From the IMG/VR virus record IMGVR_UViG_3300031539_000026: a stretch of 62,273 nucleotides of DNA; one strand, 5' to 3'. Shown piece after piece: positions 1 to 62,273 of this stretch. The position numbers were made by a program, and so were the translations under genes. The notes beneath the pieces were generated by a model. The model was given only the letters and a program-made list of their open reading frames with translations, had not been told where the DNA came from and did not search any database. Every line of letters begins with the position of its first letter. Position 1 is the first letter of the stretch. This DNA is from a virus.

Positions 1-333
1 GATTGTTATTGCAAGCATACCTTCCGGGGCCTGCTTACTGCTTCCGTGTTCAAGCTCCTCGATGTAATCGAGATTGTTTGAAATCCAAACGACTTGGAAC
101 GGGGGAAGTCCAACCAAGGCGTCCGCTACCTGAGCCTTGAACCTGCTGCGTATCGCGTTGGCTATTGCTGTCTTTGTCATTCAATCACCGTGAACATATT
201 CCTGAGCTCTTCGATTGTTATTGCAAGCATACCTTCCGGGGCCTGCTTACTGCTTCCGTGTTCAAGCTCCTCGATGTAATCGAGATTGTTTGAAATCCAA
301 ACGACTTGGAACGGGGGAAGTCCAACCAAGGCG
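1..333. repeat. Left-end direct duplication: 1-121 is identical to 213-333 (offset 212 bp)
   Basis: Read directly: gattgttattgcaagcat...caaccaaggcg occurs at 1 and at 213. The copies diverge at 122 vs 334. The 121/122 junction shares only ggcg with 62147-62150. Confidence 0.9.
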
Positions 334-623
334 GCAAGCCCTTTAGCGATTACTTGATTATCTTCCGGTCTGAGTGGCGGCCTTTCTGTCTTTGGCGGGC
401 CTCCTGTTTTAGGCCAATTACCCCCTACCTGCCCTTCGGCCGGGCTGCCTATAGTCGCCTGCCAGTTTCCCCGAGCGCGGCCGGTATCAACGGGAGTTTT
501 CTCCACAAGCCTTCGAAGAGCCTCAAGCACAACCTTCTTTTGCATGACCGTGACCTTGCCCGGAATGCTTTTGGCAAAGTGTGTTATCTCTGAATTGAAT
601 TGTGCCAGATTGTCCGTTTCCAC
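177..623 (-). CDS. HK97 gp10-family neck / tail-completion protein
   Basis: 148 aa with a VDTGRARGNW motif typical of the HK97-gp10 family. Its stop overlaps the ATG of the tail-terminator-like gene (ATGA at 177-180), which is duplicated at 62206-62209. Confidence 0.75.
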   Translation of the reverse strand: METDNLAQFNSEITHFAKSIPGKVTVMQKKVVLEALRRLVEKTPVDTGRARGNWQATIGSPAEGQVGGNWPKTGGPPKTERPPLRPEDNQVIAKGLAALVGLPPFQVVWISNNLDYIEELEHGSSKQAPEGMLAITIEELRNMFTVIE

Positions 624-627
624 TTTT

Positions 628-1089
628 TCAACGCCTTAACTGGAACAAATACAGGCATATCCATTCGCCGCTGTATACCGGGGAGACCTGTACTATTGTC
701 CAAATATCACTTCCGACCGTAACGCTCATTCCCTTGGCCGGGGTAAATTCGAGGTCCTTTGCCGGAACGCCGGAAAGCATGTCACCGACCTTGATTAAAT
801 CGCCGTCAACGTACTTCAAGTCAATCGAGTACGGCGGAATGACTTTGAGATTGTATTGCGTAGCATCGCCGAGCGTGCTTGTTCCGGTTGCCGGGTCGTA
901 GGTCTCGCCGGGGTAAACCCAAAAAGTGACAGTCTTGCCCACCTCGGCGATGATTTCGAATACGTCTTCAAGCAGCTCTGTATCCAGCTCCGTAGCTGTG
1001 CCGGATACTGTTGGCGCGATCGGCGAATCTATCGCCTCCAGAAAACCGCCTGAGAAAACGGCAACTAAATCCGCACCTTGAATTGTCAT
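628..1089 (-). CDS. Putative head-closure / head-tail adaptor protein
   Basis: 153 aa, immediately upstream of the gp10-like gene. C-terminal pattern GSDIWTIVQVSP..ICLYL resembles SPP1 gp16 / Phage_H_T_join beta-barrels. Called from position and pattern only. Confidence 0.5.
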   Translation of the reverse strand: MTIQGADLVAVFSGGFLEAIDSPIAPTVSGTATELDTELLEDVFEIIAEVGKTVTFWVYPGETYDPATGTSTLGDATQYNLKVIPPYSIDLKYVDGDLIKVGDMLSGVPAKDLEFTPAKGMSVTVGSDIWTIVQVSPVYSGEWICLYLFQLRR

Positions 1090-1601
1090 AATACTGTCAC
1101 TTGCCTATAAGGCGTTGTTTTGCTCATTGTCACCTCGGCGATAACGGTAACGCCATCATCCGGATCGAGAATTTCCTGGACGCCGGGAAAGCCGACTTTA
1201 TCACGCGCCAAACCAAGCGACCACGCGGCAAGCACTTTTGTCAGTGCGCTCTTGCATAAGATGTCCTTACTTACCGGGATGTGAAGATCGCCCGATTCTT
1301 TAGCGTATGCAAAATACTGAACGTCCTTAGTCCAGACGGCGGTTGCTAAAGATAGTCCCCAATGCCCGTCCCCCGTGAGCGCCGAATCCCCGGCGATAGA
1401 CTCCGCCGCCTGCCATGTCTGATCTGACCCGCGATACCACTTGCCGGCGTTATCGCCGTTCGTAGCCTGCAAATAAAAATTGACCGTACCGGCGACGATA
1501 GGATTGCCGCTTGCCTTGGCGACAAGCGGCAGCTTGATAACATTAGCCTGGTCCGTGTAAACGATTTGCATTTTACGCTCCCTTACGCCACCAATATCCA
1601 T
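1086..1601 (-). CDS. Hypothetical virion-module protein (alternative start at 1571, MQIVYTDQ)
   Basis: 171-aa ORF overlapping its downstream neighbour by 4 nt. No motif recognised. Confidence 0.5.
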   Translation of the reverse strand: MDIGGVRERKMQIVYTDQANVIKLPLVAKASGNPIVAGTVNFYLQATNGDNAGKWYRGSDQTWQAAESIAGDSALTGDGHWGLSLATAVWTKDVQYFAYAKESGDLHIPVSKDILCKSALTKVLAAWSLGLARDKVGFPGVQEILDPDDGVTVIAEVTMSKTTPYRQVTVL

Positions 1602-2293
1602 CTCATCAGAAAATAGTTAGACCAATACTCCCTGTTCTTGTTCACTTTGGAGTTGCAACTTCTACAGAGAGCAGTAAGATTATTCGTCGCGAGGTTTTCT
1701 TTGTCATAGTCGATATGATGGATACTGAGACTTTGGCCGTTTTCTTCTTTCGTTTTTCCGCATAGCTGGCAGATAGAATCTCTTTCCCTGACAAACTTTT
1801 TTATGTCATTATTGAAAAGCAAAGGATAGGGGAAACGAGAAAGGCCGCCGGCCCAGTTGCAATTGCGCTCGCCGCTACGTTTTGCCTTAATTTCCCTGGC
1901 CTTTTCTTCCCCATAAAGATCATCATATGTTCTGCCTTTTAATGCAGCACTTACTTTGGGCTTAGGCTTTCCCAATTGGGCCCTGCGGCTTTTTATTTTT
2001 GATTCTTCAGATTGCTTTTTGCCCAAGTGTGCCCGTCGATTCTTCTCGTTTGATTCTGCGGAGTGATGACTACCCAATTTGGCGACTCTAATTCTTTCGC
2101 GGGTTTCATCAGAGACAAGATGTCCCTTCGTTTCACCTCGCCGGGTTTTACAAATGCAACATCTACAATCGGGCTTATGCCCCATTTCAGACAGAGGCTT
2201 TCCCAAATGAACTTCGCTGTTTCGTCGGTTCATTTCTTCTGTGCATTTGAATCCAAATTTTCTGCCAAGAACTTTTACGGCGTCGGTGTTCAT
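1583..2293 (-). CDS. HNH homing endonuclease with NUMOD3-type repeats
   Basis: Repeated S-[DE]-E-[ST]-[KR]..[IK]..A.LGK units (VSDETRERIRVAKLG, QSEESKIKSRRAQLGK). C-terminal CQLCG...HHIDYDKENLATNNLTALCRSCN is an HNH core. Confidence 0.8.
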   Translation of the reverse strand: MNTDAVKVLGRKFGFKCTEEMNRRNSEVHLGKPLSEMGHKPDCRCCICKTRRGETKGHLVSDETRERIRVAKLGSHHSAESNEKNRRAHLGKKQSEESKIKSRRAQLGKPKPKVSAALKGRTYDDLYGEEKAREIKAKRSGERNCNWAGGLSRFPYPLLFNNDIKKFVRERDSICQLCGKTKEENGQSLSIHHIDYDKENLATNNLTALCRSCNSKVNKNREYWSNYFLMRWILVA

Positions 2294-2302
2294 AAGTCCT
2301 TG

Positions 2303-2815
2303 TCAACTCCCCAAATATGTTACATTCCACGTCACCGTTAGCGTATCGTCCGCACCCTTGGCAATCTGGGCAGTGAATACAGCAATCGCGTAGGTATGGG
2401 TAGCATCGGCTTCGCCCGCGTCGGTTGTGTTATCGACAATAGCAACGCGATTGATTGTGGCGTCCGTGCCTTCACCTGCCGCCCACAGTCTGCGGAACTG
2501 TGCTATATCAGCAGTTGCTCCTGCCTTTGGAGTGGTGTCATCCAGCGCTTTGGCCGAGCCAGCTACGAAATCGGCGACAGCAATGAAGCTGCCTGCTCCA
2601 GTCTTGCTTGCTACCGTCGTTGCCGTTCCGAGCTTCATGCCCCAGGTCGCATAAGCAGCCGTATACATAGCACCGGCAGCGAAGAAGTCGCCCTGCCCCG
2701 TGACTATATTGTGTGTCACCTGCCTTTGCTTGAGTTCGCCGTCCGGACCTCTGAGTTCGGCAATGACCTCACCTCTGAGTCTTAAACCATCTTTTTTCGT
2801 TTGTTGTGCTTGCAT
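2303..2815 (-). CDS. Hypothetical structural protein (start taken at M12, RBS GAAAGGAAA)
   Basis: The ORF 2303-2848 would overlap a terminator hairpin at its first codons. The internal ATG at 2815 has a good RBS. No motif recognised. Confidence 0.5.
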   Translation of the reverse strand: MQAQQTKKDGLRLRGEVIAELRGPDGELKQRQVTHNIVTGQGDFFAAGAMYTAAYATWGMKLGTATTVASKTGAGSFIAVADFVAGSAKALDDTTPKAGATADIAQFRRLWAAGEGTDATINRVAIVDNTTDAGEADATHTYAIAVFTAQIAKGADDTLTVTWNVTYLGS

Positions 2816-2845
2816 TACAAATTTCCTTTCAATGAGTTTTTTTGC

Positions 2846-2890
2846 CAAAAGAAAAAGGGGGCCTCAATGACTTTCGTCATCAAAGCCCCC
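2846..2890 (-). terminator. Rho-independent terminator
   Basis: Minus sense: GGGGGC-22 nt (inner GACGAAAGTC hairpin)-GCCCCC, followed by TTTTTCTTTT. Confidence 0.6.
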
Positions 2891-2965
2891 GTAAAAGGCT
2901 GCGATGTTTACGGCATCTCAGCGGCAGCAACTCCGCCTATGCCTGATTTTCTTTTGGCTTAGTTG

Positions 2966-3334
2966 CTAATTTTTATTCCAAACCATATTAAATTGACCTT
3001 TTTCTATAGTAACGGTATCTTTTTTTCCTACATTCCTAATTTCACAATCGGAAGTACGCCAGTTTTTCCCGTTCAAAAAGATACGAATACGTAAATCAGA
3101 AGTTGCTTGAATATGCTTAAACTTAACCTCAGTGATATTTCTCATTCCACAAGGTGTCGCTTCAATCGCAAAAGGATAACATTCACTTGCAATGTTTCCT
3201 TTGTCGTCAACCAGTGATATTGTAAAATCCCCTTGTATTGTAGTAATCTTTTCCTCTTTTTTGGCCATGACCATGCTGGCAGGAATAACACCAGTCAGCA
3301 AGATACTCGATTTCAATATTTCTCTGCGGTTCAT
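2966..3334 (-). CDS. Small exported protein with twin-arginine-type signal peptide
   Basis: MNRREILKSSILLTGVIPASMVMA matches the Tat consensus [ST]RRxFLK plus an h-region. Lies in an AT-rich segment. Confidence 0.55.
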   Translation of the reverse strand: MNRREILKSSILLTGVIPASMVMAKKEEKITTIQGDFTISLVDDKGNIASECYPFAIEATPCGMRNITEVKFKHIQATSDLRIRIFLNGKNWRTSDCEIRNVGKKDTVTIEKGQFNMVWNKN

Positions 3335-3340
3335 TTGATT

Positions 3341-3517
3341 TTACTCCTTTGGCTCTATATTCATTTCGCCGACAAACCAATTGTCATCCCAATTACCAGA
3401 TTCTTCATCATCCAAATCGTGGACAAGATTGAGAAAATGCTTTTCCAATAAATCAAAGGCAACGTCGATGTTCTCGGCCTCAAACTCTATGTCGGCTGTG
3501 AATTTGAATTTTTTCAT
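3341..3517 (-). CDS. Small acidic hypothetical protein (58 aa, below the ORF-track cutoff)
   Basis: Hand-translated: MKKFKFTADIEFEAENIDVAFDLLEKHF...EPKE. Its start overlaps the upstream stop (ATGA). Confidence 0.4.
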   Translation of the reverse strand: MKKFKFTADIEFEAENIDVAFDLLEKHFLNLVHDLDDEESGNWDDNWFVGEMNIEPKE

Positions 3518-3672
3518 TGCGTTTGCCTCATTACCATAGAGCAGTCTTCGTATTTTACTGGTGCAATGACTACGCCTTCTGCGTGCCTTAGTTTAGGATT
3601 GCCATCTTTGTCTTTTAGCTCAACGACGATTTCGCCCCTCAAACTTGTATTGTCTGTTTTTGTTTTACCCAT
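3514..3672 (-). CDS. Small hypothetical protein (52 aa)
   Basis: Hand-translated: MGKTKTDNTSLRGEIVVELKDKDG...SMVMRQTQ. Its start overlaps the end of the 1537-aa gene. Confidence 0.4.
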   Translation of the reverse strand: MGKTKTDNTSLRGEIVVELKDKDGNPKLRHAEGVVIAPVKYEDCSMVMRQTQ

Positions 3673-6600
3673 GCGTTTGCCTCATTACCATAAATGCCCA
3701 CGCGGCCTTCATTAGGGCCGTCAACTCGTGCTCTTCTGCATCCGAAATATTCATGCTGTCGTTTATCGACCGAATGGCCACAGATACTCTAATCATGGCG
3801 TCGAGAGTTCCGATAGCATCGCTCTGTGTCCGCAGATAATCGATGAGCTTTGTTACCGAATCGGTTATGCCGAGCGTGTCAGTCAAGGCTATGAGCCTGC
3901 CCAAAACAATGCCGTCGGTCAATCCCTCGGAATCGCTGATTATCCTGCTTATTGTAAAGAGGCTCGCCAGGGCGTCCGTCAAGCCAAGATTCTCCGAAAG
4001 AACTCTGAGAGCCACAAACACCCTCTCGGTACTGTCGCTCATGCCCAGGGCATTATTGATTGTCCTGAAGTAATTACCGACACCGTCGGTATCTAACACA
4101 TCCGTTATACCGAGCGAATCCGCAACCGTTCGCAGCACGGTCCAGATACGGCCCATATCGTCGGCAAGGCCCAGTGAGTCCGTTATCGTCTTGACGGCAA
4201 CATAAACGCGGGACGCCGAGTCGGTTATCCCGATTGAGTCGGCAAGCGACTTGCCCTCACCTTTGGATTGTGCGTCCGCGATACCTATATTATCGAGAAT
4301 CGCCCGAAGTATCACGAACAATGAAGCCAGCGCATCGGTCAGTCCTATCTCATCGTTTTGCGTTTTCACAATAGCCAGTTGCTTCGCGAAATCATCGGTC
4401 AGGCCCAAGGCGTCCGTTACGGACAATGCCCTCTTTAAGGTCAGGCCATCCGTCAAGCCCTCGCTGTCACTTATGAGCTTACTGATTGCAAAGAGGCTTG
4501 TTATCGAATCGCCCAAGCCGAGGTTTTCGGAAAGCACGCGAAGGACAATGAAATTTCTCGATGTAATATCGCTCAGATTCAGGGCGTCGTTTATTGTTCT
4601 GAAATAATTCCCTACGCCATCGGTATCTATTGCATCTTTAATGCCGAGCGAATCGATAACGGTTCTCAGTACCGTCCACACGCGGCCGATGTCGTCAGCC
4701 ATCCCGAGAGAATCGGCTATCGTTTTTAGTATTGCGTAAACATGGGTCGCTGAATCGGTCATGCCAATAGAGTCCGCGACCGTCCGCAAGATAGCCAACA
4801 AAGAGGTCAGGGAATCGCTTAGGCCAACAGGATCGTTCTGTGTCCTGAGAACAGCCAGCAGCTTCGTTAAATCGTCGGTCAGTCCGAGATTGTCCGTCAC
4901 CTTCAAAGCTCTGCCGAGCATGACGCCGTCCGTAATGCCTTCGTTATCGCTAACCAGGCGGCTCATTGCAAAAAGGGCGACAACGGCATCGCCGAGCCCG
5001 AGGTTTTCGGAAAGATCCCTGAGAACAACGCAGACTTTAGATGTGCTGTCAGTAAGGCCTATGGCGTTGTTGATAACTTTGACAATGTTTCCAACGCCTT
5101 CGTACTCCATTACGTCCGTAATGCCCAGCTCGTCGGCGACAGTTCTAAGCACCGTCCATACACGGCTTAGATTGTCGGTCAAGCCCAAAGAATCAGCTAT
5201 TGTCCTAAAAGCTGTATTGACGTTGGTCACTGAATCCGTCAAACCGAGCAAATCGGCAAGGGATTTGTGCTCGCCTTTCGAGACGGCATCGGATATGCCC
5301 ATCGTATCAAGAACGATCCGCAGAATTGAAAGCAAAGATGTCAGGGAATCGGTTAAGCCCAGTGTATCGTTTTGTGTTCGTAAAACGGTCAGCAGCCTTG
5401 TGAAGCTATCAGTCAGGCCCAGGCCGTCCGTCACCAACAATACTCTGCTTAAAACAACGCCGTCCGTTATGCCTTCACTGTCACTGATAAGTCGGCTAAC
5501 GATGAATAGTTTTACAACAGAGTCAGTCAAGCCGAGATTTTCCGATAAGGTCCGCAGGGCAATATGAATTTTGGAGCTGCTGTCTGTGAGCCCCAGGGCA
5601 TCGTTCACCGTTCGCACAAATGCTTCACCGCCGCCGGGAACGAAATCCTCGGACATAATGTCCGTGATACCGAGATCGTCAGCAACTAATCTGATTGCCG
5701 CCCATACACTTGACATGCTGTCGGTCAGGCCAAGTGACTCGGCAAGAACTCTTATAGTGATCTGCGTTTTCGTTACATCGTCCGTCATGCCAATCGTTTC
5801 GGCAAGTACGTGCCATTGGCCTTTCACGGAAGAGGCCAAATCAATCAAGCCTAACGACTCGGCTATTCTTGCGGCAATACCGGAAATAATGCCGGCGTCT
5901 GTCAGTCCGATCGTATCGGCTACTACCCTGTCGAGAACGCTAATGCTCGACGGCAAATCGGTTATGCCAAGTGACTCGGACAGAATCCTCAAGATGACAG
6001 TGCTGCGAACTGCATCATCCGTTAAGCCGAGCGTATCGGCGACAGTACGAAACTGGCCCTTGGTCCCGGCCATCGAATCGGTCAGCCCCAAAGATTCGGC
6101 TAATGTTTTGATGAATACTGCCGAAGCGACTTGAGCATCCGTCAAACCAAGCGACTCAGCCAATGTCTTTACGAATCCCGCCGAAGCAATCTGAGCATCT
6201 GTAATTCCCAGAGAATCCGCAAGCGACTTGCTTTCGCCCTTGTTCTGTGCATCAACAAGACCAAGAGTATCGGCCAGAATTCGCGGAATACCCTTTGTTG
6301 AAATATTCGCATCAGTGATACCAAGCGTTTCCGCCAGCGATCGCAATGCCGCGATGTCCCGGCTCTTGTCATCTGCAACGCCCATCGACTCATCGAATCC
6401 GCGAACTATTGTTTTTGTAGGTGTGCTTGCGTCGGTTACGCCGAGAGAATCGTTGATTGTACTGATAAATTCATTGAAGAAAGTCTGCCAACTGAGATAC
6501 GGATAACCGTCATTTTTGCCAGAGTCAATATTCCAATAGTCATTATTTGCAACATCATCGTGGGGATTGCCAACGAAGTCCCAAGGATTTGTAAGGCCAA

Positions 6601-8278
6601 CAGTATCGGTTTCCGTGAAGGTGGCATCATCCTTCATCTCGGCAGTTGTCTTGCCTGTGCCACCTTGACTTGTGGCCTGGTAGGAAGTTTGTGTATCCCA
6701 GAAAGAGTCACTTATATTTGGAGTAATATTGCCACCAATCAACCCTCCACCTTTTGTTGGTGTTGAAACATCTCCCGTCGAATAACATCGCCTTATAATA
6801 GCAGATGTATAGGTCGACCCTATTAAACCACCGGCTGTATCTGTTGAAGCCGTAACCGCTCCCGTAGCATAACAGTCGTGCATTTCAAATGAAACGGTGC
6901 CTGTAGATCCTGCAATTCCACCAATAATCTGGGGGCCTGTGACTGACCCACTCGCATAGCAACGATACAACTTGCTGTTATTCGCCTCACCAACTATTCC
7001 TCCTGCATATCCTTCAGAAACTGCTGTAACATCACACGTTGAATAACACTCAGTAAGAACAGGAGTACCGCCATAACCATATATTCCTCCAACATCATAA
7101 TTTCCATTGACAACTCCTGACGTGAAACAATTTTCTATGCTCCCCGTAGCTACAACACCGGCAATAACACCGACCCAGTCATCACCAGTAATATCAGCGT
7201 CCTCGATCGTAAGGTCGTAAACGTGTTTAACTCCAGTGCCTATTATTGAACCAAACAAACCTACAGCGGTTGTTGATGGACGGTTGATGTAAAGACCTGT
7301 AATTTTTTTTTCATTTCCGTCCAACACACCTGTAAAATCAATACTGTATGGGGTATGTCCTACCGGCCTGAATCCCGTCGTCCCAGGCCATTCATCCGAG
7401 TCCCAGTTGCCGGAATTCGGGTCGGCAGGTGTGGCATCTATGTCATTGGCGAGAACATAATTGACGGAGAGATTATCCTCCATTGCCTGGAGTTCATAGA
7501 TGTCGTGAATGTATATGGGAAGTACGATGCGAGAATCTGTCAGCCCCAGAGAATCGTTGATCGTGACCGCTTTCGGGCTCCATGATAACATTCTCGAATC
7601 CGTCAGGCCAAGGGAATCGCTGATTGTCCGAGACATAGTGCGAACAAGAGTCCTCGCATCCGTGATCCCCAGAGATTCAGCCAAAATACGAACAAGTGAA
7701 AGCAGCGAAGTCTTAGCATCTGTAACACCTATCCCATCGTTGATTGTTCTTTCAATTGGAGCAAGAGAATACGTGACTTCCATCGTCACATAATCAATGT
7801 AAACATTGGAATTATTGCCTGTAGGGATAACAGCAAGAGCCACACCGAAATCAGCATCCTTCACCCACGCAGCTGTTAAAGAATTACCCCAGAGATTGTC
7901 TGCTGCCCCTATTGTTATAACCGTCGGCGTCGTGACCGTAATGGGTATTGGTGTTGAAGCAAGGTTTGTCCCTACCTTCGCTCCATCGACATCGAGCAAT
8001 TGAGCCAACGCAATCCCGCAAGCACCTACCGTATAGTAAGCCTCGACCTTGACCGTGATACCGAGAATTGTCGCACCGGCCGGAATAGCGCTGAAGTCAA
8101 AACCCTTGGCCTTCAACACATAAGATTCGATACCGCTATCAAAAGCGGCGTCGTCAATATAGGAATAACTCCCTGTATTGTTTTTGATATTGTCCGGATC
8201 GATCCACGTCAAATGATCGTAGGGAGCCTCCGACGTTGTTGAAGCAACTGCCGGATATTTCGCCCCTGTAGTCGCCAT
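3665..8278 (-). CDS. Giant fibre/adhesin-like protein: N-terminal domain, GLUG-motif domain, then ~50-60 LGxTD repeats
   Basis: 1537 aa. GLUG-type units (GGIYG, AGGIVG, IGGIAG, AGGLIG, GGGLIG, each near C-Y-[AS]-[ST]-G) are followed by FWDTQTS...YPYLSW. After that comes a 19-21-aa repeat xxxRxhxDxLGhTDxxx, including four ~170-185-aa super-repeats. Confidence 0.8.
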   Translation of the reverse strand: MATTGAKYPAVASTTSEAPYDHLTWIDPDNIKNNTGSYSYIDDAAFDSGIESYVLKAKGFDFSAIPAGATILGITVKVEAYYTVGACGIALAQLLDVDGAKVGTNLASTPIPITVTTPTVITIGAADNLWGNSLTAAWVKDADFGVALAVIPTGNNSNVYIDYVTMEVTYSLAPIERTINDGIGVTDAKTSLLSLVRILAESLGITDARTLVRTMSRTISDSLGLTDSRMLSWSPKAVTINDSLGLTDSRIVLPIYIHDIYELQAMEDNLSVNYVLANDIDATPADPNSGNWDSDEWPGTTGFRPVGHTPYSIDFTGVLDGNEKKITGLYINRPSTTAVGLFGSIIGTGVKHVYDLTIEDADITGDDWVGVIAGVVATGSIENCFTSGVVNGNYDVGGIYGYGGTPVLTECYSTCDVTAVSEGYAGGIVGEANNSKLYRCYASGSVTGPQIIGGIAGSTGTVSFEMHDCYATGAVTASTDTAGGLIGSTYTSAIIRRCYSTGDVSTPTKGGGLIGGNITPNISDSFWDTQTSYQATSQGGTGKTTAEMKDDATFTETDTVGLTNPWDFVGNPHDDVANNDYWNIDSGKNDGYPYLSWQTFFNEFISTINDSLGVTDASTPTKTIVRGFDESMGVADDKSRDIAALRSLAETLGITDANISTKGIPRILADTLGLVDAQNKGESKSLADSLGITDAQIASAGFVKTLAESLGLTDAQVASAVFIKTLAESLGLTDSMAGTKGQFRTVADTLGLTDDAVRSTVILRILSESLGITDLPSSISVLDRVVADTIGLTDAGIISGIAARIAESLGLIDLASSVKGQWHVLAETIGMTDDVTKTQITIRVLAESLGLTDSMSSVWAAIRLVADDLGITDIMSEDFVPGGGEAFVRTVNDALGLTDSSSKIHIALRTLSENLGLTDSVVKLFIVSRLISDSEGITDGVVLSRVLLVTDGLGLTDSFTRLLTVLRTQNDTLGLTDSLTSLLSILRIVLDTMGISDAVSKGEHKSLADLLGLTDSVTNVNTAFRTIADSLGLTDNLSRVWTVLRTVADELGITDVMEYEGVGNIVKVINNAIGLTDSTSKVCVVLRDLSENLGLGDAVVALFAMSRLVSDNEGITDGVMLGRALKVTDNLGLTDDLTKLLAVLRTQNDPVGLSDSLTSLLAILRTVADSIGMTDSATHVYAILKTIADSLGMADDIGRVWTVLRTVIDSLGIKDAIDTDGVGNYFRTINDALNLSDITSRNFIVLRVLSENLGLGDSITSLFAISKLISDSEGLTDGLTLKRALSVTDALGLTDDFAKQLAIVKTQNDEIGLTDALASLFVILRAILDNIGIADAQSKGEGKSLADSIGITDSASRVYVAVKTITDSLGLADDMGRIWTVLRTVADSLGITDVLDTDGVGNYFRTINNALGMSDSTERVFVALRVLSENLGLTDALASLFTISRIISDSEGLTDGIVLGRLIALTDTLGITDSVTKLIDYLRTQSDAIGTLDAMIRVSVAIRSINDSMNISDAEEHELTALMKAAWAFMVMRQTHG

Positions 8279-8281
8279 AGC

Positions 8282-9796
8282 TTACGCCGCTCCCCCTATG
8301 GCAACGCTGTAATCGTAAATAATGTTTGACGCTGCAGCTCCGCCTTCCACACCTGACATTTCGTCGGTCAAACCGAGCGAGTCCGCTATCGTCTTATAAA
8401 TTCCTTTTGAACTGATTCGAGCATCGGTAAGACCGAACGATTCGTTAAATGTTCTCAGCGAATCGATGATTCTTTCTTCTGCATCCGAAATTCCCAACGA
8501 CTCATCAAAGCCCCGAACAATGGTTTTGGTCAAAAGATTTGCATCGGCAATCCCGAGCGTATCGGCGAGAATCTTAATTGCCGCATAATTACGAGCAGCA
8601 GCATCTGTAATCCCCAATGATTCCGCAAGTACCTTACTTTCACCCTTGATTTGCGCATCCGTAATTCCAAGAGACTCGGCCAGCGTTCGCAGTGCATTGC
8701 TGATATGCCCTTCGGCATCTGCAACGCCTAATGATTCGTCGAATCCGCGAACGATTGTCTTTGATATGCTTTTGGCATCGGTGATGCCAACGCCGTCGTC
8801 AAACGTCTTTTCATAATTTTCGCCAGCAGCCACCACCAATTCAAACGCACCAATGTCCCAAGCCGATCCCTGCGGTCGGGCTGTGCCTATAATGTCATCG
8901 TCTTCGGTAAAAAGGTCAGGTGTACCAGCGTCGTATAATTGTGAATCCGCATCGGTAACACTAAAATCACCGCCGGCAGCATCGGTAACTAAAGCAGCCC
9001 AATCATCTGCTGACTGTGTGATTGTTATATTGGTGGCACTGTCCCCTGTGTGGTCATCATCAGAGGCACAATAAGTCATTGCCACCGTTCCGGTGAAATC
9101 ATCGGTACAGTTGAAAACAGCACAGTTAGTAGCCGTGACAGTGCCTGCTGCTTGTAAAATTCCTGAGTAACAGTTATACACTGTGCAGTTATAAATCGAA
9201 ACACTTGAACAATTTGTAAAGTTCATCCCGATATGTTGAGTATCATCACCTGATATGAAACCATAGACGACAGTATTCCATATAGTCACAGTTGCCGTAG
9301 CGTCATTTACGTAAATCCCCGAAACAGTTCCAGTACCTGAACAAACTCCCTTAATTATGAGTTTAGACAATCGGATGTCTGTTGGTGTTCCTACTGCTAC
9401 TACATAAATACCAAAAGAAGTCCAAGACGACGATTCTGTCATCAATATTTGAAGATTATCGTAACGAACATAATCCTCAGAACTTGTTATAGCCGATACT
9501 GAGCCTCCGCCCATAGACAAATGATATTTTGTGGCATCAAAAATACCAGTACTACTTGGAAAGTCTGTTCCTACAATCTGGATATAATTGTTAGCCCCTG
9601 TAGTCCAGCCAATGACAGTTACAGGAGCAGTATCGGGTGTAACACCGGAACTGTCACGACACGCGGCGGTCGCTATCATGTCATCGTTTATCAGATGACC
9701 AGTGGTAGTACCACCAAGAGCGTCCTCCCACGCATCGAGGGATGTGTAGTTTCCACCTCCAGCCGGTTCAATAATTCTGATTACTTCTGTAGCCAC
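8282..9796 (-). CDS. Right-handed beta-helix (pectate-lyase-like) protein with C-terminal LGxTD repeats
   Basis: 504 aa. Repetitive N.[TS]V.NC rungs (FTNCSSVSIYNCTVYNCYSG, TATNCAVFNCTDDF). The C-terminal ~170 aa shares KTIVRGFDESxGVAD and SLGITDA units with the 1537-aa protein. Confidence 0.65.
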   Translation of the reverse strand: MATEVIRIIEPAGGGNYTSLDAWEDALGGTTTGHLINDDMIATAACRDSSGVTPDTAPVTVIGWTTGANNYIQIVGTDFPSSTGIFDATKYHLSMGGGSVSAITSSEDYVRYDNLQILMTESSSWTSFGIYVVAVGTPTDIRLSKLIIKGVCSGTGTVSGIYVNDATATVTIWNTVVYGFISGDDTQHIGMNFTNCSSVSIYNCTVYNCYSGILQAAGTVTATNCAVFNCTDDFTGTVAMTYCASDDDHTGDSATNITITQSADDWAALVTDAAGGDFSVTDADSQLYDAGTPDLFTEDDDIIGTARPQGSAWDIGAFELVVAAGENYEKTFDDGVGITDAKSISKTIVRGFDESLGVADAEGHISNALRTLAESLGITDAQIKGESKVLAESLGITDAAARNYAAIKILADTLGIADANLLTKTIVRGFDESLGISDAEERIIDSLRTFNESFGLTDARISSKGIYKTIADSLGLTDEMSGVEGGAAASNIIYDYSVAIGGAA

Positions 9797-10137
9797 TACT
9801 CAAGCCTTCTATCAATTAGATTATCTTCAGTCTGTTTTTTTGTAACCGTTACCTTTTGTGATATGCCTGTGTAGCCCGGCAAATTTGGCAAGTCAAATCT
9901 GTACAGCGAGCGTATGGATATTGGATTGCCTTCACCATCCACCTCTCCTGTATCAAAGTGCCGCCTGTTGAAAGCAGCGAACTGGTTCTTGTTCACATTA
10001 CTAATCTCAACTATGACATAAGTAGGCAGTCCCTCACTTGAACCCCATGTGCAGGGAACTTCCTTAGCGGAGATTATGTCGCCTGACTTTCTACCACCAG
10101 GCCCGTCTTGTTGTCTTACCAAACATTGAACTGCCAT
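9796..10137 (-). CDS. Hypothetical protein
   Basis: 113-aa ORF overlapping the downstream start by 1 nt. No motif recognised. Confidence 0.45.
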   Translation of the reverse strand: MAVQCLVRQQDGPGGRKSGDIISAKEVPCTWGSSEGLPTYVIVEISNVNKNQFAAFNRRHFDTGEVDGEGNPISIRSLYRFDLPNLPGYTGISQKVTVTKKQTEDNLIDRRLE

Positions 10138-10144
10138 AACCCAC

Positions 10145-10693
10145 CTAATTCAAAACTGATGTTGGTTTAGTAACTGGATAACCTACTTTCTTGGCATATT
10201 GCCAGAATCTCTGTGCCTCTTTAATACGACTCACGGGAAGTGGAGGCGGTGAACCGGGCAGGATGAAATAGGTATCGTCGCTAATAGACAATACTAATAA
10301 GGTCCGACAATCCCACCGACCAAGTTTATCCTCAGTCTCAAGCTCTAAGTAATGAACCCCCTCACCGGATATAGTAAACATGATTTGCCAGTATTGACTC
10401 CATCCGCCTTCCGGGTCTTTGAATCTGCCGAGTTTCTGTACGAGAATTTCAGGTCCGTTAGGATCAACTGCGGTCAGTTCCGTATCCAGTCCTCTACTAT
10501 CGTGATACCGCACTCCATATATTGCAGCTATATTAGGCTCGGCAATCTGCCAGTCCATTATCGGAGACAGACAAAGATTTGGCTCATAAGCAAACGGGAC
10601 ATCGTTTGGCTCTAAGTCTGGCGGCCGTACTACTGACCAAGCCGTCACATTAAGAACGAAAACAAGCAATAATATAGCAATTCTCTTTGCCAT
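10145..10693 (-). CDS. Exported/membrane-anchored hypothetical protein
   Basis: Start taken at M28: MAKRIAILLLVFVLNVTAWSVV is a Sec-type signal or anchor. Confidence 0.5.
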   Translation of the reverse strand: MAKRIAILLLVFVLNVTAWSVVRPPDLEPNDVPFAYEPNLCLSPIMDWQIAEPNIAAIYGVRYHDSRGLDTELTAVDPNGPEILVQKLGRFKDPEGGWSQYWQIMFTISGEGVHYLELETEDKLGRWDCRTLLVLSISDDTYFILPGSPPPLPVSRIKEAQRFWQYAKKVGYPVTKPTSVLN

Positions 10694-10798
10694 GATTACA
10701 CCTTTGAATTTTCGATATTTGTTTATAAGAAAATCTGGCAATCCGCTGAACTTCTGCCGGACGCCAGATCCCAATACTTGTAAACTTCACGGTTTGTC

Positions 10799-11311
10799 TT
10801 AGCCTCTTTCGAGAGTTCCCGTGCTTATCAACTGCCTGACCATGCCGTCTATGAGTGGATACCCCTTGACCTGGTTGTAGCCGCCTGCGTAGGTGACACT
10901 CTTTGAAATAGGCCCGACAGTGACGCTCGTGCTGCTTATAACGCCGGGCTTTATTATATCGGCGAACAGCGTATCACCGCCCACGACACGCAGGGCCAGC
11001 TCGGCAGTGGCATCCTTGAGACGCTGAGGCATTTGATCCGAGTCCCAGTAATAGCCGTCGGCATCAATCGCGTATGCGCGAGGCCAGGCGAGGGCCTGTA
11101 ATTCGTTCGAACGAAACGATTTCCATCGCCCGCCATATCGAACATCGAGATATTGAGTAGCCAGCCGTAATGCCTTTTCCTTGACGGCCTCTGCGGCCGC
11201 AATCCAGGCCGCCGATGCGCTGTGATTTGTGTTGTATGTGTCGGCGTCCGTTACTGACAGATAGCTGTCGGCATCGGCCTTGCCGGTCCCATCTTCTACC
11301 ACAAGAGCCAT
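10799..11311 (-). CDS. Head-tail connector (gp6-like / DnaT-like-domain family)
   Basis: N-terminal ADSYLSVTDADTYN...W...EKALRLATQYLDVRY is the pattern of phage gp6-like adaptor proteins. Located after the capsid module. Confidence 0.7.
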   Translation of the reverse strand: MALVVEDGTGKADADSYLSVTDADTYNTNHSASAAWIAAAEAVKEKALRLATQYLDVRYGGRWKSFRSNELQALAWPRAYAIDADGYYWDSDQMPQRLKDATAELALRVVGGDTLFADIIKPGVISSTSVTVGPISKSVTYAGGYNQVKGYPLIDGMVRQLISTGTLERG

Positions 11312-11317
11312 TGGTGA

Positions 11318-11725
11318 TTACTCCTGTTTTTCTTTGTTCGTTTCGGGATTCTCGTGCTTTTGAATTGCCTCTACGATATCCACCTTCTTTGTTAATTTGG
11401 ATACGTCAATCTTGTTTACTTCGGCGTATTCTTTCAGCTCTGGTATGGTCATACTCTCAATTGCTACGCTGATGGGTTTGGATTCGCCCGGCTCGGGCTC
11501 AGGCTCAGGCTCGGGCTTGGGACCATCCAGATTCGCAGTCCCGGATCTCAAAATATCCATAGCATCGACCGGCCAGAAACGTACCCATTTCTTTTGAGAT
11601 ATGAGCCAAAGACTGACCTTGCCCCTTTCGTCAATAGCTTCGGTAATCGGCCTTGCACTTTTTCTCGCCGCTTCCATTGCCCCATTCTTTTGTGCCAACA
11701 TGACATCGACATTGATATCGACCAT
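11318..11725 (-). CDS. Protein with (PE)n linker and C-terminal Rho-N/SAP-like HeH motif
   Basis: PKPEPEPEPEPGE linker, then TIPELKEYAEVNKIDVSKLTKKVDIVEAIQKHE. Confidence 0.5.
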   Translation of the reverse strand: MVDINVDVMLAQKNGAMEAARKSARPITEAIDERGKVSLWLISQKKWVRFWPVDAMDILRSGTANLDGPKPEPEPEPEPGESKPISVAIESMTIPELKEYAEVNKIDVSKLTKKVDIVEAIQKHENPETNKEKQE

Positions 11726-11747
11726 AACAATTACCCTTTAATAAGAT

Positions 11748-12947
11748 TTAACCTTTACAGATTCGGCCCTGGTAATTGATACCCGTGCCGACATGCGTTC
11801 CGGCAACCACCGTCCAGAGCCTGAGATACTGATATACCGTACCCATAAACTCGTTTCTAAATGGCATACTGATTCTGCCGACAGGCGTGACTACATCTCC
11901 GTTAATGGCTGCTGCCGCCCCAACGGCAACGGCGGCAATATCCGTATATACGCTGGCAAAGGTCGCGGAGTTTGAGCCCTGTAACAGAATATCGTATCGC
12001 TCATCGCCATCGGCACCGGCTCTCACGGCGCCAAGCGTTGTCGCATCAAATACGTTTGTTCCCGCTGCGAATGTTTCGGTAGTTGCTATCGCATCGCTTG
12101 CAACTCCAGGTGTCTTGGCCGTCAATATAGCATCATCTGAGGCAAAGGCGGCAATATCGACTGTCGGGTGCGCCGTCATGTTTGCGGCGTATCCGGTTCC
12201 GGGAACTCCGCCCAGAACAAAGGCTTCTATTATGCTGGCCTGAGTATCGGCGACCAAAGTGCCGACTTCGATATGCCCGTCGATATTATCCAATGCACCG
12301 TTGATATCGAAGTAATACACTTTCGTATCAATTGTCATCGTGTCGCCATCAGCGCCGGCCGCCGTCGTTCCGAGTGTTCCGGCGTTAAAGATATTGGTTA
12401 CTGCCGTGAACGTTTCGGTTGTTGCTATCAAGTCGCCGGCCACGCCTGTGGCTATTGCGGTAACGATAGAATCATCCGCAGCAAACGCCCCCATTCTGAC
12501 CAAAGGATGCGGCGATGTAGAGCCTGCGAAATATTCCGTGCCTTCCGTACCCGTTCCGTTGATTGTGGCCAAAATGTTTAGCTGTGTTGCGGCAGCAGTA
12601 GCGCCAATTAGAATATCTTCCACCTGGATCGGCACGTCTTTGAATCTGTACACAGTTGTGCCGATTGTCATGGTATCATTGTTTGCATCGACGGGATTCA
12701 CGTCAAGCGTAAGCAGGCCCTGCGATGAATTGCCGCCCGTGCAGTTCGTATCGAGAGTCAGCGTGCCCTGTGCCGCCGATCCATCGACGTCAATGCTGGC
12801 AATATCAATAATAAGCTCACAATCAATAACGCCCGCACCGACATCGAGTCTCTTTGCAACACCGCCCACAAGGGCGGCTGCCGATGCAGCAATGGCGCCT
12901 GCATCCTTCAAAATTAAATCCGATTCGTAAGTAAAGTTGTGTCTCAT
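11748..12947 (-). CDS. Capsid decoration-like paralogue carrying a ~258-aa insertion module
   Basis: The N-terminal ~56 aa and C-terminal ~85 aa align with the 144-aa protein at 13036-13470 (GAIAASAA..; ERYDILLQ vs EMYDIIAQ; PFRNEFMGTVYQYLRLWT vs PFDNEFCGTIYPYVRLYT). The middle matches the tail tube insert. Confidence 0.65.
   Translation of the reverse strand: MRHNFTYESDLILKDAGAIAASAAALVGGVAKRLDVGAGVIDCELIIDIASIDVDGSAAQGTLTLDTNCTGGNSSQGLLTLDVNPVDANNDTMTIGTTVYRFKDVPIQVEDILIGATAAATQLNILATINGTGTEGTEYFAGSTSPHPLVRMGAFAADDSIVTAIATGVAGDLIATTETFTAVTNIFNAGTLGTTAAGADGDTMTIDTKVYYFDINGALDNIDGHIEVGTLVADTQASIIEAFVLGGVPGTGYAANMTAHPTVDIAAFASDDAILTAKTPGVASDAIATTETFAAGTNVFDATTLGAVRAGADGDERYDILLQGSNSATFASVYTDIAAVAVGAAAAINGDVVTPVGRISMPFRNEFMGTVYQYLRLWTVVAGTHVGTGINYQGRICKG
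12006..12779 (-). repeat. Shared module copy 1 (two ~105-aa DTMTI...ATTETF repeats), related to 60740-61498
   Basis: The nucleotide and protein similarity to 60740-61498 was read directly, for example atcgaagtaataaac.ttcgtatcaattgtcatcgt.tcgccat. Confidence 0.85.
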
Positions 12948-12979
12948 AATTTTTACCCTTATGCCTGGATATTGAGATT

Positions 12980-13014
12980 AGAAACAAAAGCTTGCCGGCA
13001 ATAAACCGGCAAGC
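12980..13014 (-). terminator. Rho-independent terminator
   Basis: Minus sense: GCTTGCCGG-TTTATTG-CCGGCAAGC followed by TTTTGTTTCT. Confidence 0.65.
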
Positions 13015-13035
13015 CGACCTTGTTTGTTTACGTGA

Positions 13036-13470
13036 TTAGCCCGCTCTTTTTGCCAGCCTTGCGGAGTATGTAATGCTGTTCGTGGCACCGACCGTAACGG
13101 TATAAAGTCGGACATACGGATATATCGTTCCGCAGAATTCGTTATCGAACGGCAGGATATATCGACCGATAGTATCGTCCCTGTTGGAATCCGACCGCTT
13201 TGTCTCCATAGCACCTAAGCTTATGGCACATCTGTCAACAAGGGTTGCGGCGGTGCAGGCGAGGTCCGGCGAAAGCTGAGCAATGATGTCATACATCTCA
13301 TCGTTGCCGACAATATCCATAGCGGTAACGTCGATGATTATATCGCCCTGGACCAGCCCTTCGCCGATCAATGGAATAACTGTAGCGGCAGCAGAAGCGG
13401 CTATTGCCCCCGATGCCTTCAAGGTTAGCGTGGCATCGTCAACTGTGCGGTTTCTTAACATATTAAACAC
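13036..13470 (-). CDS. Capsid decoration-like protein (short paralogue)
   Basis: 144 aa, directly downstream of the major capsid gene. Paralogous to the ends of 11748-12947. Confidence 0.55.
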   Translation of the reverse strand: MFNMLRNRTVDDATLTLKASGAIAASAAATVIPLIGEGLVQGDIIIDVTAMDIVGNDEMYDIIAQLSPDLACTAATLVDRCAISLGAMETKRSDSNRDDTIGRYILPFDNEFCGTIYPYVRLYTVTVGATNSITYSARLAKRAG

Positions 13471-13527
13471 CTTTCAAAAATCTACGTTTTGTGTTAGTTG
13501 AATTTTGTAAAACAAATTCACTGCCGA

Positions 13528-14475
13528 TTACGCAACGGCTACGGCATCGCTTATAGACCAAAGCCTTGCCGCGGCTCTCGGATGCTCGATGCAGATTCCG
13601 TTGTACCATTCGACGCGGGTCAGTTCGGTCACTGTCGCGGCCTGCTCGCCAACCATACGGACGTCAATGTTTCCATTCTGAATGCCCTCAATCATCCCAT
13701 CGCCGACCGATATGCAGTAAATCGAAGTTGCAGTGGCGGCGACTCCAACGTTGTTGGATACTTCAAGGAAGTTCAGAATATCGGCGCCGGTATGATCTCT
13801 GTCTGCGATAATAATCGGAAGCTCGTCGTATAACATGACCGCTTTGCCAAATTCGTCTTTGGTCCAGGTTATATTCCCACCTACCGCTGCTGTGCGGGCC
13901 GCAACGCTAAGACGCCTGCGCATTTTCTTGTTCATAATCAAATGCGTGGGATTATCGACCGAGTCAATCAATGTATCCAGGTTCAACAGCGACAAGGGAT
14001 CGCCGCCGTTTGTAGTGCCGTTGGCAGTCAACTGAGCGCCCGTCAATCTGACCTGCAGCCCGTCAAGACTTGCCGGAGTTGTGACCGAACTGCCTTTGAT
14101 GAAAGCCAGGGTCCATGCGTGGGCAAGCGCCTTGATCTTCATAATCTGGTGACGCTCACGGACTCCTTCGCCGCCGGTCTTGATTATGAACGGATCGATC
14201 GACAAGTCGCCGCCGGCAATTACAAGCGGCTCTACCTGCGGATTGATAATGCCCGTGCTTGCGGTATATCCAGCGTTGATTCCGCGAAATCCGATGCCGG
14301 GCAATGTTTGCTCCTGGTTATACGCATAGGCGTTGCCGGCGATATCCCTGAACGGCAATACCCTCAAGATGTCTGAGGACATGGCATACGTCTCAACAAC
14401 CGCCGAACGCTGCACTTCTCCTCGATTGATCATAAGCTTTGAAGCTTCAATCAGTGTCAAACTCATAACAGTCAC
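13528..14475 (-). CDS. Major capsid protein (HK97 fold family)
   Basis: 315 aa, positioned after the scaffold gene. Characteristic stretches: LPGIGFRGIN, LLNLDTLIDSVDNPTHLIMNKKMRRRL, RVEWYNG...AAARL. Confidence 0.85.
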   Translation of the reverse strand: MTVMSLTLIEASKLMINRGEVQRSAVVETYAMSSDILRVLPFRDIAGNAYAYNQEQTLPGIGFRGINAGYTASTGIINPQVEPLVIAGGDLSIDPFIIKTGGEGVRERHQIMKIKALAHAWTLAFIKGSSVTTPASLDGLQVRLTGAQLTANGTTNGGDPLSLLNLDTLIDSVDNPTHLIMNKKMRRRLSVAARTAAVGGNITWTKDEFGKAVMLYDELPIIIADRDHTGADILNFLEVSNNVGVAATATSIYCISVGDGMIEGIQNGNIDVRMVGEQAATVTELTRVEWYNGICIEHPRAAARLWSISDAVAVA

Positions 14476-14489
14476 CTTTCAAAATTCTT

Positions 14490-15251
14490 TTACTTTGTAA
14501 TTCCCAACTCATGTGCTTTTTTAAGCCTTTCGGCGGGCGGCAGTTTTCCGAGTTCTTCGTTAGTGAACTTACCGGCTTTCGTTGTGCCTGTCGGAACAGC
14601 GCCGCTTCCCGATGCTCCCGTACCTTCAAAAGCCGAAGCGAAATCGTTTTGTGTTTTCATCTCCGCGACCAGCTCGTTTATAGTCATTGGGTGACCATCC
14701 GAGCCCGTCAATCTGGGATTATTGTCAGCTCCAAGCACTTCGACAATGAAGTTGCCGTCAACTTCACGAAGGCGTGTCTGCTGCCGGACATGAGGCATAA
14801 GCAATCGGACCGAACCTTTTTGCTCGGACAATGCCTGCGTCGCCACAGAGACAATCTTTGCCTCTTCGAGAGACTTGGTCATCTTTGACAGCTTTTCCTC
14901 AAGCTTAGCCTTTTCCTTTCCGTGAGCGTCGATTATAGAAGCCTTCACGGCTTCAATCTGCTCTTTGACCTTTTGCTCCGGCGTCCAGTTTGCCATTTCC
15001 TCGACCTTCGTAATCGCCTCACGCGCTTTGGCCGGATCGAGATTTTCAAACGCCTTTAGCTGTTCTGCTGCTTTGCGATTGTTTTCCCGCTCTTTGGAAA
15101 GGGCCGATTGCAGCTTGCTCACTTCCGCCAACTCAAACCCATCCACGGACGTCACGTCCAGGACGAACTTGCCATCGTCTCGCTGCTTATACTCTTTCTT
15201 GATTTCCTCAGAAATCCCATCCAGATTGTCCAAAATTGCTTTAAGTGCCAT
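14490..15251 (-). CDS. Scaffolding protein
   Basis: E/K-rich coiled-coil sequence between the MuF-like and capsid genes. Start at M17 with RBS GAGGAG. Confidence 0.7.
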   Translation of the reverse strand: MALKAILDNLDGISEEIKKEYKQRDDGKFVLDVTSVDGFELAEVSKLQSALSKERENNRKAAEQLKAFENLDPAKAREAITKVEEMANWTPEQKVKEQIEAVKASIIDAHGKEKAKLEEKLSKMTKSLEEAKIVSVATQALSEQKGSVRLLMPHVRQQTRLREVDGNFIVEVLGADNNPRLTGSDGHPMTINELVAEMKTQNDFASAFEGTGASGSGAVPTGTTKAGKFTNEELGKLPPAERLKKAHELGITK

Positions 15252-15368
15252 AACACAAAACTCCTCGGCTTCACGCCTTTTAATGAGCATCACGCTCATC
15301 GGGCATCACGCCCTGGTATTGATTTTTTATGCGGGCTACACACCCGCTTGATTAGCTTCATGCGGGCA

Positions 15369-15407
15369 ATAAAAAAAGGCAGCAAGGTGGTAAGGCACCT
15401 TACTGCC
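15369..15407 (-). terminator. Rho-independent terminator
   Basis: Minus sense: GGCAGTAAGGTG-CCTTAC-CACCTTGCTGCC followed by TTTTTTTAT. Confidence 0.7.
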
Positions 15408-15505
15408 ATATTCTTATTCTTACGTCTCGTTATGATTGGCCGGTCACTTCGAAAGCCCGCACATTTTATTCAATTGTCTAACCTGCTATTACTTGACTAC
15501 CTCGC

Positions 15506-15832
15506 TTACCATATATTACACTTCCGTACCCACGGCTCAATGCCGTTCCTGCACCAAATGTCAAACCAATAACCCATGTAAAAATCATATCCTGACTTAA
15601 AACTATGGATATAATTAGGAATGGTCTTTATCTTTCTGCATTCATTCCGCGGAACTTCAAAGTAATGCTCATCATCGTATTTGATCTTCCAACTTCCGGG
15701 ACAAACGCCATTAATGACAATATATGTCCAGGGCAAATCTTTTATCCACAAAACCTTGTCGCCAAGATTTGTCCTGAACATCCACTTAACGCTTAACCAA
15801 ATTATCTTTAGCTTGTAATATAGTTTTCTCAT
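15506..15832 (-). CDS. Hypothetical protein (AT-rich moron in the head module)
   Basis: 108-aa W/Y/K-rich ORF in a locally AT-rich segment. No motif recognised. Confidence 0.4.
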   Translation of the reverse strand: MRKLYYKLKIIWLSVKWMFRTNLGDKVLWIKDLPWTYIVINGVCPGSWKIKYDDEHYFEVPRNECRKIKTIPNYIHSFKSGYDFYMGYWFDIWCRNGIEPWVRKCNIW

Positions 15833-16032
15833 TATCCGGCTACCTCAAAATTAATGCATCCAAACATGGGACCCATTAACCAGCCCCAGCCTTCGTCAGC
15901 TTCAATTTGCAATCCATCTTCAGCTATATCTTGTCTGCCGTAACCAAAATACGCTTTCGGTTGGTTGCACTTACGCAAGCCGTCTGTGATTGATTCGCCA
16001 GTCAGCCATTTACAATCTTTGCAATTTCCCAT
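15832..16032 (-). CDS. Small Cys-containing hypothetical protein
   Basis: 66-aa ORF with a 1-nt overlap to the next gene. Confidence 0.4.
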   Translation of the reverse strand: MGNCKDCKWLTGESITDGLRKCNQPKAYFGYGRQDIAEDGLQIEADEGWGWLMGPMFGCINFEVAG

Positions 16033-16037
16033 ATTGT

Positions 16038-17108
16038 CTAACCTGCTAACTTTTCAAGTTCCTTTAACGTCAATGGCTTATTCAATCGGTCGATGAACTC
16101 GTTTAGCTTTAATTGGCCGGACCGAAACATTTTAGCCCGACCGATACCCAGGGCATCGTTCTGCACTTCGGTATCCTGTTTTTTCAGCCAGGCCGGATAT
16201 GTTTGCGTTGCCGGTACCTGCCCGTTCATCGAAGCCCTCGTGCCGGGATCGAGTTCCTTAGCGTTAATTCCAAGCTCCTTCCAGGACCGCAAAACCGGGG
16301 CGTCGGAACAGCGGCAGCCAAAATGAGGAATACCTGGTTTTTCGCCAATATCGAATACCTTGCCATCAAGGTTCATACAGGTCATACATGTTCTTGAATC
16401 AAGCGTAGATATCCACTGAATCCCCTTAACAACATCGCCATTGGCGGCATAAACCTCATTCCTTGCCGCGTGCGCCACGTTGCTTACGCTTGTTCTGACA
16501 ATAGAATTAAGATTGTGCCTTGGAGCGTTCAAGATGCCGTCCGTGTATTGAGCGGCCCGCGTCCCCTTGATAACCCGAACAATATCAGCAATGCCCTTGC
16601 CCTCAATCATACCTGATTGTATTGCCCGATTGACATTGAAGGTAGTATCTCTTGCCAACTTATCAAACCATTCTTTCACCAAGGCCCCCTCCATCGGTTG
16701 CTTAGTCACAATGGCCTTTAGAATATTTGAACTTGGTGCTACAAAATCAACAGCTATCGGCGTGATATTTTCAAGAGTTTTTATCAGCCAGGAAGATTCG
16801 ACTTTAGCAAAATCCCTCAACTGCTCGTACAGCTTTGCTTCCATCACCTTGTATTCCTCTTTTACCAGCTCGCCGTTGTACTTAAAAAGTATCTGCATCT
16901 TTTTGGATTTTAACGTTATTCTTTCAAGGCTTTGCTCTATCTTTGCGATAAGCTCCGGCGCCAGCGTCCTGTTGAATTCCGTCAAAATGTCGTTGACCAT
17001 CTGCGTCTTGTAGCGCTCCAGGTACAGAGCGTGACGTATGGCCCGGTCTGCGATTAGCTCGTTGACGGACGTTGGAAGTTCGGGAAGTTTTGGCAGATTC
17101 TTAGCCAT
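16038..17108 (-). CDS. Head morphogenesis protein, Mu gpF / SPP1 gp7 family
   Basis: WISTLDSRTCMTCMNLDGKVFD...PHFGCRCS matches the Phage_Mu_F core. Adjacent to the portal gene. Confidence 0.85.
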   Translation of the reverse strand: MAKNLPKLPELPTSVNELIADRAIRHALYLERYKTQMVNDILTEFNRTLAPELIAKIEQSLERITLKSKKMQILFKYNGELVKEEYKVMEAKLYEQLRDFAKVESSWLIKTLENITPIAVDFVAPSSNILKAIVTKQPMEGALVKEWFDKLARDTTFNVNRAIQSGMIEGKGIADIVRVIKGTRAAQYTDGILNAPRHNLNSIVRTSVSNVAHAARNEVYAANGDVVKGIQWISTLDSRTCMTCMNLDGKVFDIGEKPGIPHFGCRCSDAPVLRSWKELGINAKELDPGTRASMNGQVPATQTYPAWLKKQDTEVQNDALGIGRAKMFRSGQLKLNEFIDRLNKPLTLKELEKLAG

Positions 17109-18524
17109 TTACTCAACTCCCATCCCAATCATCCCAAAAGCCGGCCCTTCCGCCTCGATAGCAGCAACTTCATCGTCTATGTCCAGCGTCTCGGACAGCA
17201 GGGCACGCCTCTTGATTTCTCTCAGGAACGTCTGCCTTGAAAGTTCGCCTGCCTGCCGTATTTTAATCAGCTCCGGTACATCCAGCATCGCCCTGACCCA
17301 GATAGAAAAGTTATTGAAAACATCTACCTTGAAATCTTCCGGCAGTGTAGCCTTGATCCATTCAGCCGCTATCTCATAAGCCTGCCTCAACAATCTCTCA
17401 AGTGACATTACCCACGCCTGTATATCGCAGTTGGCCCTGGACTCATCTATGTTCTGGCCGGTCGCTGTCTGGTTGCCGGCGTTGCGTAAGAAAGGCTGTA
17501 AGCCTAACATGACCATAGTTTCTTTTATGTCTTGCAAATTCTCACGCGCCACCTTAATAGAGTTTCCGTTTATTTCTACGAACTTTACATCTGATTCCGG
17601 ATTGCCCGTTGAGAGAATTTGATTTGGGCCTAATGCTACTTTTCCAGCTTCTTCTTCCGTAAAACCTTTAACAAAAAGTGTGGCAGTGCTTGCCATGTGA
17701 ATTAAATTCTGTAAGTCACTATCACATCGATAGTGTTTTTTATTAATTTCGGCCAGTTCCCTGAGCGGCGGCTCGGCAGTCATAAAGCCCGTCTGGTTAG
17801 CGTACCCGGTTACAAGCGGAACCTTGCCGAGACTGTTAGGCCCTTCACCGGCGATTGAATATTCATCCTTTTCTCCTTCGACATAAAGACGCCAATTATC
17901 GCGTTCATACACCCTGATATACTTGACCTGCTTTTCTCCCCAGTCACCAACCTGCTCGGTCTGCGTTTCTGCGATCCTGATTTGTGTCAATACGTTATTG
18001 CCGCTTGCATCTTTCTCCGTCCGCCATCCTATGAGCTGCTCGGGCTTAATATGTATAAACCTGGGCATTATCCCCGCGGACCTTTCCTGTGCGAGATTTG
18101 GCGTAGTCCCGTCCTTAGCAACCGTGCTCGGATAATCCACGAGAATATGACCGAGCCCGCGATTGACGAACTGGAAGAATATATCTTTTGCCAGTTGCGA
18201 CAGCGACTTGCCCTGGCCATCAACGTCGCCCTCTATTTCATCCAGCGGCGCAGGCGGATCTCCGTATAACTTCACCGGCTTGCTGAACGGCTTACTGCAA
18301 ATGCTCTTGACCGTATCGCCGTAAGCACTGAAAAGGATCGAGTTGGTAACCCGTGCGCTGTAGTGCTTCGTTTCTTCCTTGTCGAACTTCGGAAGGTATT
18401 TAGCCGACCCCGCCTGCATAGCGGCAGTGCCGGCAATCAAATCGTCAATCAAAGTCCACTCCGAAGCCATCGCATTGTAAGCACTGCACGGGGTATTTGC
18501 CTTTGCTTCATTCGTCTTAGCCAT
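17109..18524 (-). CDS. Portal protein
   Basis: ~471 aa between TerL and the MuF-like gene. Called from size and position; resembles DUF4055-type portals by eye. Confidence 0.7.
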   Translation of the reverse strand: MAKTNEAKANTPCSAYNAMASEWTLIDDLIAGTAAMQAGSAKYLPKFDKEETKHYSARVTNSILFSAYGDTVKSICSKPFSKPVKLYGDPPAPLDEIEGDVDGQGKSLSQLAKDIFFQFVNRGLGHILVDYPSTVAKDGTTPNLAQERSAGIMPRFIHIKPEQLIGWRTEKDASGNNVLTQIRIAETQTEQVGDWGEKQVKYIRVYERDNWRLYVEGEKDEYSIAGEGPNSLGKVPLVTGYANQTGFMTAEPPLRELAEINKKHYRCDSDLQNLIHMASTATLFVKGFTEEEAGKVALGPNQILSTGNPESDVKFVEINGNSIKVARENLQDIKETMVMLGLQPFLRNAGNQTATGQNIDESRANCDIQAWVMSLERLLRQAYEIAAEWIKATLPEDFKVDVFNNFSIWVRAMLDVPELIKIRQAGELSRQTFLREIKRRALLSETLDIDDEVAAIEAEGPAFGMIGMGVE

Positions 18525-18535
18525 AGTATTTTTTC

Positions 18536-18730
18536 TCACACCAAAAGTTTCTCTGCGTCCTTGTCGCTTCTAACTTCGGCAATCACGCCTTTGTTTAACA
18601 AATCCAGCAGCTTGCCGTCCTGCCTCTGGGCCAGTTGTGTCTCAAGATCTTTCTTGATGTTGTGAAACAACTGCCTGCTGCCGACTTGTAATTGCAGCTC
18701 CCTTGTCCTGTTTTTGTTTGCCTGGCCCAT
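18536..18730 (-). CDS. Small hypothetical protein
   Basis: 64-aa ORF overlapping the portal ORF by 4 nt. Confidence 0.4.
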   Translation of the reverse strand: MGQANKNRTRELQLQVGSRQLFHNIKKDLETQLAQRQDGKLLDLLNKGVIAEVRSDKDAEKLLV

Positions 18731-18732
18731 AT

Positions 18733-19023
18733 TCAGTTTTTTACCTCCCTGAGAATTTCACGCTGCATCGTAATCATCTGCTGTTGTGCAACATCAATTC
18801 GGTCTATCTTCTCATCAAGTCTTTCAATGTCCTTACCGATGCTCGTTACCGCTATGGTATTTGAGTCAATTTTCGGCACGAACTTTGATATTGTCCCCGT
18901 ATTCATTTCAACGCTTTTGCAGATCCCCGCCGCGTTCCATATCCAAACCAATGAGGCAAGAAGCAAAGCCGCCAACGAGCCTATTATAACCTTCAAGAAA
19001 GTACCGTTCTTTGTTTTGTCCAT
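18733..19023 (-). CDS. Membrane-anchored coiled-coil protein
   Basis: One TM segment (VIIGSLAALLLASLVWIW) followed by a heptad-like tail. Confidence 0.45.
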   Translation of the reverse strand: MDKTKNGTFLKVIIGSLAALLLASLVWIWNAAGICKSVEMNTGTISKFVPKIDSNTIAVTSIGKDIERLDEKIDRIDVAQQQMITMQREILREVKN

Positions 19024-19041
19024 TTTGTTTTCCCCTTCGTT

Positions 19042-21381
19042 TTAGCTCGCTTGCCTCACATTAAGGCTGTAAGTTTTCGACAGACATCTATATCTGACCT
19101 CGTCCGCGCAGTTATGAACAATGACCCCGTTGACTAAGACAAAGCAGTGGGTTAGATGTGCATCCAGGCAGTAAACGTCTGAAAAACCTGCTTGTTCAAC
19201 TCGCTTGACGGCCAAGCTTCCCACCGCAACGGCAGGAGCAGGTTTTGTTTGTATAATATTTACTAACGACAAAGATTTTTCCGCATACAATACATTTGCG
19301 CTCGATGTTATCTGCCCCTGTTTTTCTGCGATATGCAGACTTGCAATTATTCGAGCAGTAAAGCGAGCGAATGCCGCCGATAAACTCTTTGCCACAATTC
19401 CGGCAGTTTTTATCGACTTTTCTATGCAAAGCCTCATGGCAGTGCTTTTGATATTGCTGTTTGTGCCAGTCAATACCTTCTTTGCTCCCGTGCCATATCC
19501 GGGCCGCTTCGCGAGCTTTTGATACATCCTCGTTGCAATCGCCCTGAGCATGATGCTTTTGAATATGTTTACTCTGTTGAATAATTTCGAGATTGTCGAT
19601 GTCGTTATTTGTTCTGTCGCCGTCGATATGGTGGACGCTAAAACCTTTTGGGATTGTTCCGTGATGATATTCCCATACTTTGCGATGAAGTCTGACACCT
19701 TTGTTCTGGTAATAGTATCCGCACAAATAATATGGCTTACCTTGAAATTCTTGTCGTCTGGCTGATATGATTTCGACTTCCATTCCTTAGCCTCTTTCCA
19801 TTGGTTATTGGCTGTCAATATTTTATGATCACCAGTGCATATTATAAACGAATCATCCTCAAAAGTAATGCGAAATACTTCTATATTTTTCCTCGTTAAT
19901 TTGCAGTTTTTGTATTCAGTCCAATAGCCACCCGCTGTCAAAACTAAACCTTCAGTTCCTACTAATTCTCGTATTGGAAAATTTCCTTTTGAGGTTACAA
20001 TGAGTGTGTCACCGTGCAAACAGTGATCCTCGGCGGCGCTATCGACATCGTCAGCCTGGCGTTTGTCTCTCGGAAGGACCGGAACCGTTCTTATGAATTG
20101 CCGGCATGTGTCGAACACATAAAACCCGGGACCTTCCCTGCTGATAGAGTTTTTTAAACGCACCCTGAGAATTTCCCAGCCGTTGATCCTGCTGCCTGGC
20201 GACTTGTTTGCCCGCGTCCACCTGATGCCCATTCTCTCCATATCGCTTGCGATACAATTTCCGTTCTCAACTGTGAATATCTCGGTATCAGCCGGGCCGG
20301 GATTAACATTTCTGCCGAGTGCTCTTTCGTATTCACGTATTTTTCTCGCAATTTCGGTAGGAATTTCGCGAGTGCCCTCGTTTGGCTTACCAGTCCAGCC
20401 GTAAATCTCCGCTATGCGAAATAGGTCTCCCCGCTGCGTTGCTCTAAGTGAACCATCATTCAACTTGACATCGCAGCCATCAGACTCCGCCCAAAACCCG
20501 ACAGAATAGGGTCTGCTGCTGCCCCTATCGAAAGACCTGTCAATCTTCCACGTCGCCGGTATCTCGAAGGGCGCAACGATATGAACCTTGCTGTCCCAAA
20601 CATCGTCGAACATTCCTCCGGCTACGATATCCCAGTCACCTTCGAGCCATGCGGCGCGCCTTGCCCCTGTCTGAGATCTCAGCATGTTCACGTAAGCCGG
20701 ATCGTTTTGCAGGACAATCAAATTCTCCCAAATCGTTCCATGTATCGCAACCCTCTCCGTGCCATCTTCGTCCAATATGACAACTTCCCTCGGGGCCGGA
20801 TCTACAAACCGAGCTTTCACCCAGTTGTGACCGACGCCATAAGGATTGCAACTGGCCCTGTAATGGTGAGGAACGTTGGGATCCGACGACCTGCAGACCG
20901 TTCGCATTGTCATGTAAAGCTCATCGTCGGGCCACAAAGTCAATTCATCCCATCCGATCCAGGGGTATTCGTGGCCGTGATAATTCCAGTAGTCGTCTAT
21001 GTTCCTGGCGTAGCGAAACAGGAGCTGCTCGCCGTCCGGGAATATCCACCTGTGACTTGACCCGTTGTATATAGCTCCCGGAAAGATTTGATAAAAAAAC
21101 CGCTTGGATTTGATCTCAATTTCTTCCAGGTCCGGATACTGCAAGCGAAACAGGATCCCACGCCAGGCAGGGCCGTAACCCCTGCCCACGAACTGAGCAT
21201 AATCCATCAATAGCGCATCGGTCTTGCCCGGCCCTCTCGTACCTTCGTAAAGGCACTCGAAAATCGGGCATGAAAGAACTCTTTGCTGGCTTCCTGGGAG
21301 CGGAGACCAGACAACGTTTAATTTTTCTTTTCCTGCCCGCCCGGCTCTTCTACTTTTACGTTTTGACTTTGTTTTAACCAT
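19042..21381 (-). CDS. terL: Terminase large subunit, interrupted by an intein
   Basis: Walker A is GTRGPGKTD. After removing residues C495-N798 (full-ORF numbering), the nuclease-end motif reads DVDSAAEDH/CADEVRYRC. Start taken at MVKTKSK (21381). Confidence 0.9.
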   Translation of the reverse strand: MVKTKSKRKSRRAGRAGKEKLNVVWSPLPGSQQRVLSCPIFECLYEGTRGPGKTDALLMDYAQFVGRGYGPAWRGILFRLQYPDLEEIEIKSKRFFYQIFPGAIYNGSSHRWIFPDGEQLLFRYARNIDDYWNYHGHEYPWIGWDELTLWPDDELYMTMRTVCRSSDPNVPHHYRASCNPYGVGHNWVKARFVDPAPREVVILDEDGTERVAIHGTIWENLIVLQNDPAYVNMLRSQTGARRAAWLEGDWDIVAGGMFDDVWDSKVHIVAPFEIPATWKIDRSFDRGSSRPYSVGFWAESDGCDVKLNDGSLRATQRGDLFRIAEIYGWTGKPNEGTREIPTEIARKIREYERALGRNVNPGPADTEIFTVENGNCIASDMERMGIRWTRANKSPGSRINGWEILRVRLKNSISREGPGFYVFDTCRQFIRTVPVLPRDKRQADDVDSAAEDHCLHGDTLIVTSKGNFPIRELVGTEGLVLTAGGYWTEYKNCKLTRKNIEVFRITFEDDSFIICTGDHKILTANNQWKEAKEWKSKSYQPDDKNFKVSHIICADTITRTKVSDFIAKYGNIITEQSQKVLASTISTATEQITTSTISKLFNRVNIFKSIMLRAIATRMYQKLAKRPGYGTGAKKVLTGTNSNIKSTAMRLCIEKSIKTAGIVAKSLSAAFARFTARIIASLHIAEKQGQITSSANVLYAEKSLSLVNIIQTKPAPAVAVGSLAVKRVEQAGFSDVYCLDAHLTHCFVLVNGVIVHNCADEVRYRCLSKTYSLNVRQAS
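19111..20022 (-). mobile_element. Intein (304 aa) in TerL
   Basis: N-terminal CLHGDTLIV, block B TGDHKILT, C-terminal VYCLDA..HCFVLVNGVIVHN followed by +1 Cys. Confidence 0.85.
19196..19783 (-). CDS. HNH (HNH_3-type) homing endonuclease, encoded out of frame inside the intein
   Basis: LHRKVWEYHHGTIPKGFSVHHIDGDRTNNDIDNLEII plus C-terminal Cys pairs. It has its own ATG with AAGAGG..AAGGA upstream. Its frame is offset from terL. Confidence 0.8.
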   Translation of the reverse strand: MEVEIISARRQEFQGKPYYLCGYYYQNKGVRLHRKVWEYHHGTIPKGFSVHHIDGDRTNNDIDNLEIIQQSKHIQKHHAQGDCNEDVSKAREAARIWHGSKEGIDWHKQQYQKHCHEALHRKVDKNCRNCGKEFIGGIRSLYCSNNCKSAYRRKTGADNIERKCIVCGKIFVVSKYYTNKTCSCRCGGKLGRQAS

Positions 21382-21869
21382 TCTTCCTTGCTCATCGGAG
21401 GCGCCACCACTAACACGCCGGCGTTCTTTATCTCGCCGCTGTGCTTGATATTTTGAGTGTTCTTCCAGTTGTCCGGATCGCGGTTTGTAGTCCAGAATAT
21501 ACACGCTGCCGTGTCCGGCGGTACCTGCTTTGTGGTTTTCCTTATCACCCTTCTTTGAGTTAGCGGCTGCCCAGTCTGATTCTTCTGTTGTGCCCCGGTG
21601 TCTGTTATCTCCGTATGAATCTCGTCGTATTCGTAGCCGGTAGCCCGTTTATGCAGGGCATTTACTACCAAAGCAGTGGCGTCCAGGGCTCCTTTTTTTA
21701 TCATGTCCCGAAATACCCGAAATTCCTTCTTGTACCTATCCCATGCTGATCTACCTACGCCCAAGCTTTTTGCTATACTTTTCTCTGTATGCCCACTCCG
21801 CAGGAACCCTTTTATGACCTCAAAATTAGGCTCGACGTGGGTATGATATTTTGACTTCCTGCCTGCCAT
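21318..21869 (-). CDS. terS: Terminase small subunit
   Basis: HTH-like SIAKSLGVGRSAWDRYKK, then ACIFWTTNRDPDNWKN. Start at 21869 is coupled to the upstream stop (TAATG). Confidence 0.7.
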   Translation of the reverse strand: MAGRKSKYHTHVEPNFEVIKGFLRSGHTEKSIAKSLGVGRSAWDRYKKEFRVFRDMIKKGALDATALVVNALHKRATGYEYDEIHTEITDTGAQQKNQTGQPLTQRRVIRKTTKQVPPDTAACIFWTTNRDPDNWKNTQNIKHSGEIKNAGVLVVAPPMSKEEWLKQSQNVKVEEPGGQEKKN

Positions 21870-22069
21870 TACTCGAACGCCCTCCGCAGACCGAACAGCC
21901 TTGTCGTTTGCCATTCATCGAGACTGTCTGCACTCTTTTTCAGTTGCTTTTTCTGAGCGTTCGTCTTAGGTTCGATTTGCAGAATAAGCCCCATCGCCTG
22001 GCCCGCCAGGTTCTCTACCTGCTCGACCAAACAGATGTTGACATTCGGATTGTTGCCGTTCTCTGCCAT
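21869..22069 (-). CDS. Small hypothetical protein
   Basis: 66-aa ORF, translationally coupled to terS. Confidence 0.4.
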   Translation of the reverse strand: MAENGNNPNVNICLVEQVENLAGQAMGLILQIEPKTNAQKKQLKKSADSLDEWQTTRLFGLRRAFE

Positions 22070-22120
22070 ACAGCACAGAATAACGGCTAATGAAGTGATT
22101 TTACTTGAATTGCGGGATTG

Positions 22121-22348
22121 TTATTGGCATTTTCTCAAACATGAAAAAGTAATTCGCAAGCCATTTTCGACTTGGTCGCAACTTAGACCCAAGCTACCGA
22201 GAACACGAGCAAACTCTGTCATCCCGGCATGAATCTCATCGTCGGACAAGTCGGATGTGTCTACGCCCCAAAACAAAAGCTCTCTGCGTATTCGATTGAG
22301 AGCCCTTCGTGTTCTCCAGTTGACAAAAGCTTGTTTGATTCTGTTCAT
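22121..22348 (-). CDS. Small hypothetical protein
   Basis: 75-aa ORF in the operon. Confidence 0.4.
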   Translation of the reverse strand: MNRIKQAFVNWRTRRALNRIRRELLFWGVDTSDLSDDEIHAGMTEFARVLGSLGLSCDQVENGLRITFSCLRKCQ

Positions 22349-22357
22349 GGCTCACCT

Positions 22358-22558
22358 TCACCTTCTCTTTCTATCCCAATGCAGCCCCCGATTTAAGCTC
22401 ATATACCCGGCAAGTATTATAATCGGCCGTCGAGACAAAAGCCAGGGTGATAATTTTTTATCCGCTGCCGGCCAGTATTTCAAACATATACCCCAGCCGC
22501 CATATTTCGAAAAGCACCAACCGTAAACCCCGCCGAGTATTTCAAAGAGTTCGTTCAT
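22358..22558 (-). CDS. Small hypothetical protein
   Basis: 66-aa W/G-rich ORF. Confidence 0.35.
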   Translation of the reverse strand: MNELFEILGGVYGWCFSKYGGWGICLKYWPAADKKLSPWLLSRRPIIILAGYMSLNRGLHWDRKRR

Positions 22559-22817
22559 TCTTTATTTTTATCCATTTTTCCCTTGAAGGGCAGTTGGCCA
22601 AAGCCCAGTTACGCAATTCAACCACCGAGAATCGGACGCATTTACTACTCAGACGAATCAGCCGCGGGCCGATCCTGCCAGCAGATAGCAGCCGATAGAA
22701 CATGGCAACTGATATATCCAGCATCGCGGCAGCTTTTTTAGCATCGACGAGAACAGCCTCGATGTCACTTTGTGCTTTCACTTTTGCTTTGCTTGGTATT
22801 TTAAATCTTTCATCCAT
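22542..22817 (-). CDS. Excisionase/AlpA-type HTH DNA-binding protein
   Basis: AAAMLDISVAMFYRLLSAGRIGPRLIRLSSKCVRFSVVELRNW. Confidence 0.6.
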   Translation of the reverse strand: MDERFKIPSKAKVKAQSDIEAVLVDAKKAAAMLDISVAMFYRLLSAGRIGPRLIRLSSKCVRFSVVELRNWALANCPSREKWIKIKNERTL

Positions 22818-22875
22818 ATTCGAGAGTCCTAAAAATGGAGAGCCGGATTAACCGACTCCCCAAATTGAAAAAACT

Positions 22876-22958
22876 GTTCTGTCTTGTCGGGTCGCGTCAA
22901 GTCCCGTCCTGTCACGTCCAATCGGGTCTCGTCAGGTCAAGTCTCTTCTTGTCATGTT
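22876..22958. repeat. NNGTC pentanucleotide array A (~17 units)
   Basis: GTC at 22881, 22886, 22891 ... 22951 in an unbroken 5-nt phase. 13 exact GTC; variants are ATC/TTC/GTT. Confidence 0.9.
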
Positions 22959-22988
22959 TATTTCGTTTTCTACGCCCTCAATAAAATA

Positions 22989-23121
22989 GTCTTGTCTTGT
23001 CTGGTCCCGTCTGGTCCCGTCGAGTCGCGTCGAGTCGCGTCGAGTCGCGTCGAGTCGAGTCGCATCGGGTCCCGTCAAGTCGCGTCCAGTCGCGTTATGT
23101 TGCGTCAGGTCGGGTCGCGTC
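22989..23121. repeat. NNGTC pentanucleotide array B (~27 units)
   Basis: GTC every 5 nt from 22989 to 23119. 24 exact GTC. Includes (gagtcgcgtc)x3. Confidence 0.9.
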
Positions 23122-23686
23122 AATCTACTTTATTCCAAGTCACTTCGACCACTTCGAATCGGCCAAAAAATCCATTGTTTCTTGGTCTGGAAAATCCTAT
23201 ACCGATGAATTTTCCCGCCTGCTCCAGGACATACTTGAAAACATCTTCTGTGATAGTTTCGTCAAAAACGTAGAATGTTACAGTAGCTTCCCATTGCTGC
23301 GTGATAGGAAAGTGCTTTTCTACCCGCCTAGACCCGCCACGCTTTCCGTCGGCAGGAACAAACAGAGACAATTTTTGCATTTTATCTATGTGAATTCCAA
23401 GCGGCACTATCTCGGAAACCATAACTCCGGCCTCAAAATGCTTTGTGTACGTGGCCTTGCCTTTGCCCGGTATCTGCATTGAGAGGTATTTTGCCGCCTC
23501 CGATAAGCAGTTCTTGAACGCCGTCGGCGGGATAAAGACCATCCCTTTATCATCGGTATGGCAACGGTTACGCCATGTGCGATTTTCGTAATCCGCCGAG
23601 CCTTCCTTCTCAATCTTTTCCGTGTTATGATACCGACTTTGCCCATACGGGCTTGCTGATTTGAGTTTTGTTTTTACTGTAATCAT
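23120..23686 (-). CDS. Conserved-looking hypothetical protein bracketed by the pentamer arrays; C-terminal glycine-rich loop
   Basis: 188 aa from MITVKTK (RBS GAAAGGAAAG). Ends FIGIGFSRPRNNGFFGRFEVVEV. The upstream 42 codons of the ORF-track entry are array read-through. Confidence 0.6.
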   Translation of the reverse strand: MITVKTKLKSASPYGQSRYHNTEKIEKEGSADYENRTWRNRCHTDDKGMVFIPPTAFKNCLSEAAKYLSMQIPGKGKATYTKHFEAGVMVSEIVPLGIHIDKMQKLSLFVPADGKRGGSRRVEKHFPITQQWEATVTFYVFDETITEDVFKYVLEQAGKFIGIGFSRPRNNGFFGRFEVVEVTWNKVD

Positions 23687-23737
23687 CTTTCTTTCCTTTC
23701 TTAAATAAAAGTGTGTTGTCTTGAATAAAAAATTCTT

Positions 23738-23825
23738 GTCTTGTCGCGTCCTGTCCTGTCGAGTCCCGTCGAGTGTAGTCATGTCGCGTCCAGTCGTGTC
23801 AAGTCCGGTCAAGTCTAATCATGTT
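23738..23825. repeat. NNGTC pentanucleotide array C (~18 units)
   Basis: GTC in phase from 23738 to 23813. 15 exact GTC. Confidence 0.9.
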
Positions 23826-23854
23826 TATTTTGTTTTCACCTCCAAAAAAAGCCT

Positions 23855-23937
23855 GTCTTGTCGCATCATATCACGTCCCATCCCGTCCGGTCGAATCCCG
23901 TCGTGTCCAGTCGCGTCATGTCGAGTCAGGTCATGTC
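23855..23937. repeat. NNGTC pentanucleotide array D (~17 units)
   Basis: GTC/ATC in phase from 23855 to 23935. 13 exact GTC. Confidence 0.9.
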
Positions 23938-23976
23938 GAGCTAATTTCGTTTTCTGCGCCCTCCAAAAAAAGGCTC

Positions 23977-24054
23977 GTCTTGTCTTGTCGAGTCCAGTCT
24001 TGTCACGTCCCGTTGAGTTGGGTCCGGTCCGGTCGCGTCGAGTCATGTCAAGTT
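23977..24054. repeat. NNGTC pentanucleotide array E (~16 units)
   Basis: GTC/GTT in phase from 23977 to 24052. 13 exact GTC. Confidence 0.9.
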
Positions 24055-24569
24055 GTCTTATGTCCGTTTTGAAACAATTTAAGTGTCTGCTGGGTTGGCA
24101 ATTCCAGTATATTATGCTCCTGGATATACGCTGTTAATTGTTTTGGTGTCTGGCGTCTCGTAAACAGGGCCGTCGCTCCAAGCTTGCTAAGTTCCACGGC
24201 CAAGGGAAGTATTTGTTCCGGCGACAGTTCCTTTCCTGTAATTGCATTGAGAATTCTCTTTCTATGTTTTTGAGAGTGACGATGCAGGTGAGCATTTGTT
24301 TTTCCACCAATACCAGCGTAATCGGTAGTCACTCGAAGCCCTTCATTCATTACAGGCTCAATCACAATCTGAAAATCCTTCTCAATTCTTTTGCGGGCTG
24401 TGCTTAATAATCCGCGGGCATTCATTTGAACATTCCGCCCGATGCTTGATGATAATTCCTCGTAGCTGATTTCAGCTTGCTTGTTCTTTATAAATTTACT
24501 TTCCATAACATTGTAAAGAATTCTTGTGTCCGTGTGCATTTCAGCGATTGTAATTCGTCTCGTTTCCAT
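24048..24569 (-). CDS. Hypothetical protein (possible regulator)
   Basis: 173-aa ORF ending at the edge of array E. No motif recognised. Confidence 0.45.
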   Translation of the reverse strand: METRRITIAEMHTDTRILYNVMESKFIKNKQAEISYEELSSSIGRNVQMNARGLLSTARKRIEKDFQIVIEPVMNEGLRVTTDYAGIGGKTNAHLHRHSQKHRKRILNAITGKELSPEQILPLAVELSKLGATALFTRRQTPKQLTAYIQEHNILELPTQQTLKLFQNGHKTT

Positions 24570-24583
24570 AATTGATTCCTTTC

Positions 24584-24973
24584 TTAAATACCATTTTCGT
24601 TATTATCCAACGCGACTAATACTTTTCTCATATCAACGTCGCCGAAAACCTGCCGGTCACTCCTTCGCATATAGTATTGGATCATCTTGGCGTGCCAGTC
24701 CTTTCTGTTCCTTTTCCGCAGCTTATCTATAACCATTTGCGCGAACTTATACGGCACAGACACGGCTACGACGGGCTCGTTTAAGTCAAGCCTGAATATC
24801 TCAGTAAGGAGCTGGTGGTGAGTTTTGCTTATATTGTTTATCCGTAACTGCAAATACTCCTCAGCCTCTTTCCTGCCCTGGAGCCTTGCAGCCAGCACAT
24901 CTTCCACCGTGTACGTTTTTTGAGGCTTAGCATTTTCCATGAAGCACTTCCCTGTTAACGCCGCCCTTCGCAC
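24584..24973 (-). CDS. Hypothetical protein
   Basis: 129-aa ORF (alternative start at 24940). Confidence 0.4.
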   Translation of the reverse strand: MRRAALTGKCFMENAKPQKTYTVEDVLAARLQGRKEAEEYLQLRINNISKTHHQLLTEIFRLDLNEPVVAVSVPYKFAQMVIDKLRKRNRKDWHAKMIQYYMRRSDRQVFGDVDMRKVLVALDNNENGI

Positions 24974-25298
24974 TCATTGCCATATCGACGGCCTTCTTGA
25001 TCGCTTTATGAATCCAGATGAATGAATTCCTGTTGTCGTCGAGCACCAAAATCGAATTGAGCATAAATATCTGCTCCCAGGTCAGGTCCAGCAAGGCCAT
25101 TGTTTTGCCTGTCCAGTCGATAGCCCAATGACAAGAAAGATGCAGCTCGGTTGCTATTTCTTCGACGCAACCCTGCCCCCTCAGCCTGGCAAAGCTTACG
25201 AACTCGGCAAACTGCATAAACTGCCCAAAGCTGAACCCGATAAAAGAAATAAGCTCGGGCTCTTGTTCGTTGTCAACTTTCACCTGCATGATTTTCAC
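24927..25298 (-). CDS. Hypothetical protein
   Basis: 123-aa ORF. Confidence 0.4.
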   Translation of the reverse strand: MKIMQVKVDNEQEPELISFIGFSFGQFMQFAEFVSFARLRGQGCVEEIATELHLSCHWAIDWTGKTMALLDLTWEQIFMLNSILVLDDNRNSFIWIHKAIKKAVDMAMSAKGGVNREVLHGKC

Positions 25299-25839
25299 CG
25301 CCTTTCAGGGCTTGCTCGTCGGGATAAAACTCACTGACATCGTGAGAACCTTTTAATAGTGGGCATGAATCATAATGTTCTTTCAGCGTGGCATTCTCGG
25401 CAGTCAGGCGGTCGATGATGTCGCAGGCTTTGATGTCCCACTCGTACTTTATTTTGATATTTGTTTTTCTCATCTCAGCTATATCTTTATCATAAAGCCT
25501 GTCTACATTTTCGATTTCTACATCATATCTGCTTCGACGTATTTTCGTAAACTCCGTCGGATCAGGCTTCTTTTGAAGCTGGTCGATGTAATCGCAGCAA
25601 TCTATCAACATCAAAGCAAGAGAGCCAACCCGGGTGCCCTGCCCGTCTTTGACGCTTCGGGCATCTCTACGCATACCGTCAGTGTCTATGTATAGCACCG
25701 TCGGCTCAGGCTCGGACTCAAGAAGTTCAAAGATTTCATTGAAGCCATCTTCCATTATTTTGCCCCAACCAAGCGGCTGCATCCGGTGTGTTTTTCTCAT
25801 ATCATGCAGTAATTTAATTGCTTTATTTATTCTACTCAT
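25273..25839 (-). CDS. Hypothetical protein
   Basis: 188-aa ORF. Confidence 0.45.
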   Translation of the reverse strand: MSRINKAIKLLHDMRKTHRMQPLGWGKIMEDGFNEIFELLESEPEPTVLYIDTDGMRRDARSVKDGQGTRVGSLALMLIDCCDYIDQLQKKPDPTEFTKIRRSRYDVEIENVDRLYDKDIAEMRKTNIKIKYEWDIKACDIIDRLTAENATLKEHYDSCPLLKGSHDVSEFYPDEQALKGGENHAGES

Positions 25840-25862
25840 TTGTCACTTCCTTTCTCAAAACA

Positions 25863-25907
25863 AGCGGGTAAACGGATTCGAACCGCCTCTCTCAACTGGA
25901 AGCTGAG
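25863..25907 (-). pseudogene. tRNA-Gly(UCC)-like 3-prime fragment (anticodon arm, T arm and 3-prime acceptor strand only)
   Basis: Minus sense: CTCAG-CTTCCAG-TTGAG-AGA-GGCGG-TTCGAAT-CCGTT-TACCCGC-T. No complementary 5-prime acceptor strand or D arm lies upstream. Confidence 0.55.
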
Positions 25908-25920
25908 CGTGTCGCCTGTG

Positions 25921-26274
25921 TCACTTCAATACTTTCTCCAGTCTGACTACAACAGCTTCCCATTCTTCATCGAGATCGGCGGTCTCAATGTAGCGGCAAC
26001 TGCCCAACCATCTAAGACGATTAGTTAGAAGGTGCAATACTTCATGTCTTGCGTTAGACTCCGGCCCCCTGTCACACTTGACATCGTCCTTACTTAATTT
26101 CGTACATAGTTTAACACAAGCAACCTTACCTAACTCATTGACAGTAACTTGGGCAAAACTATCTTCGAGATTCTCATGGAAGAAGTCTATGCGGTACTGC
26201 GTCAGCCCAAGTTCCTTCTGCCACTTAAGGAACTCCGCCTTGAACTTCTCGAAATACGCTTTAGATGTTTTCAT
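25921..26274 (-). CDS. Small protein with HExxH motif (possible Zn-metallopeptidase-like)
   Basis: The only recognisable motif is ARHEVLHLL. Confidence 0.35.
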   Translation of the reverse strand: MKTSKAYFEKFKAEFLKWQKELGLTQYRIDFFHENLEDSFAQVTVNELGKVACVKLCTKLSKDDVKCDRGPESNARHEVLHLLTNRLRWLGSCRYIETADLDEEWEAVVVRLEKVLK

Positions 26275-26288
26275 TTATCTCTAATCTC

Positions 26289-26678
26289 TCACAAATTGAC
26301 TCTGTCGATGTTGTGGAAAAACGCCAGCAGCCCGGCTATATCGTTCCGATGGCACTTGCTGTAATCGGCTTCCATGCACATTATTGCAACAGTGTAACTT
26401 TCAGACAGTTCCACAAGCCGCTTGCAACCTTCGAGCCACTGATCTTTTGTGCATGTGAAGCCGCCCAGGATCTGCCCCAGCCACAAGTATTGTATCTCTT
26501 GCTTGTTTAATGCCAGGCTGAAACGCTTCTGATTGAAACCCGCTATCCGGCTGAATGGCCTTTCTCGCAGGTCCACAAGAAGCGTTACGCCTGCCTTTTT
26601 GAGTATTGCGATGAGTCCTTCTGGCGTCTTTCCCTGATAGCCAACATTGTAAATTGTTTTTCGTTTTTTAGTTTTCAT
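26289..26678 (-). CDS. DUF488-family protein
   Basis: IYNVGYQGKTPEGLIAILKKAGVTLLVDLRERPFSRIAGFN ... AIMCMEADYSKCHRNDIA matches the DUF488 pattern (tiGy..., vDvR..P.S., C.E.....CHR). Confidence 0.65.
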   Translation of the reverse strand: MKTKKRKTIYNVGYQGKTPEGLIAILKKAGVTLLVDLRERPFSRIAGFNQKRFSLALNKQEIQYLWLGQILGGFTCTKDQWLEGCKRLVELSESYTVAIMCMEADYSKCHRNDIAGLLAFFHNIDRVNL

Positions 26679-26841
26679 AGTATTGTAAGTCTAACATATT
26701 TTTTTATGATTATTTTGGTAACAAATCATGGTTTCTATGATTGTGAAGTTCATTCAAATAGCGCTCCCTGTCCGGCTCTGGCCTCTTTTACCGGCACTCC
26801 GGTATCAACTGCCCTCAGACGGTCTCTGGCGATTTGACAGT

Positions 26842-27078
26842 TCACGTTGATTCCTGATAATATTTTTGTAGTACCTTCCAGACTTTACATATTTCTCTTT
26901 TTATTTCTTTGTTTTTTGAGTCTGGAATGTTGTGTATTATGTCTATTATTATTCTGATATCTTTCTTGTAATTTTCACATTTAACGATGTTTTCTCGGAA
27001 TCTTTTTGATAAGTCACTGGTTTCTATTAACACAGCTTTTCTTAGTTGTTTCATCGCTTCTTCAATTGGGCTTTCCAT
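26842..27078 (-). CDS. Hypothetical protein (AT-rich island)
   Basis: Start taken at MESPIEE, just after the upstream stop. Confidence 0.35.
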   Translation of the reverse strand: MESPIEEAMKQLRKAVLIETSDLSKRFRENIVKCENYKKDIRIIIDIIHNIPDSKNKEIKREICKVWKVLQKYYQEST

Positions 27079-27080
27079 GA

Positions 27081-27755
27081 TTAGTCTGCCTTTTTTGCAT
27101 TTTTTAAGTTTTTTGTTTGAGCTATGATGCACATTTTATTAAGTACAAGGTCGGCATGGTCTGGAGCATGCAAAGTGCCCTTGCCTATGATGTATTGGCC
27201 TTTTGTACAACATAATCCTTTAATCCAATGCCGAGTGCCATATAAGTGATTATTAAAGTATGTATCTCTTCTTGGTTCGTCCCAAGTTTGTTCGTCAAGC
27301 TCTTCGTCCAATGTTACTCTTAGTATGCTGTTTATCTTCTCTATATTTTGAATTGGAAAGGGAAAACAAAACATGTCACCCTGCCTAAGAGTAGATTCTT
27401 TGCCATATATATTCTCGTATTCTTTAATTATATCTGGTTTTATTGATTCGTAAAATGTTCCATCGTCCCATCTTTTCTTCCAGTTTCCGTCTTCAAGCTC
27501 TACTAAAAATGGCTGTTCATCCGTACCACCAAACCACGCCTTGTACCCTGTAAAATTATGATTTAAGTCTGCGAGTGGCTTTTCTGATAACAAAAGAAAC
27601 TGGGACATATCATGTGTTAATTGAAAGAGTTCGTATCCTCTTTTTGGCATTGTTATGACACTTTTTCTTCTCATGGGACGTTCAATGTTAGCATACCTCA
27701 ATTCAGCTAATCCAGCTTTTTGTAATTCATCTGTATATTTATAATTGATTTTCAT
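27081..27755 (-). CDS. Hypothetical protein (AT-rich island)
   Basis: 224-aa ORF. No motif recognised. Confidence 0.45.
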   Translation of the reverse strand: MKINYKYTDELQKAGLAELRYANIERPMRRKSVITMPKRGYELFQLTHDMSQFLLLSEKPLADLNHNFTGYKAWFGGTDEQPFLVELEDGNWKKRWDDGTFYESIKPDIIKEYENIYGKESTLRQGDMFCFPFPIQNIEKINSILRVTLDEELDEQTWDEPRRDTYFNNHLYGTRHWIKGLCCTKGQYIIGKGTLHAPDHADLVLNKMCIIAQTKNLKNAKKAD

Positions 27756-27935
27756 ATTTGATTCCTTTCTTTTTATAGTTCATTTATTTTACCAAGTCCA
27801 CGCACCCATCAGGCCAGTCTTTCATAACCTCAAGGCAGTCACCGCAGATTATTTCGTTCTCAACTTTCATTCAATTATTCCAAATATGGCCCGCCCGCGA
27901 AAGAGCTTGAAAAGCGGGCGGGCCAACGCTTAAGA

Positions 27936-28169
27936 TCATTCATTGCTACTCAGCTGCTCAGGCTGTTCGGCTGCTAAGTCCTCTTTTCCACCGGCAGCAG
28001 CGTCCCACTTGGCTACAGAATCCGCAACCTGTGCCTGAGCCAGTTCTATCTCGGCATTGGTTATTTCCTCACCGGCTTGAACGCGCTTGGCAAGGTCGGC
28101 TATTTCTTTAGTCACACCAACGCCCTCGGAAACTAATTTCAAAACGAGTAAGATTGATGCCGTGCTCAT
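27936..28169 (-). CDS. Small membrane-associated hypothetical protein
   Basis: 77 aa with N-terminal hydrophobic STASILLVLKLV. Confidence 0.4.
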   Translation of the reverse strand: MSTASILLVLKLVSEGVGVTKEIADLAKRVQAGEEITNAEIELAQAQVADSVAKWDAAAGGKEDLAAEQPEQLSSNE

Positions 28170-28181
28170 CTTTTTATCCTT

Positions 28182-28664
28182 TCAAAAATTGGTTAATGCA
28201 AATTTGCCAAAATATTTGAATGCTGCTGCGTCATAGACTTTTGCCGCTTCGATTTCGTTATCAAATAGACCGAGATAAATATTGTGACCATCAATTTGAA
28301 TATATGCCTGCCATTTATGCCCGCCTTTGTGCCAGGAAACGCCTTTGAATGTGGACGAACCACCCCTGTATGGATTCCCATTCTGATGGTTTTGTGAGCA
28401 GGTGCAAATTCTAAGTTTATTCCGTCGGTTATCAAGACCGTTATGATTCTTGTGGTCGCCTTGTCGTGGGTCGCTATGCTTCAGGCCCAGTATCTCTCGG
28501 TGCATATATATCATTCGCCATTTTCCATTTGGTAAGAGAGTGCTTCTTCCGGCATAAAATGTTTGAGGCCTTTTATAAGCACACCATTTATGTTTGTTAA
28601 GTCTCTCGAAATCGGCGTCATCGACCATGGCAAACATTCCTCGCGTAAGGGGTATTTGTTTCAT
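28182..28664 (-). CDS. HNH endonuclease fused to an AP2 DNA-binding domain
   Basis: [27 protein letters not shown] (HNH), then [46 protein letters not shown] (AP2). Confidence 0.85.
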
Positions 28665-28723
28665 GGTATCTCCAAAATATTAAAGATTTAATATTTTAAG
28701 CCCTTAGTAGTTCTGTTTTATCC

Positions 28724-29362
28724 TTACCCCTCTTTCGCGAGGTTGTAATCAATTAACTGTGTAAGGACTGCCTGGAACAACTCGATCACATCCGGGCTGT
28801 CCCTGCCGGCCTTAATTGCCGCTTCCCATTCGATCAAACTTTGCTGACCCTGGTGAATCAGTATCGTCAACTGCCCGGTCTCTTCCGGGCTGAACTTTCC
28901 CGATATCTGCAATGCAGTCAATGAATCAACTGTTGCTGAAAACGTTTTCTGCGAAGCTAGTAAATCTGCCTTCGGATTCTCCGCCCACATACAGCCGGCA
29001 GCCAGCAGTAGAAAACAGAGCAATAAGACTAAAGAAGTGGCCGCGGTTCCGTTCGGTACTTTCTTTTTAACAATGCCCCCCATGTTCTTCGTAAGTTCGT
29101 AACTCCCAGTAGCCGTAAGTCCAATTATAATCCCACCCACAAGCCAGTCCGTCATAGCCATTACATAGAACATCAAGACCGCTGTGCCGATTCCAACGAG
29201 CATAAACAATGGCTTCTTGATTCCATCCGGACCCACAGGCCAGAAGTATTCCATTACGGCCCTGAATAACTGGACTACGATCATCGGCACTACACCCAAC
29301 AAAATCATCGTCTGGGTCAGGGTGACGTCTTTTATGTCGATTGTTTGTAATTCTGCAAGCAT
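28724..29362 (-). CDS. Multi-TM membrane protein (holin-like N-terminal part) with an internal lipoprotein-signal-like segment
   Basis: Three hydrophobic segments, then MGGIVKKKVPNGTAATSLVLLLCFLLLAAGC (lipobox LAAGC), then a soluble tail. Confidence 0.5.
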   Translation of the reverse strand: MLAELQTIDIKDVTLTQTMILLGVVPMIVVQLFRAVMEYFWPVGPDGIKKPLFMLVGIGTAVLMFYVMAMTDWLVGGIIIGLTATGSYELTKNMGGIVKKKVPNGTAATSLVLLLCFLLLAAGCMWAENPKADLLASQKTFSATVDSLTALQISGKFSPEETGQLTILIHQGQQSLIEWEAAIKAGRDSPDVIELFQAVLTQLIDYNLAKEG

Positions 29363-29530
29363 TTTTGATTCTCCTTAAACGTTTCGTTTCAAAAAAATGG
29401 TGGCAGGAACAATCCGGCGACAAGCCGACCTATGGGATTAACTCTACCAAGTAAAACTTTTTATAGCAGTGTCCCTGCCACTGAGGTCCCTAGTCCATAA
29501 GCATATCACCTCCTTTCGTTCTAAAGCTGT

Positions 29531-29869
29531 CTATTCTGCATCACTGTCTTCTGTAATTTTCACCTTATCGTCTTGTGGCGTAATTAAAACTTCGACGCCA
29601 TCACAATGACACTTGATTGTGCCGTCATCAAGTCTCTGCAGATGCTCCTCTTTAATTAGTTCCAGAAGTTTTCTCTTTAATGTGACTTCATTCGCCAGGG
29701 CTTGCCGCCTTAGCCTTACAGACTTTTTGTACTCCCTTCCTATCTGAGCGATCTCTTTCGAGTGTTCCGGCGATACATCTATCAGGGGTATCTGCTCTCC
29801 AACTTCAACCCCGGCCTTATTCAAAGAGGCTTGTTTGGAGTTCTCGTTTTCCTTCTTCGACTTCTTCAT
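29531..29869 (-). CDS. Hypothetical protein
   Basis: 112-aa ORF. Confidence 0.4.
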   Translation of the reverse strand: MKKSKKENENSKQASLNKAGVEVGEQIPLIDVSPEHSKEIAQIGREYKKSVRLRRQALANEVTLKRKLLELIKEEHLQRLDDGTIKCHCDGVEVLITPQDDKVKITEDSDAE

Positions 29870-30392
29870 AGTGACATCCTTTCATTTGATTTAGCTTATT
29901 GATATATATTTCCGTTCTCGGGATTTCCGAGTATTGTTTAATAACCGGCCCGGCACACACCCTCGAATCATCCTTCCAGAACATTCCTTTGAGTGCATCG
30001 AGAATGATTTTGTCCGCGTTGTCCCGGTCCGGAGTCGTGATTTTCCAGTATGGGGCAGAGTCTTTGAGTTTGCGAGCGTTGCGGCCGGTCCTGTAATGAT
30101 TCTTCGGCCGGGCGTAGTATAAGAATATAGTGACTTCGAGCGGCTCGTCAAACGGTACGTCGGGAGCAAGCGTTCGCACCATCCGCCTGATTTCCTCTTT
30201 GTCTTTGTATGATGGGTCGTAATTGTGGATGAAAAAATCTTCTTTACGGTAGAGTTTTTCTATCTTGCCGTTTCCGAGCTTGACCTCAACGCCGCGGCAT
30301 CCACCCCTGTGCCGTATGGCTGACCTGTGCCGCTGCTGCGACTTTGGCTCACCGGGAATTACGAGCTTGTAGTCGTAGGGATGATCCATCAT
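29817..30392 (-). CDS. rusA: RusA-family Holliday junction resolvase
   Basis: LVIPGEPKSQQRHR ... TTPDRDNADKIILDALKGMFWKDDSRV. Confidence 0.8.
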   Translation of the reverse strand: MMDHPYDYKLVIPGEPKSQQRHRSAIRHRGGCRGVEVKLGNGKIEKLYRKEDFFIHNYDPSYKDKEEIRRMVRTLAPDVPFDEPLEVTIFLYYARPKNHYRTGRNARKLKDSAPYWKITTPDRDNADKIILDALKGMFWKDDSRVCAGPVIKQYSEIPRTEIYINKLNQMKGCHYEEVEEGKRELQTSLFE

Positions 30393-30399
30393 TCACCTT

Positions 30400-30816
30400 T
30401 CACCCTGTCAATAGTTTTGGCATTTCTGATTTTTGAAGTCTTGCAATATTCTCCGGCATTCGCATGAAGTCGCCCACCGTCGATCCGTCAGGTAGTACCA
30501 TCATCGCAAGGAATTGATCTTCAAACGTTATTCCGCCGGACTGTATTTCTTCCAGCTTCATTTTGAGGCTCATATAGAATATCCGCCATCGCTGCCGAAC
30601 GGCCTGTTTGTACTGAGTGTCGTGTCGGTAATCGTCCGGTTTGGGCATTGGGACGTTATGCTTAAAAACCTTACCCTTATATTTAAAGCCTATGCCGTCA
30701 CCCCTTGGGCTTGTGCCGAAGAAGAATTCCTCGATCCCATAGTTTATCAATAACTCCTGGACCTGAACCTTACTCCTACTTACTGCCACCGTTGTATTTT
30801 TGGCGTATTTAGCCAT
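30400..30816 (-). CDS. Hypothetical protein
   Basis: 138-aa ORF. Confidence 0.45.
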   Translation of the reverse strand: MAKYAKNTTVAVSRSKVQVQELLINYGIEEFFFGTSPRGDGIGFKYKGKVFKHNVPMPKPDDYRHDTQYKQAVRQRWRIFYMSLKMKLEEIQSGGITFEDQFLAMMVLPDGSTVGDFMRMPENIARLQKSEMPKLLTG

Positions 30817-31199
30817 CAGTCACCGCCTTCCTGGGATTGCTCAAATTCATCAATGAGCTTGTTATATTCTTCCCACGTGCGCAAACAAGTTGAGCGTATA
30901 TCCTTTTCACTTACTACACAATTAAGGTGGTGTGCCGCCATAAACGCGAGGAGTCCATGCTTGCCGTAATGCTCGGGATTTTCTTTTGCTGCCTGTAAAA
31001 ATTCTCCAGGCTTATCTGTTTGCAATAGGACGCCGCCGCGAGGGTCGCAAGGTAAACCTGATTCTGGTTTTTGGCATAGATGCCGCTCGTTGTGAGTCCA
31101 CCAACAAGTCGCTGCGCTATAATAAATTATTGGAAAACCACCACTCATTATGTCACTTAAAACACGATTGAAATCTATTCTTTCAATATATTTAGCCAT
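30816..31199 (-). CDS. Hypothetical protein
   Basis: 127-aa ORF. Confidence 0.45.
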   Translation of the reverse strand: MAKYIERIDFNRVLSDIMSGGFPIIYYSAATCWWTHNERHLCQKPESGLPCDPRGGVLLQTDKPGEFLQAAKENPEHYGKHGLLAFMAAHHLNCVVSEKDIRSTCLRTWEEYNKLIDEFEQSQEGGD

Positions 31200-31235
31200 C
31201 AGTCACTTCTTTTCATTAAACAATCATACATTTGC

Positions 31236-31508
31236 TTACAAAACCTCTTCCATCATAGTTGAATGGCAGCTTATACATTCCAAGGGTTTGGTTGGGTGTT
31301 TGACATCGATGCCGCACTTCTTACAAATCCAGATCTTCAATTCAGATTTAGTCGGCCGGTCCGGGTTATTCTCTTTCTGCTCGGCGATAATCGGTCGGGC
31401 TAAAATGTTTCGGTCCGATATCGAGAGCATCTTCATTATGCTCGTTGGAATCGGCACAGCGGTCTTGCGCGCTTTGGCGGATATTCGATCCAGTTGTCCG
31501 AACGGCAT
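31236..31508 (-). CDS. Zn-ribbon-containing ORF, overlapping the AP2 ORF out of frame
   Basis: C-terminal CKKCG...CISCH. The first 143 nt overlap 31366-31974. Confidence 0.4.
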   Translation of the reverse strand: MPFGQLDRISAKARKTAVPIPTSIMKMLSISDRNILARPIIAEQKENNPDRPTKSELKIWICKKCGIDVKHPTKPLECISCHSTMMEEVL

Positions 31509-31974
31509 CCAAGCTGCGATACTCAGCAGCTTTGGCCTTATTGCCGATATGATCCTGATACACCGCCGCCGCCTCGATATCGCTGTCGTAAGTGCCTAAA
31601 TGGATAGTCTTTTTCTTTTTGCCGTCCCAATACGTGGCACGGTATCGAATCTTTCCTGATTTCGTAGGCTTGTAGGGAAATACGCCTATATATTTCGACT
31701 TTTTTCGTTTGCCCAATTTTCTGGGCTTGCGGACCGGCTTTGCCAGCGCTTTTTTTGTCACTTTCTGTTTTTGTGTGAACGGCTCAAATGAAGCTTCTGC
31801 CGGCTCGAAACGTGAGCATATATCGTCGCCGAGCAAGAGGTCTGATTCCGATCCATCCCTGGTGCAGATTAGCGTGACCAACTTAACAGTCCGCACATCC
31901 TTGACTAAATAAAACTTACCATCCTCTCCTATGAAAAACTTGGTCTGTTCAATCGTATCTTCTGTTATTCCCAT
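31366..31974 (-). CDS. AP2-domain protein
   Basis: KYIGVFPYKPTKSGKIRYRATYWDGKKKKTIHLGTYDSDIEAAAVYQDH. Start at MGITEDT. Confidence 0.6.
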   Translation of the reverse strand: MGITEDTIEQTKFFIGEDGKFYLVKDVRTVKLVTLICTRDGSESDLLLGDDICSRFEPAEASFEPFTQKQKVTKKALAKPVRKPRKLGKRKKSKYIGVFPYKPTKSGKIRYRATYWDGKKKKTIHLGTYDSDIEAAAVYQDHIGNKAKAAEYRSLDAVRTTGSNIRQSAQDRCADSNEHNEDALDIGPKHFSPTDYRRAERE

Positions 31975-31988
31975 AATAATTTCCTTCC

Positions 31989-32429
31989 TTAAAAGCGTTT
32001 TAACACCACCTTGTGAATCTTTCTGTGACAGTTTTTGCAAACAGGTAAAACGTGAAGTCGATGTTCAGGCTCATAGCCGAGGTGATGGTGATAACCATAC
32101 GCTTTATTACCGCAGCCACATGAACAAACATAATTACTGGCTTTTGGAAATTGACCGGTATGAATAGCATTATTCACGGTACTATGAGCGATTTTTCTAT
32201 CTGGTTTATTTTTTCGGTAACGTTTCATTCTACGTAAGTTACTTCGTTTGCCTTTTTCGCTTTGTGAGAAGCGATTCTGGGCTTGCTTGCCTTTATCGCT
32301 TTTTTGGTAAGCCGACGTAGCTGTTTTAGCGCAGTTTTTACACCAAGATTGAAGTCTATCTTTGGATGAGGATTGCTTGTGAAATTCCGAAAACAGTTTG
32401 GTTTGCCTGCATTTCGTACACGTTTTCAT
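31989..32429 (-). CDS. Zn-finger / HNH-like protein
   Basis: CTKCRQTK..FHK....WCKNC at the N-terminus. C-terminal HHHLGYEPEHRLHVLPVCKNCHRKIH. Confidence 0.55.
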   Translation of the reverse strand: MKTCTKCRQTKLFSEFHKQSSSKDRLQSWCKNCAKTATSAYQKSDKGKQAQNRFSQSEKGKRSNLRRMKRYRKNKPDRKIAHSTVNNAIHTGQFPKASNYVCSCGCGNKAYGYHHHLGYEPEHRLHVLPVCKNCHRKIHKVVLKRF

Positions 32430-32443
32430 GTTCTTATTTCTCC

Positions 32444-33331
32444 TTACTCCTTAGCCTTAACTACTCTCGCCCTATACCCGATTTCTTCATCCAGCCTTGA
32501 GAAGAACAACGCCATCGGATTGCGTCCATTTTTCGACTCCTTCGCCATATCAGCCACCCGCCGGAATATGCTTTCATCGAACCTTTTCGCCAACACCTGT
32601 AGATTGAGCCAGTTGCCTAGATTTCTGATTGCCGATCTGTCAGACTTCGAGCGAGCGTTGAGAATTTGCCCTAGTGCCGAATCGAACCGAAGCGAAAACG
32701 AATTAGATTTAAAATCTCCGAAATTCACTTCATCGCCATTATTACCTGTCTGTGAGTTTTGCAGTCCCCCGGGATTTTCCAGGAGTGTTTCGTTTCGTTC
32801 TGTTTCGTTCTGTTCGGTTTCGTTTCGTTTCGTTTCGTTATATAAGGCTCCTGATTTTCCTGGAATTTCTGGAAAACCTTGACTTTCACTCGCTGTTTTT
32901 GGCTGTTTTTTACTTTCCTGATTTTCCTGGAATTTCTGGAATTCATCATTTGGAACTTCTTTAACCCACGCAACTTGTTCATCTAAAAGGACTTGTAATG
33001 CAAAGTCGATACTCTCAATAGACATGCTAAGAATAAAAGCCAGATCTTCAATTGTTGCCGGCTTGCCGCGTGCATTGAGCAATTGGCCTTTTCTTATCTC
33101 GCTTGACTCACTTCCCGCAATTTCCAGGAATTTCTGGAAAATACCAAAGACCTCGTATGTTTTATCACCCGCCCGATGCTGCATCGCTTTGAAACCGGCG
33201 CCTTGAGCGCGGCCATGCCTCTTTGAACGGATATACTCAAGCGGCCTGACGCGGAGCTTGTCGCCTATCCTTGCCGGTTGGCCTTTGTCGTTGACCTCGT
33301 ATCGCTCAAGCCATTCAGTGATTACATACAT
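32444..33331 (-). CDS. Replication organiser/initiator-like protein (winged-helix N-terminal domain)
   Basis: Start at MYVITEW. Pattern ...KGQLLNARGKPATIEDLAFILSMSIESIDFALQVLLDEQVAWV. The gene contains iterons, as lambda O does. Confidence 0.5.
   Translation of the reverse strand: MYVITEWLERYEVNDKGQPARIGDKLRVRPLEYIRSKRHGRAQGAGFKAMQHRAGDKTYEVFGIFQKFLEIAGSESSEIRKGQLLNARGKPATIEDLAFILSMSIESIDFALQVLLDEQVAWVKEVPNDEFQKFQENQESKKQPKTASESQGFPEIPGKSGALYNETKRNETEQNETERNETLLENPGGLQNSQTGNNGDEVNFGDFKSNSFSLRFDSALGQILNARSKSDRSAIRNLGNWLNLQVLAKRFDESIFRRVADMAKESKNGRNPMALFFSRLDEEIGYRARVVKAKE
32773..33139. promoter_or_regulatory. Putative origin of replication: 3.5 iterons plus a (GTTTC)n tract inside the replication gene
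   Basis: ctgattttcctggaatttctggaa at 32851 and 32918; aatttccaggaatttctggaa at 33119; half-site gattttccagga at 32773; about 10 GTTTC-type pentamers at 32787-32839. Confidence 0.55.
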
Positions 33332-34154
33332 TATCGCATCCCTGCTTAAATAATTTCCGGTACAGCCCCGGCTTAGCCCAGAGATGACATAAGTCGTGCC
33401 ATTCTCCCCTTGACGGTCCTGCGGTTTCGCCGCGGTAAAGCTGTGCGAACGGCAGAAACCCCTTGCGATAAACCGCCACGCACCTTTCCTGGGCCTGAGC
33501 CTGCGTTTCACCATCCTTACCAACCAAGACATAGCAGCGTTTCTTCTCTATTGAATAATCACTTAGAAGATCCACCGCCTTATCAAGCCTGGGTAAATCC
33601 TCTTTACAATCACAGGCAACCCATAGCTCGGCCACTTTGATTTTCTTGAACAGTTCTACGTGCCATGGTTTAAGATAATCGATATCCAAGCCACCCTTGA
33701 ACTCGATGGGTTTCGGTTGCAATTTCAACATTTCAAATACGGTTTCGATATGCTTGACCGAGCACGCCAGCAGGTTATTGTCCTGTACGATATACCCAGG
33801 CTGAATTTTCAATTCTCGCAGTTTCCCTTCTCGCTGATGAACCAGGCACCATGCACATCGTTTTGGGCAGCCGCGAGAAGTGAACGTCACACCTTCCTTG
33901 ACGAATCGGCCTGGCACGAACTCGCCGCCGGGATCGCCGAAGGCCGGGCCGCCAACCCGAACATTATCGAAATGCAGCGACCAGGCCCTCGCCAAGGCGT
34001 AAGCCTTCTCTATATCCCATGTAAAAGTTGCAGATACTAAAACCGGCTCACTGGACTTCCAGTTTCGTACAAACAAAGGGGGACTCGTATAGAACGCCAA
34101 CTCATCTGTTGGCGGCGGCGTCCATTTCGTTTTTCTCGCGAATACCCGAATCAT
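33315..34154 (-). CDS. Radical-SAM-motif protein
   Basis: TSRGCPKRCAWC gives CX3CX2C at residues 96/100/103. Confidence 0.5.
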   Translation of the reverse strand: MIRVFARKTKWTPPPTDELAFYTSPPLFVRNWKSSEPVLVSATFTWDIEKAYALARAWSLHFDNVRVGGPAFGDPGGEFVPGRFVKEGVTFTSRGCPKRCAWCLVHQREGKLRELKIQPGYIVQDNNLLACSVKHIETVFEMLKLQPKPIEFKGGLDIDYLKPWHVELFKKIKVAELWVACDCKEDLPRLDKAVDLLSDYSIEKKRCYVLVGKDGETQAQAQERCVAVYRKGFLPFAQLYRGETAGPSRGEWHDLCHLWAKPGLYRKLFKQGCDNVCNH

Positions 34155-34168
34155 TATCGCTTCCCTGC

Positions 34169-35062
34169 TTATTCGTTCAATGCCGCATGACGTCTCGCGT
34201 ACTCTATGGGCTGCTCTATTTCCTCAAAAACCAGATGCCCACACTTGGGGCAGGGCGGCCTGGGCGGCGACATTTCATAACCGCAACCCTTACACTCATG
34301 CCATTTCACTAATGGGCCCCTGAGTTTGATTATCCCCGCCTCGGCAATATCACGGTGCCCGCGGTCCTCGGCCTCCTGTTTTTCGATTCTCTTTTGAAGT
34401 TTAAGCTGAAATCGCTGCTTTTTCGTCCGCTCTGCTCGGCGTCGCCGGCAGGTCTTTTTGAGATTGCGGATTGCTTTTTTCCTTTGGCCCGGATTGTTCT
34501 TTCGCATCAGGTTAATGAGGCCGCCGCGGTCGACCATGACCAGGTTCTCCGGACCATCATCCATCGAATCGCCGTTGATGTGAGCCACCAGCTTGCCTTT
34601 GGGAATGGGGCCGTTTTCTTTTTCCCAGAGATATTGAGCGTATGAAATCCATCGATGCTTTCCCTGGTCCTTGCCGGATATTTTGATGCGGCGATATTGT
34701 TTGCCGTTTTTGCTTTTGACAAGGACGGCCCCGACTTCCTGATGGTTTGCCGGCAAGTGGCCTTTTTTGAACTCTGTTGCCGGCGAGTAGTGCATACCTT
34801 TGACGTTCTTGTTCCAGGTCTTATGGCCCTTCTTGAAACAGGTATGCTCGTTGCCGCGTGACATGTGTCGTATGGCGATTTGTCTATATTGCTCCTTCGA
34901 CAATCGCGTATAGATGGCCCTCATTAAAGTTTTGTAGGAGCAATGATATTCACGCATCAGGTTGTCTATGATCACAGGGGTTGTTTTGAGGCGATTGACT
35001 ATCACGTCCGCATCATCCATGACTTTATCGGCGGTTCCTCTATATCCTTTGTAAGTTCCCAT
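34169..35062 (-). CDS. HNH (HNH_3-type) homing endonuclease with C-terminal Zn ribbon
   Basis: YAQYLWEKENGPIPKGKLVAHINGDSMDDGPENLVMV; CKGCG...CPKCG. Confidence 0.75.
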   Translation of the reverse strand: MGTYKGYRGTADKVMDDADVIVNRLKTTPVIIDNLMREYHCSYKTLMRAIYTRLSKEQYRQIAIRHMSRGNEHTCFKKGHKTWNKNVKGMHYSPATEFKKGHLPANHQEVGAVLVKSKNGKQYRRIKISGKDQGKHRWISYAQYLWEKENGPIPKGKLVAHINGDSMDDGPENLVMVDRGGLINLMRKNNPGQRKKAIRNLKKTCRRRRAERTKKQRFQLKLQKRIEKQEAEDRGHRDIAEAGIIKLRGPLVKWHECKGCGYEMSPPRPPCPKCGHLVFEEIEQPIEYARRHAALNE

Positions 35063-35076
35063 GCTTCCTTGCTCTT

Positions 35077-35412
35077 TTAACGCCTTATTATTTCAGAGAA
35101 TCCTGAAACCGTTTTTCTTACCAAGTATTCTGCTGGGCTCATTGGTTTCGGGTATACCCGCAACTTGCCATCCTCAATAGCTACCATGTAAAAGTCATCA
35201 TCGCGTTCGACGGGAGCCGGTAACGGACAAAACCAGAACCTATCGAAGCATTCCGAGCAGTACCAGTAGCCGCAACTGTTGCCTTCATCATCTGACAAGG
35301 CCGTAATGATTTCACCGATAACAAACCGCTTACCGCAATGGATGCACGGCTGCCATTCGTGCCCGTTAGCGATGGTTTGCTTAAATATCTTCATCCCTTT
35401 TCCGCATAGCAT
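35077..35412 (-). CDS. Cys-rich hypothetical protein
   Basis: 111-aa ORF (alternative start at 35394). Confidence 0.4.
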   Translation of the reverse strand: MLCGKGMKIFKQTIANGHEWQPCIHCGKRFVIGEIITALSDDEGNSCGYWYCSECFDRFWFCPLPAPVERDDDFYMVAIEDGKLRVYPKPMSPAEYLVRKTVSGFSEIIRR

Positions 35413-35914
35413 TCAATAACAAGGCTTCCGCCTTCTTGTAGTTATCATCCGATATTTCTTCTTCGGAGCGTGGATCCTTTAACCGCTCGTCAATGAATTT
35501 GCGACGGCGGATTTCCTCTTGCGGTGCCCGGTCCAGTTCGGCCTGATCTACCGGATTAATCACCGAGCGTTTGAGCTTATGCGGGAACGGCAGGTCCCAG
35601 TTGTCGATTATAGCCTGCCAGCCGATCTCATCCGGCACAGCATCGCTGCACCTCGAACGCATAATCCTGGCAAACAGCTCCTGGATATGGGGAAAGGCCA
35701 AACTCTTCGGCCCCGACAGGGCCAAAATAAGGTTCACCGGGTACGTATTGCGAAGGAAGTCATGCACAGCACAATTTACGCACAGTCCTTTCGGCGATTC
35801 GCCCCGCTTAAGCATTTTAGCCTTCGACCCGGCCAGTGGATCAACTTTACACCTGACCCCGCATCGCGGGCAGCAGCATTCAAGTTCCATCTCAAAAAGG
35901 TTAGGCTGATTCAT
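35381..35914 (-). CDS. Hypothetical protein with N-terminal Zn ribbon
   Basis: CCCPRCG...CVNC. Confidence 0.45.
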   Translation of the reverse strand: MNQPNLFEMELECCCPRCGVRCKVDPLAGSKAKMLKRGESPKGLCVNCAVHDFLRNTYPVNLILALSGPKSLAFPHIQELFARIMRSRCSDAVPDEIGWQAIIDNWDLPFPHKLKRSVINPVDQAELDRAPQEEIRRRKFIDERLKDPRSEEEISDDNYKKAEALLLNAMRKRDEDI

Positions 35915-35931
35915 ATTTACCCCTGAATATT

Positions 35932-36735
35932 TTAAGCCCTCTTTTGCGCTGAATGTCCCATCACGCCCTCAAGCAGTATTTCACGGGCGGCCTGCTCGAC
36001 TTGTTCGGCGGCCGTTTTTTTATTCATCAGGATGTCGAGCTTCTTATTCCACCAGACGTCGGCAACCTGCTCTTTAGTAAACCCGTGCTCGGAAAAACAT
36101 TTGATTGCGACCAGGCTTTTTGGCGGAAAGGCCGTGTCATTATCCAGATCGAAATGCGTAGGCCGCGGGAATGCAGGCAGTATCTTCAAGTCATTTCTCG
36201 CACCGTATATGAACACCCTTATTCTTCGCTGAGGAACGCCATAGCCGCAAGCGTCGAGTTCGTTGAACCGGACCGTATAGCCTTTGCCTTCGAGCGATTC
36301 CAATAGCGTGACAAAAAAGTCTTTGAAGGCCAGCAGTCCAGGCACGTTTTCAATTACGAAATAACGGGGCTTCATTTCGCCTATCAGCCTGACAAAATGC
36401 CACATCAGCTTAGATCTCGGATCGTCTATCGAGCGAGCGTTATTTGAAAAAGAGAAACCCCGGCACGGCGGCCCGCCACTCAATATATCGAGCCGGCCTT
36501 TTTTGATCCCAGTCCGTATGAGAAGCTGCCTGCCGGATATCTTCGATATGTCCGCCTTGATGATTTCCGCTTTGGGGAATGCTTTTTTGTGATTTGCCGC
36601 CAGGGTTTGAAGGCATTGATCGTTAATCTCGACAAGCCCGACCACGTCGATACCCGCTTGCTGGAGTCCTAGTGCCATCCCACCGGCCCCGGCAAACAAT
36701 TCTATAGCTTTGAGTTTTTTTCTTTTAGTGTGCAT
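35932..36735 (-). CDS. DNA (cytosine-5) methyltransferase, short form
   Basis: Motif I ELFAGAGG, motif IV GGPPCRGFS, motif VI FVIENVPGL, motif VIII PQRRIRVFIYG. No obvious GN[AS]V motif X. Confidence 0.8.
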   Translation of the reverse strand: MHTKRKKLKAIELFAGAGGMALGLQQAGIDVVGLVEINDQCLQTLAANHKKAFPKAEIIKADISKISGRQLLIRTGIKKGRLDILSGGPPCRGFSFSNNARSIDDPRSKLMWHFVRLIGEMKPRYFVIENVPGLLAFKDFFVTLLESLEGKGYTVRFNELDACGYGVPQRRIRVFIYGARNDLKILPAFPRPTHFDLDNDTAFPPKSLVAIKCFSEHGFTKEQVADVWWNKKLDILMNKKTAAEQVEQAAREILLEGVMGHSAQKRA

Positions 36736-38482
36736 TCGTGATTAAAATTAAATTTCCATGGCAATTCGAGCATAGATCAGGTTCTACCCAGTGACAGGGC
36801 TCGCCATCATCACCAATGCAGGCCTTATCGTCTGTGCATTTGCATATTCGGCAGCTTTGAACTTTGTCTTTTTTGCCGGACTTTTTGGGCTTCGCTTTCT
36901 CTGTTTTTGCCTTCTTTGCAGGCTTTACCTTCTTCGGCGTGCCGTCCGCGTTAAGCCCGGCCCAGGACTTCGGCTCAGTAAAGCCTTTGCGACCCGAAAC
37001 GTCCTTGAGCATCGCCTTGACGTCCGCCTTGATAAGCGAGGCAATCCGCTCAGCTTCCTCTACCATATTTATCGGCGTCTGTGTGATCGGCCCTGACCAA
37101 ACAAGATGCCTTATAAGAGTAGGCTTGAAGCTTTCCCATAACAGCTCCAGTGCCTTGCCGGGACCCTCCTTAATTGCGGACTTGATTGTTTTCAGTTCAT
37201 CCGCATCACACAGCGGTAATCGATCATTCCCATAGACGGCAACCAGCACCATCAAAGCGGTTATGGGGTCTTTGTGATTGATATCCTTGACCCCGGAAGC
37301 CTCAACTTTTTCCTGCAAATCAAGCAAGACCTGTGCCCACCTTTTCGCGCCGAGCATTTTCCGCCTCACCGTCAACGTTGTAGGCTTGCCTATAATCGCC
37401 TTCGTGGACGAACCCGACTTTTTCGTCTTTACATAAGTGAGATTGCCCATACCCTTTCCGTACAGACAAAGCGCCGGCAGAGCACCTTTCGCACCTTTGG
37501 ATGCAGAGGTATGATCCCACTTTGACAAGTAAGTTCCGAAGCTGCCCTGTAACCATTGAGCATCGATCTGGTTTGGGTAGTCGTTTACTATCAAGACGAG
37601 ATTTGGATGCTTTTCCTTGAGTGACGCAAACGTGCGCTTCAGCCATTCACTCAGCTTGTTTTTCCAGCAGGCCGAATCGATGCACTTGTCGCCCGCGGCC
37701 GTCTGTGTCTTTGCATCTTCCCACAGCATCGGCTGCGAGCCTGTCCGCTTGTTACATTTCGAGCAGGCCCCCGCCTTCGGAACAAGCGTCTGATCGTCGA
37801 GATCCCACTTTGCCTTACTGAGCAGCTTGAGGTATTCTGCAATCAGCTCGTTAAGCTGGCTTATAGGCATAAACTCGGGCTCGAAAATGTTATCCATGAT
37901 CTCATCTTGTACGGCCTCCGGAAGCCTCGCAATAATAGACAAGTGCGCTATCGTCCAAGAACGATATTCTTCGTTTTTGTCGATGTCCTTGAAAATCGCC
38001 TTCCATATTTTAGACAAGTTGGACCAGACGTTCGCCCTTTGCCTGACCCACCCTTCCTCCTTTCCGATCCTCTTTGCGATTGCGGCCGCATTCCCGCCGA
38101 GCCGCTCGATGCAGTTTGCGATTTCCTCCGCTTCTTCCATAGGCGACAGGTCTTTGCGGAACTTGTTGCCGATGAACGTCATATCGAGAGCATCTTCATC
38201 GTCCATTTTGTCGTGAACGATAGCCGGTATCGTTTTGACCTTTGCCGCTATCGATGCCCGGTACCGCCTTTCCCCGTCCCTCAGCTCGAACTTGCCCGGC
38301 TGATCGGGATGGACTCTGACGTGAATAGGGTCACGCACGCCGCCGGCCATGATACTGGCTACCAGCTCGGGGAAGTCCTCATCCTTCTCGATATTCTTTC
38401 GCATGTTGTCTTTCGTCGGGACGATCTGATCGAGCGGGATCAACTTGAAATTTGTGTTGTTTGCCTGGTTTGTGTTACTCAT
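36725..38482 (-). CDS. ParB-like N-terminal-domain protein with Cys-rich C-terminus
   Basis: IPLDQIVPTKDNMRK...DPIHVRV...ELRDGERRYRA; C-terminal CRICKC...CHW...CSNCHG. Confidence 0.75.
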   Translation of the reverse strand: MSNTNQANNTNFKLIPLDQIVPTKDNMRKNIEKDEDFPELVASIMAGGVRDPIHVRVHPDQPGKFELRDGERRYRASIAAKVKTIPAIVHDKMDDEDALDMTFIGNKFRKDLSPMEEAEEIANCIERLGGNAAAIAKRIGKEEGWVRQRANVWSNLSKIWKAIFKDIDKNEEYRSWTIAHLSIIARLPEAVQDEIMDNIFEPEFMPISQLNELIAEYLKLLSKAKWDLDDQTLVPKAGACSKCNKRTGSQPMLWEDAKTQTAAGDKCIDSACWKNKLSEWLKRTFASLKEKHPNLVLIVNDYPNQIDAQWLQGSFGTYLSKWDHTSASKGAKGALPALCLYGKGMGNLTYVKTKKSGSSTKAIIGKPTTLTVRRKMLGAKRWAQVLLDLQEKVEASGVKDINHKDPITALMVLVAVYGNDRLPLCDADELKTIKSAIKEGPGKALELLWESFKPTLIRHLVWSGPITQTPINMVEEAERIASLIKADVKAMLKDVSGRKGFTEPKSWAGLNADGTPKKVKPAKKAKTEKAKPKKSGKKDKVQSCRICKCTDDKACIGDDGEPCHWVEPDLCSNCHGNLILITNAH

Positions 38483-38703
38483 GATTTTCTCCTTTTAATA
38501 TGTGTTTTTCCTTAAAAACCAGCTTGGGGCGGGCGGGATTTTTACCCGACTTGCCGCAACGTATGACCCCGTATCAATCACTTCGATTGAATCCTATATT
38601 GTCGGCTAAGTAATCAACTCAAGCGGCTATCTTGCCTACGACAGGTGTTTTCAGTCCTGTATACGTTTTTGCGTTTCACACACGCCGCCGCCCCTTACTG
38701 GCT

Positions 38704-38867
38704 CTATTCAGTTTTCAAACAGCATTTCTTAAACTTCTTGCCACTACCACATCCGCACGGTTCGTTTTGGCCTACCCTGCCGCGCTTCAATTGTGCTGGC
38801 TAAGCCATGCGTAATCTTTGTCGTCTACAATTGCGACCTTGCCTTGTGTGAGTGGGATTCGTTTCAT
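38704..38867 (-). pseudogene. Decayed HNH/AP2-endonuclease N-terminus followed out of frame by a SEC-C motif
   Basis: [26 protein letters not shown]-stop resembles [27 protein letters not shown] of 28182-28664. In the -1 frame: [28 protein letters not shown]-stop. Confidence 0.5.
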
Positions 38868-38883
38868 GCTATTATTGTCCTTT

Positions 38884-38930
38884 CAAAAATGCAGGCGGCT
38901 CAGGACAGAAAGGAAACCTTCGCCGCCTGC
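38884..38930 (-). terminator. Rho-independent terminator
   Basis: Minus sense: GCAGGCGGC-22 nt-GCCGCCTGC followed by ATTTTTG. Confidence 0.5.
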
Positions 38931-39111
38931 TTCAAAGCTCGGTTAAGCCCATCCATGAGCAAATCCGGAACTATCAACTTGTTAAATAATGCCGGCCTTC
39001 CAGCCGGCGGGGAGTATATTTTTGAATGGGTACCCTGACAGAAAAACACTCTCAAAAACCGTCGGATTGTGAACCACCATTTTATTGATACCAGTAAAAT
39101 GGTGGACATTC

Positions 39112-39390
39112 TTAACTTGTAAAAATCTTATCAATCGCAGCTCGCAAATGCTTGTCCAACAGCAACCTTTCGTCGCTGCGCAGCTTTACTTCCCAAAGTA
39201 TGTCACGCACCACTTTATTCTCGAATATCAGGACATCTTGATTTTGTAGTGCTCCGTCAACATCGACTGCTTTCTCATTAAGCTTGTCACGGATTTCCCG
39301 CAGGATCGCTTCAAAGCCGCGGGCGACAAGAGCATCAAACACGATAAGGCCTATGAACAAAACAATTAGAATTACATCTATCGCGCTCAT
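39112..39390 (-). CDS. Small membrane-anchored protein
   Basis: N-terminal TM segment AIDVILIVLFIGLIVF. Confidence 0.45.
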   Translation of the reverse strand: MSAIDVILIVLFIGLIVFDALVARGFEAILREIRDKLNEKAVDVDGALQNQDVLIFENKVVRDILWEVKLRSDERLLLDKHLRAAIDKIFTS

Positions 39391-39472
39391 TTTTCCCTTT
39401 CTGCTAACTTTTCAAAAATAAAGGCGGAGCGGCCATAAGCTGACAAAAAAGACCGCCCGCCTATAGAGAGAA

Positions 39473-41149
39473 TCATGACGTCCTCGTGACTTTCCCCTTA
39501 ATTACCTGGAATACCTGCAACCAGTCTGGAATATCGACCTGCGAATAATCTTTGTCGCTACTCGCGAAAACCAGCACGTTCTTTATGTGGCACTCATTCA
39601 CCGCCTGAAAGAATGCATTTGCATTGTCTGAAACCAGAATCTCGAAGCCGTCCAGTGCCGCGATACCGACGCCGGAAACCTCCGCCAGGGCCATAGCCAT
39701 AACGCAACCTGCCCGGTACTGCTCGGATGCACTTGCGTATTCGATAGAGACATGGTTTGAAACACCCTCTGGAATTAAGGAAATCTCGCCATTGTCACTC
39801 CAAGTCAGTGTCGGCATATTCCACAACTGTAGCAGGTTTTCGTTAATCGGCAGATGGCATCCGCCGGCGGCTATTGCCGATTTGACAGGCCCGCCGTCTT
39901 TAAGTGCCTCGTCGATCCGGTCGCATTCTGCAATCAGGGCATCGAGCTTCACCGCATTCTTTTCGGCCTGCCCGTACTCGGCTTCGGCTTCTTTGAACCT
40001 TCGGCAGTTTGCGATATTGGCCTGCAGGACGTCCCGTTGCTCTGTGAGATTCTTTAGCAGGTTTTCGGAGCCTTCTTTGTAATCAACCCCCTTAAACTTC
40101 TCATTCAATTGCTTGCGTTTTTCTTCGAGTCTATCCAACTCCGACTCGCAGGCCGCGTTCTGTTTTACGATTTCATCGCGGTCAATCAGCCTGCCGTGAT
40201 AAAGTTTGAGCCATTCTTCCATCTTCTTTTGTTTGTATATTAGCGAGTCTCGTTTTCGCACCCCATCACATAACGGGCACTTGATATTAGCTGCCTTGCA
40301 TTCCTTTAGAAGCGATTCGATAAGGTTGCAATACACGCTCGTCATCGTGATCTCGTCGGCCGATATCCCCGGGGGCAGGCTCGGTACCTTCTTGATCTCG
40401 CCTTTGAATTCCTCGATGCTCTTTTCCGTAACCATTAAGTCGGCTTTGATTTCGAGTTGACGCCTGGCCTCGGCTATGATCTCGCCGCCCTTTGCGATTC
40501 TGTCGCCGAGTTTTTTGACTCCCTTTTCGTCAACCGATACATCGTAACCATCCTCAAGCTCATAGTCACCGAGAAGTGGTGACTTGTCGGGCAGCTCCTT
40601 CTTTGTCCTTTTGAGCGCCCGTCTGATCTCGACAATCTCATTCCTGAATGCGTCCACATCGAGAACGTCAACGCCACTCGCCTTGATCTCAGTGAGCAGT
40701 GAATTGTCGATATTTCCGATCTGCTCTGCGATTGCCGCCTTAATAACATCATTCAAACCGCCGCCAAGGACCTCGGCGAGGACTTTACCCCTTTCCCTGG
40801 CCGGCAATGCGATGAATTCGTGAGGATTCAGGCAGAAATGAAGTAGTGAGCTTTCAAGAACGTTCTTGCCGGCCGTGCTTGGTGTTCGATGTATCGAGCA
40901 CTCATCACCATCTTGATCCAGATAATCAATGCCCACCGCCATGCCGTTGTTACCGTGTGATAGGTTGCCGACGTCTTTGAACTTAGTCATTGCCCTGGCC
41001 TTGCCTGTAAATCCAAATTCCAAAGAGTCCTTGATAGTTGATTTTCCCTGATTGTTTTTCCCAACAAACAGGCTTACCGGCCTGTCGAATTCGATGTCGG
41101 CTGATGGGACGCCAACAAAGTGGTTGATTTTAAGTCGTTTCAACTGCAT
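39473..41149 (-). CDS. SMC/Rad50/SbcC-like AAA ATPase
   Basis: MQLKRLKINHFVG...FVGKNNQGKSTI (Walker A), central coiled coil, C-terminal SASEQYR signature and IAALDGFEIL Walker B. Confidence 0.7.
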   Translation of the reverse strand: MQLKRLKINHFVGVPSADIEFDRPVSLFVGKNNQGKSTIKDSLEFGFTGKARAMTKFKDVGNLSHGNNGMAVGIDYLDQDGDECSIHRTPSTAGKNVLESSLLHFCLNPHEFIALPARERGKVLAEVLGGGLNDVIKAAIAEQIGNIDNSLLTEIKASGVDVLDVDAFRNEIVEIRRALKRTKKELPDKSPLLGDYELEDGYDVSVDEKGVKKLGDRIAKGGEIIAEARRQLEIKADLMVTEKSIEEFKGEIKKVPSLPPGISADEITMTSVYCNLIESLLKECKAANIKCPLCDGVRKRDSLIYKQKKMEEWLKLYHGRLIDRDEIVKQNAACESELDRLEEKRKQLNEKFKGVDYKEGSENLLKNLTEQRDVLQANIANCRRFKEAEAEYGQAEKNAVKLDALIAECDRIDEALKDGGPVKSAIAAGGCHLPINENLLQLWNMPTLTWSDNGEISLIPEGVSNHVSIEYASASEQYRAGCVMAMALAEVSGVGIAALDGFEILVSDNANAFFQAVNECHIKNVLVFASSDKDYSQVDIPDWLQVFQVIKGKVTRTS

Positions 41150-41194
41150 GATTTTCTCCTTTCAATTATTCTTCGTTTGCTTTTTCCAAAACTC

Positions 41195-42181
41195 TCAGTC
41201 AATTCTCATCATTGCTTCAAGTTCATCTACTTCCTCTTGCGATAGTCCATCGTTCTCTGAGGCCTTCCGTAAAAACTCTATCAGCTTAACTCGGTAATCA
41301 TCCGGCCTGTCCGTCCAGTCGATGAATAGCTTGAGACATTCAAAGGGCCGTAGCCAGTAACCCTTGCGGGAATATTTCATACACCGAAGCGTAGAACTTA
41401 CAGGACAGTGAATATTTTTTAAGCGAAGAAGTGTATGCTTCTCGTCGTGCATAAAATCTGCGTCCACCATAACTTCTTCCGGACTAAGAATTGCGGCCCG
41501 TATCACAGTAAAGTCAAAGTTCTCAAGAATCGTCTTTTTATCCCCGAACGAAACGATACGAGCTTCCTGCATAGGTTTAATGAGTTGAATTGGTGGCATG
41601 TATGCGTACACGCCATCTTCTGGGCCTTCGTATGTCAGGGAGATATTGTTTTCATGTCGGACTTCCAGGCCCGACGCTACTAACGCTTTCTGGAGGGCAT
41701 TAAAGGCATCTTCTGTCTCACAGTAAACATCGACATCTATTGCCTCTATTGGTTTTTTCCTCGGCGAAGCGCAGAATCGAGCATATCCCCCGCAAACGAA
41801 ACAATCCTGCTTAGTTTCTTCCTTCACTTCATTAAGTATTTTCCACAAGGGTCGTATAACATCAAAGCCTCGTCGCAAGGGTACGTTCTCGAAGCCTTCC
41901 TTCGATATGTACATTTTCTTTGACGCATTTTCGTCTTGTTTGTGTTCATCTTTTTCGGCCATTATCTGATTTCCTTTCTTTTGAAAACTTAGTGCGTTTG
42001 GATAGGTTGCCTCTGCTGTGTAGTTTTGATAATCGCCCCAGTTGTCGTCGCATTTATACACAACAAAAACAAACTTGTTATTCCAAGATTTTATGCGGCC
42101 CTTTTCACGTTTTCCGACAGGCGGATCATAATCAACCCAACGGCCAACATCGCTTTCGTTTAGAGCTTTGATTTCAATCAT
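41195..42181 (-). CDS. Nucleotidyltransferase, PolyA-pol/CCA-adding (class II) head-like
   Basis: FVCGGYARF....IEAIDVDVY (GG.vRD...DiDi-like) and ENFDFTVIRAA (RRDFTiNA-like). Confidence 0.5.
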   Translation of the reverse strand: MIEIKALNESDVGRWVDYDPPVGKREKGRIKSWNNKFVFVVYKCDDNWGDYQNYTAEATYPNALSFQKKGNQIMAEKDEHKQDENASKKMYISKEGFENVPLRRGFDVIRPLWKILNEVKEETKQDCFVCGGYARFCASPRKKPIEAIDVDVYCETEDAFNALQKALVASGLEVRHENNISLTYEGPEDGVYAYMPPIQLIKPMQEARIVSFGDKKTILENFDFTVIRAAILSPEEVMVDADFMHDEKHTLLRLKNIHCPVSSTLRCMKYSRKGYWLRPFECLKLFIDWTDRPDDYRVKLIEFLRKASENDGLSQEEVDELEAMMRID

Positions 42182-42429
42182 TAGTCCTCGTCCGGTTCAT
42201 CTTGTTCTGATTCTGGCTTGGGCCGAACTGCTGGCGACACCGCTTGCGGTTCTGGTACTTTTTCTTTCACTGGCCCAAACTTGACTTCAAGTCCATTGTA
42301 ATCAAAACCCATAGCAGTGACTTCAAGTGGCATCTTAAACATATCGCTCACATTTTGAGACATCATGAGCATTGCCGCTTCCTCCGAAAACGTGATTGTA
42401 GTTTTACCTTCAAACATTTTGTTCCTCAC
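42181..42429 (-). CDS. Small acidic hypothetical protein
   Basis: 82-aa ORF with a 1-nt overlap to the next gene. Confidence 0.4.
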   Translation of the reverse strand: MRNKMFEGKTTITFSEEAAMLMMSQNVSDMFKMPLEVTAMGFDYNGLEVKFGPVKEKVPEPQAVSPAVRPKPESEQDEPDED

Positions 42430-42519
42430 TTTCTTTTAGTAACAATCAATGCCAGGCAAGGCGGGTCGCTATCCCGCACGTTCCATATTGGCCAGCGCAG
42501 TTCTTTATTGCCTGGCACT

Positions 42520-43476
42520 TTATCCAAACAGGTTCGATTTTGAAGCGCCGGCAGTTTGGAGCCTTTGCTTCTGCTCGGCGACTTTATTGTTTGTCTCGGG
42601 ATCACGCAGCTCAGGATCGACCGGCTCGGGATCGTCCTGTCCTTCCGGCTTGGTCGTCTCGGGCTCAGTCTCACCTTCGCCGTTGCCGCCGTTTTCGGCC
42701 TTCTCTCTGTTGGCCAGGCGTTCTTTAAGTGCGGTGACGCCGGATTTTGTGTCTGTCTCGACTTCCCTGGACTCAATTTCTCTGCTCAAATGCGCTTCTG
42801 CGTCGATATAATCATTGCCTACTTCTTCCGGGAATGCCGAACGCAATGAAGAAGCCTCTGCGCATTTGTCAATTTGACCGATAGGCCGTTTCTGCCACAT
42901 ACTGTTCGGAGTGCCATTGCGGTCATCGCCATAAGTTTCAAGCCAAAAAACCTGCGGACCGGCATAAGCCACCCTTTGACCTTTGAGCATCCGATAGACG
43001 GTCACTTGCGCCCATTCGGGGAATGTCACTGTTTTCTTATAGGCACCCTTCTTTTCGTCCACCCCCTCCCATGTTTGCGTTTTCATCGGGCCAAATTCTG
43101 TTTTGTCCCGACCTGCATAGTCTTTCGTCCGGTGGGCTGTGGTCCGAACCTCGCCGATACCCGGCCAAATAGTATCAATATAACATCGTCTTTGTTTGTC
43201 CCAAATAGGAACGATATGGATGCAACGTTTGAAGGGGTCCAGCTTACGAGCCTTGCAGTAACTCAACGCCAGAATCACCGACTCGGTGGTCTGTGCGTTT
43301 GGGAAGATTGCCTCGACCAATGCTTTCCATCCAGAGCGGTCAATGCCGAACCTTTCCTGGATCGCCGGATGATAGGGTAAGCGAGGGCCTGCGATAATAG
43401 GCAGATTCTCCTGCTCTTTTTCAGGAACATTGTTTGCTTGCTGTGACTGTTTCTTTACCATGATTTTCCCTTTCAT
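42520..43476 (-). CDS. recT: RecT/Bet-family single-strand annealing protein
   Basis: ALSYCKARKLDPFKRCIHIVPIWD...; adjacent to the YqaJ exonuclease gene. Confidence 0.8.
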   Translation of the reverse strand: MKGKIMVKKQSQQANNVPEKEQENLPIIAGPRLPYHPAIQERFGIDRSGWKALVEAIFPNAQTTESVILALSYCKARKLDPFKRCIHIVPIWDKQRRCYIDTIWPGIGEVRTTAHRTKDYAGRDKTEFGPMKTQTWEGVDEKKGAYKKTVTFPEWAQVTVYRMLKGQRVAYAGPQVFWLETYGDDRNGTPNSMWQKRPIGQIDKCAEASSLRSAFPEEVGNDYIDAEAHLSREIESREVETDTKSGVTALKERLANREKAENGGNGEGETEPETTKPEGQDDPEPVDPELRDPETNNKVAEQKQRLQTAGASKSNLFG

Positions 43477-44411
43477 TTCAATCTGATTGACGAAAAAGCG
43501 TACTCTGTTTTAACTTTTTTCAGCCGCGTAACGCGACATTTTGAAATCTTTGTATATTTAGCTGCGATTTCCGGCAGTTCCTTCCGAAGTCTCTCTACAT
43601 CAATGAGACGTGAGCATTGCTCGAAATAGGTGAGCATCATAGACTTGCCATCCAAAGCGAACTTTCCGGCCTCGGCATCGCCCATGGCCGTGAGCATTGC
43701 GGACTTGGCGTCCTCAAAGACGGCCTCTGCCCACTTGACCTTGTCTCTGCCGTCCAGAAAATCCTTGACCAGCTTGGCGTCAAGATCGACGATCTTTTTC
43801 GGGACGCGCTTGATTCGTTTTATAAACTCAAGGCTCGGCGTGATGTTTTCGGGCGGCGTGTCGTTCTCGACGTATTCCCAAAAGTCCAAAGCCGCCTCCA
43901 GTACCGCATCATTGATAACCGGATCACGTTTGACCTCGTACATATTGAAGCCTTTGCCCCCCAGAAATGCGGGGACGTAACAAATGCCGCGATCGGAACA
44001 AATCATGTGGACGTGGCATTGAATGAGTATCCCGTCGGGTAAATGGTCCGAGCCAGCCTCGCCCCATCCGTCGGCAAGCGGCCCGAACAGGCCCGACGTT
44101 TTAGCTTCGACCGGATCCCCTGTACTGATGATCTGGGCGTCCAGGTGATCTATCAGGTGGAACTCTTCAAGAAACAGTTCAACGTTTCTTCGCAATGGGC
44201 CGAGCTGCACTTCTGCCCAATCCACTACTCCAGACTCAAAAAGTGTTCCGGCCAGCATTGCTTCGTTCGGCTCGAAATCGTTCGTCCGGTTTGTCTTGTC
44301 TAACCAAACGTCATAGGCGTTCTTGTATTTGTCAAATCCGAGTATCGCAGCCATATCGGAAGAACCGATATAGCCTTTACGCCTCAGCCGTTCTTCTTCT
44401 GTAATTGGCAT
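43473..44411 (-). CDS. YqaJ-type (lambda Exo-like) recombination exonuclease
   Basis: RKGYIGSSDMAAILGFDKYKNAYDVWLDKT. Start at MPITEEE. Confidence 0.8.
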   Translation of the reverse strand: MPITEEERLRRKGYIGSSDMAAILGFDKYKNAYDVWLDKTNRTNDFEPNEAMLAGTLFESGVVDWAEVQLGPLRRNVELFLEEFHLIDHLDAQIISTGDPVEAKTSGLFGPLADGWGEAGSDHLPDGILIQCHVHMICSDRGICYVPAFLGGKGFNMYEVKRDPVINDAVLEAALDFWEYVENDTPPENITPSLEFIKRIKRVPKKIVDLDAKLVKDFLDGRDKVKWAEAVFEDAKSAMLTAMGDAEAGKFALDGKSMMLTYFEQCSRLIDVERLRKELPEIAAKYTKISKCRVTRLKKVKTEYAFSSIRLK

Positions 44412-44421
44412 GATCTTCTTC

Positions 44422-44733
44422 CTATGACAGTTTCTCCGTAGCAGCTCTCCCAACGTCAACCAACGTCGCCGGACGGTCATTCTCCGGCTCGGGCCTGCAC
44501 GCTTCGCATTTCAGCAGCCCGTCGTCATCCGGATCTTCCTTTATGCAGCACTTGCAGCCTGGGGATGAGCAGACGTCACAAAATTCAACGCAGCCCTTAT
44601 GAATCCGAGTATCGCAAGACTCGCATTTTTCAAGTTCGTAATCGTAAATTACTCCGCCGCAAGCCTCACAACTTCCGACTTCAACGGGGATTTTGGGAGT
44701 ATATCCACAGGCAAAACGATCTAAGTTTGACAT
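44422..44733 (-). CDS. Cys-rich (multi-CxxC) small protein
   Basis: CEACGG, CESCD, CDVC, CKCC and CEAC pairs. Start at MSNLDRF. Confidence 0.45.
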   Translation of the reverse strand: MSNLDRFACGYTPKIPVEVGSCEACGGVIYDYELEKCESCDTRIHKGCVEFCDVCSSPGCKCCIKEDPDDDGLLKCEACRPEPENDRPATLVDVGRAATEKLS

Positions 44734-44756
44734 GATTTTCTCTCTTTCTGTAATTG

Positions 44757-44951
44757 TTATCCCCAACCAATACTTTTTGATGCAGCTACCGCACCGGCGG
44801 GGTCGGCGTCTCTTTTCTCTGCCATCACTTTTTTGTAATACCCTCCAGTCTCTCCTTGAAACAGAGAGTCTCCCGTCTCGCCTAATCTCCATTGGCGCAA
44901 AAGTGTTTCGTAGTCAGCATCGTCAATCCATTTCTTTTGTTCATCTGTCAT
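44757..44951 (-). CDS. Small hypothetical protein
   Basis: 64-aa ORF. Confidence 0.4.
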   Translation of the reverse strand: MTDEQKKWIDDADYETLLRQWRLGETGDSLFQGETGGYYKKVMAEKRDADPAGAVAASKSIGWG

Positions 44952-45060
44952 TTTGATTTACTCCGTTTTCTCCGATTTCCTCCATGCCTTTGCCGGGCAT
45001 AAAATAAGTAATTATCATCCAAACCACCGCCCAAAACACTGCAACGATTATTCGTTTCAC
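44941..45060 (-). CDS. Small single-TM protein (39 aa, GTG start), lysis-cassette candidate
   Basis: Hand-translated: VKRIIVAVFWAVVWMIITYFMPGKG... Overlaps both neighbours. Confidence 0.3.
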   Translation of the reverse strand: MKRIIVAVFWAVVWMIITYFMPGKGMEEIGENGVNQNDR

Positions 45061-45191
45061 GATTTACTCCATAAAAAAAACAGTGCTAAAACGATGGAAA
45101 TGCTGCATAAAGACATAATTATTGTCATAAAAGATATAGTTGTACTTATATGTTCAATGGCCGTAATAAGATTAGGATCGTTCATTGTCAT
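45057..45191 (-). CDS. Small single-TM protein (44 aa), holin-like candidate
   Basis: Hand-translated: MTMNDPNLITAIEHISTTISFMTIIMSLCSISIVLALFFLWSKS. RBS GAAAGGAG. Confidence 0.35.
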   Translation of the reverse strand: MTMNDPNLITAIEHISTTISFMTIIMSLCSISIVLALFFLWSKS

Positions 45192-45240
45192 ACTCCTTTC
45201 AAAAAAAGCTCCAGGCTTCCGTGATCGTGAAGTTTTGAAA

Positions 45241-45726
45241 TTAGTTTCCCAACTTTATTTTTATGGATACAGCAACATTTCGAACGCCCCATTTCAGAGC
45301 GGCTTTGTGAGTAGAAAAATAAACATCAAGACGGCCGGCAGTAATCGCCCCGCCCCTGTCAAACACCTTGACCGGCTTTCCATCGTTGTAGCCCGGAACA
45401 ATAAGCAAAGTGCCGAAGGGAATATTTTTAGGAGCCGCAACAAACGCATCGCCCGGACAGATAACATGACCTGATGCCGTGATTTTTTGCCCCTTACTAT
45501 TAACGCCTTTTTTGGCCCAGCTTGCACAGCATTTTTGGCAGGGACAATAAGCCGAACATCTGTAGGTTGTCTCAATAAAAGACTCCGGCGATTTGACCAC
45601 GCTGGCCAACGGAATTGACTCGCCGGAATCCTGGGTATGAATGTTCTCGATATACCAGACATGAGACGTGAAACCGATTACTGTGCTGGCAATAACTGTT
45701 AGGGTGAATTCGATTATATCTCTCAT
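45241..45726 (-). CDS. 3D-domain (MltA/RlpA-like) muralytic protein with N-terminal signal-anchor
   Basis: TTYRCSAYCPCQKCC...ITASG...IPFGTLLIVPGYNDG...VFDRGGAITAGRLDVYFSTHKAALKWG. Confidence 0.65.
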   Translation of the reverse strand: MRDIIEFTLTVIASTVIGFTSHVWYIENIHTQDSGESIPLASVVKSPESFIETTYRCSAYCPCQKCCASWAKKGVNSKGQKITASGHVICPGDAFVAAPKNIPFGTLLIVPGYNDGKPVKVFDRGGAITAGRLDVYFSTHKAALKWGVRNVAVSIKIKLGN

Positions 45727-45745
45727 CTTTCGTTCCTTTCAAGAA

Positions 45746-45818
45746 TTGCAGGGGCGGGACTCGAACCCGCAACCTTCTGGTTATGAGCCAGACAAGCTAC
45801 CAATTGCTCCACCCTGCG
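45746..45818 (-). tRNA. tRNA-Met(CAU), initiator-like
   Basis: CGCAGGG-TG-GAGC-AATTGGTA-GCTT-G-TCTGG-CTCATAA-CCAGA-AGGTT-GCGGG-TTCGAGT-CCCGC-CCCTGCA-A. C1xA72 mismatch. No encoded CCA. Confidence 0.85.
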
Positions 45819-46120
45819 ATATGTAAAAAAAACAGTGGGCGGAAAGGGTAAATGAATAAGGTGCCGGGGGCCTCCCTTGCCCCTTCCGTCCGCAGCATCC
45901 AACTCATCCATGATGTTGCCCTTCGGCACCTAAACTATGCAGTTCGTCAAGATGATTGCTCGGAACCGGGGCCACCGTCGAGACTCCGGCTATCGATTTG
46001 AGGAGAGTTGAACAGATGTAATATTCCAGCCGGGACATGTCGGTAGGAGGAGGGGGGTATCAAATCCGGCAAGCCCGGCAAAAAACAAGCTGGCTACAGC
46101 TTGACTTTTATGTTATAGTT

Positions 46121-46145
46121 TACCGTATGACCCTACCGTATGACT
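46121..46145. repeat. Two direct TACCGTATGAC boxes (14-bp period), candidate integrase arm-type or regulator sites
   Basis: taccgtatgac at 46121 and 46135. A related cgtatgacccc is at 38560. Confidence 0.5.
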
Positions 46146-46152
46146 GGGGGTA

Positions 46153-47181
46153 TTATGTCCCGTTTGAAAAGTTAATGTTCGGGGCGTAGCTCAGTTTGGC
46201 AGAGCGCTGGTCTGGGGGACCAGAGGTCGCAGGGTCGTAGCCTGTCGCCCCGACTGTTGTTTGTGCTCGCCGGCACACGTCGGTTCGGACGGCGGCGTAA
46301 TACTCCATCGTCGTCTTGATATCGGCGTGGCCGGCGAGTTCCCTTACTTCCTGCGGTGACAAGTCCCTGTTTTGCGTCCAGAAAGTTATGCAAGTCCTTC
46401 TAAGGTCGTGGAACGTCCGATTCCTTATTCTGTTCAGGGCAGGTAGTAAAGTGTTTGCTCGCTCTATTATTCGCTTAAACGGTTTTGTGAAATTCTCGTC
46501 CGGGTTTATTCTTTGTCTGTAGCCTAACGGTCGCTGCCGTTGCAATGTCCAATGGCGTTTCTCAGAGAGAGTCAGATATTGTTGGCCTGCCGGCAGAGAG
46601 GGAATGATTCTACTAACTATCAGATTATATAACATCGGCACTAAAGGTACTGCTCGATGTTTTTTGTTCTTCGGCCAATATTCCCAGGTCTCTGCGGTGT
46701 CGCGTTTCGGCTGGATTGCTATTTCGCAATCATCAAAGTTAATGTCATCGAGGGTCAGATTCAAGGCTTCCGAACGTCTCATGCCTGCCGTTACCGCCGC
46801 CAATATTCTTGCCTGCCAAATATCATTGGACACCGCAAGTAAGGCTTCGATTTGACATGGCTTGTAGACGTGAATCCGCTCCAGCGGTACCCGAAACTTC
46901 CGCACACCTTCAAACGGATCGCCTGCAATCCAGCCCTGCCGGACAGCCCACTTATATAATGGGCGCGTCATTTTGACGTAACTGTTCACCGACACCTTCT
47001 TTCGGCCTGTTTCGAGAAGATATAACCGGTATTTATTTACATCAAATTCATCGACATATCTAAACAACCTGCCAATCTCCTCGAATAACCTGACTTTTTG
47101 CTCTCTCGTCGATTCGGCCAAATCCATTGATTCGGCAGTCTGCATGTACTCCAAGACGAGTTCTTCTGTGCTTGGTCTCAT
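46153..47181 (-). CDS. int: Tyrosine recombinase / phage integrase
   Basis: AGMRRSEAL, HDLRRTCITF, LAGHADIKTTMEYY. Start at MRPSTEE with RBS GGAAGGAG. Confidence 0.9.
   Translation of the reverse strand: MRPSTEELVLEYMQTAESMDLAESTREQKVRLFEEIGRLFRYVDEFDVNKYRLYLLETGRKKVSVNSYVKMTRPLYKWAVRQGWIAGDPFEGVRKFRVPLERIHVYKPCQIEALLAVSNDIWQARILAAVTAGMRRSEALNLTLDDINFDDCEIAIQPKRDTAETWEYWPKNKKHRAVPLVPMLYNLIVSRIIPSLPAGQQYLTLSEKRHWTLQRQRPLGYRQRINPDENFTKPFKRIIERANTLLPALNRIRNRTFHDLRRTCITFWTQNRDLSPQEVRELAGHADIKTTMEYYAAVRTDVCRRAQTTVGATGYDPATSGPPDQRSAKLSYAPNINFSNGT
46180..46253 (+). tRNA. tRNA-Pro(GGG)-like with non-canonical T-loop; overlaps the integrase 3-prime end (candidate attP core)
   Basis: CGGGGCG-TA-GCTC-AGTTTGGCA-GAGC-G-CTGGT-CTGGGGG-ACCAG-AGGTC-GCAGG-GTCGTAG-CCTGT-CGCCCCG-A. 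Confidence 0.7.
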
Positions 47182-47224
47182 ATTGCACTCCTTCCTCGGT
47201 GGAGGCCAAGCTGTAGCCGCCACC

Positions 47225-47252
47225 ATTGTATATGAGTCAAGCACGCTGTCAA
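47225..47252 (-). promoter_or_regulatory. Sigma70-like promoter upstream of int
   Basis: Minus sense: TTGACA-N16-TACAAT. Confidence 0.45.
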
Positions 47253-47295
47253 GCTGCGTCAGCTAAAAAATTTTAACTTGTAAAAGAGCAATATA

Positions 47296-47430
47296 TTAAT
47301 CCGAATCCGCCGGGCCGCCGCTATCGCGTGCAGCCACTACACCAGGGCCATCATAGATTTCCCCTTCCTTATCGAGGAGTTGTGCCACGAATGCGGGCAA
47401 ATACAAAGTTTTCCTGACCTTTTTTAACAT
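47296..47430 (-). CDS. Small hypothetical protein (44 aa), translationally coupled
   Basis: Hand-translated: MLKKVRKTLYLPAFVAQLLDKEGE... TAATG overlap with the upstream stop. Confidence 0.35.
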   Translation of the reverse strand: MLKKVRKTLYLPAFVAQLLDKEGEIYDGPGVVAARDSGGPADSD

Positions 47431-47654
47431 TATCGCTGCCCCAACAGTTGGCCGCCATTACCTCTAAGCCGATTTATCTCAGTGGGCAAATTACGCAACA
47501 CCCAATTCTTAAAAGCACTTTTCGGCCCGATGCCCGGCATTACACTCGCCAATTCGTTGATTAGCCGTAAAACCGGCCTATCGTCAGGAATCTTCTCTGT
47601 AAGCATCAAATTCTGAATCTGCTTAGGCATCGTTCTTTTCTTGTCTTTGCTCAT
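47430..47654 (-). CDS. First gene of the leftward early operon, hypothetical
   Basis: 74-aa ORF downstream of a consensus promoter. Confidence 0.5.
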   Translation of the reverse strand: MSKDKKRTMPKQIQNLMLTEKIPDDRPVLRLINELASVMPGIGPKSAFKNWVLRNLPTEINRLRGNGGQLLGQR

Positions 47655-47698
47655 TTCCGTACTTCCTTGTCAAAATCAGCATCCATCATTACTCTTAT

Positions 47699-47727
47699 AT
47701 TATCGTCATAAAATAATTATCTGTCAA
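47699..47727 (-). promoter_or_regulatory. Sigma70 consensus-like leftward promoter
   Basis: Minus sense: TTGACA-N17-GATAAT. Confidence 0.6.
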
Positions 47728-47769
47728 GTAAAATATTGATAAATAATGTAAAATACTATTAAATATTTA

Positions 47770-47799
47770 TTGCATTGCTTGTAAATACTTTAATATTAT
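47770..47799 (+). promoter_or_regulatory. Sigma70-like rightward promoter
   Basis: TTGCAT-N18-TATTAT, ~40 nt upstream of the RHH gene. Confidence 0.45.
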
Positions 47800-47840
47800 G
47801 GAGTTATAAAGATAAAAATTTTTGAAAAAGAGGTTATTAA

Positions 47841-48107
47841 ATGGGAAAAGTTCCGCTGAGTAATGCAATAGATTCCGAAGTTTATGATTTGCTCGAACGT
47901 TTAACGAATAAGCTTGGACCGCCGAAAAACAGGATTATTGAATCGGCGATTGAAGTCTTTGGCAAGTTAGATATTAATGTTCAGCAAACTTTGAAATCTA
48001 ACCGGCATGAGGAAAGGAAGCTGATTCTTGATCTGATTGGTGCATTAACAGCACCTTCTTTACAAGAAAAATACGATAAAGGGAGAAAGAACTCAAAATC
48101 CGGCTGA
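47841..48107 (+). CDS. Ribbon-helix-helix (CopG/Arc-like) regulator, candidate repressor
   Basis: KVPLSNAIDSEVYDLLERLTNKLGPPKNRIIESAIEVF. RBS AAGAGG. Divergent from the early operon. Confidence 0.5.
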   Translation: MGKVPLSNAIDSEVYDLLERLTNKLGPPKNRIIESAIEVFGKLDINVQQTLKSNRHEERKLILDLIGALTAPSLQEKYDKGRKNSKSG

Positions 48108-48269
48108 TTTCCTGTATTTCCAGTTCTTTTTGAAAGTCAATAATCTGTGTGTTATGCGTTCTTTTCATCATGCTGCCTCCTGTATCTGTTGATATTGATA
48201 CGTCCTACATATAAGGAGGCGTTTGAAAAGAGGAAATGTTGATAGTAAAATTGATTAAGGAGAGGCAAA

Positions 48270-48464
48270 ATGGAGGCATTAATTCCCTATGCCCTTGTAA
48301 TATTGATGATTCTGGTCGTTCAAATGGTTATTATCAGGTGGATATTCCGGATCGATACGCAGATTCGACTGCTGACGGAGATCCGCGACCAACTTCTGCA
48401 TCATAATAAAGCAAATGCCGCGGCAAGAACCCAGGAATACTATGAGAAAGAAGCACAAAAATAA
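48270..48464 (+). CDS. Small single-TM protein
   Basis: ALIPYALVILMILVVQMVIIRWIF. RBS AAGGAGAGG. Confidence 0.5.
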   Translation: MEALIPYALVILMILVVQMVIIRWIFRIDTQIRLLTEIRDQLLHHNKANAAARTQEYYEKEAQK

Positions 48465-48673
48465 TCAATAGACAATAGTAAATAAAAAGGCCCAACTCGC
48501 CAGCCAGAGCGGGTTGGGCAAAAACGGAATTAAGATAATGAAGAAAATAAACGGAATTAAGAAAAGTGTCAAGGAAGAAATCGAAGAAAATTGTGCTTGG
48601 GACGAAACTGTAAAAAGAGGCCCGACTCTCTCTCAAAAAAATCGGACCTTAAATTTGGAAAGGACTCCAAACG

Positions 48674-48874
48674 ATGGCTAAATTACGCAAAAACGTTTTG
48701 AACGTCAAGAAAGAAATTGAAGAATTTGACGAAAAATTACGCAAGCAGAAACGCAGGAGAGGGCCGTGGAAGGATTCAATCAAAGACCTGCCGCCGGAAG
48801 AGCAGGGCAAGCTGTTTGCTAAGCGGCTATTAGGGAAGGTCTTTAAGGCTAAGCCAAAGAAGAAAAAGAAATAA
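48674..48874 (+). CDS. Small highly basic protein
   Basis: 66 aa, K/R-rich, ending KAKPKKKKK. Confidence 0.4.
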   Translation: MAKLRKNVLNVKKEIEEFDEKLRKQKRRRGPWKDSIKDLPPEEQGKLFAKRLLGKVFKAKPKKKKK

Positions 48875-48915
48875 CCCTCGTCAATTGATCGAGCGACAAT
48901 TGAAAGGATAGAAAA

Positions 48916-49158
48916 ATGCGATGGATATTGTTTCTCTTGGCCGGCCTGGCCTTTCTTGGAGGTGCCACCACTTATTTGGTTGCAGGACCGAGTAGCTTTG
49001 TTATATTTGCGATACTTTTCTCGGGAGCTGCGATCGTGGATGCAATAGTGAGCTTACAACAAGAGATTCGCAAGATAACCGGCCCCGCCGAAGAACTTGA
49101 AAAGATGAAGGATAAAATCAGAACGGGGTCAAGCCAAACAATATTCAATGGAGGTTAA
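48916..49158 (+). CDS. Small two-TM membrane protein
   Basis: WILFLLAGLAFLGGATTYLVAG and FVIFAILFSGAAIVDAIV. Confidence 0.5.
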   Translation: MRWILFLLAGLAFLGGATTYLVAGPSSFVIFAILFSGAAIVDAIVSLQQEIRKITGPAEELEKMKDKIRTGSSQTIFNGG

Positions 49159-49159
49159 A

Positions 49160-49492
49160 ATGAAAGCGATAATCCTATCAACGCTGTTATTAGGAGCCAT
49201 ACTTGTTGCAGGCTGCTCATCAGTACAATCGAGGGTGATTTTTCGCGACAAAACAATATCCGTAGGGCAATCGAATGACTCGGTCGAAAGTCTTCTCGGC
49301 CAGCCTGACTGGGCGGTAAATGCACGGCTCGATAGTTCGTCTTTGAAGGTTAACAAGATAGATCCATGGATTTATCCCGGCCGTTTTACTATTGAATGGG
49401 TCTATTGGGATAACCCTAAGTCTCTTTTGTTATGGCTGGAAGGTAACGCCGTGCAAGGCATTTGGTTAGCAGAGACTTCTCGTATTAAATAG
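49160..49492 (+). CDS. Lipoprotein
   Basis: MKAIILSTLLLGAILVAGCSS has the lipobox LVAGC. Confidence 0.6.
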   Translation: MKAIILSTLLLGAILVAGCSSVQSRVIFRDKTISVGQSNDSVESLLGQPDWAVNARLDSSSLKVNKIDPWIYPGRFTIEWVYWDNPKSLLLWLEGNAVQGIWLAETSRIK

Positions 49493-49639
49493 TTGACCCA
49501 AGCGCCAGAATCAAATCCTACGCACGTAGCCGCCTCGTGGCTGGCCGATCTCGGTTTGGGCATAGGATGAGGGGTGGGCAGTGCCTCAAGCCGTCCACCC
49601 CTGCCAGAATGAAAGAAAAATCAGTCCTGTGAAATGTTA

Positions 49640-50095
49640 CTACGGCTTAATTGCCTGCAGCTCGCAATCCTCAAGGGTAATCGAATGGGTATCCGTGCAC
49701 GATCTGTTCGTTACCAGGTCCCACGCGGCTATTACCTGCCGGTTTGCCACCGTCCCGTTGTCATCGGTCAATATGGCGTACCTTGCCCCGTCACCGGAAT
49801 CCGGTATCGGCCCGCCGGCCGCCGGCCAGACGATATCCTTAACCTGAACAAACGCCTTATCGCCGGTATCGTCCTCAGTCATTGTGTCGAAATCCGTAGC
49901 CCCCGGCGTTAATTGGTAGCCTCCCGTGGCGTACCCGTTGCCGACTGCGATCTCCGTCAGCTCGCCGAGCGTATTCGTATCAACTGTCGGAGCTATGGCG
50001 GCAGTTACCAGGGCCACGTAAAAATTGGTAGGCATCGCCTGTGCGTGAAACACCCAGTCCAGCAACAAAAACTTACCCCTATTAGTCCAGAGCAT
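49640..50095 (-). CDS. Hypothetical tail-module protein (last gene of the tail operon)
   Basis: 151-aa ORF after the J-like gene. Confidence 0.45.
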   Translation of the reverse strand: MLWTNRGKFLLLDWVFHAQAMPTNFYVALVTAAIAPTVDTNTLGELTEIAVGNGYATGGYQLTPGATDFDTMTEDDTGDKAFVQVKDIVWPAAGGPIPDSGDGARYAILTDDNGTVANRQVIAAWDLVTNRSCTDTHSITLEDCELQAIKP

Positions 50096-50110
50096 GTTAT
50101 CTCCTTTTTG

Positions 50111-51712
50111 TTATGAAGTTATAACCACCGTCGGATCTGCCCCGCTCAAAGCCACCTTCGCTACAAGATACTCATCATCGTACTCGGGATCGTCAACGGT
50201 ATCGTCCCACCCTGTCGCCGGCGGCACACCGTAAAGCGAATCTTTCATACCGAATATGTCCTCAACGCAGTCGAACGAAACCTCGCCGTCCGCCAGCGTT
50301 CCGTAATGAGCCGTGACTACGCGAACAACCATAGACACAATGCCAAGAGGCGGCCAGGTCAATTTGAATACATCACCCGACATTAAATGTGCCATCGTCC
50401 GCTTGGCCTTGATTTTCATTACCGCCGGGAAGGCTGATATTTGATGCTGGTCCCGGGCAGCAAGCCGGCCGGCCAGGTCATCGTTAACGACGCCCGTGTA
50501 ATCGACGTTATTGGGAATCAACATTTCGTTCTGCGCACTGACCAGCGCCGTATCATGGCTCGCAATTGTCACCGGCAGGTTGTCGATCATATTCCAGTAT
50601 TTAACATAAGTCACATCGGCGACCTTGTGTATGGTCCCGCGTGAAAAATCCTCAACGGTATTGATGTCCGTTGCGTTGAATATTTCGAGATCATCCAAAA
50701 CGTAATCGTCCCGAATAAGCTTTATCTCTGACTGTCCGGTCGAATGGTCCTCTCGGATTACGGCGTTGATATACCGCAGAATGTCATTGACGTGGTCCTC
50801 AAGCGACTGGTCCGCCTCCCACTTTATGCACAGACCGAATCCTTCGTCATAAAGAGCATCCGCGGCCGCCTTCAATTTCGTATCGTCAAAAATTGTGGCC
50901 GAATTACCCAGGCACGATTCAGTATCGGTATAAAGTTCCCTCAGCCAGTGAATCGGGTTTATCTCGTAACTGCGAATAGTCGCCTTTGCCGGGTACCACT
51001 GCGTTTCGCCGCTCGCAAGATGTGCCGTCCGCTTGATTAGGTATTTCCACTGCTTTAATTGAGTCGATATCCCAATATATGGCCGCCGCAATATCGCCGT
51101 AGTTAGTCCTCGGTTGGCTGAAATGTAATTACCTAACTGCGAAGTGAGATAGTCATTCCGAGCCTGGTCTGCTGGACCGTACTCGAAATCCACCGTCCCT
51201 ACAATCCCGCCCTGGCCTGTGATATTCGCATTGTGCTCTTTAATACCGCCGTATAAGTCCGGCAGGTTGATTATCGCCGAGGCGGCGGCATCGGCATTAA
51301 GAACCGTCTTGTCCGTACTGTCCGGCCACACAACCAGGTCGCCGACCTTGGTCTGCACGACACCGTCATTAAAGCCCTGCGTAAGGATATGAAGTGCGCC
51401 GTATGAATATTTATTTATATACACATACTGGCCGCCGGAATCACTCAGTCTGACTCCTAAGCTCTCGGTATTTATATCACCAAACCACCCAATGACAGGA
51501 GCCTCTATCCAGCACGTACCGGCAATAATTGCAAATTTCGTTCCTTCTTTTATTTCAGGAACATCAAAAGTGTCGGGGTCGTATCTGGCGTCCTTTGGAT
51601 TTTTTTTGGAGAGATAGGCAATGCCGAGGGATATGCCTATTGATATTGCAGTCCAAATCAGCCACGCAGTAAATGGATCAAGAACAGCCACAATTGGAAA
51701 CGTTACAATCAT
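50111..51712 (-). CDS. Central tail fibre / host-specificity (gpJ N-terminal-like) protein
   Basis: FDVPEIKEGTKFAIIAGTCWIEAPVIGWFGD resembles the conserved gpJ / GTA g15 N-terminal pattern. Position supports the call. Confidence 0.55.
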   Translation of the reverse strand: MIVTFPIVAVLDPFTAWLIWTAISIGISLGIAYLSKKNPKDARYDPDTFDVPEIKEGTKFAIIAGTCWIEAPVIGWFGDINTESLGVRLSDSGGQYVYINKYSYGALHILTQGFNDGVVQTKVGDLVVWPDSTDKTVLNADAAASAIINLPDLYGGIKEHNANITGQGGIVGTVDFEYGPADQARNDYLTSQLGNYISANRGLTTAILRRPYIGISTQLKQWKYLIKRTAHLASGETQWYPAKATIRSYEINPIHWLRELYTDTESCLGNSATIFDDTKLKAAADALYDEGFGLCIKWEADQSLEDHVNDILRYINAVIREDHSTGQSEIKLIRDDYVLDDLEIFNATDINTVEDFSRGTIHKVADVTYVKYWNMIDNLPVTIASHDTALVSAQNEMLIPNNVDYTGVVNDDLAGRLAARDQHQISAFPAVMKIKAKRTMAHLMSGDVFKLTWPPLGIVSMVVRVVTAHYGTLADGEVSFDCVEDIFGMKDSLYGVPPATGWDDTVDDPEYDDEYLVAKVALSGADPTVVITS

Positions 51713-51719
51713 AATTTTC

Positions 51720-53027
51720 TCAGTAAATCAAATCGCCCGCGTAAGGATTTTTCGTCGGCAGGCCCTCCTGGCCGCCGCCATTGATTCCATTGGCGTATTT
51801 GTCTCGGCAAGTAAATGGTGTATGATCACAACCTGGGTATGCTGAAAACGCACTGCCTGCTATCACATCTGTCCCGAATGGGCGGTTGATTGTAATCGTA
51901 TTGCCATTGTGAGCCGTAATTGTTCTGCGTGCCGTACCTATTGCAATTTCGCCTCCGGCACCGAAATAATAGGCGGCCATCGCGCTGTCGGCTTCGATCA
52001 TCTCGATTTCCTGACAAAAGACCGTAGTTCCGCCCCAGTTATTATAAATATAAATTCTGTAGTATGTGTACGTGGCCGCGTTGTCTAATGTGATTGTTAT
52101 CCACCCGAAATTGTTAGAGTTAAGAATTTCTGTATCGCTTCCACCCTCGCCCGCATAAAACTGGCAATCACCGGACCACGAAGAAGCATCTATCGCAGTC
52201 CATGATGTGCCGTTATTGCTGCCCTCAACCCGAAAATAACGAATGTTGTAATCCGACAAACTTCCCTTGTATATATTCACTTTTTTTATTGTCTGCGCTG
52301 CTGTCCACTTACAATATATCCATTGGTCGGTTCCTGGGCTTGCAGACTCCCAATGGTAGGAACTGGAGAGCGAATCATCAAATGCCCTGTCCGCGGTATG
52401 AATAGCATCCACTGATGTTTTAGCAACATAAGTACACCCTGGCAGGCCGGTTATATCACCGTAAAAAGCTGGTGGTTCTACATATACATCACCGAATTCT
52501 GTCGCCGTAATAGTGATCCCGCTTATGGTGTCGATTGTCCCCGTGATTTTGTAAGCCTCTTTATTCAGTCCGCAGCGGTATCCGAACAGCCTGTGCCCGC
52601 AGAGTCTCATGCAGCGACGCCGGCCGCCGACGAATGGCAGGTCCGAACTTCGCGGCTCGAAATAGCATATCGGGATGGCCTTATCGTTAAATTTGAGACT
52701 GGTCAGAAAACCCCGCCAGTACGTGACGAAAAACGTTCCGTGCCCGCGGTATGTCGTCAGCGTAACTTCTTCTTCCGGAACGCCGGCTGTGCATATCATG
52801 CCGAGCGCGTGACCTCTCGGCAGTTCCAGATCGACGCCGTCCTTGGGGATCTCGCCGGTTTGCTCGATCTCGCTTCGCTTGCACGGAGCCGATTCGTAGG
52901 TATGGCCGAGAAATTCAACGTCCTCGGGACCGCTGGTGATTCGCCAATGAGTAAGTCCCATTGCGATATCATGCATCTCTATCGGCTGGCCGGATGCAAC
53001 TGATATTTCCGATGATTCGTATGTCAT
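51720..53027 (-). CDS. Tail hub protein (DUF2163 / BR0599-like) with inserted F5/8 type C (discoidin) domain
   Basis: N-terminal ...ITSGPEDVEFLGHTYESAP... and C-terminal YPGCDHTPFTCRDKYANGINGGG. The middle reads AFDDS...DQWIYCKW...IRYFRVEGSNNGTSWTAI...YYRIYI...CQEIEMIE. Confidence 0.6.
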   Translation of the reverse strand: MTYESSEISVASGQPIEMHDIAMGLTHWRITSGPEDVEFLGHTYESAPCKRSEIEQTGEIPKDGVDLELPRGHALGMICTAGVPEEEVTLTTYRGHGTFFVTYWRGFLTSLKFNDKAIPICYFEPRSSDLPFVGGRRRCMRLCGHRLFGYRCGLNKEAYKITGTIDTISGITITATEFGDVYVEPPAFYGDITGLPGCTYVAKTSVDAIHTADRAFDDSLSSSYHWESASPGTDQWIYCKWTAAQTIKKVNIYKGSLSDYNIRYFRVEGSNNGTSWTAIDASSWSGDCQFYAGEGGSDTEILNSNNFGWITITLDNAATYTYYRIYIYNNWGGTTVFCQEIEMIEADSAMAAYYFGAGGEIAIGTARRTITAHNGNTITINRPFGTDVIAGSAFSAYPGCDHTPFTCRDKYANGINGGGQEGLPTKNPYAGDLIY

Positions 53028-54703
53028 GCCTTCGTCGCCTGGAGCTGCGTATCGCAGACCAGCTCATGCGCTCCATTCCAAACAAACTCTATCTCGTCTC
53101 CCGCCAGTCTCAGCTTGTCCAGCCAGGATATCACGCAATCGCCAGGCTCCACCGCTATATCAAGATCGCTGTCGATCGATATGATTTCCACGACCCCCGA
53201 TTTGACTATCCCCGTGACCTCCCTGTAAAGCTGCGTGCCGTCCGGGAATATGAAAGCGATATCGGTCCGCAAATCATTGACGCCCATATTGTCGGCAAGG
53301 CCAATGTTCTCAATATTGAAGCTCGTATCGGCCGCCCCGAACCCTTCCGAAAGAACCATATCTTCCTTGTGAGTCGGAATGTAAAACGTGCCCTGCTGAC
53401 CGAGCAGTGAGTGTATGAACTTGCGGAACTCCCAGCAATCGGCCTTCGTGTCTTTGTGAAACAAATGAGACTGGATATTGATATTGAAATCGCTGTCCGA
53501 AAAGAAATCAAAATCGCCCGTCTCGTAGTCCTGCAGAGAGGCATCGGCGTCGGACGATTTGCTTTGAGTCGGATTTATCGCCGTCGCTTCCGTAAGAACC
53601 GGCAGGCCCTTGTAGGTAGTCGCCGGCGTGAAGCCCGTCAATAGTACATTGTCCTTAACCGCGAACGAAAAATCGGAGACGGCAAGCCCCGTTGAATGCC
53701 CCTTGCGTTTGCTCGAAGCGTCTATCTGTGTGGTCCGCACCGGCATTATGAGCTTGCTGCCCGTAAACGTATTCTGTACCGGATTTGCCAGAGTAAGGCT
53801 TCCCGCGGCAACCGTATCGACCTGGACCGTTTCGCAACTGTCCTCGGACTGCCAGATAACAGCCAGGCTTTCGTCTCGGAAGTCGGCGTTTGTCGTATCG
53901 ACCGTGATAGCCATATCGGTAGCATTTATCGCCCCGGCATGCGCAACCAGCTCCGGCCACACAGGAAGCCCGAAAGAACGTTTCTGCCACGAGAACAGCA
54001 TGGCATCGAGCCTCGCCTGTTGCTTTTCGCTATCCATCATAACGGAGAACTTGAAGCCCTGACGCGGTACTGGCCTTGTAGAAATACGCTGCTCTGACCT
54101 GTCCCCGCCGACAATAATGTCCGTAAGAGTGGCCAGCGTTTCTTTTACCGGCTGCTGAGGCCTCCACGGAAACAATATCACCCTGGTCCCGGACAGCAAA
54201 ACAATACAATCGTTCGCATCCGTAAACTCGAACGTGATCGAGCCCTCGAACGTCGGGCTGCCCTCGAACGGAACCTCTATCGTGAATGTAGTGTATTCGA
54301 GCGCGGCAAGATTGAATGGCGTCGCCAGTCCGGTCAAGTCCCATTCGGCGCCATTGACCTCAACGATATCCGAGCAGGTCTTTTGCAAAAAGTAAGCGTT
54401 CCACACAATAATCTCGTCGGTTATCAGGGTAACTATCGCTCCGAAGTGCAGGGTCGACGGCATGACATGGATTCGGTAATAGTAATCATCGAGAAACGTA
54501 TCGACCTTCGTGCCCGTCCGGGAACGCTCGATCTGCTCGATGGGAAAGTAACTGTGCCACGCCCCGGAGCCAAGCGGAATGACCGATTCCAGCATACACA
54601 CATCCACAGGGCTGACTACGGTATTGTCGATAATCGTCGCCGAACAGCGAAGCGTATCCTCGACAAAAATGCTCGGCTCTAATATTCCTGTAAAAGCTGG
54701 CAT
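53024..54703 (-). CDS. Putative distal tail / baseplate protein
   Basis: 559 aa from MPAFTG (TAATG coupling). Called from position only. Confidence 0.45.
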   Translation of the reverse strand: MPAFTGILEPSIFVEDTLRCSATIIDNTVVSPVDVCMLESVIPLGSGAWHSYFPIEQIERSRTGTKVDTFLDDYYYRIHVMPSTLHFGAIVTLITDEIIVWNAYFLQKTCSDIVEVNGAEWDLTGLATPFNLAALEYTTFTIEVPFEGSPTFEGSITFEFTDANDCIVLLSGTRVILFPWRPQQPVKETLATLTDIIVGGDRSEQRISTRPVPRQGFKFSVMMDSEKQQARLDAMLFSWQKRSFGLPVWPELVAHAGAINATDMAITVDTTNADFRDESLAVIWQSEDSCETVQVDTVAAGSLTLANPVQNTFTGSKLIMPVRTTQIDASSKRKGHSTGLAVSDFSFAVKDNVLLTGFTPATTYKGLPVLTEATAINPTQSKSSDADASLQDYETGDFDFFSDSDFNINIQSHLFHKDTKADCWEFRKFIHSLLGQQGTFYIPTHKEDMVLSEGFGAADTSFNIENIGLADNMGVNDLRTDIAFIFPDGTQLYREVTGIVKSGVVEIISIDSDLDIAVEPGDCVISWLDKLRLAGDEIEFVWNGAHELVCDTQLQATKA

Positions 54704-55716
54704 TAGACTACTTTCTTGAAAGCAAAACCGCAGTACATATTCAATGGAGTGACTTGCTGACTGTCGGCGTGAAAGACCGTCCAAGTCTCGGCTCCATAGG
54801 TTATTTCCTCGGCAGGGTCGTAATTGGTGACATTAAGAAAACGAACACCCGAAGGCCAACCTATCAACGAGTAATTGGCATCGGCCCGTTTTAGCAGCGT
54901 GTATATCGGGCACATCGCCGCCATTGCGTTATAAGAGTTCGGCGCGTGCGACCAGAAGAATGAAGCTAAACCGCTTTTTGAATAAGAGGCATTAGCCTGT
55001 TGACCAACTACGCAAGGCCATATTATTTCCGGATAGGTTTCGCCTGTTGACATCCTCCAGCTTGCCGTACCATCGACATCGACATATACCGCCCCGTGTT
55101 TATTTCCAGCCCGGCAACCGGAAAAATAATTCGGTGCGTACCAAGAGTCTCCGTAAACACCAAACCATTCGTAGTATGGCGCATAACTTGAAAATGACGC
55201 CGAGAAAAACTGGCCGCCGGTAAAAATTCCCTGTTTTACAAGCATCCCAAACGACATGAACTGGAATTTACCAGCCGTAACCTCTACGGCGATATGAACG
55301 GTATCGGAATCGGAATCTGGCGTAAAGAAATAGTACGCTGGAATCGCTGTAGTTGACATCTGAGTCATGCACATACCCATAGATTTGGCTGCCGCATCTA
55401 TCGATTTGCCCGGCTGATGGTGCCAAATCTCCGCGACATTATACCCGGTCGAACCATTTATAAGAAGTCCCGTTACCGTTCCGGTGGAACCGCCCGCATT
55501 ATCTTCGGTAATTAAAGTTGTGCCGGTTTCGGCAATAGCTGAACGGAAATTGAAGTACATCACAGTCGCATCGGCCGCCGTCTTTTGAACGTGAAGCCTG
55601 TACCCGGCGCCGATAGCAGCGAACAAATTGACCGTCCACCCTTCGGCTAATAAGAATATTCTCAGTTTATCGATTAAATCGTTCGGACCAGTTGAAACAC
55701 CCGCTTGATAAGACAT
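54703..55716 (-). CDS. Tail-module hypothetical protein (paralogue B)
   Basis: 337 aa. C-terminal ..EEITYGAETWTVF...GFAFKK resembles the end of 55721-56944. Confidence 0.45.
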   Translation of the reverse strand: MSYQAGVSTGPNDLIDKLRIFLLAEGWTVNLFAAIGAGYRLHVQKTAADATVMYFNFRSAIAETGTTLITEDNAGGSTGTVTGLLINGSTGYNVAEIWHHQPGKSIDAAAKSMGMCMTQMSTTAIPAYYFFTPDSDSDTVHIAVEVTAGKFQFMSFGMLVKQGIFTGGQFFSASFSSYAPYYEWFGVYGDSWYAPNYFSGCRAGNKHGAVYVDVDGTASWRMSTGETYPEIIWPCVVGQQANASYSKSGLASFFWSHAPNSYNAMAAMCPIYTLLKRADANYSLIGWPSGVRFLNVTNYDPAEEITYGAETWTVFHADSQQVTPLNMYCGFAFKKVV

Positions 55717-55720
55717 AATA

Positions 55721-56944
55721 TTACTCCAGTTTCAAAGCCCAGAAGTCGTTTGCATCGGCATTCGGATATATCGGGAATGCAACATAAGTATCGCCGCCGA
55801 TCGCAAATGTGTCCTCGGCGGCTATCCCACCGAACCCGTTAACAGCAAAGACGCCCTGCATCTCGCCGAATATATGTTTGTTTGGTGAATTGCACATTAT
55901 CACCGTTGGGAATATCGGGTATGTCCCATCGACGTTCTCACGCAGTACCGAGCTGAAATAATCAACACCACCTCGATAGTAATCCGATGTATAAGGCCAT
56001 ACTATATTTGTATAGACCATCCTGGATATTCTTATCCAGCTCGTTCCCTGCAATATTTTCAAGGTTCCGGAATCGTATGTGGTGTCAAAAGTCAAATACG
56101 TACATACACCGGCTGTGCCGTATGGACTGGGAAATCCTCTGTGACTGGCATCAACGGAGCTATATCTATTGTATGCTGCCGTCCCGGACGGACTTGCCGC
56201 TCCGCCCACTATCAACGGGTATGGAAACTGTGTCGGCAGGCCGTAAGGCAGTGCGAATCCGAGATACGAAGCCTCGTAAACGCTTGACACCTTCGCCACT
56301 ACGATAAACCGCCTGCCATTGGCGACACACCAATATTGAATCTTCTGCTGCCACAAAAGCAATCGGGCCATCCTGCCCTGCGTCAGGCCCGGCATATACT
56401 GCAAATCGGTAGCCGTATAGCTTGTCATTCCGGCTATCCGCCAGTTATACCAGTCGTTTGCGCCGTCCTCGACCGTCTGAATGGCCGAGAAAATCTCATC
56501 GGAACCTGCCGTGCCGGGCCCCATTAGAATCAGCTCGTAGCCGCCTGAGCCGTCGTAATCCGTATCGTAACGCATGGCCGTGTACGCCTCGGTCGCTCCC
56601 AGGCCATCGGCAACGGTGAACGTGAACGAATCAGTAGCGATGAACGCCGTATCGCCGGCTATGATTGTGAATGCCACAATCGCGTTATCGTAAGGCGTAG
56701 CGACCGTCGCTGCCGCCTGCGCTCCGGAAACCGAGCCGGAAACCGTGAAATTCGTCGCACTCGTCGCAGTCAGCGTCCACGTCTCGTCGATAGGCGTAGT
56801 ACTGCCCCGCTCCGCCGAAACGTAGCCGTCCCCCGTATTGGCACCCGCTGCGATGTTATAAGCTTTCTTGGCATTGCACAGGAAGCCCTTGACCGCTACC
56901 AGCAACTGCTTATGACCGTTGGCGTATCCGATTTTGAAAGCCAT
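55721..56944 (-). CDS. Tail-module hypothetical protein (paralogue A)
   Basis: 407 aa. C-terminal ..EDTFAIGGDTYVAF...FWALKLE. Confidence 0.45.
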   Translation of the reverse strand: MAFKIGYANGHKQLLVAVKGFLCNAKKAYNIAAGANTGDGYVSAERGSTTPIDETWTLTATSATNFTVSGSVSGAQAAATVATPYDNAIVAFTIIAGDTAFIATDSFTFTVADGLGATEAYTAMRYDTDYDGSGGYELILMGPGTAGSDEIFSAIQTVEDGANDWYNWRIAGMTSYTATDLQYMPGLTQGRMARLLLWQQKIQYWCVANGRRFIVVAKVSSVYEASYLGFALPYGLPTQFPYPLIVGGAASPSGTAAYNRYSSVDASHRGFPSPYGTAGVCTYLTFDTTYDSGTLKILQGTSWIRISRMVYTNIVWPYTSDYYRGGVDYFSSVLRENVDGTYPIFPTVIMCNSPNKHIFGEMQGVFAVNGFGGIAAEDTFAIGGDTYVAFPIYPNADANDFWALKLE

Positions 56945-56961
56945 ATCAATTTCACCTTAAC

Positions 56962-58980
56962 TTATAACAAATTCCGGTTGCGGATTGCGTGCTGGATGAA
57001 AGCCTTCTCGCCCTCTTTGCCTTTAAGCAACTCGATCTGCGCTTCTCTGTCGTTTTTGACGAACACGATCTTGACCGGCGTAGGACTGACCGTAATGTTC
57101 GGCTGGCCTCCGGAAGCTTCCACGCCCAGGCGTCCGCCCCTCATTCTTCTTACTGGCATGGCGGCCTCAAGCCCGCCTTCACCTATGAGCCCGGTTTTTC
57201 CATCGGCCATCGGGAAATATGTTGGTCTGTCGAATATGTCACCGTTTGCCATAGGAACTACACGGCCCATGTTGAACACATTGCCCATCGCATGAGGCAC
57301 ATAAGTCGGGGCCTTAGCAGATCCAACACCAACGGGATAACCAGGAGGTCCGCCGCCCATAATAATACCCATTGTTTTCATCATTATCGCCCGGGCCATC
57401 ATTTCAGAAGCCATCCGGCCGAACGCTTCACCGACGTTAACGAAAAAGCCAGTCATGGCATCCTTCCAGCTCGCACCCTGGGAAATCATGCTGAAAAATG
57501 AATTACCCATAGAGCTTTCAATCGAGTGGGCGGCATCTGCGAACCTTTCAGAAATATACAAAGATGAATCCTCGAAATCCTCTTGCAACTCAGCGTTATA
57601 TACTTTCATCGCATCGAGACGCGAACGCTTCAAGCTGAGTATTTCTTCGTTGAGAATTATTTCAGCCTTGAAGACTTGACTTAAAACATTGGTATGCGCA
57701 TCCCTGTATGCTTCCAGGTTTTTGATCCTCTCCATCCGCGTCAAGTAATCCATATTGCGGACACTTTCAATGCCCTGCTGCGTATCCTCTATAACCCGCC
57801 TTTCAAACTCCTGCCGCTTTTTAATATCTTCCTCTGTTTTCTGGAGCGGCGATGTTTGGGAGACTGCCGGGCCTGCATAAACTTCCTGGAGCCGCCTGTT
57901 CAATGCCGCTTCCTCCGATTCTGCCGGAAGTTGTCCCTGCTTTTGTGATGCAGTCATATAGGTATGGCGGGCGACATCGTCGTCTTTTTCTGCCTGCGTC
58001 ATCATTGAAGGGTGCGTAAGGGCATTGCCCTGCCGGCGAGCTAATTCGAGTTGTGTATTTGTTACGCCCATAGCCCTCTGCAGGCGCCCGCCCATTTCTT
58101 TGGCCACTATGCCTATACTGTCAAAGCCTGAAAATATTTCAGCCCATCCCTCACTCTGAATCCTGAAAAATTCCTTCCACGCGGGGCTATGCTTATTGAC
58201 TTCAGTGAGAACATCTGACAGAGCAACCATTAACGGCCCGCCCAACTCCGTGCGTAATTCTGTGAAATTTGCATTGAGGCGTTTGACCTGGTTGGCGTAA
58301 TCGTTCATCGACCTGATAGCGTCGCCCTGGGCGTCAAGAGTGCCTTTTTGAATCAGCGACATGCGAAGCTGGACCTTTTCCAGGTCCGTCAAGTCTTTGT
58401 ATTCCTTCTTGAGTCCCCGGCTAAATGCTTCCTGGGCAAGGGCCGTCTCGCTGATGATAATTCCGTACTTGCGCACGGTTTCATGGTTGCCCACAAGCGC
58501 CGATGTGAAGTCCCGAATTACTTCGTCATCAGCCTTGTTGCTGAAACTTGCCACATCAACTGCAAGCGTTGTGAGATCCATCGAAAGCCCCATAGCCTCT
58601 TTTCTCGCAAAGCCCAGGGGCACAAACAGGTCCTGCAGGCCGGCCATCCATTTTTGAACATCCTGCGTTGCCCGTCCAACAGAATCGCCAAATTGCTCGG
58701 ACCATGCAGCCGCCTCTTTTGAATTGTCCTTGAAAACAACGTTGAATTTGTTCATTGTTTCCTGGGCGTCGGAGGCCGAGTCGATGAATTTCTTGAGCGT
58801 GTATATCGCACCGCCCGCACCGCCGAACATCAGAATGCGCCTCATGGCACTGGCAAATCCGCTCTCGATGGACTTGGTTGCGGTCCCCGCGCTGCGCTTC
58901 ATCTTCCCTGTAGCCCTGTCGAACTCCGCAGCTCCCCGCGTCGCTCCTCTTGCATCAATCGCCGCTCTTAGTGTCGCCAT
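56962..58980 (-). CDS. Tail tape measure protein
   Basis: 672 aa. TP901-type core: ...DAQETMNKFNVVFKDNSKEAAAWSEQFGDSVGRATQDVQKWMAGLQDLF...VGNHETVRKYGIII. Confidence 0.9.
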   Translation of the reverse strand: MATLRAAIDARGATRGAAEFDRATGKMKRSAGTATKSIESGFASAMRRILMFGGAGGAIYTLKKFIDSASDAQETMNKFNVVFKDNSKEAAAWSEQFGDSVGRATQDVQKWMAGLQDLFVPLGFARKEAMGLSMDLTTLAVDVASFSNKADDEVIRDFTSALVGNHETVRKYGIIISETALAQEAFSRGLKKEYKDLTDLEKVQLRMSLIQKGTLDAQGDAIRSMNDYANQVKRLNANFTELRTELGGPLMVALSDVLTEVNKHSPAWKEFFRIQSEGWAEIFSGFDSIGIVAKEMGGRLQRAMGVTNTQLELARRQGNALTHPSMMTQAEKDDDVARHTYMTASQKQGQLPAESEEAALNRRLQEVYAGPAVSQTSPLQKTEEDIKKRQEFERRVIEDTQQGIESVRNMDYLTRMERIKNLEAYRDAHTNVLSQVFKAEIILNEEILSLKRSRLDAMKVYNAELQEDFEDSSLYISERFADAAHSIESSMGNSFFSMISQGASWKDAMTGFFVNVGEAFGRMASEMMARAIMMKTMGIIMGGGPPGYPVGVGSAKAPTYVPHAMGNVFNMGRVVPMANGDIFDRPTYFPMADGKTGLIGEGGLEAAMPVRRMRGGRLGVEASGGQPNITVSPTPVKIVFVKNDREAQIELLKGKEGEKAFIQHAIRNRNLL

Positions 58981-59679
58981 ATCTCAAAAACTCATTATCC
59001 ATTGCCGATATATATTCGAAAAAATCTCTCGGTTTCCTCACTTCGTAGAGCCTGGCATATTCCATAATGTCGCCGATGCTTAACTGACAAGGTCCGTAGC
59101 CGTACTGCCTGCGTCCATGCAATGACCAGAATGCGTTCCATACCCAGGCAAGGTCATCGTAAAGCTCCGGCATGTTTTCCCACGCCGCCGTATGCTTGCC
59201 CGCTTTTGCTCTTGATTCAAGGAATTTGACATTCTTGCCCCATTCGAGCTGCCACTTTAGGCAGCTAATTAGTTTTTTGCCGATTCCTTTTTTTGCTCTT
59301 CGAAGAACAAATTGGCGGACGCGGAAACATCTATCACGAAGTCATAGAAAATCACGTTGGCCGGGTCGCTGATAATCTCCAGTGCCTTTTCCGGTGTGTA
59401 CTTGATCGTCTTGCCGTCGTCATCCTCCATGCCCTTCCAGTCGCGGATCAAACAGTGCGCCACGGTCTGCTTCATCAGAGCTCTAAGCGTTTCCCCGTCA
59501 ACCATCTTTCGCCTTAACTGGCCCAGGATCGGCTCGCTGATTTTTTCGTAGTATTTATTGAATTCGGGATTGTGCATCCGCGCTATCTTAACCTCGATCC
59601 CGCCGCCGAACTTATGCCATACCCCCTCAACTGACTTTTCGTTATCAAGCCTGAATTGACTGAGACTTCCCATGACCAA
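58955..59679 (-). CDS. Tail assembly chaperone G-T-like fusion made by -1 frameshift
   Basis: The -1 frame is open from the slippery site through MPELYDD...(58955-59173 ORF). Hand-translated: ..QKKGIGKKLISCLKWQLEWGKNVKFLESRAKAGKHTAAWENMPELYDD. Confidence 0.65.
59269..59679 (-). CDS. Tail assembly chaperone (gpG-like, zero-frame product)
   Basis: 136 aa between the tail tube and tape measure genes. Confidence 0.7.
   Translation of the reverse strand: MVMGSLSQFRLDNEKSVEGVWHKFGGGIEVKIARMHNPEFNKYYEKISEPILGQLRRKMVDGETLRALMKQTVAHCLIRDWKGMEDDDGKTIKYTPEKALEIISDPANVIFYDFVIDVSASANLFFEEQKKESAKN
59287..59293 (-). promoter_or_regulatory. -1 programmed frameshift slippery heptamer A_AAA_AAG
   Basis: Minus sense: GAG CAA AAA AAG GAA. 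The zero frame places A AAA AAG exactly as X XXY YYZ, 6 codons before the stop. Confidence 0.7.
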
Positions 59680-59851
59680 AAATCCTTTCCTTTATGCTAA
59701 TTTCTTTCAATGAACAGAAAGATGTTGCCATAAGACATAATAAGCCCAACAACCAATCGGAATCAGCAAGACAATTGAAATATGAATGATTATTGTCACA
59801 ATCTTTCTTTGCCTTGTTGTCATTATCCTGCCTCCTTAATTGGCCTTAATT

Positions 59852-61780
59852 TCAGGCTGCGAACCGAACGATCCTGATCGTAATTTCTTCCGTGCCGTCC
59901 ATGAACGCCTGGAACGTGCAGGGCACCTTGAAATCGTCGCCAATGCCGGCCCCGGAATGCCTCTGGCCGTCCGTTATCTTCAAGCCCGGCATATCGAAAA
60001 CGTAACCGTTGCCGTCTGCATCCTGAAATACCTTGGCAAGCGAAGTGTCATCGAAATTCAGATACTTGTCGTAAAGCGTTTTGCCCTCGTAATAGGCCGT
60101 AAAAGAACCCGAGACATTGATACTGTTCGCTCCGAAGCTGAACGGCCCAAGTGTCCCAACTTTCGACCGTTCTCTCAGGTTGTTATTGATCGTCAAAGAG
60201 CAATCGAGTACGTCGATAGCGATAACGTTTTCGTAGATTCCCTGAACGTGGTCGATGGAGTTCATAACGTCGTTATCGTTCGGCTCTTCGTACCCGTCCC
60301 CGCCGCTTACCGTCTCGGATGTCTCTATCTGGCCCATCATGCCGAAGCTGCCGGTGATAATCCCATTCGTCCCGACAGTTAGTGTCATCTGATTCAGCAT
60401 ACAGCCTTTGAACAATGCAAGCTCGGTTGTCAGGTCTGAATATGTACGCTCGAAGTTGAATGAATTCTTTACCACGCCGTTGACAATAGAGCTGCCCTGT
60501 TTGATTGTGCGTGAAGTTCCGGCGGCTTCCGTCACGAGAGTCCCGTAAACGATTATCTTGGAAGCCGTGGCCGATGCGACCTTGAAGTAGCCGTTATCTG
60601 CTGTGGCTGTAAAGCTGGATGCCCTGATCCATTCATTCGCAACTACGCTTCCGAATCCATTGGCTGAGTCATTGAAAGAACTGTCACCGCTTGCCACGCT
60701 GATCGTAATGGCAGTGACCGTAACCGGGACCGTCCAGCCTGCCCCTGCCGTAGTCGTCCCGAGTGTCCCTCCGTTAAAGATATTGGTTACGGCTGCAAAC
60801 GTCTCGGTAGTTGCAATGGCATTGCCGGCCAGGCCGGGCAACATAGCCGTCAATACGGCAATATTTGTGGCAAAGGCGGCAATTGAGACGGTCGGATGTA
60901 ATGTCATGTTTGCAGCGTATCCGGTTCCGGGAGTTCCGCCCAGTGTGATAGCGTTTACTATATTGGCCTGAGTATTCGCAACTGCCGCCCCGACCTCAAT
61001 ATGACCGTCGATGTTATCCAGCGCACCGTTAAGATCGAAGTAATAAACCTTCGTATCAATTGTCATCGTATCGCCATTGGCCCCGGCCGCCGTTGTCCCA
61101 AGCGTGACAGCATCGAAAATGTTCAATCCAGAATCGAAGGTCTCTGTTGTTGCTATCGTATCGCCGGCTACGCCTGTGGCTATCGCGGTAATAATAGAAT
61201 CGTTCGCAGCAAATGTCCCCATTCGTACAAGAGGGTGTGGAGTTACGGTTGCCACGTAATATTCCATTCCCGCGGTCCCGGTACCATTGATCGTGGCGAC
61301 CAGGTTCGCTTGCGTAATCAATGCAGTTGAACCGATTTGAATATCATTGGCTTGGGTCATAATGGTTTTGAATCGATACGCAGTTGTGCCGATTGTCATA
61401 GTATCGCCATCGATGGGATTTACATCCAACGAGAGTAAACCCTGCGATGAATTTCCGCCCGTGCAGTTCGTATCGATTGTCAGCGTTCCCTGGGCCTTGA
61501 CGTTCGCAGACATCAAAACGCACGCCAGAAAATCGTCAAAGCTTCCGTAGCTGAATTCGAAATCCAGGCCGCCCGATACCGCCACCCTTGTTCTCGACAC
61601 GCCGACAATCTGCCTGTCCGGGCGGATCTCGTTACTGTTGGCAATGTCCGTATCCTGTTTGAGGCTTTCCCCGGTAAGCCTCACTTTCTGCAAATTGCAG
61701 CCAGTCACCTGCTGGCCGAACGTGGATTCCTGAGCGTATGCCAGCAATACTCTTGAAATGTCACTTATGGTCATAATCAT
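59852..61780 (-). CDS. Major tail (tube) protein carrying the ~253-aa shared module
   Basis: 642 aa, directly upstream of the chaperones. The flanks look like a tail-tube family. Residues ~95-347 match the insert in 11748-12947. Confidence 0.65.
   Translation of the reverse strand: MIMTISDISRVLLAYAQESTFGQQVTGCNLQKVRLTGESLKQDTDIANSNEIRPDRQIVGVSRTRVAVSGGLDFEFSYGSFDDFLACVLMSANVKAQGTLTIDTNCTGGNSSQGLLSLDVNPIDGDTMTIGTTAYRFKTIMTQANDIQIGSTALITQANLVATINGTGTAGMEYYVATVTPHPLVRMGTFAANDSIITAIATGVAGDTIATTETFDSGLNIFDAVTLGTTAAGANGDTMTIDTKVYYFDLNGALDNIDGHIEVGAAVANTQANIVNAITLGGTPGTGYAANMTLHPTVSIAAFATNIAVLTAMLPGLAGNAIATTETFAAVTNIFNGGTLGTTTAGAGWTVPVTVTAITISVASGDSSFNDSANGFGSVVANEWIRASSFTATADNGYFKVASATASKIIVYGTLVTEAAGTSRTIKQGSSIVNGVVKNSFNFERTYSDLTTELALFKGCMLNQMTLTVGTNGIITGSFGMMGQIETSETVSGGDGYEEPNDNDVMNSIDHVQGIYENVIAIDVLDCSLTINNNLRERSKVGTLGPFSFGANSINVSGSFTAYYEGKTLYDKYLNFDDTSLAKVFQDADGNGYVFDMPGLKITDGQRHSGAGIGDDFKVPCTFQAFMDGTEEITIRIVRFAA
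60740..61498 (-). repeat. Shared module copy 2, related to 12006-12779
   Basis: QGTLTIDTNCTGGNSSQGLLSLDVNP...DTMTIGTTAYRFK...ATTETF...DTMTIDTKVYYFD...ATTETF. Confidence 0.85.
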
Positions 61781-61801
61781 TCCCTTTCAAAGGATTTCTT
61801 T

Positions 61802-62209
61802 TTACCCGATATCATCGGCATAGAACGGGCATTCGACGTTAATCTGCCATTCATCGCCGCTCCTGCCGCGAGGGTATGTTGATGGAGTCCTAAATGTGAC
61901 CCCGGTGTCCGTAACTCGCTTAAAAGCCGTTTCGACCGCATCGGCCACCTCTAATAATGCTCCATCCCCCTTGCCGACAGGACCAAATAACTGTGCTATC
62001 ATAACCCCCGGCGTCCGGCCCCTGTTTCCCGTCGGGCTTCCTACCGACTTTTGAAGAGTTTCCCCAAACTTAACAGTCAGCCTGCACCATTTCGCATTGT
62101 CCGGATTGTCGTATTTTTGATTGTCGTATTGAGTGCCCAAAGACAGGGCGTCCGCTACCTGAGCCTTGAACCTGCTGCGTATCGCGTTGGCTATTGCTGT
62201 CTTTGTCAT
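61802..62209 (-). CDS. Tail terminator-like protein (DUF4128-like)
   Basis: 135 aa immediately upstream of the tail tube gene. Its N-terminal coding sequence is duplicated at 118-180. Confidence 0.55.
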   Translation of the reverse strand: MTKTAIANAIRSRFKAQVADALSLGTQYDNQKYDNPDNAKWCRLTVKFGETLQKSVGSPTGNRGRTPGVMIAQLFGPVGKGDGALLEVADAVETAFKRVTDTGVTFRTPSTYPRGRSGDEWQINVECPFYADDIG

Positions 62210-62273
62210 TCAATCACCGTGAACATATTCCTGAGCTCTTCGATTGTTATTGCAAGCATACCTTCCGGGGCCT
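62147..62273. repeat. Right-end 127-nt exact copy of 118-244 (circular closure / terminal redundancy)
   Basis: ggcgtccgctacctgagcc...accttccggggcct read at both places. The last 32 nt also equal 1-32. Confidence 0.9.

Follow-up and report, generated by a model that had tools for sequence, protein, structure and literature searches.

The window, as we call the whole 62,273-nt stretch of viral DNA analysed here, carries ORFs A and B on its minus strand, both at the coordinates originally predicted. ORF A (11748..12947, 399 aa) is a small head-module protein, a paralogue of its neighbour ORF C, and is composed of a backbone of ~140 aa and a 257-aa insert. This insert, a two-repeat cassette, consists of two short leader strands followed by two repeats of ~112 aa. 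Read from the N-terminus, ORF A comprises the first part of the backbone (12774..12947, minus strand, aa 1-58), which in the family alignment ends in the strand preceding the insertion point; the leader (12690..12773, aa 59-86), with two short 'QGTLTLDxNP' beta-strands; repeat 1, termed A1 and of type 1 (12357..12689, aa 87-197); repeat 2, termed A2 and of type 2 (12018..12356, aa 198-310); and the C-terminal part of the backbone (11748..12017, aa 311-399 and the stop codon), which forms the five-strand part of a beta-sandwich. A protein identical to ORF A (P0001) is recorded on 4 contigs. AlphaFold2 prediction of the whole protein modelled the backbone well, with pLDDT of about 91-93 for aa 11-50 and 88-96 in the C-terminal part, and the insert poorly.

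ORF C (13036..13470, minus strand), of 144 aa, or 141 aa if, as is probable, it starts with the Met at 13461, is the insert-free form of this backbone. It lies directly downstream of the major capsid protein (MCP) gene (13528..14475, minus strand), whose product matches phrog_212 (E 6e-65) and the major head protein of Xanthomonas phage vB_Xar_IVIA-DoCa5 (28% identity, E 6e-20). The ends of ORF A had been proposed to align with ORF C, and this was borne out. The C-terminal part did so with 34% identity (E 1e-14). The N-terminal part was weak in pairwise comparison (E 0.08), but an alignment of 48 family sequences leaves no doubt about it and shows the whole cassette as one clean insertion between '...IDxxAIDx' and 'xxDExYDI...'.

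The backbone shared by ORFs A and C is probably that of a capsid cement or decoration protein resembling Bbp16, with a small beta-sandwich fold. Bbp16 of phage BPP-1 is a jellyroll capsid cement protein (PMC3863775), and chain H of 3j4u (Bbp16) was the top match of the ORF A backbone in a Foldseek search of the PDB (prob 0.90, E 0.061, TMt 0.37, 92 columns, rmsd 4.3); the insert restricted this alignment to the C-terminal half of the backbone. The N-terminal motif of the backbone is similar to that of Bbp16 over 28 columns, to which hhalign gave a probability of 15%. ORF C also fits Bbp16 in size (141-144 aa against 140 aa) and in position, its gene adjoining that of the MCP as bbp16 adjoins bbp17 in BPP-1. 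The original 'capsid decoration' assignment rests on gene position and size; its fold match is weak (E 0.06) and the Pfam Bbp16 model (PF21190) did not match ORF A or ORF C at E<=1. That model matched one of 35 members of the backbone family (E 0.25), and scored 176 bits against Bbp16 itself as a control. Bbp16 differs from the present system in having no insert, whereas the window phage encodes both a plain and a decorated paralogue. The MCPs of the two phages are also not detectably related: BLASTP of the window MCP against BPP-1 Bbp17 gave no match, nor did a PDB sequence search with the MCP, and neither search linked it to the BPP-1/epsilon15 MCP lineage. The MCP scored 18.2 bits (E 0.0012) against PF20911 (GP7), under the cut-off of 27. 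The protein encoded after the MCP in DoCa5 has no detectable homology to the A/C backbone family.

ORF B (59852..61780, minus strand, 642 aa) is a bona fide Phage_tube_2 protein, the major tail tube protein, carrying the second cassette. It matches PF18906 (Phage_tube_2) with 106.2 bits (cut-off 27, E 3e-30), the match being split around the insert, and phrog_290 (E 2e-51). Its homology to PDB chain 8xan_B, a 'Major tail structural protein' (E 2.8e-29), is likewise divided: within the N-terminal part of the tube domain (61496..61780, aa 1-95), aa 6-89 align to chain residues 2-85, and the C-terminal part (59852..60490, aa 431-642 and the stop codon) aligns to residues 92-305. The cassette therefore sits between positions equal to residues 85 and 92, after the outer helix. 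It consists of a leader with two 'QGTLTxDxN' strands (61418..61495, aa 96-121), repeat B1 of type 1 (61085..61417, aa 122-232) and repeat B2 of type 2 (60743..61084, aa 233-346). An extra segment of ~84 aa in the same loop (60491..60742, aa 347-430) has no counterpart in 8xan_B and no Pfam match, and is conserved among related tubes. The gene order around ORF B is that expected of a tube protein, with a tail terminator (61802-62209, phrog_179) and a tail assembly chaperone (59269-59679, phrog_313) flanking it, and a 672-aa ORF (56962-58980) in the tape-measure position, where a syntenic relative has PhageMin_Tail. A literature search found no paper on structure 8XAN or on the repeat domain.

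The loop in question is of the same type as that holding 'domain2' of the tube protein YSD1_22, between alpha1 and beta4. Domain2 of the YSD1 tube is described as one beta-sandwich in contact with the adjacent subunit (PMC8718954), whereas in ORF B the loop is occupied by two leader strands, two alpha/beta repeats and the ~84-aa segment. This extra segment may be the counterpart of a YSD1-type domain2.

We compared the two cassettes by formal alignment. BLASTP of ORF A against ORF B gave 180 identical residues of 243 (74%, E 4e-120; A aa 59-301 against B aa 96-336), in line with the roughly 70 percent first estimated by eye, and BLASTN confirmed that the likeness extends to the nucleotides (73% over 720 nt, 12054-12774 against 60783-61496). 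The cassette limits derived here, 12018-12773 in ORF A and 60743-61495 in ORF B, agree with the ranges of the original prediction (12006-12779 and 60740-61498), as do the two repeats of each insert. The window holds no third copy. The repeats pair in register, A1 with B1 at 68% and A2 with B2 at 73%, against 45-54% for the other combinations; the leaders are 92% identical and have 'NCTGG' in common. The cassettes differ with dS of about 1.25-1.27 and dN/dS (omega) of about 0.14, and their longest identical run of DNA is 22 nt. The high dS and the short identical run indicate that the copies are not recent, and to judge from their substitutions both copies are old and have been retained under purifying selection.

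Since the contig comes from a metagenome, such a pair could in principle be due to a chimeric assembly or a mistaken duplication, and one short contig, P0011 (1,673 nt), does resemble a join of a tube and a head gene through the repeats. However, 27% of nucleotides differ between the copies, in a coherent codon pattern. The exact proteins are also recorded on several contigs of different origin, and orthologous pairs are present in independent assemblies. This recurrence across assemblies refutes an artefact, to which we assign practically no probability.

Both backbones also exist without the module. The A/C backbone family includes 50 module-free proteins of 135-168 aa, and in the Phage_tube_2 family the solved relative 8xan_B has none. 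The module is thus an insert and not an integral part of either family, as the original prediction supposed. The cultured relatives of DoCa5 lack the module as well: the tube-loop insert is absent from Xoo-sp2 (85% identical to DoCa5) and from PA_LZ03, whereas DoCa5 has one repeat at this site. Among 50,697 GenBank phage records, the sole sequence match to the module was the DoCa5 protein UYA98692.1, whose annotation goes no further than 'putative major tail structural protein'. It is a Phage_tube_2 protein with one repeat (43% identity), from a phage whose MCP is homologous to that of the window. DoCa5 differs from the window phage in its single repeat, in lacking the extra segment and in the protein encoded after its MCP, which is not detectably related to the A/C backbone.

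The original prediction could not place the fold of the repeat, and our searches led to the same result. Pfam, PHROG and NCBIfam gave nothing credible with whole proteins, the module alone, 28 module segments or 45 single repeats, and a PDB sequence search with the module and a 45-sequence profile gave marginal matches and no convincing solved homologue. These marginal matches, to acylphosphatase (0.13), a PNPOx-like protein (0.012) and the BON-like region of Rv0899 (0.03), were set aside. Weak matches to PF05354 (Phage_attach) were short, unexplained and located at repeat junctions, and were not used. Modelling of the module, which had been suggested as a check, yielded a confident alpha/beta structure with AlphaFold2 (pLDDT 93.8, pTM 0.84). 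In the model each repeat contains two helices, one of 13 residues and one short, and the leader strands span residues 2-6 and 14-22 (pLDDT about 96). With Foldseek, no PDB entry matched this model at E<0.1; the top-ranking match was a baseplate chain of phage Milano (8fqc_I1, E 0.34, TMq 0.31). Among BFVD models, the same fold is seen in viral proteins that carry the labels capsid, major tail and baseplate J-like, with E values down to 1e-13.

An Ig-like fold for the repeat was rejected, since the model contains helices and Foldseek matches to antibodies had prob <=0.1 and rmsd above 10; the Ig-like and FN3 families of Pfam matched neither the module nor the 28 module segments at E<=5. A carbohydrate-binding module was also considered and set aside on the basis of no Pfam match, no Trp, and Tyr and Phe located mostly at conserved core positions. 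The module is Thr/Ser/Ala/Gly-rich and aromatic-poor. With no Trp, apparently few exposed aromatics and a pI of about 4, its surface is not typically carbohydrate-binding.

The repeat belongs to a family of 4,972 representative clusters at E<=1e-3, with 1-13 repeats per protein. Carrier backbones include tube, sheath, DnaT_2 adaptor-like, DUF2460, hub and Rcc01698-type proteins; a grouping of flanks by single linkage over-merged the backbones and was dropped. The repeat is absent from Pfam, PHROG, NCBIfam and the PDB, but with about 5,000 clusters it is not private to this phage. The number of leader strands, counted by regular expression, equals the number of repeats in 61 of 65 one-repeat proteins and 50 of 63 two-repeat proteins, a rule that extends to a few close multi-repeat members; in divergent multi-repeat members the count itself fails. 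Among otherwise orthologous proteins, the copy number is 1, 2 or at least 4.

The repeat is also found in flagellins. The complete flagellins P0187 and P0263 carry it between Flagellin_N and Flagellin_C, at a fliC-flaG-fliD-fliS locus, and giant flagellins of Acidobacteriota have 6-9 copies each. The very same repeat thus fills the outer region of these flagellins, in the place of the hypervariable D2/D3/D4 outer domains, and in both contexts it would form a hairpin-like excursion from the core of a polymer. The window proteins differ in being virion proteins, and no solved flagellin outer domain matched the module model. No link was found between the flagellin carriers and the bin of the phage; the flagellins belong to Acidobacteriota, and the phage contig falls in a Sedimentisphaerales bin.

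We then considered how two loci of one genome came to hold the same cassette. The repeats of types 1 and 2 are split with 100/100 support, and the A and B cassettes are co-orthologous, which implies one common origin as a two-repeat unit. The original view that one module was copied between head and tail proteins is right as to this single origin, but not as a recent copy (dS about 1.27). Repeat 2 of the tube shares 75% identity with its head counterpart but 49% with single-repeat tubes, and pS is lower between A and B (0.61) than between A and a distant orthologue (0.74). A syntenic relative has, on a single contig, a head protein with two repeats and a tube with one. Furthermore, a sister phage, represented by contig IMGVR_UViG_3300031673_000370, has a 182-nt identical, mosaic tract between its own head and tube cassettes, which indicates gene conversion between them. 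Exchange between the head and tube loci is directly visible in this phage, its exact head and tube proteins being recorded on 5 contigs each; the tract is from one phage lineage, in metagenome assemblies.

These data suggest that the tube most likely gained a head-type two-repeat cassette by recombination, displacing a resident single repeat, a direction that follows from parsimony and from weakly supported nodes (30-46/100). A related phage, and not the same genome, may have supplied the cassette. Both copies would then have been kept under purifying selection, with homologous recombination (gene conversion) between the two loci probably continuing within the clade. The head protein and the tube might instead each have taken a two-repeat cassette from a third source, such as another phage. 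The mobility of the family across backbones would suit such independent acquisition, as would the divergence of A from B (74% aa identity), which slightly exceeds that of A from several orthologues (77-89%), and the weak support at nodes linking tube repeats to particular head-protein subclades. However, the head and tube cassettes of the clade share a double leader with the unusual 'NCTGGNSSQG', whereas 'NPTGG' is found in other head orthologues, and the leader of single-repeat tubes is itself single. In this sample the type-2 repeat occurs otherwise in head proteins, and the sister phage shows direct exchange between the loci. We therefore regard two separate acquisitions as improbable.

From the classes of host protein and the topology of the flagellins, we infer that the module is exposed on the virion surface. 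On balance, we favour by a small degree of confidence the interpretation that the repeat is an outward-facing accessory domain, and that the head and tail cassettes, of single origin and exchanged by recombination, form an adhesive outer layer. The ~110-aa repeat would be an autonomous domain of a large family uncatalogued in any library, and a cassette would be built of n short leader beta-strands and then n repeats. Such cassettes would be inserted at the termini or in the surface loops of subunits from which virions or filaments are assembled; in the window phage the sites would be a paralogue of the ~140-aa post-MCP beta-sandwich protein and the Phage_tube_2 loop after the outer helix. Hundreds of copies on head and tail could then create a multivalent acidic outer layer, allowing weak, reversible adhesion to surfaces or to host envelope polymers.

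The adhesive function is suggested by analogy with Ig-like accessory domains (PMC8718954) and with flagellin outer domains, some of which are adhesive while others dimerise into a sheath (PMC8931119). The module would resemble the Ig-like domains, namely Big_2 of lambda gpV and T5 pb6, Big_1 of the YSD1 tube and the Ig repeats on the T4 head-decoration protein Hoc, in being small, autonomous and outward-projecting, in occurring on both head and tail proteins in variable number, and in leaving a core fold that is independent of it. Ig-like accessory domains have been described on the tail tube proteins lambda gpV, T5 pb6 and the YSD1 tube (PMC8718954). The parallel with Hoc-type and tube proteins that was drawn at the outset is apt as an analogy of function, and the module would be functionally analogous to the domains on Hoc, lambda gpV and T5 pb6; it does not extend to the fold, since Ig-like domains are all-beta sandwiches and the module is modelled as alpha/beta, with two helices per repeat. 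The architecture differs as well: Ig-like accessory domains are appended at the C-terminus, whereas the module lies within an internal loop and brings leader strands that match it.

The data fit a structural, coat-forming role as well as they fit adhesion. In its strict form, the modules would self-associate across neighbouring subunits into an outer lattice that stiffens or protects capsid and tail, with no external ligand. The 6-9 copies in the outer region of giant flagellins would accord with this, given that some flagellin outer domains form a dimeric sheath (PMC8931119), and the cassette occupies the same tube loop as YSD1 domain2, which makes inter-subunit contacts (PMC8718954). The putative backbone of ORF A is of a cement type, the composition of the module is acidic and aromatic-poor, and its internal motifs are strongly conserved (omega about 0.14). 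However, the copy number is free to vary (1, 2, at least 4) in otherwise orthologous proteins and close relatives without the module are viable phages, neither of which is expected of a load-bearing lattice. The presence of the same cassette on icosahedral, helical and baseplate geometries also argues against a specific lattice contact, and we consider a stiffening lattice rather unlikely.

We further weighed the possibility that the layer, dense and acidic, hides conserved surfaces of capsid and tube from proteases on the host surface, from defence sensors or from grazers, in place of mediating adhesion. The very acidic, Thr/Ser/Ala/Gly-rich surface and the rapid turnover of copy number would be in keeping with a shield or decoy, and the outer regions of flagellin, where the module also occurs, are classical variable, immune-exposed surfaces (PMC8931119). 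Selection on the cassettes is, however, purifying and not diversifying (omega 0.14), and environmental pressure of this kind has not been described for sediment phages; we think a masking role has little chance of being correct.

A broader reading of the accessory domain is that it represents an undescribed 'ladder' fold, of n ascending leader strands and n descending domains, that serves as a universal plug-in outer-coat module, has spread across virion proteins and giant flagellins and is homogenised by head-tail gene conversion. Because the chain would return to its point of entry, such a module could be inserted into any surface loop. We offer this reading tentatively, as possible but short of probable. 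Many phages would carry it, on capsid cement, tube, sheath, adaptor and baseplate proteins.

The accessory display domains of phages are thought to tune where a phage sticks and for how long it persists. To our knowledge, nearly all that is known of such domains derives from Ig-like folds. The repeat described here would be a second large, uncatalogued domain family (about 5,000 clusters) with the same architectural role, on heads, tubes, sheaths, baseplates and flagella, and its recognition would make hundreds of 'hypothetical' inserts in metagenomic virion proteins annotatable. The head-tail conversion tract of the sister phage provides a concrete route by which surface modules may move, and stay similar, within one genome. 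The correspondence of leader strands and repeats would be a testable design principle for loop-insertable display modules, of use in phage display engineering, and DoCa5, which has the module, together with the 85%-identical Xoo-sp2, which does not, would offer a tractable test system.

ORF A (11748-12947, minus strand), a small head-module protein of 399 aa, and ORF B (59852-61780, minus strand), the major tail tube protein of 642 aa, have a 243-aa stretch in common with 74% identity (E 4e-120). The original prediction that the same two-repeat insert interrupts both proteins was thus confirmed as an observation, and its interpretation was in part supported. The similarity was also visible in the DNA, as predicted, and withstood formal alignment, with 73% identity over 720 nt of the cassettes. 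Each protein carries two repeats of ~112 aa (A1 and A2, B1 and B2) preceded by leader strands. Identity was highest between in-register pairs (A1-B1 68%, A2-B2 73%; 45-54% for the remaining combinations), and therefore the item shared by ORFs A and B is the two-repeat unit, not a single repeat. A repeat profile run against the six-frame translation of the window found exactly these four copies and no other. The ends of ORF A were also expected to match ORF C (13036-13470, minus strand), its 144-aa insert-free paralogue. The C-terminal part did so clearly (E 1e-14); the N-terminal part was weak pairwise and clean in a 48-sequence alignment of this ~140-aa backbone family, where the whole cassette forms one clean insertion.

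ORF C directly follows the major capsid protein (MCP) gene (phrog_212); none of its 50 homologues, which are 135-168 aa long, contains a Pfam domain. In an AlphaFold2 model of ORF A, the backbone is a confidently predicted beta-sandwich built from residues 11-52 and 312-399 (pLDDT ~90), whose best PDB match was 3j4u chain H (prob 0.90, E 0.06, TMt 0.37, 92 columns). This chain is Bbp16, a 140-aa jellyroll cement protein of Bordetella phage BPP-1 encoded directly after the MCP gene, as ORF C is here (PMC3863775). With moderate confidence, the modelled structure suggests that the A/C backbone is probably a Bbp16-like capsid cement or decoration protein. Bbp16 membership is not established by sequence, because the Pfam Bbp16 model matched neither ORF A nor ORF C and only one of 35 relatives (E 0.25), hhalign of the backbone against Bbp16 gave 15% probability over 28 N-terminal columns, and the window MCP had no similarity to BPP-1 Bbp17.

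By sequence homology, ORF B can be assigned as a Phage_tube_2 tail tube protein: it matches PF18906 (106 bits) and phrog_290 (E 2e-51), shows homology to the solved tube protein 8xan_B (307 aa; E 3e-29), and is encoded between the tail terminator and the assembly chaperone. Its cassette is inserted between positions equivalent to 8xan_B residues 85 and 92, just past the outer helix. The YSD1 tube protein bears its 'domain2' in a loop of the same type (PMC8718954). Directly after the cassette, this loop of ORF B holds another insert of ~84 aa (aa 347-430; 60491-60742). The segment is kept in related tubes, is missing from 8xan_B, matches nothing in Pfam and may be a YSD1-type 'domain2'.

A 32-bp direct repeat at 1-32 and 62242-62273 indicates that the 62,273-bp window probably represents an entire circular phage genome. 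Its genes are all on the minus strand, and the head module (~10-19 kb) and tail module (~50-62 kb) are contiguous across the contig ends. Several other ORFs of the structural region were noted. A 1,537-aa ORF (3665-8278) between the head-tail adaptor and tail terminator matched only phrog_12240, of unknown function, and has a syntenic 1,460-aa counterpart in a relative (L002, L005). Just downstream of ORF A, a 135-aa ORF (11318-11725) has a (Pro-Glu)5 linker and a C-terminal ~40 aa matching phrog_3281 ('endonuclease VII') and phrog_10541; this part resembles a small helix-hairpin motif of DNA- or protein-binding type, not a nuclease. The window ORF at 16038-17108 (356 aa) corresponds to a Mu-F-like head morphogenesis gene of 727 aa next to the portal gene in the relative (L004/L005 5264-7447), where a weak intein-splicing match was found and the gene may contain an intein insertion.

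The module had no match in Pfam, PHROGs or NCBIfam, and PDB sequence searches yielded nothing significant. AlphaFold2 modelling from a 28-sequence alignment (pLDDT 93.8, pTM 0.84) gave two leader strands followed, in each repeat, by a beta-hairpin, a strand, a 13-residue helix, further strands and a short helix. The module is thus predicted to be an alpha/beta domain rather than an Ig-like sandwich, and the likeness to Ig-like domains that had been proposed does not extend to the fold. Foldseek searches of the model found no PDB structure at E<0.1 and 13 predicted viral structures at E<1e-3. The latter are uncharacterised proteins from Rhodobacter phage RcTitan and phage PhiJL001, together with proteins bearing the labels major capsid, major tail and baseplate J-like. 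The fold is apparently undescribed. Three collected homologues (P0280 aa 986-1059; P0187 aa 477-512; P0225 aa 811-836) matched PF05354 (Phage_attach, lambda gpFII family) over short stretches at or near repeat junctions, the match in P0280 scoring 30.6 bits, above the gathering score of 26.

The distribution of the module is very wide. An exhaustive HMMER search recovered 4,972 representative clusters at E<=1e-3 (2,722 at E<=1e-10), whose proteins carry 1-13 repeats each. Host backbones include Phage_tube_2 proteins with the repeat in the same loop as ORF B, and others of ~640 aa (P0113, P0115, P0068) with it C-terminal to a complete tube domain (aa ~390-500); the tube family therefore gained the domain at at least two different positions. 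Tail sheath, DUF2793, DnaT_2-type adaptor-like, DUF2460, hub and Rcc01698-type tail proteins were also hosts, as were complete flagellins. In P0187 and P0263, 9 and 6 repeats respectively separate Flagellin_N from Flagellin_C, both of which score above threshold, and the P0263 gene belongs to a fliC-flaG-fliD-fliS locus on a 1.2-Mb contig from an Acidobacteriota MAG. Giant flagellins of ~590 to ~1,500 aa with up to 9 repeats between these two domains occur in Acidobacteriota/Terriglobia MAGs (L007 6001-9276; L008-L012), in a fliC-flaG-fliD-fliS locus that adjoins chemotaxis genes. Among 50,697 GenBank phage records, a sequence match was found only in Xanthomonas phage vB_Xar_IVIA-DoCa5, whose major tail protein carries a single repeat; the insert is absent from its relatives Xoo-sp2 (85% identical) and PA_LZ03. 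The module is thus not integral to either the head or the tube protein family. It is optional and mobile, since it is present or absent among relatives and spread over many backbones.

The number of leader strands follows the number of repeats. On both backbones, a single 'AQGTLTLDTNP' leader strand accompanies a single repeat and two such strands accompany two repeats. Among the proteins collected, the counts agreed for 61 of the 65 with one repeat and for 50 of the 63 with two. Close multi-repeat members also agreed (4:4 in P0016 and P0018, 5:5 in P0171); in divergent members the motif stops recognising the strands. We infer that these leader strands extend outward beside the stacked domains and so bring the chain back to its entry point, since loop insertion and flagellin hairpin topology both require this. 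The leader (12690-12773 and 61418-61495) is the part of the cassette most similar between ORFs A and B (92% aa, 82% nt identity), and its 'NCTGG' contains the only Cys of the module. A double leader with this unusual motif is common only to ORF A, the orthologues closest to it and all two-repeat tubes; in other head orthologues the motif reads 'NPTGG'.

The predicted copying between head and tail was examined by comparing the cassettes. Those of ORFs A and B gave dS ~1.27 and dN/dS 0.14, with no low-pS window and a longest identical run of 22 nt; the copies are old, and both are constrained. Within the clade every head protein is two-repeat; tubes of the closest relatives are two-repeat and those of more distant relatives one-repeat, and contig k141_1420483 encodes a two-repeat head protein together with a one-repeat tube. 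Repeats split into two types (bootstrap 100/100), type 1 being that of single-repeat tubes, and the second tube repeat shares 75% identity with head repeat 2 and 49% with single-repeat tubes. pS between A and B (0.61) is lower than between A and a distant orthologous head cassette (0.74). Most parsimoniously, a head-type two-repeat cassette would have replaced a single repeat resident in the tube gene, with finer nodes weakly supported (30-46/100); the donor could have been a related phage.

In a sister phage (~89% identical; IMGVR_UViG_3300031673_000370), the cassettes of the head (L014 1916-3118) and tube (L018 1495-3426) genes share a perfectly identical 182-nt run against a background of ~75%. 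The tract is mosaic, the head copy having the tube-like 'GAATANTQ' and the tube copy the head-like 'SIVEAFVLGG...AALMTAHP', and each of the two proteins is recorded, in exactly this form, on five contigs of up to 64,411 bp. Such a mosaic run against this background is best explained by, and suggests, gene conversion between the two loci. A separate chimeric ORF with three repeats (P0011, 497 aa, 1,673-nt JGI contig) has a tube-like N-terminus (48% to ORF B aa 35-109) and a head-type C-terminus (66% to ORF A aa 307-398), and is either an assembly join via shared repeats or a real recombinant.

The module is therefore an optional domain cassette that is carried by polymer-forming proteins, conserved by purifying selection and exchanged by recombination. 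It is probably of outward type, and by analogy with the Ig-like accessory domains of phage proteins (PMC8718954), which it resembles in display role and not in modelled fold, there is about an even chance that it provides head and tail with a multivalent adhesive layer. Its composition is very acidic (pI ~4.05), with no Trp and Thr/Ser/Ala/Gly at ~47%, and this acidic, aromatic-poor character, together with the flagellin context, would also fit a protective coat formed by self-association, in the manner of flagellin outer-domain sheaths (PMC8931119) or YSD1 domain2. Such a coat is the main rival reading and the less likely one. Copy number varies freely and close viable relatives do without the module, both favouring an accessory role. 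Accessory display domains on virions are known; those described here combine an apparently undescribed fold, a very wide spread extending to flagellins, the leader-strand rule and evidence suggesting gene conversion between head and tail genes.

Follow-up and report, generated by a model that had tools for sequence, protein, structure and literature searches.

An intein in a phage terminase gene, overprinted by a separate HNH endonuclease gene, as a probable composite mobile element

The window analyzed here, a 62,273-nucleotide stretch of viral DNA (IMGVR_UViG_3300031539_000026), carries on its minus strand an open reading frame of 820 aa (19042-21504) that matches the PHROG profile for the terminase large subunit, TerL (E = 1e-28). 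M42 of this frame, at 21381, is likely the true TerL start, as it is the start used by the intein-less relative L090 (MVKTK..). On the basis of the ORF list, the PHROG match and the relative's start, we place the terL precursor gene at 19042..21381, which gives 779 aa from M42. The protein is 87% identical to an intein-less TerL of 474 aa (P0007), and mature TerL would be 475 aa long after splicing. The N-extein (20023..21381, minus strand) ends in ..DDVDSAAEDH, a conserved motif of the TerL nuclease domain that reads ..AEDH/IAD.. in intein-less homologues. It is followed by a 304-aa intein (19111..20022, minus strand; residues 495-798 of the 820-aa frame), placed by a Pfam Intein_splicing match (37.3 bits, cut-off 35.8) and by the empty-site allele of L090. 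The C-extein (CADEVRYRCLSKTYSLNVRQAS) and the stop codon complete the gene (19042..19110, minus strand) and align with ..IADDVRYRCLAKTYSLSVRQAS and the stop of L090.

The intein is of class 1 (Cys1 ... His-Asn / Cys+1). Its N-terminal side has Cys1 (CLHGDT, block A) and block B (TGDH), both kept in more than 40 relatives, and its C-terminal side has blocks F and G (DVYCL..HCFVLVNGVIVHN) and the +1 Cys. The N-terminal splicing (Hint) domain, which holds blocks A and B, spans intein residues 1-84 (19771..20022, minus strand); AlphaFold models it with a pLDDT of 76-90, and its dN/dS in the terL frame is 0.09-0.13. The C-terminal splicing domain, which holds blocks F and G (..VKRVEQAGFSDVYCLDAHLTHCFVLVNGVIVHN; 19111..19227, minus strand), is modeled with a pLDDT of 81-86, is conserved in all overprinted loci and is equivalent to the separately translated IntC of split relatives (M-KVKS..VYN/DL..HNF..G.IVHN). 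Between the two domains lies a linker, residues 85-265 (19228..19770, minus strand), which is the terL-frame reading of DNA that encodes an HNH protein; it is open and indel-free, and its protein sequence is not conserved. A fractured gene has a stop after IntN and a start of its own for IntC; in the window the terL frame is continuous.

The HNH gene (19196..19783, minus strand) encodes a 195-aa HNH_3 homing endonuclease, identified by Pfam, PHROG and AlphaFold, in frame 3 relative to terL; its ATG falls on terL codon position 3 (offset 2), that is, in the terL frame shifted by -1. A Shine-Dalgarno-like AGAGG (19791..19795, minus strand) stands 7 nt 5' of the ATG, and a TAA in the HNH frame (19787-19789) lies two codons 5' of it. 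The AGAGG signal is kept in the relatives L008 and L009, and an ATG with a Shine-Dalgarno sequence is present in most overprinted relatives. A scan for an internal HNH promoter gave one weak sigma-70-like site (19848-19820), and the number of such sites was no higher than in shuffled sequence. The stop codon of the gene falls within the strand that comes first in the C-terminal splicing domain (..VKRVE..). Its product has an I-HmuI-like catalytic domain and two CxxC...CxxxC zinc ribbons. HNH_3 (PF13392) is the best Pfam family (E = 2e-17, 62.9 bits, cut-off 24.8), PF01844 being absent from the Pfam matches of this ORF, and phrog_15471 is matched over the full length (E = 2e-40). The nearest solved relative is I-HmuI (PDB 1U3E; phmmer E = 0.004); a Foldseek search of the whole model against the PDB returned nothing at E < 0.001, with I-HmuI fourth (E = 0.6, TM-score 0.27-0.30). 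Residues H51, H52, N60, N64 and H73 are invariant, as are the catalytic and zinc-binding residues across 33 homologues, and the AlphaFold model of the protein has a mean pLDDT of 90.4. The initial annotation had described a TerL interrupted by a 304-aa intein with splicing blocks, and within it a complete HNH_3 ORF that has its own ribosome-binding site and ATG in another frame and a stop where the C-terminal splicing domain begins. The splicing residues and Pfam match of the intein, the Pfam and PHROG matches of the ORF, the AGAGG and the position of the stop bear out this description.

TerL and the HNH protein both end in RQAS before the stop, and 12 nt (CAAGCGAGTTGA) are common to the 3' end of the HNH gene and the end of L090 terL. 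We considered this shared ending as a trace of gene capture and set the idea aside, as the same bases encode the conserved VKRVE strand, which L009 also has although its TerL ends differently. The resemblance is possibly due to chance.

Across the overlap, the terL frame has no stop codon and the third frame has 12. The absence of stops over 196 codons had been seen at the outset, with an estimated chance of 1 in 10^4 that does not hold: in random sequence of the same composition the chance is about 5e-6, and random sequence is itself the wrong null. The appropriate null leaves the HNH protein unchanged and lets nothing but its codons vary. Shuffling codons in this way, 2.6-4.8 stops are expected in the window and the terL frame stays open with a chance of 0.3-1.6%, so that the window alone provides modest evidence. 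The evidence across homologues is decisive. All 43 of 43 distinct overprinted copies have zero stops in the terL frame (2.15 expected after shuffling), and the 26 non-overprinted copies each contain 2-13. The initial annotation had named such stops in homologues as the observation that would speak against the proposal, and no contiguous homologue has one.

The two frames of the overlap are under different kinds of selection. In the HNH frame, dN/dS is 0.12-0.14, measured over divergences up to a dS of about 1.5; it is 0.03-0.19 in the splicing domains, and the overlap read in the terL frame gives about 1.5. The amino acid identity of the overlap to L008 and L009 is 87% and 71%, respectively, in the HNH frame and 68% and 45% in the terL frame. 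When substitutions are counted by terL codon position, as had been suggested with the initial annotation, those in the exteins and splicing domains peak at position 3 (10, 4, 50 and 5, 4, 19 for positions 1, 2 and 3), and those in the overlap peak at position 2, which is position 3 of the HNH codons (14, 47, 18 and 31, 81, 41). The intein alignment of the window, L008 and L009 contains zero indels. AlphaFold predicts the Hint halves of the intein with confidence and gives the linker a pLDDT of about 30. The HNH frame is under purifying selection at the amino acid level, and the overlap as read in the terL frame has only to stay open and free of indels, because a stop or a frameshift there would kill TerL. 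The view that both frames are under selection is therefore correct for the HNH frame, and for the terL frame it is correct as regards openness and freedom from indels but not as regards the protein. Frame 3 is the sole workable relation between HNH and terL: an HNH gene is expected to leave about 2-5 stops in the host frame that is +1 of it, compared with about 15 in the other. The endonuclease is thus not in frame, as it is in a canonical bifunctional intein: the HNH gene is offset by 2, and the in-frame reading is a low-confidence, unconserved protein.

The arrangement is widespread. We surveyed the best 80 of 549 IMG/VR relatives and found the same overprinted arrangement in the same frame in 50 of the 80, as well as in four cultured phages, namely Acinetobacter phage Highwayman, Clostridium phage phiCDHM19, Tetrasphaera phage TJE1 and a Rhodobacteraceae phage. 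The hosts of these four phages are unrelated and their TerLs come from different Pfam families; in all four, the HNH gene lies within the intein at an identical offset. Blocks A, B, F and G are all present in the overprinted loci, at the same TerL site. This recurrence of one frame relation supports the description of an HNH gene of free-standing type that overprints the linker of a contiguous intein. In 20 of the 80 best IMG/VR relatives, terL contains a split intein with the HNH ORF between IntN and IntC. Yuavirus phages have a free-standing HNH homologue 55 bp 3' of an intein-less terL, and a mini-intein occupies the identical site in P0096; mini-inteins were seen at the same or a neighboring site. 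These findings directly bear out the earlier suggestion that the locus is an intermediate between a canonical intein and a split intein with a free-standing endonuclease. One relative (L092) has a second overprinted intein 5 codons upstream. In two others (L010 and L076) the HNH frame has an early premature stop and the terL frame is open; therefore, not every copy is active. Members of the HNH family are nearly always next to or inside terL, and the 45 database homologues are all 167-274 aa long. No in-frame version of the family was found among the 80 IMG/VR loci or, in a word-limited protein search whose negative result is weak evidence, among the 45 database proteins. The window's HNH protein is not in a catalogue of 5.8 billion proteins. 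Four states can be told apart in the family: a free HNH gene beside an intein-less terL, an HNH gene within a split intein, the overprinted form, and a mini-intein after HNH loss.

Comparison with close relatives points to mobility of the intein. L090 is collinear with the window minus exactly the 912 bp of the intein, so that ..AEDH/IAD.. in L090 corresponds to ..AEDH/intein/CAD.. in the window; the insertion is precise, at a conserved host site, and intein-less alleles exist in relatives. L090 and the intein-bearing L008 were recovered from one metagenome, and a search of L090 for an HNH gene found none in 13 kb. Most close TerL homologues are intein-less. By sliding identity and informative-site analysis, an L008-like patch lies in an L090-like terL at approximately 19070..20480, and besides the intein it takes in extein sequence on either side, about 460 bp upstream and about 40 bp downstream. 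From these comparisons, we infer that the patch is a homing-type gene-conversion tract. The mosaic indicates recombination that included the intein, and the window's HNH enzyme may have made the break. Between the window and L009, the similarity of the inteins exceeds that of the exteins.

We consider it probable that the essential terL gene harbors a composite selfish element, formed by a splicing-competent class 1 intein and a separate HNH homing-endonuclease gene in frame 3. In the mechanism that we propose, the terL mRNA would be read straight through, and the HNH DNA in the terL frame would yield a linker of roughly 180 residues, predicted to be unstructured, that joins the Hint halves. 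The Hint domain would then cut out the 304-aa insert and ligate ..AEDH to CADEVRY.., yielding active TerL; splicing is expected because the catalytic residues are all present and terL is essential. Independent initiation at the internal Shine-Dalgarno sequence and ATG (19783) would produce a free 195-aa I-HmuI-like HNH enzyme, as the start signals and the purifying selection suggest. During co-infection, this enzyme may nick or cut intein-less terL near ..GAGGACCAT/ATTGCAGAT.., and repair of the break would carry the intein with its HNH gene, along with adjoining extein, into the recipient terL. The allele that carries the intein would be protected, since the intein would interrupt the HNH target.

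Other ways of making or explaining the HNH ORF have to be set against this proposal. Programmed -1 frameshifting, raised as an alternative in the initial annotation, would fuse the N-extein and the N-terminal intein domain to HNH. Relative to terL, the HNH gene is indeed in the -1 frame, and programmed frameshifting in phages most often goes in this direction; in some GC-rich relatives, such as TJE1, the HNH frame is also open far upstream. However, the TAA two codons 5' of the HNH ATG is found in the window, L008 and L009, an X_XXY_YYZ heptamer is absent from the window's terL frame and unconserved among the 45 relatives scanned, and the feature that recurs is the ATG with its Shine-Dalgarno sequence. 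Split-intein relatives plainly express HNH as an ORF of its own, and the fusion product would be without the C-terminal splicing domain. These points make frameshifting very improbable. That the offset is a sequencing or assembly artefact produced by two compensating indels, with HNH really an in-frame domain of the intein, would be conceivable for a single metagenomic contig such as the window, given that in-frame HNH inteins are known. We take this explanation to be almost certainly wrong. Fifty IMG/VR loci, drawn from many samples, and the four cultured phages, each sequenced independently, share the offset; the alignment of the window with L008 and L009 is gap-free; the HNH ORF carries start signals of its own, with a stop just 5'; and the 45 database homologues (167-274 aa) include no in-frame fusion.

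Two further explanations accept the HNH ORF as it stands and give it a different role. HNH proteins are reported to assist terminases (Kala et al. 2014), and the enzyme could be an accessory nuclease for packaging, of the HK97 gp74 class, that is kept by terL for co-expression and not for homing. Such a role would suit a family that is nearly always beside or within terL, and terminase-assisting HNH proteins are cited in PMC11855218. We nevertheless find it unlikely, since the distribution of HNH is sporadic: TerL matches 141 phage records, 79 of them from Pseudomonas phages, but HNH matches only 4 Pseudomonas phage records, and the collinear relatives L089-L091 have terL and lack an HNH homologue, as relatives of a phage with a required partner would not. 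In addition, the family (HNH_3, I-HmuI-like) is typical of homing enzymes, the gene travels with the intein within the gene-conversion patch, and copies decay to mini-inteins. The premature HNH-frame stops of some relatives, and the mini-inteins, which show that HNH can be lost, could also be taken to mean that the ORF is a dead relic, its intact frame a recent leftover and the open terL frame the only object of selection. We give this idea very little credence in view of the low dN/dS of the HNH frame over large divergences, the invariance of its catalytic and zinc-binding residues in 33 homologues, and the confident fold of its product (pLDDT 90).

A splicing intein with a separately translated homing endonuclease is thus the reading that we favor. 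Its origin would most likely lie in a free-standing, terL-associated HNH gene that joined a mini-intein, and the overprinted state appears to interconvert with split-intein forms. We lean towards the view that the locus is part of a large and as yet undescribed family of mobile elements that target terL; this family would extend across bacterial phyla, and its four association states would have interconverted repeatedly. The state changes were counted on a rough neighbor-joining tree that carries no support values.

Several known systems resemble this element in part. Canonical bifunctional inteins (LAGLIDADG or HNH) also have their endonuclease coding sequence between blocks B and F, and their homing cycle is presumably the same, leading from an empty site through invasion and endonuclease decay to a mini-intein; in the window, by contrast, the endonuclease is a separate protein read from a different frame, and translation in the terL frame yields a sequence with no predicted fold. 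In collaborative homing, a group I intron is reported to work together with a neighboring free-standing endonuclease gene (Bonocora & Shub 2009; Zeng et al. 2009). As we propose for the window, the splicing element there disrupts the target site, and its partner endonuclease, translated separately, is directed against the uninterrupted allele; the catalytic region of intron-encoded I-HmuI (PDB 1U3E) resembles that of the window's HNH protein. The window's element splices at the protein level and its embedded gene must keep the host frame open, whereas introns are free of this constraint.

Out-of-frame endonuclease inteins were first described in actinophages (Gosselin et al. 2025 preprint). 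As in the window, these are contiguous TerL inteins with a His-Me-finger nuclease in frame 3 of the endonuclease slot, and the host frame is open and reads as unstructured sequence. Their nuclease is endonuclease VII-like (IPR004211), whereas that of the window is HNH_3, I-HmuI-like and has two zinc ribbons; BLASTP found no similarity between the window's HNH protein and the frame-3 ORF of Keitabear. Their insertion site is in the ATPase domain (..VLVM/C...HN/TRWHEDD), unlike that of the window, which is in the nuclease-domain motif (..EDH/C.D..RY). Their hosts are PhagesDB actinophages, whereas the window's family occurs in phages of Proteobacteria, Firmicutes and others and in metagenomic phages; a tblastn search with the HNH of actinophage TJE1 gave no Gordonia or Mycobacterium phage among the 40 best hits listed or the ten commonest organism names. 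The window is a further member of this described type of intein, with another nuclease and at another site.

In the fractured genes of Dassa et al. 2009 (PMC2677866), the two splicing domains of a split intein are likewise separated by a free-standing endonuclease gene that has translation signals of its own and whose 3' end runs into the beginning of the C-terminal intein part; the same split arrangement in terL is found in 20 relatives of the window's HNH and intein family. The window differs in that its host frame is unbroken, so that splicing would take place in cis, and in that its endonuclease is HNH and not GIY-YIG or Vsr-like. The ShiLan domain, an out-of-frame HNH ORF in a phage DNA methylase (Arsenault et al. 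2025, PMC11855218), is also hidden: the insertion that contains it is stop-free in the host frame and encodes the HNH in another. It has no splicing domains and is presumably retained in the host protein, whereas the window's HNH gene is flanked by a complete Hint domain; moreover, its ORF starts with GTG and no ribosome-binding site is detectable for it, in contrast to the ATG and Shine-Dalgarno sequence of the window's gene.

At the level of sequence, one homologous family supports the acquisition of endonucleases by inteins through the capture of free-standing homing-endonuclease genes. It likewise supports a link, through such captures, between split and contiguous inteins; the stages were formerly known from unrelated systems. 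The overlap also provides an example of selection on an overprinted essential gene, in which one frame is kept as a protein and the other as a frame with no stops and no indels, and this pattern explains the recurrence of frame 3. Homing endonucleases within inteins are under-counted because gene callers miss such genes. The intein-less allele, the intein-bearing allele and the recombinant form a natural trio with which the homing of a non-canonical intein can be tested, and the split inteins that occur naturally in related terL genes could serve as tools for protein ligation. If the four-state family is as we propose, it would be a living series of endonuclease gain and loss by inteins, in line with a 'splicing-first' model, and a natural source of new split inteins.

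The large terminase subunit gene (terL) of the window is an 820-aa ORF on the minus strand (19042-21504; PHROG E = 1e-28), and comparison with an intein-less relative places its real start at M42 (21381), as the initial annotation had assumed. The ORF is also open over the 41 codons upstream of M42 (21381-21504) and overlaps the end of the terS-like gene upstream (21318-21914). P0001, the 721-aa protein called for this contig in the database, begins at M100, past the Walker A motif GTRGPGKT, and is probably truncated; the protein catalogue lacks the embedded HNH ORF entirely. ORF residues 495-798 constitute a 304-aa intein (19111-20022, minus strand) with Cys1 (CLHGDT), block B (TGDH), blocks F/G (DVYCL..HCFVLVNGVIVHN) and a +1 Cys. 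Inside it lies a 195-aa HNH_3 endonuclease ORF (19196-19783, minus strand; Pfam E = 2e-17), the entire length of which matches phrog_15471 (E = 2e-40), a family made up of stand-alone HNH proteins of phages. The HNH ATG falls on terL codon position 3, so the HNH gene is in frame 3, the terL frame shifted by -1. Across the DNA read both ways the terL frame has no stop and the third frame has 12. The original observation, of an HNH gene lying in another reading frame of a TerL intein whose own frame is open, is confirmed. The N-terminal splicing domain (19771-20022) has a GC content of 36%, compared with 52% for the N-extein and 48% for the whole window, a composition consistent with a foreign origin of the intein.

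This overprinted arrangement is no artefact and is not unique to the window, since it recurs in cultured phages and in IMG/VR. Among GenBank phages, a tblastn search with the window HNH found homologues within long annotated terL genes in four: Acinetobacter phage Highwayman, Clostridium phage phiCDHM19, Tetrasphaera phage TJE1 and a Rhodobacteraceae phage. Each of the four has its HNH at offset 2 from a terL frame without internal stops and flanked by an intein, and their TerLs fall into different Pfam families (Terminase_3, Terminase_6N, T7-type). In IMG/VR, a scan returned 549 relatives. Among the best 80 of these, the terL frame lacks stops in 50, with ORFs reaching 690-870 aa wherever the contig spans the whole gene; the remaining 30 have 2-15 stops in that frame, and the third frame always has many. 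Every overprinted locus complete enough to align (about 44-45) has blocks A, B, F and G, and these inteins share one conserved site in the TerL nuclease domain (..(E)DH|C.. and ..HN|C.D..RY).

The two frames of the overlap evolve very differently. The HNH proteins of two intein-bearing relatives, L008 and L009, are 87% and 71% identical to that of the window, and both loci align without gaps across the intein. Substitutions concentrate at terL codon position 3 in the exteins and in both splicing domains (counts by position, for example, 10, 4, 50 and 5, 4, 19); in the overlap they peak at terL position 2, equivalent to position 3 of the HNH codons (14, 47, 18 and 31, 81, 41). The dN/dS values are 0.14 and 0.12 for the HNH frame, about 1.5 for the terL frame of the overlap and 0.03-0.19 for the splicing domains. 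AlphaFold predicts the two halves of the Hint protein-splicing fold (intein residues 1-84 and 266-304) with pLDDT 76-90 and residues 85-265 with pLDDT of about 30; the same DNA in the HNH frame gives a mean pLDDT of 90.4. Together, the codon-position pattern, dN/dS and predicted structures indicate that the HNH is a functional protein-coding gene and that the terL reading of its DNA is a spacer whose only requirements are to remain open and to hold its length in register. The proposal that both frames are under selection holds at the protein level for the HNH frame; the terL frame of the overlap is constrained only in openness and register.

How improbable the open terL frame is depends on the null. 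Random sequence of the same composition would leave the overlap open with a probability of about 5e-6, rather than the 1 in 10^4 originally estimated, but this is the wrong null because the same DNA also encodes the HNH. When the HNH protein was held fixed and its synonymous codons were reshuffled or redrawn, only 0.3-1.6% of trials left the terL frame open and 2.6-4.8 stops were expected in it, so a single locus is only suggestive. About 15-17 stops are expected in the other alternative frame, which explains why only one of the two alternative frames lets a host gene accommodate such an insert. Across 43 distinct overprinted HNH genes, no terL-frame stops were observed against 2.15 expected under within-gene synonymous shuffling, and non-overprinted HNH genes (n = 26) have 2-13 stops in the corresponding frame.

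The endonuclease could be translated from its own start or, as had been suggested, be joined to the intein by a frameshift. The window HNH ATG is preceded by AGAGG 7 nt upstream and by an HNH-frame TAA two codons upstream. Most overprinted relatives likewise have the ATG a few codons past an HNH-frame stop, and many have strong Shine-Dalgarno motifs (for example AAAGGAGG, TAGGAGG and CGGAGGA). No slippery heptamer was found in the window, and none is conserved among the relatives scanned. Independent internal initiation is therefore the route best supported by these signals, and a -1 frameshift fusion is unlikely.

Comparison with an empty site suggests that the element is mobile. The majority of the best 120 TerL homologues are intein-less and about 470 aa long, among them P0007, which shares 87% identity with the window exteins and is encoded on L090, a contig from the same metagenome as L008. 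L090 is collinear with the window (72-92% nucleotide identity in aligned blocks) apart from the absence of precisely the 912-bp intein, its site reading ..GAGGACCAT|ATT GCA GAT.., and no HNH homologue was found over 13 kb of L090. In a three-way comparison, the window terL resembles L090 from the 5' end to ~20480 and again from ~19070 onward; the stretch between, comprising the intein, ~460 bp of upstream extein and ~40 bp downstream, resembles L008. Such a patch is the pattern expected of double-strand-break repair with flank co-conversion, a mark of homing, and is not in itself proof of which nuclease was responsible for the break. Comparison of the window with L009 likewise shows higher similarity in the intein than in the exteins. 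HNH and TerL share the C-terminal ending RQAS* (window 19196-19207 and 19042-19056; L090 7411-7425): the last 12 nt of the HNH ORF (CAAGCGAGTTGA), which also encode the intein strand VKRVE, equal the last 12 nt of the intein-less L090 terL, and this could be a trace of HNH capture or chance. Elsewhere, the window has a free-standing 297-aa HNH_3-like ORF (34169-35062, minus strand; segment ..ENGPIPKGKLVAHINGDSMDDGPENLVMV..) that matches the intein HNH by tblastn (E = 4e-5), has Ala where the HH pair normally begins with His and carries a C-terminal CxxC..CxxC motif. Arrays with a 5-nt period (GTCNN: GTCGC GTCGA GTCCC GTCAA ..) at 23004-23121, 23734-23824 and 23890-23940, a region that also self-matches at several offsets against L090, may be protein-binding iterons.

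The family shows every stage of association between HNH and intein, which supports the earlier interpretation of the window as an intermediate. The Yuavirus phages PAE1, SN1 and FBPa53 have a TerL related to that of the window; in them, an HNH homologue (44-47% identity) stands free 55 bp after an intein-less terL ending ..AEDH IAD.., with 1-4 stops in the frame that the window keeps open. A split-intein terL occurs in 20 of the 30 non-open loci among the best 80 relatives; loci with such naturally split inteins include L011, L020, L026-L028, L035, L039, L041, L042, L048, L061, L062, L069, L072, L073, L081, L082, L084 and L085. There, the TerL N-terminal part and an N-terminal intein half of ~100 aa end in a stop, followed by the HNH ORF, a Shine-Dalgarno motif and start, and a separately initiated C-terminal half of ~35-45 aa fused to the C-extein (for example MKVKSIKK..VYDLEV..HNF..VVVHN/C). 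The window represents the contiguous overprinted stage. The 931-aa homologue P0096 has two inteins, one containing LAGLIDADG in the ATPase domain and the other an HNH-less mini-intein of ~129 aa that starts with CLHGDT exactly at the window site and has an N-domain 33% identical to the window's. P0048 has a shortened HNH-less mini-intein, with a linker remnant, 5 codons upstream; at that same neighbouring site, the related TerL of L092 (335-2509; P0013) carries a different 305-aa intein (..DDVD|C...TN|TDAEDH..) that is also overprinted, with an HNH_3 and zinc-ribbon ORF in frame 3. Two overprinted loci, L010 (7-597) and L076 (2973-3740), have a single premature HNH-frame stop ~19-27 codons in (..GEVY*LCG.. 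and ..SIQR*KEKNYYLCG..), with the rest of that frame and the whole terL frame intact; the endonuclease may be in an early stage of decay there, or the stops may be explained by a start further downstream or by sequencing error. An HNH protein tree gave at least 11 changes among three states, a count that is indicative only because it comes from a rough neighbour-joining tree without support values.

The kind of arrangement is already known from actinophages. Gosselin, Arsenault and Gogarten (bioRxiv 2025), in a survey of actinophage inteins, reported that TerL of Gordonia DE1 phages has an endonuclease VII-like enzyme "in reading frame 3" and proposed capture of free-standing endonuclease genes. 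In their example Keitabear, however, the intein is in the TerL ATPase domain, whereas that of the window family is in the nuclease domain. BLAST found no similarity between the Keitabear frame-3 ORF and the window HNH, and tblastn with the HNH of the actinophage TJE1 gave no Gordonia or Mycobacterium phage among the 40 best matches listed or the ten commonest organism names, an exclusion that is not exhaustive given thirty further records. From the same laboratory comes a description of an out-of-frame HNH within a methylase insertion lacking splicing domains (PMC11855218). The split relatives have the "fractured gene" layout of Dassa et al. 2009 (PMC2677866), with an HNH. The literature searched yielded no terL split inteins with HNH and no account of the window's HNH_3 family in TerL inteins; relative to it, this HNH/intein family is undescribed, as are its breadth and its relatives with a split intein or a free-standing HNH. 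We infer splicing, expression and cleavage specificity for what is most likely a cis-splicing intein carrying an independently translated, I-HmuI-like HNH homing endonuclease, which would target the intein-less terL.

Follow-up and report, generated by a model that had tools for sequence, protein, structure and literature searches.

The window analysed here is the whole stretch of IMG/VR virus record IMGVR_UViG_3300031539_000026, 62,273 nucleotides long. Besides TerS and an intein-bearing TerL it encodes a portal, tail proteins, an integrase and RecT/YqaJ; the two ends overlap, as expected when a circular molecule is assembled, and the host element is a temperate tailed phage. Five arrays of pentanucleotide repeats surround a gene for a 188-aa protein (vipr, for reasons given below), three upstream and two downstream as a first-pass annotation of the sequence had placed them, and TerS and TerL come next. 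The minus-strand order is candidate vap, three arrays, vipr, two arrays and terminator (Table 1). A blastn search with positions 19000-26000 against 50,697 phage records matched the TerL gene only.

Table 1 Coordinates of the repeat module and of phage genes referred to in the text
Feature	Position	Strand	Description
Intrinsic terminator	22836..22862	-	From a consensus scan; 11-bp stem then TTTTT; closes the module
vrRNA array E	22879..22953	-	15 units: 13 variable, then GACAA GACAG
Inter-array spacer 3	22954..22986	-	TTTTATT GAGGGCGTAGAAAACGAAATAAACAT
vrRNA array D	22987..23121	-	27 units; begins within the vipr stop codon; (GACGC GACTC)n sub-repeat
vipr gene	23120..23686	-	Predicted 188-aa single-RRM RAMP (Cas7-like), G-rich loop GIGFSRPRNNGFFGRF
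vrRNA array C	23736..23815	-	16 units: 14 variable, then GACAA GACAA
Inter-array spacer 2	23816..23852	-	Degenerate copy of the spacer 1 element
vrRNA array B	23853..23937	-	17 units: 15 variable, then GACAA GACAG
Inter-array spacer 1	23938..23974	-	Minus sense GCC TTTTTTT GGAGGGCGCAGAAAACGAAATTAGCTC
vrRNA array A	23975..24049	-	15 GACNN units: 12 variable, then GACAA GACAA GACGA; T-run after
Candidate vap (173-aa protein)	24048..24569	-	Synteny and weak fold match; 3' end enters array A
TerS	21318-21914		Terminase side of the arrays
TerL, intein-bearing	19042-21504		Beyond the arrays with TerS
ParB-N domain protein	36725-38482

The five phased arrays were present essentially as first annotated, with plus-strand GTC running in register, in one phase per run, through 22881-22953, 22989-23121, 23738-23815, 23855-23937 and 23977-24049. 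Between 22876 and 24054, 64 pairs of GTC were separated by +5 nt, against a mean of 0.4 and a maximum of 5 in 1000 mononucleotide shuffles, an excess of about 150 times the shuffled expectation; the density of such pairs was 54/kb in the array region and 0.25/kb elsewhere in the window. The period-5 signal thus passed the shuffle control that the annotation had proposed. Read on the minus strand, the arrays hold 90 triplet slots (78 GAC, 6 GAT, 4 AAC, 1 CAC and 1 GAA), which agrees with the 78 or so exact triplets counted before and lowers the earlier total of about 93. The variable positions (NN) use 16 of 16 dinucleotides, with near-even base use. Tandem Repeats Finder reported periods of 5, 10, 15, 20 and 40 for the arrays; as all periods in the region are multiples of 5 nt, with no 25-40-nt direct repeats separated by unique spacers, we rejected a CRISPR array, as the annotation had done.

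Arrays A, B, C and E comprise 15-17 units (75-85 nt) and array D comprises 27, a number that is 25 in two other assemblies of the same phage. An A-run followed by CTTGTCTTGTC precedes all five arrays in plus sense, the leader that had been described earlier, and the 3' end in minus sense is constant in all five: GACAA GACA(A/G) G.., then a T-run (a U-run in RNA). The previously noticed common element of about 30 nt was also found; it is confined to the gaps between consecutive arrays, where it stands before B, C and E in minus sense, and it is kept between arrays both in the window and in one relative (L001). The terminator that closes the module folds at -22.6 kcal/mol (z=-4.35), a stability that none of 200 shuffles reached. 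No stable fold was predicted in the inter-array spacers, nor any structured 3' tail. Rfam gave no match in the array region or in four related loci, and thus no hammerhead-type processing element; promoter-like matches in the array region were no more numerous than chance.

The 188-aa protein, already put forward as a candidate binder of the arrays, is a member of phrog_4652 with 2439 homologs. A profile built from 60 of its family matched PDB 36pp_D, ‘SUSP1 Vipr protein’, with E=2.5e-9, and the single sequence matched 36pp in phmmer at 1.6e-5. Searching by tblastn with the protein found the vipr CDS of phage phiSUSP1, which served as a positive control; GGT/GGC pentanucleotide arrays flank this CDS on the strand that encodes it. 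The AF2 model (pLDDT 92.6) contains a G-loop at residues 162-176 and a beta-hairpin at residues 104-129 with a Gly-rich tip, a putative thumb assigned by secondary structure alone. Foldseek placed type VII (~190-200 aa) and type III-A Csm subunits (~200 aa), including Csm3 (5yjd), at the top of its matches, with probability 1.0. A cluster look-up returned no UniProt accession tying the family to the preprint seed proteins. Homology and the modelled fold together identify the gene as encoding a Vipr protein with a predicted Cas7-like RAMP fold.

VIPR (Viral Interference Programmable Repeat) is a CRISPR-like system of RNA-guided DNA silencing first described in 2026 (bioRxiv 10.64898/2026.04.26.720920, 10.64898/2026.04.26.720927). 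In the published systems, arrays both upstream and downstream of vipr, on the vipr strand, specify vrRNAs in which a conserved triplet alternates with hypervariable NN up to a constant 3' end; one Vipr protomer sits on each repeat, the NN pair with dsDNA, of which every third base is skipped, and competing phages are silenced (bioRxiv 10.64898/2026.04.26.720920, 10.64898/2026.04.26.720927). Published vrRNAs have 9-16 repeats (~100 nt) and an invariable structured 3' tail, and next to vipr stands an accessory gene, vap, whose function is related to DNA. Types run from I to VII, and for the Escherichia phage SUSP1 and Pseudomonas fulva prophage systems (type II, GGY-type), expression, RNP formation, the 1-nt skip, silencing and the filament structure have been reported (bioRxiv 10.64898/2026.04.26.720920, 10.64898/2026.04.26.720927). 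The triplet consensus is given as YNNGG (GGY), with NNNGG, YNNNG and NNNNG as alternatives and ‘a related consensus’ allowed; in SUSP1, GGY>GAY is among the substitutions reported as abolishing silencing (bioRxiv 10.64898/2026.04.26.720920, 10.64898/2026.04.26.720927).

The locus shares with these systems the Vipr homology, the RAMP fold, flanking pentanucleotide arrays on the vipr strand and a viral location, while its triplet is GAC (YNNGA in the preprint notation) and not GGY. From sequence, structural model and analogy, we consider it highly probable that 22836-24569 constitutes a VIPR module, carried by a temperate tailed phage, in which guide RNAs built on a GAC triplet would direct the silencing of rivals. 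The locus is a natural GAC variant of the recently published system, and the earlier view that the arrays were of no known type is superseded by the two preprints (bioRxiv 10.64898/2026.04.26.720920, 10.64898/2026.04.26.720927).

The 173-aa protein encoded at the upstream end had no matches in Pfam or PHROG. In its AF2 model (pLDDT 71 overall), residues 11-80 reach 85-92 and form a winged-helix-like helix-strand-helix-helix-hairpin; Foldseek matches were weak and mostly of MarR/GntR/BlaI type (best E=0.028). Of 38 related loci, 11 have a homolog of it beside vipr, in most cases on the downstream side, past vipr and one array. We propose the 173-aa protein as a candidate vipr-accessory protein (vap), with a presumed role in the module. 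The HTH_17 gene at 22542-22817 was rejected as vap, as none of the related loci encodes a homolog.

Among 119 loci with a Vipr relative (46-91% identity), most have period-5 arrays beside the gene, with mostly 9-16 variable units per array and a long tail above. In a phage whose Vipr is 91% identical, the GAC triplet, the flanks and the 3' units are kept and every NN is changed. On the annotation's question whether phase and GTC are conserved while the spacers drift, the 5-nt period is kept in most of these loci and the triplet differs by lineage. On the gene strand, the arrays of GGC-type relatives finish with GGCAA GGCAA GG and those of the window with GACAA GACAA GA, and this homology of 3' ends fixes the array orientation.

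Within this one Vipr clade we found the triplets GGC, GAC, GTC, GTT, CGC, CTC, AGC, AGT and GGT, with a pyrimidine as third base in every named class. GAC co-varies with three Vipr residues (Arg165 lost, Glu106 lost and Ser15 changed), each change having about 8-9 apparently independent switches on a neighbour-joining tree. The Arg165 position aligns with D177 of the SUSP1 G-loop, a G1-contacting residue, and Glu106 lies in the first strand of the putative thumb hairpin. These patterns tentatively suggest, at slightly less than an even chance in our estimation, that the vrRNA triplet is not a fixed GGY but a lineage-specific, evolvable handle co-evolving with a few residues of the Vipr pocket. 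The tracking of triplet switches by residues of the triplet-binding loop offers testable specificity determinants. Were the link causal, natural Vipr/vrRNA pairs would be mutually orthogonal, in which case co-resident phages would not load one another’s guides, and VIPR could provide a number of independent channels for parallel use as tools, directly useful in multiplexed programmable DNA binding. Natural GAC-handle systems exist, though a change of the GAC type is reported among those that inactivate SUSP1; because of that report, function of the GAC type would depend on co-adaptation of Vipr.

When 117 guides were scanned against 1.66 Mb for different pairing codes, a perfect match appeared only under the 1-nt skip. 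A guide of L139, a GAC-type relative of the window, matches the vipr genes of both L136 and L137 at 24 of 24 bases, with the skips on codon third positions. The vipr of L139 itself matches this guide at 18/24 and codes for an identical peptide, with switches of Ser TCG->AGY and Arg AGA->CGG; among synonymous changes, only six-fold codon switches of Ser and Arg alter codon positions 1-2, and by means of them the attacker’s own copy would escape. This match indicates that GAC-type systems follow the same 1-nt-skip code and appear to use it against rival vipr genes.

The guides of the window have no self-target in the whole phage genome (best 18/30). In IMG/VR, exact ten-unit patterns of guides A and C gave 0 matches; eight-unit seeds gave 48 for A, 12 for B, 31 for C, 30 for D and 7 for E, of which only B with L023 extended notably, and as these searches needed 16-20 exact bases in one viral collection, their negative outcome is weak. 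Guide B pairs with positions 741-785 of L023, in a phrog_3657 gene of the recombination module, at 25/30 NN with wobble-aligned skips, and about 0.1-0.3 extensions as good are expected by chance over all seeds; it is the sole candidate target among the window guides, and a weak one. The motif PRDPVxAMDRI is conserved in the L023 protein family, and the 120 closest homologs of the protein contained no better guide B match. None of the remaining window guides, and no guide of L001, matched L023, and the window recombinase has no homology to the L023 target gene. Matches of guide C to L085/L096 (23/28) were not significant, and guides of 158 relatives matched the window no better than a shuffled null.

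With five guides that have no convincing target in IMG/VR, and with a triplet and tail unlike those of characterised type II systems, the module might act otherwise here, as a sponge for rival Vipr, a regulator of host genes or a source of RNA-directed guides. The perfect DNA-code target that a GAC-type relative has in a rival vipr, together with the synonymous recoding of its own copy, argues against this, and the negative searches weigh little at the stringency given above; we consider such a different function improbable.

The position of the arrays invites readings of another kind. RHH/omega-type binders use short-period repeats, the arrays adjoin TerS/TerL, just upstream of the terminase genes, and the window also encodes a ParB-N domain protein, all of which would suit dsDNA sites for cooperative binding (pac/terminase recognition, a centromere or iterons). 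Against this, in the gene neighbourhoods of 38 related loci the arrays invariably go with vipr, not with TerS or ParB, and a TerS homolog is nearby in one, the closest relative. The arrays keep one polarity relative to vipr and have a constant 3' end; a 5-bp period would put successive sites on opposite faces of B-DNA; and full NN turnover at 91% Vipr identity is unfit for a site read by a conserved protein. We therefore regard dsDNA sites as very improbable. The annotation was right to set iterons aside, and the roles that it offered instead (pac site, centromere, late-transcription control or decoy) are unsupported, as the arrays follow vipr. Its main idea had been ring-shaped RNA-binding regulators. 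TRAP reads (G/U)AG repeats, a similar layout of triplet and 2-nt spacer, and the arrays lie upstream of the late operon on the same strand, as expected if a TRAP/HutP-like ring wrapped a leader RNA and thereby attenuated or activated transcription of the late (terminase) genes. Pfam, however, recognised no TRAP/HutP family among 10 neighbouring proteins, the partner conserved with the arrays is a RAMP, a strong terminator stands between the module and the genes that follow it, and in relatives the module is found in unrelated gene contexts. NN hypervariability and the 24/24 target of the relative further imply that the variable bases are informative, and a leader of this kind seems to us a most unlikely explanation. 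What survives of that proposal is an RNA that is most likely read at a 5-nt period through its fixed triplet, by a Cas7-like RAMP in place of a ring; the spacer bases described as varying freely would instead be guide information for 1-nt-skip pairing with DNA.

Repetitive D-x-T-R-x peptides have in their favour that ORFs of 63-73 aa cross some arrays on the minus strand, and we give them next to no credence: most minus-strand frames of every array contain stop codons, array D varies in length between same-phage assemblies by 10 nt, a difference not divisible by 3, and complete NN turnover in close relatives abolishes any peptide conservation. The arrays had been judged non-coding before, and these observations agree. 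The recognition site of T7-type primases is 5'-GTC-3', the plus-strand triplet; this candidate was dropped, as no primase was among the proteins scanned and the arrays track the RAMP gene. Rho rut sites, CsrA or Hfq sponges and type III toxin-antitoxin repeats were rejected on anatomy.

Computed directly here were the anatomy of the repeats, the homology and fold of Vipr, the conservation of gene and arrays as a module, NN hypervariability in close relatives, the lack of self-targets and the perfect 1-nt-skip target of a GAC-type relative. For a VIPR module at this locus, analogy with the published systems predicts that transcription of the arrays would yield (GACNN)n vrRNAs, each ending in constant GACAA GACAA units and a U-run, with individual vrRNAs presumably made from the arrays. 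Vipr would polymerise on the vrRNA with one protomer per 5-nt repeat, burying each GAC triplet and exposing the NN dinucleotides, which could then pair with dsDNA of the form (NNx)n, every third base being skipped. Once bound, the filament would block transcription of its target, which is most probably a gene belonging to a rival phage or to a satellite. We infer that vrRNA expression, filament formation, DNA binding and silencing apply in this way with GAC in place of GGY.

The resemblance to the SUSP1 and P. fulva systems extends to a small homologous RAMP, fixed-triplet pentanucleotide arrays with hypervariable NN on the vipr strand and on both sides of vipr, a constant 3' end, a phage location, a small accessory gene (a candidate here) and the lack of self-targets; the type II 1-nt skip with wobble-aligned skips is matched in a GAC-type relative of the window. 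The window differs from SUSP1 in its triplet (GAC, not GGY), and D177/W178 of the SUSP1 G-loop correspond to F165/S166 in the window Vipr, which is only ~31% identical to SUSP1 Vipr, over the C-terminal half only. SUSP1 has a pseudoknot tail, whereas no structured tail is predicted in the window. Arrays of 15-27 units compare with 9-16 in published VIPR, array D exceeding that range, and the candidate vap lies upstream of vipr.

Cas7/Csm3 filaments on crRNA in Class 1 CRISPR have the RAMP fold, G-rich loop and thumb hairpin also seen in Vipr, and both backbones place one protomer per fixed RNA step with periodic base flipping. The VIPR step is 5 nt with three bases buried, whereas that of Class 1 CRISPR is 6 nt with one flipped, and the window module shows no CRISPR repeat-spacer array and no cas1/cas2, Cas5, Cas6 or large subunit; the VIPR guide is non-contiguous. 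TRAP/HutP and VIPR both rely on an oligomeric protein that recognises, on single-stranded RNA, a fixed triplet recurring with 2-nt spacers between the copies. The folds differ (a RAMP filament in VIPR, an 11-mer beta-ring or hexamer in TRAP/HutP), and in TRAP the spacers are uninformative and the operon downstream is attenuated, whereas in VIPR the spacers are the guide and DNA is targeted in trans. VIPR, months old as a described system and proposed as the ancestor of CRISPR RAMPs, recognises DNA by a non-contiguous code with a minimal protein of ~20 kDa and an RNA of ~100 nt, and its period-5 signature makes it recognisable from raw sequence alone.

Five arrays flank the gene for a 188-aa protein, three upstream and two downstream, and each keeps a single 5-nt phase, as the first-pass annotation had claimed; Tandem Repeats Finder detects the same five. 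Read on the minus strand, 78 of the 90 slots are GAC (the others being 6 GAT, 4 AAC, 1 CAC and 1 GAA), and 16/16 dinucleotides are in use at the two variable positions (NN). Pairs of GTC at +5 numbered 64 in the array region, far above shuffled controls (mean 0.4, maximum 5; 1000 shuffles), a density of 54/kb versus 0.25/kb in the remainder of the window. The flanking motifs pointed out earlier also proved genuine: in minus sense, 5/5 arrays end in GACAA GACA(A/G) G.. followed by a T-run, and a ~30-nt element, TTTTTTT GGAGGGCG.AGAAAACGAAATAAACAT, is confined to the gaps between consecutive arrays. Neighbouring genes all lie on the minus strand, and beyond array E stands a strong intrinsic terminator. 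No folding was predicted for the inter-array spacers, and an Rfam search returned no match for the region or for four related loci. Arrays A and D are probably 3'-UTR-derived, because both start at the stop codons of the genes upstream.

Coordinates of the module, related sites and other features (window positions unless a locus is named)
Feature	Position	Strand	Detail
Array E, GTC run	22881-22953	plus	5-nt register, one phase
Array D, GTC run	22989-23121	plus	5-nt register, one phase
Array C, GTC run	23738-23815	plus	5-nt register, one phase
Array B, GTC run	23855-23937	plus	5-nt register, one phase
Array A, GTC run	23977-24049	plus	5-nt register, one phase
Array D, whole	22987-23121		27 units
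Array D, other assemblies	L035 10566-10690; L036 7347-7471		25 units
vipr	23120-23686	minus	188 aa, between arrays
vipr codon 165	23192-23194
Candidate vap	24048-24569		173 aa; homologs adjoin vipr in 11/38 loci
L139 guide	L139 1707-1776
Targets of L139 guide	L137 374-408; L136 749-783
Guide B site	L023 741-785
Long array tails in relatives	L010 3090-3900; L008 4560-5130; L016 4600-5000		with hairpins
TerL gene	19042-21504		Hint-like insertion
DUF488 protein	26289-26678		early region
AP2-domain protein	28182-28664		early region
(GAAAC)n repeat	32787-32839	minus	within 362-aa ORF 32444-33532
ParB-N domain protein	36725-38482		585 aa
End overlaps	62142-62273 = 113-244; 1-112 = 213-324

The 188-aa protein has no Pfam family, its sole PHROG match (phrog_4652) is of unknown function, and its 2439 homologs in metagenomes are unnamed. 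A profile from 60 homologs matched a single PDB sequence, 36pp, 'SUSP1 Vipr protein' (E=2.5e-9; E=1.6e-5 for the single 188-aa sequence), the Cas7-like RAMP protein of the VIPR (Viral Interference Programmable Repeat) system of Escherichia phage phiSUSP1, and tblastn against phage genomes matched phiSUSP1 and other Ounavirinae. In phiSUSP1, GGT/GGC pentanucleotide arrays stand on either side of the matched CDS and on the same strand as it, which reproduces the published system and validates our array reading. An AlphaFold2 model of the protein (pLDDT 92.6, pTM 0.85) had as its top Foldseek matches (probability 1.0, TM about 0.55) type VII subunits of ~190-200 aa and type III-A Csm subunits of ~200 aa, including Csm3 (5yjd). 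Its C-terminal GIGFSRPRNNGFFGRF is the RAMP G-rich loop, and a hairpin at residues 104-129 with a Gly-rich tip is likely the thumb. The feature is real and the locus is a VIPR module; VIPR as a kind has been known since 2026, and the window carries a naturally occurring variant in which the handle is GAC and pocket residues co-vary with it.

Two 2026 bioRxiv preprints describe VIPR. In the first (10.64898/2026.04.26.720920), Vipr is an early-branching RAMP of ~20 kDa, and its guide RNA (vrRNA, ~100 nt) consists of 9-16 YNNGG repeats, in which GGY alternates with hypervariable NN, then an invariable 3' tail; the systems are divided into seven types and are found chiefly in phage and prophage genomes. 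The NN bases pair with dsDNA with a one-nucleotide skip, usually at the codon wobble position. Target binding silences transcription, an effect strengthened by the accessory gene vap, and in nature the systems target rival satellites and prophages, other VIPR systems included. The second (10.64898/2026.04.26.720927) reports by cryo-EM a right-handed filament with one protomer per repeat, in which H17 and G-loop D177 read G1, thumb R138 and W178 hold G2, Y3 occupies a pocket with R179, and the NN dinucleotides are displayed for a gapped R-loop triplex. The first-pass annotation was right to propose a protein reading a fixed RNA triplet at a 5-nt step, the partner gene being vipr; its analogies with TRAP, HutP and ribbon-helix-helix sites, and its suggested roles in late transcription, packaging, partition or as a decoy, were not borne out for what is a VIPR module.

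We surveyed 22 IMG/VR, 16 MAG and 80 metagenome loci encoding relatives 46-91% identical to the window Vipr. Period-5 arrays lie directly beside vipr in most of them, with constant polarity, xxxAA xxxAA units standing at the 3' end on the gene strand (GGCAA GGCAA GG in GGC-type relatives), so the window vrRNAs are minus-strand (GACNN)n. In one related phage (L001/L132; Vipr 91% identical), the flanks, GAC and 3' units are kept and the NN bases are entirely different, a turnover of the kind that reprogrammed guides should show. In two further assemblies of the window phage, array D alone differs, one GACGC GACTC unit having been lost (25 units versus 27); array length therefore changes through slippage within a population. 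The window system has five guides and a tail without predicted structure, lacking the long conserved hairpin tails that follow arrays in GGC- and GTC-type relatives (for example, GGGAAGCGACTTATGGGCGCTTCCC), for which Rfam gave no match. No array was detected at nine Vipr-encoding loci (L116, L151, L160, L179, L180, L183, L191, L195 and L200), where arrays may be degenerate, of other repeat form or off the contig; L191 and L195 have Tyr at Vipr position 165.

The window triplet, GAC, differs from the published GGY of SUSP1. The first preprint gives YNNGG with the alternatives NNNGG, YNNNG and NNNNG, and reports that GGY perturbation abolished SUSP1 silencing, GGY>GAY being among the substitutions in its fig. 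S12B legend (10.64898/2026.04.26.720920). Within the surveyed clade the gene-strand triplet differs by lineage: GGC at 52 loci, GAC at 28, GTC at 6, CGC at 5, GTT at 2-3, and AGC, AGT, CTC and GGT at 1 locus each. All the named classes have a pyrimidine as third base, which fits the invariant R167, aligned to R179 of the SUSP1 Y3 pocket. In an alignment of 82 Vipr relatives (residues counted over a dereplicated 43 GGC and 27 GAC loci), three columns, 165, 106 and 15, best told GAC from GGC. Position 165, which aligns with the G1-contacting SUSP1 G-loop residue D177 (as 166 does with W178), is R at 43/43 GGC loci versus F, S, V, A or M at 25/27 GAC loci (Fisher's exact test P=5e-17, without phylogenetic correction). 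Position 106 is E or Q at 43/43 versus mostly L, M or N, and position 15 is S at 43/43 versus mostly G or T, with some S; a neighbour-joining tree gave ~8-9 changes for each of these traits. This is not a simple one-residue code, because two loci with GAC arrays (L123 and L171) keep S/E/R, and GTC, GTT and CGC types keep R165.

Scanning 117 guides from the window and relatives against 1.66 Mb of loci, at skips of 0, 1 and 2 nt and alongside a shuffled control, gave a perfect match under the 1-nt skip alone. A GAC-type guide upstream of vipr in L139, whose Vipr is 70% identical to that of the window, matched vipr in both L136 and L137 at 24/24 bases, antisense to codons 9-20 (chance expectation ~1e-6 over all guides, by our own arithmetic). 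The skips fall at codon third positions, and one of the skipped bases is not the same in the two targets. The vipr gene of L139 itself encodes the same peptide through Ser TCG to AGT/AGC and Arg AGA to CGG changes, plus K to Q, producing six NN mismatches; the Ser TCG to AGY and Arg AGA to CGG kinds are the sole synonymous changes able to escape this code. Together these findings back the published mechanism in the GAC clade, and the case looks like a VIPR-versus-VIPR conflict with synonymous escape.

The window guides had no self-target (best score 18/30), and ten-unit exact patterns of guides A and C had 0 matches in IMG/VR. Among 128 eight-unit seeds there, the single notable extension was of guide B in L023 (IMGVR_UViG_3300025867_000552), with 25/30 NN matched and 21/22 over the first 11 units. 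The site is antisense to a phrog_3657 gene beside a RecE-like exonuclease gene, with skips at wobble positions, and its peptide, PRDPVQAMDRI, is a conserved motif in a family of 5651 proteins. The extension (P=0.002; ~0.28 expected over all seeds, or ~0.09 with codon phase) is not significant once all seeds are corrected for, and no better fit was found among the 120 closest members of the L023 protein family; we treat the site as a lead, a candidate target of guide B. These searches are insensitive, because they required 16-20 exact bases and covered one viral collection.

The 173-aa protein is a candidate only for vap. Homologs of the downstream HTH_17 protein and of TerS do not adjoin vipr as its homologs do (38 loci). 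Its model (pLDDT 71) contains a winged-helix-like unit at residues 11-80 (85-92), with weak Foldseek matches to MarR/GntR/BlaI-type regulators.

The phage in the window is temperate and tailed, with genes for TerS, an intein-bearing TerL, portal, Mu-F-like and tail proteins, integrase, RecT/YqaJ, RusA, a C5 methyltransferase and a ParB-N protein. The ends of the window overlap, as those of circular or terminally redundant assemblies should, so it contains a single phage genome in full. Another period-5 repeat, (GAAAC)n, encodes NETKRNETEQNETERNET; we rejected it as a vrRNA because its near-identical units mark an ordinary coding tandem repeat. The ParB-N protein gene lies beside that of the C5 cytosine methyltransferase, and neither it nor the DUF488 and AP2-domain proteins had a link to arrays in relatives. 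In blastn against cultured phages, TerL was the sole match. The Hint-like insertion visible in the TerL translation is an intein, and the TerL gene call in L035 carries PF14890 (Intein_splicing).
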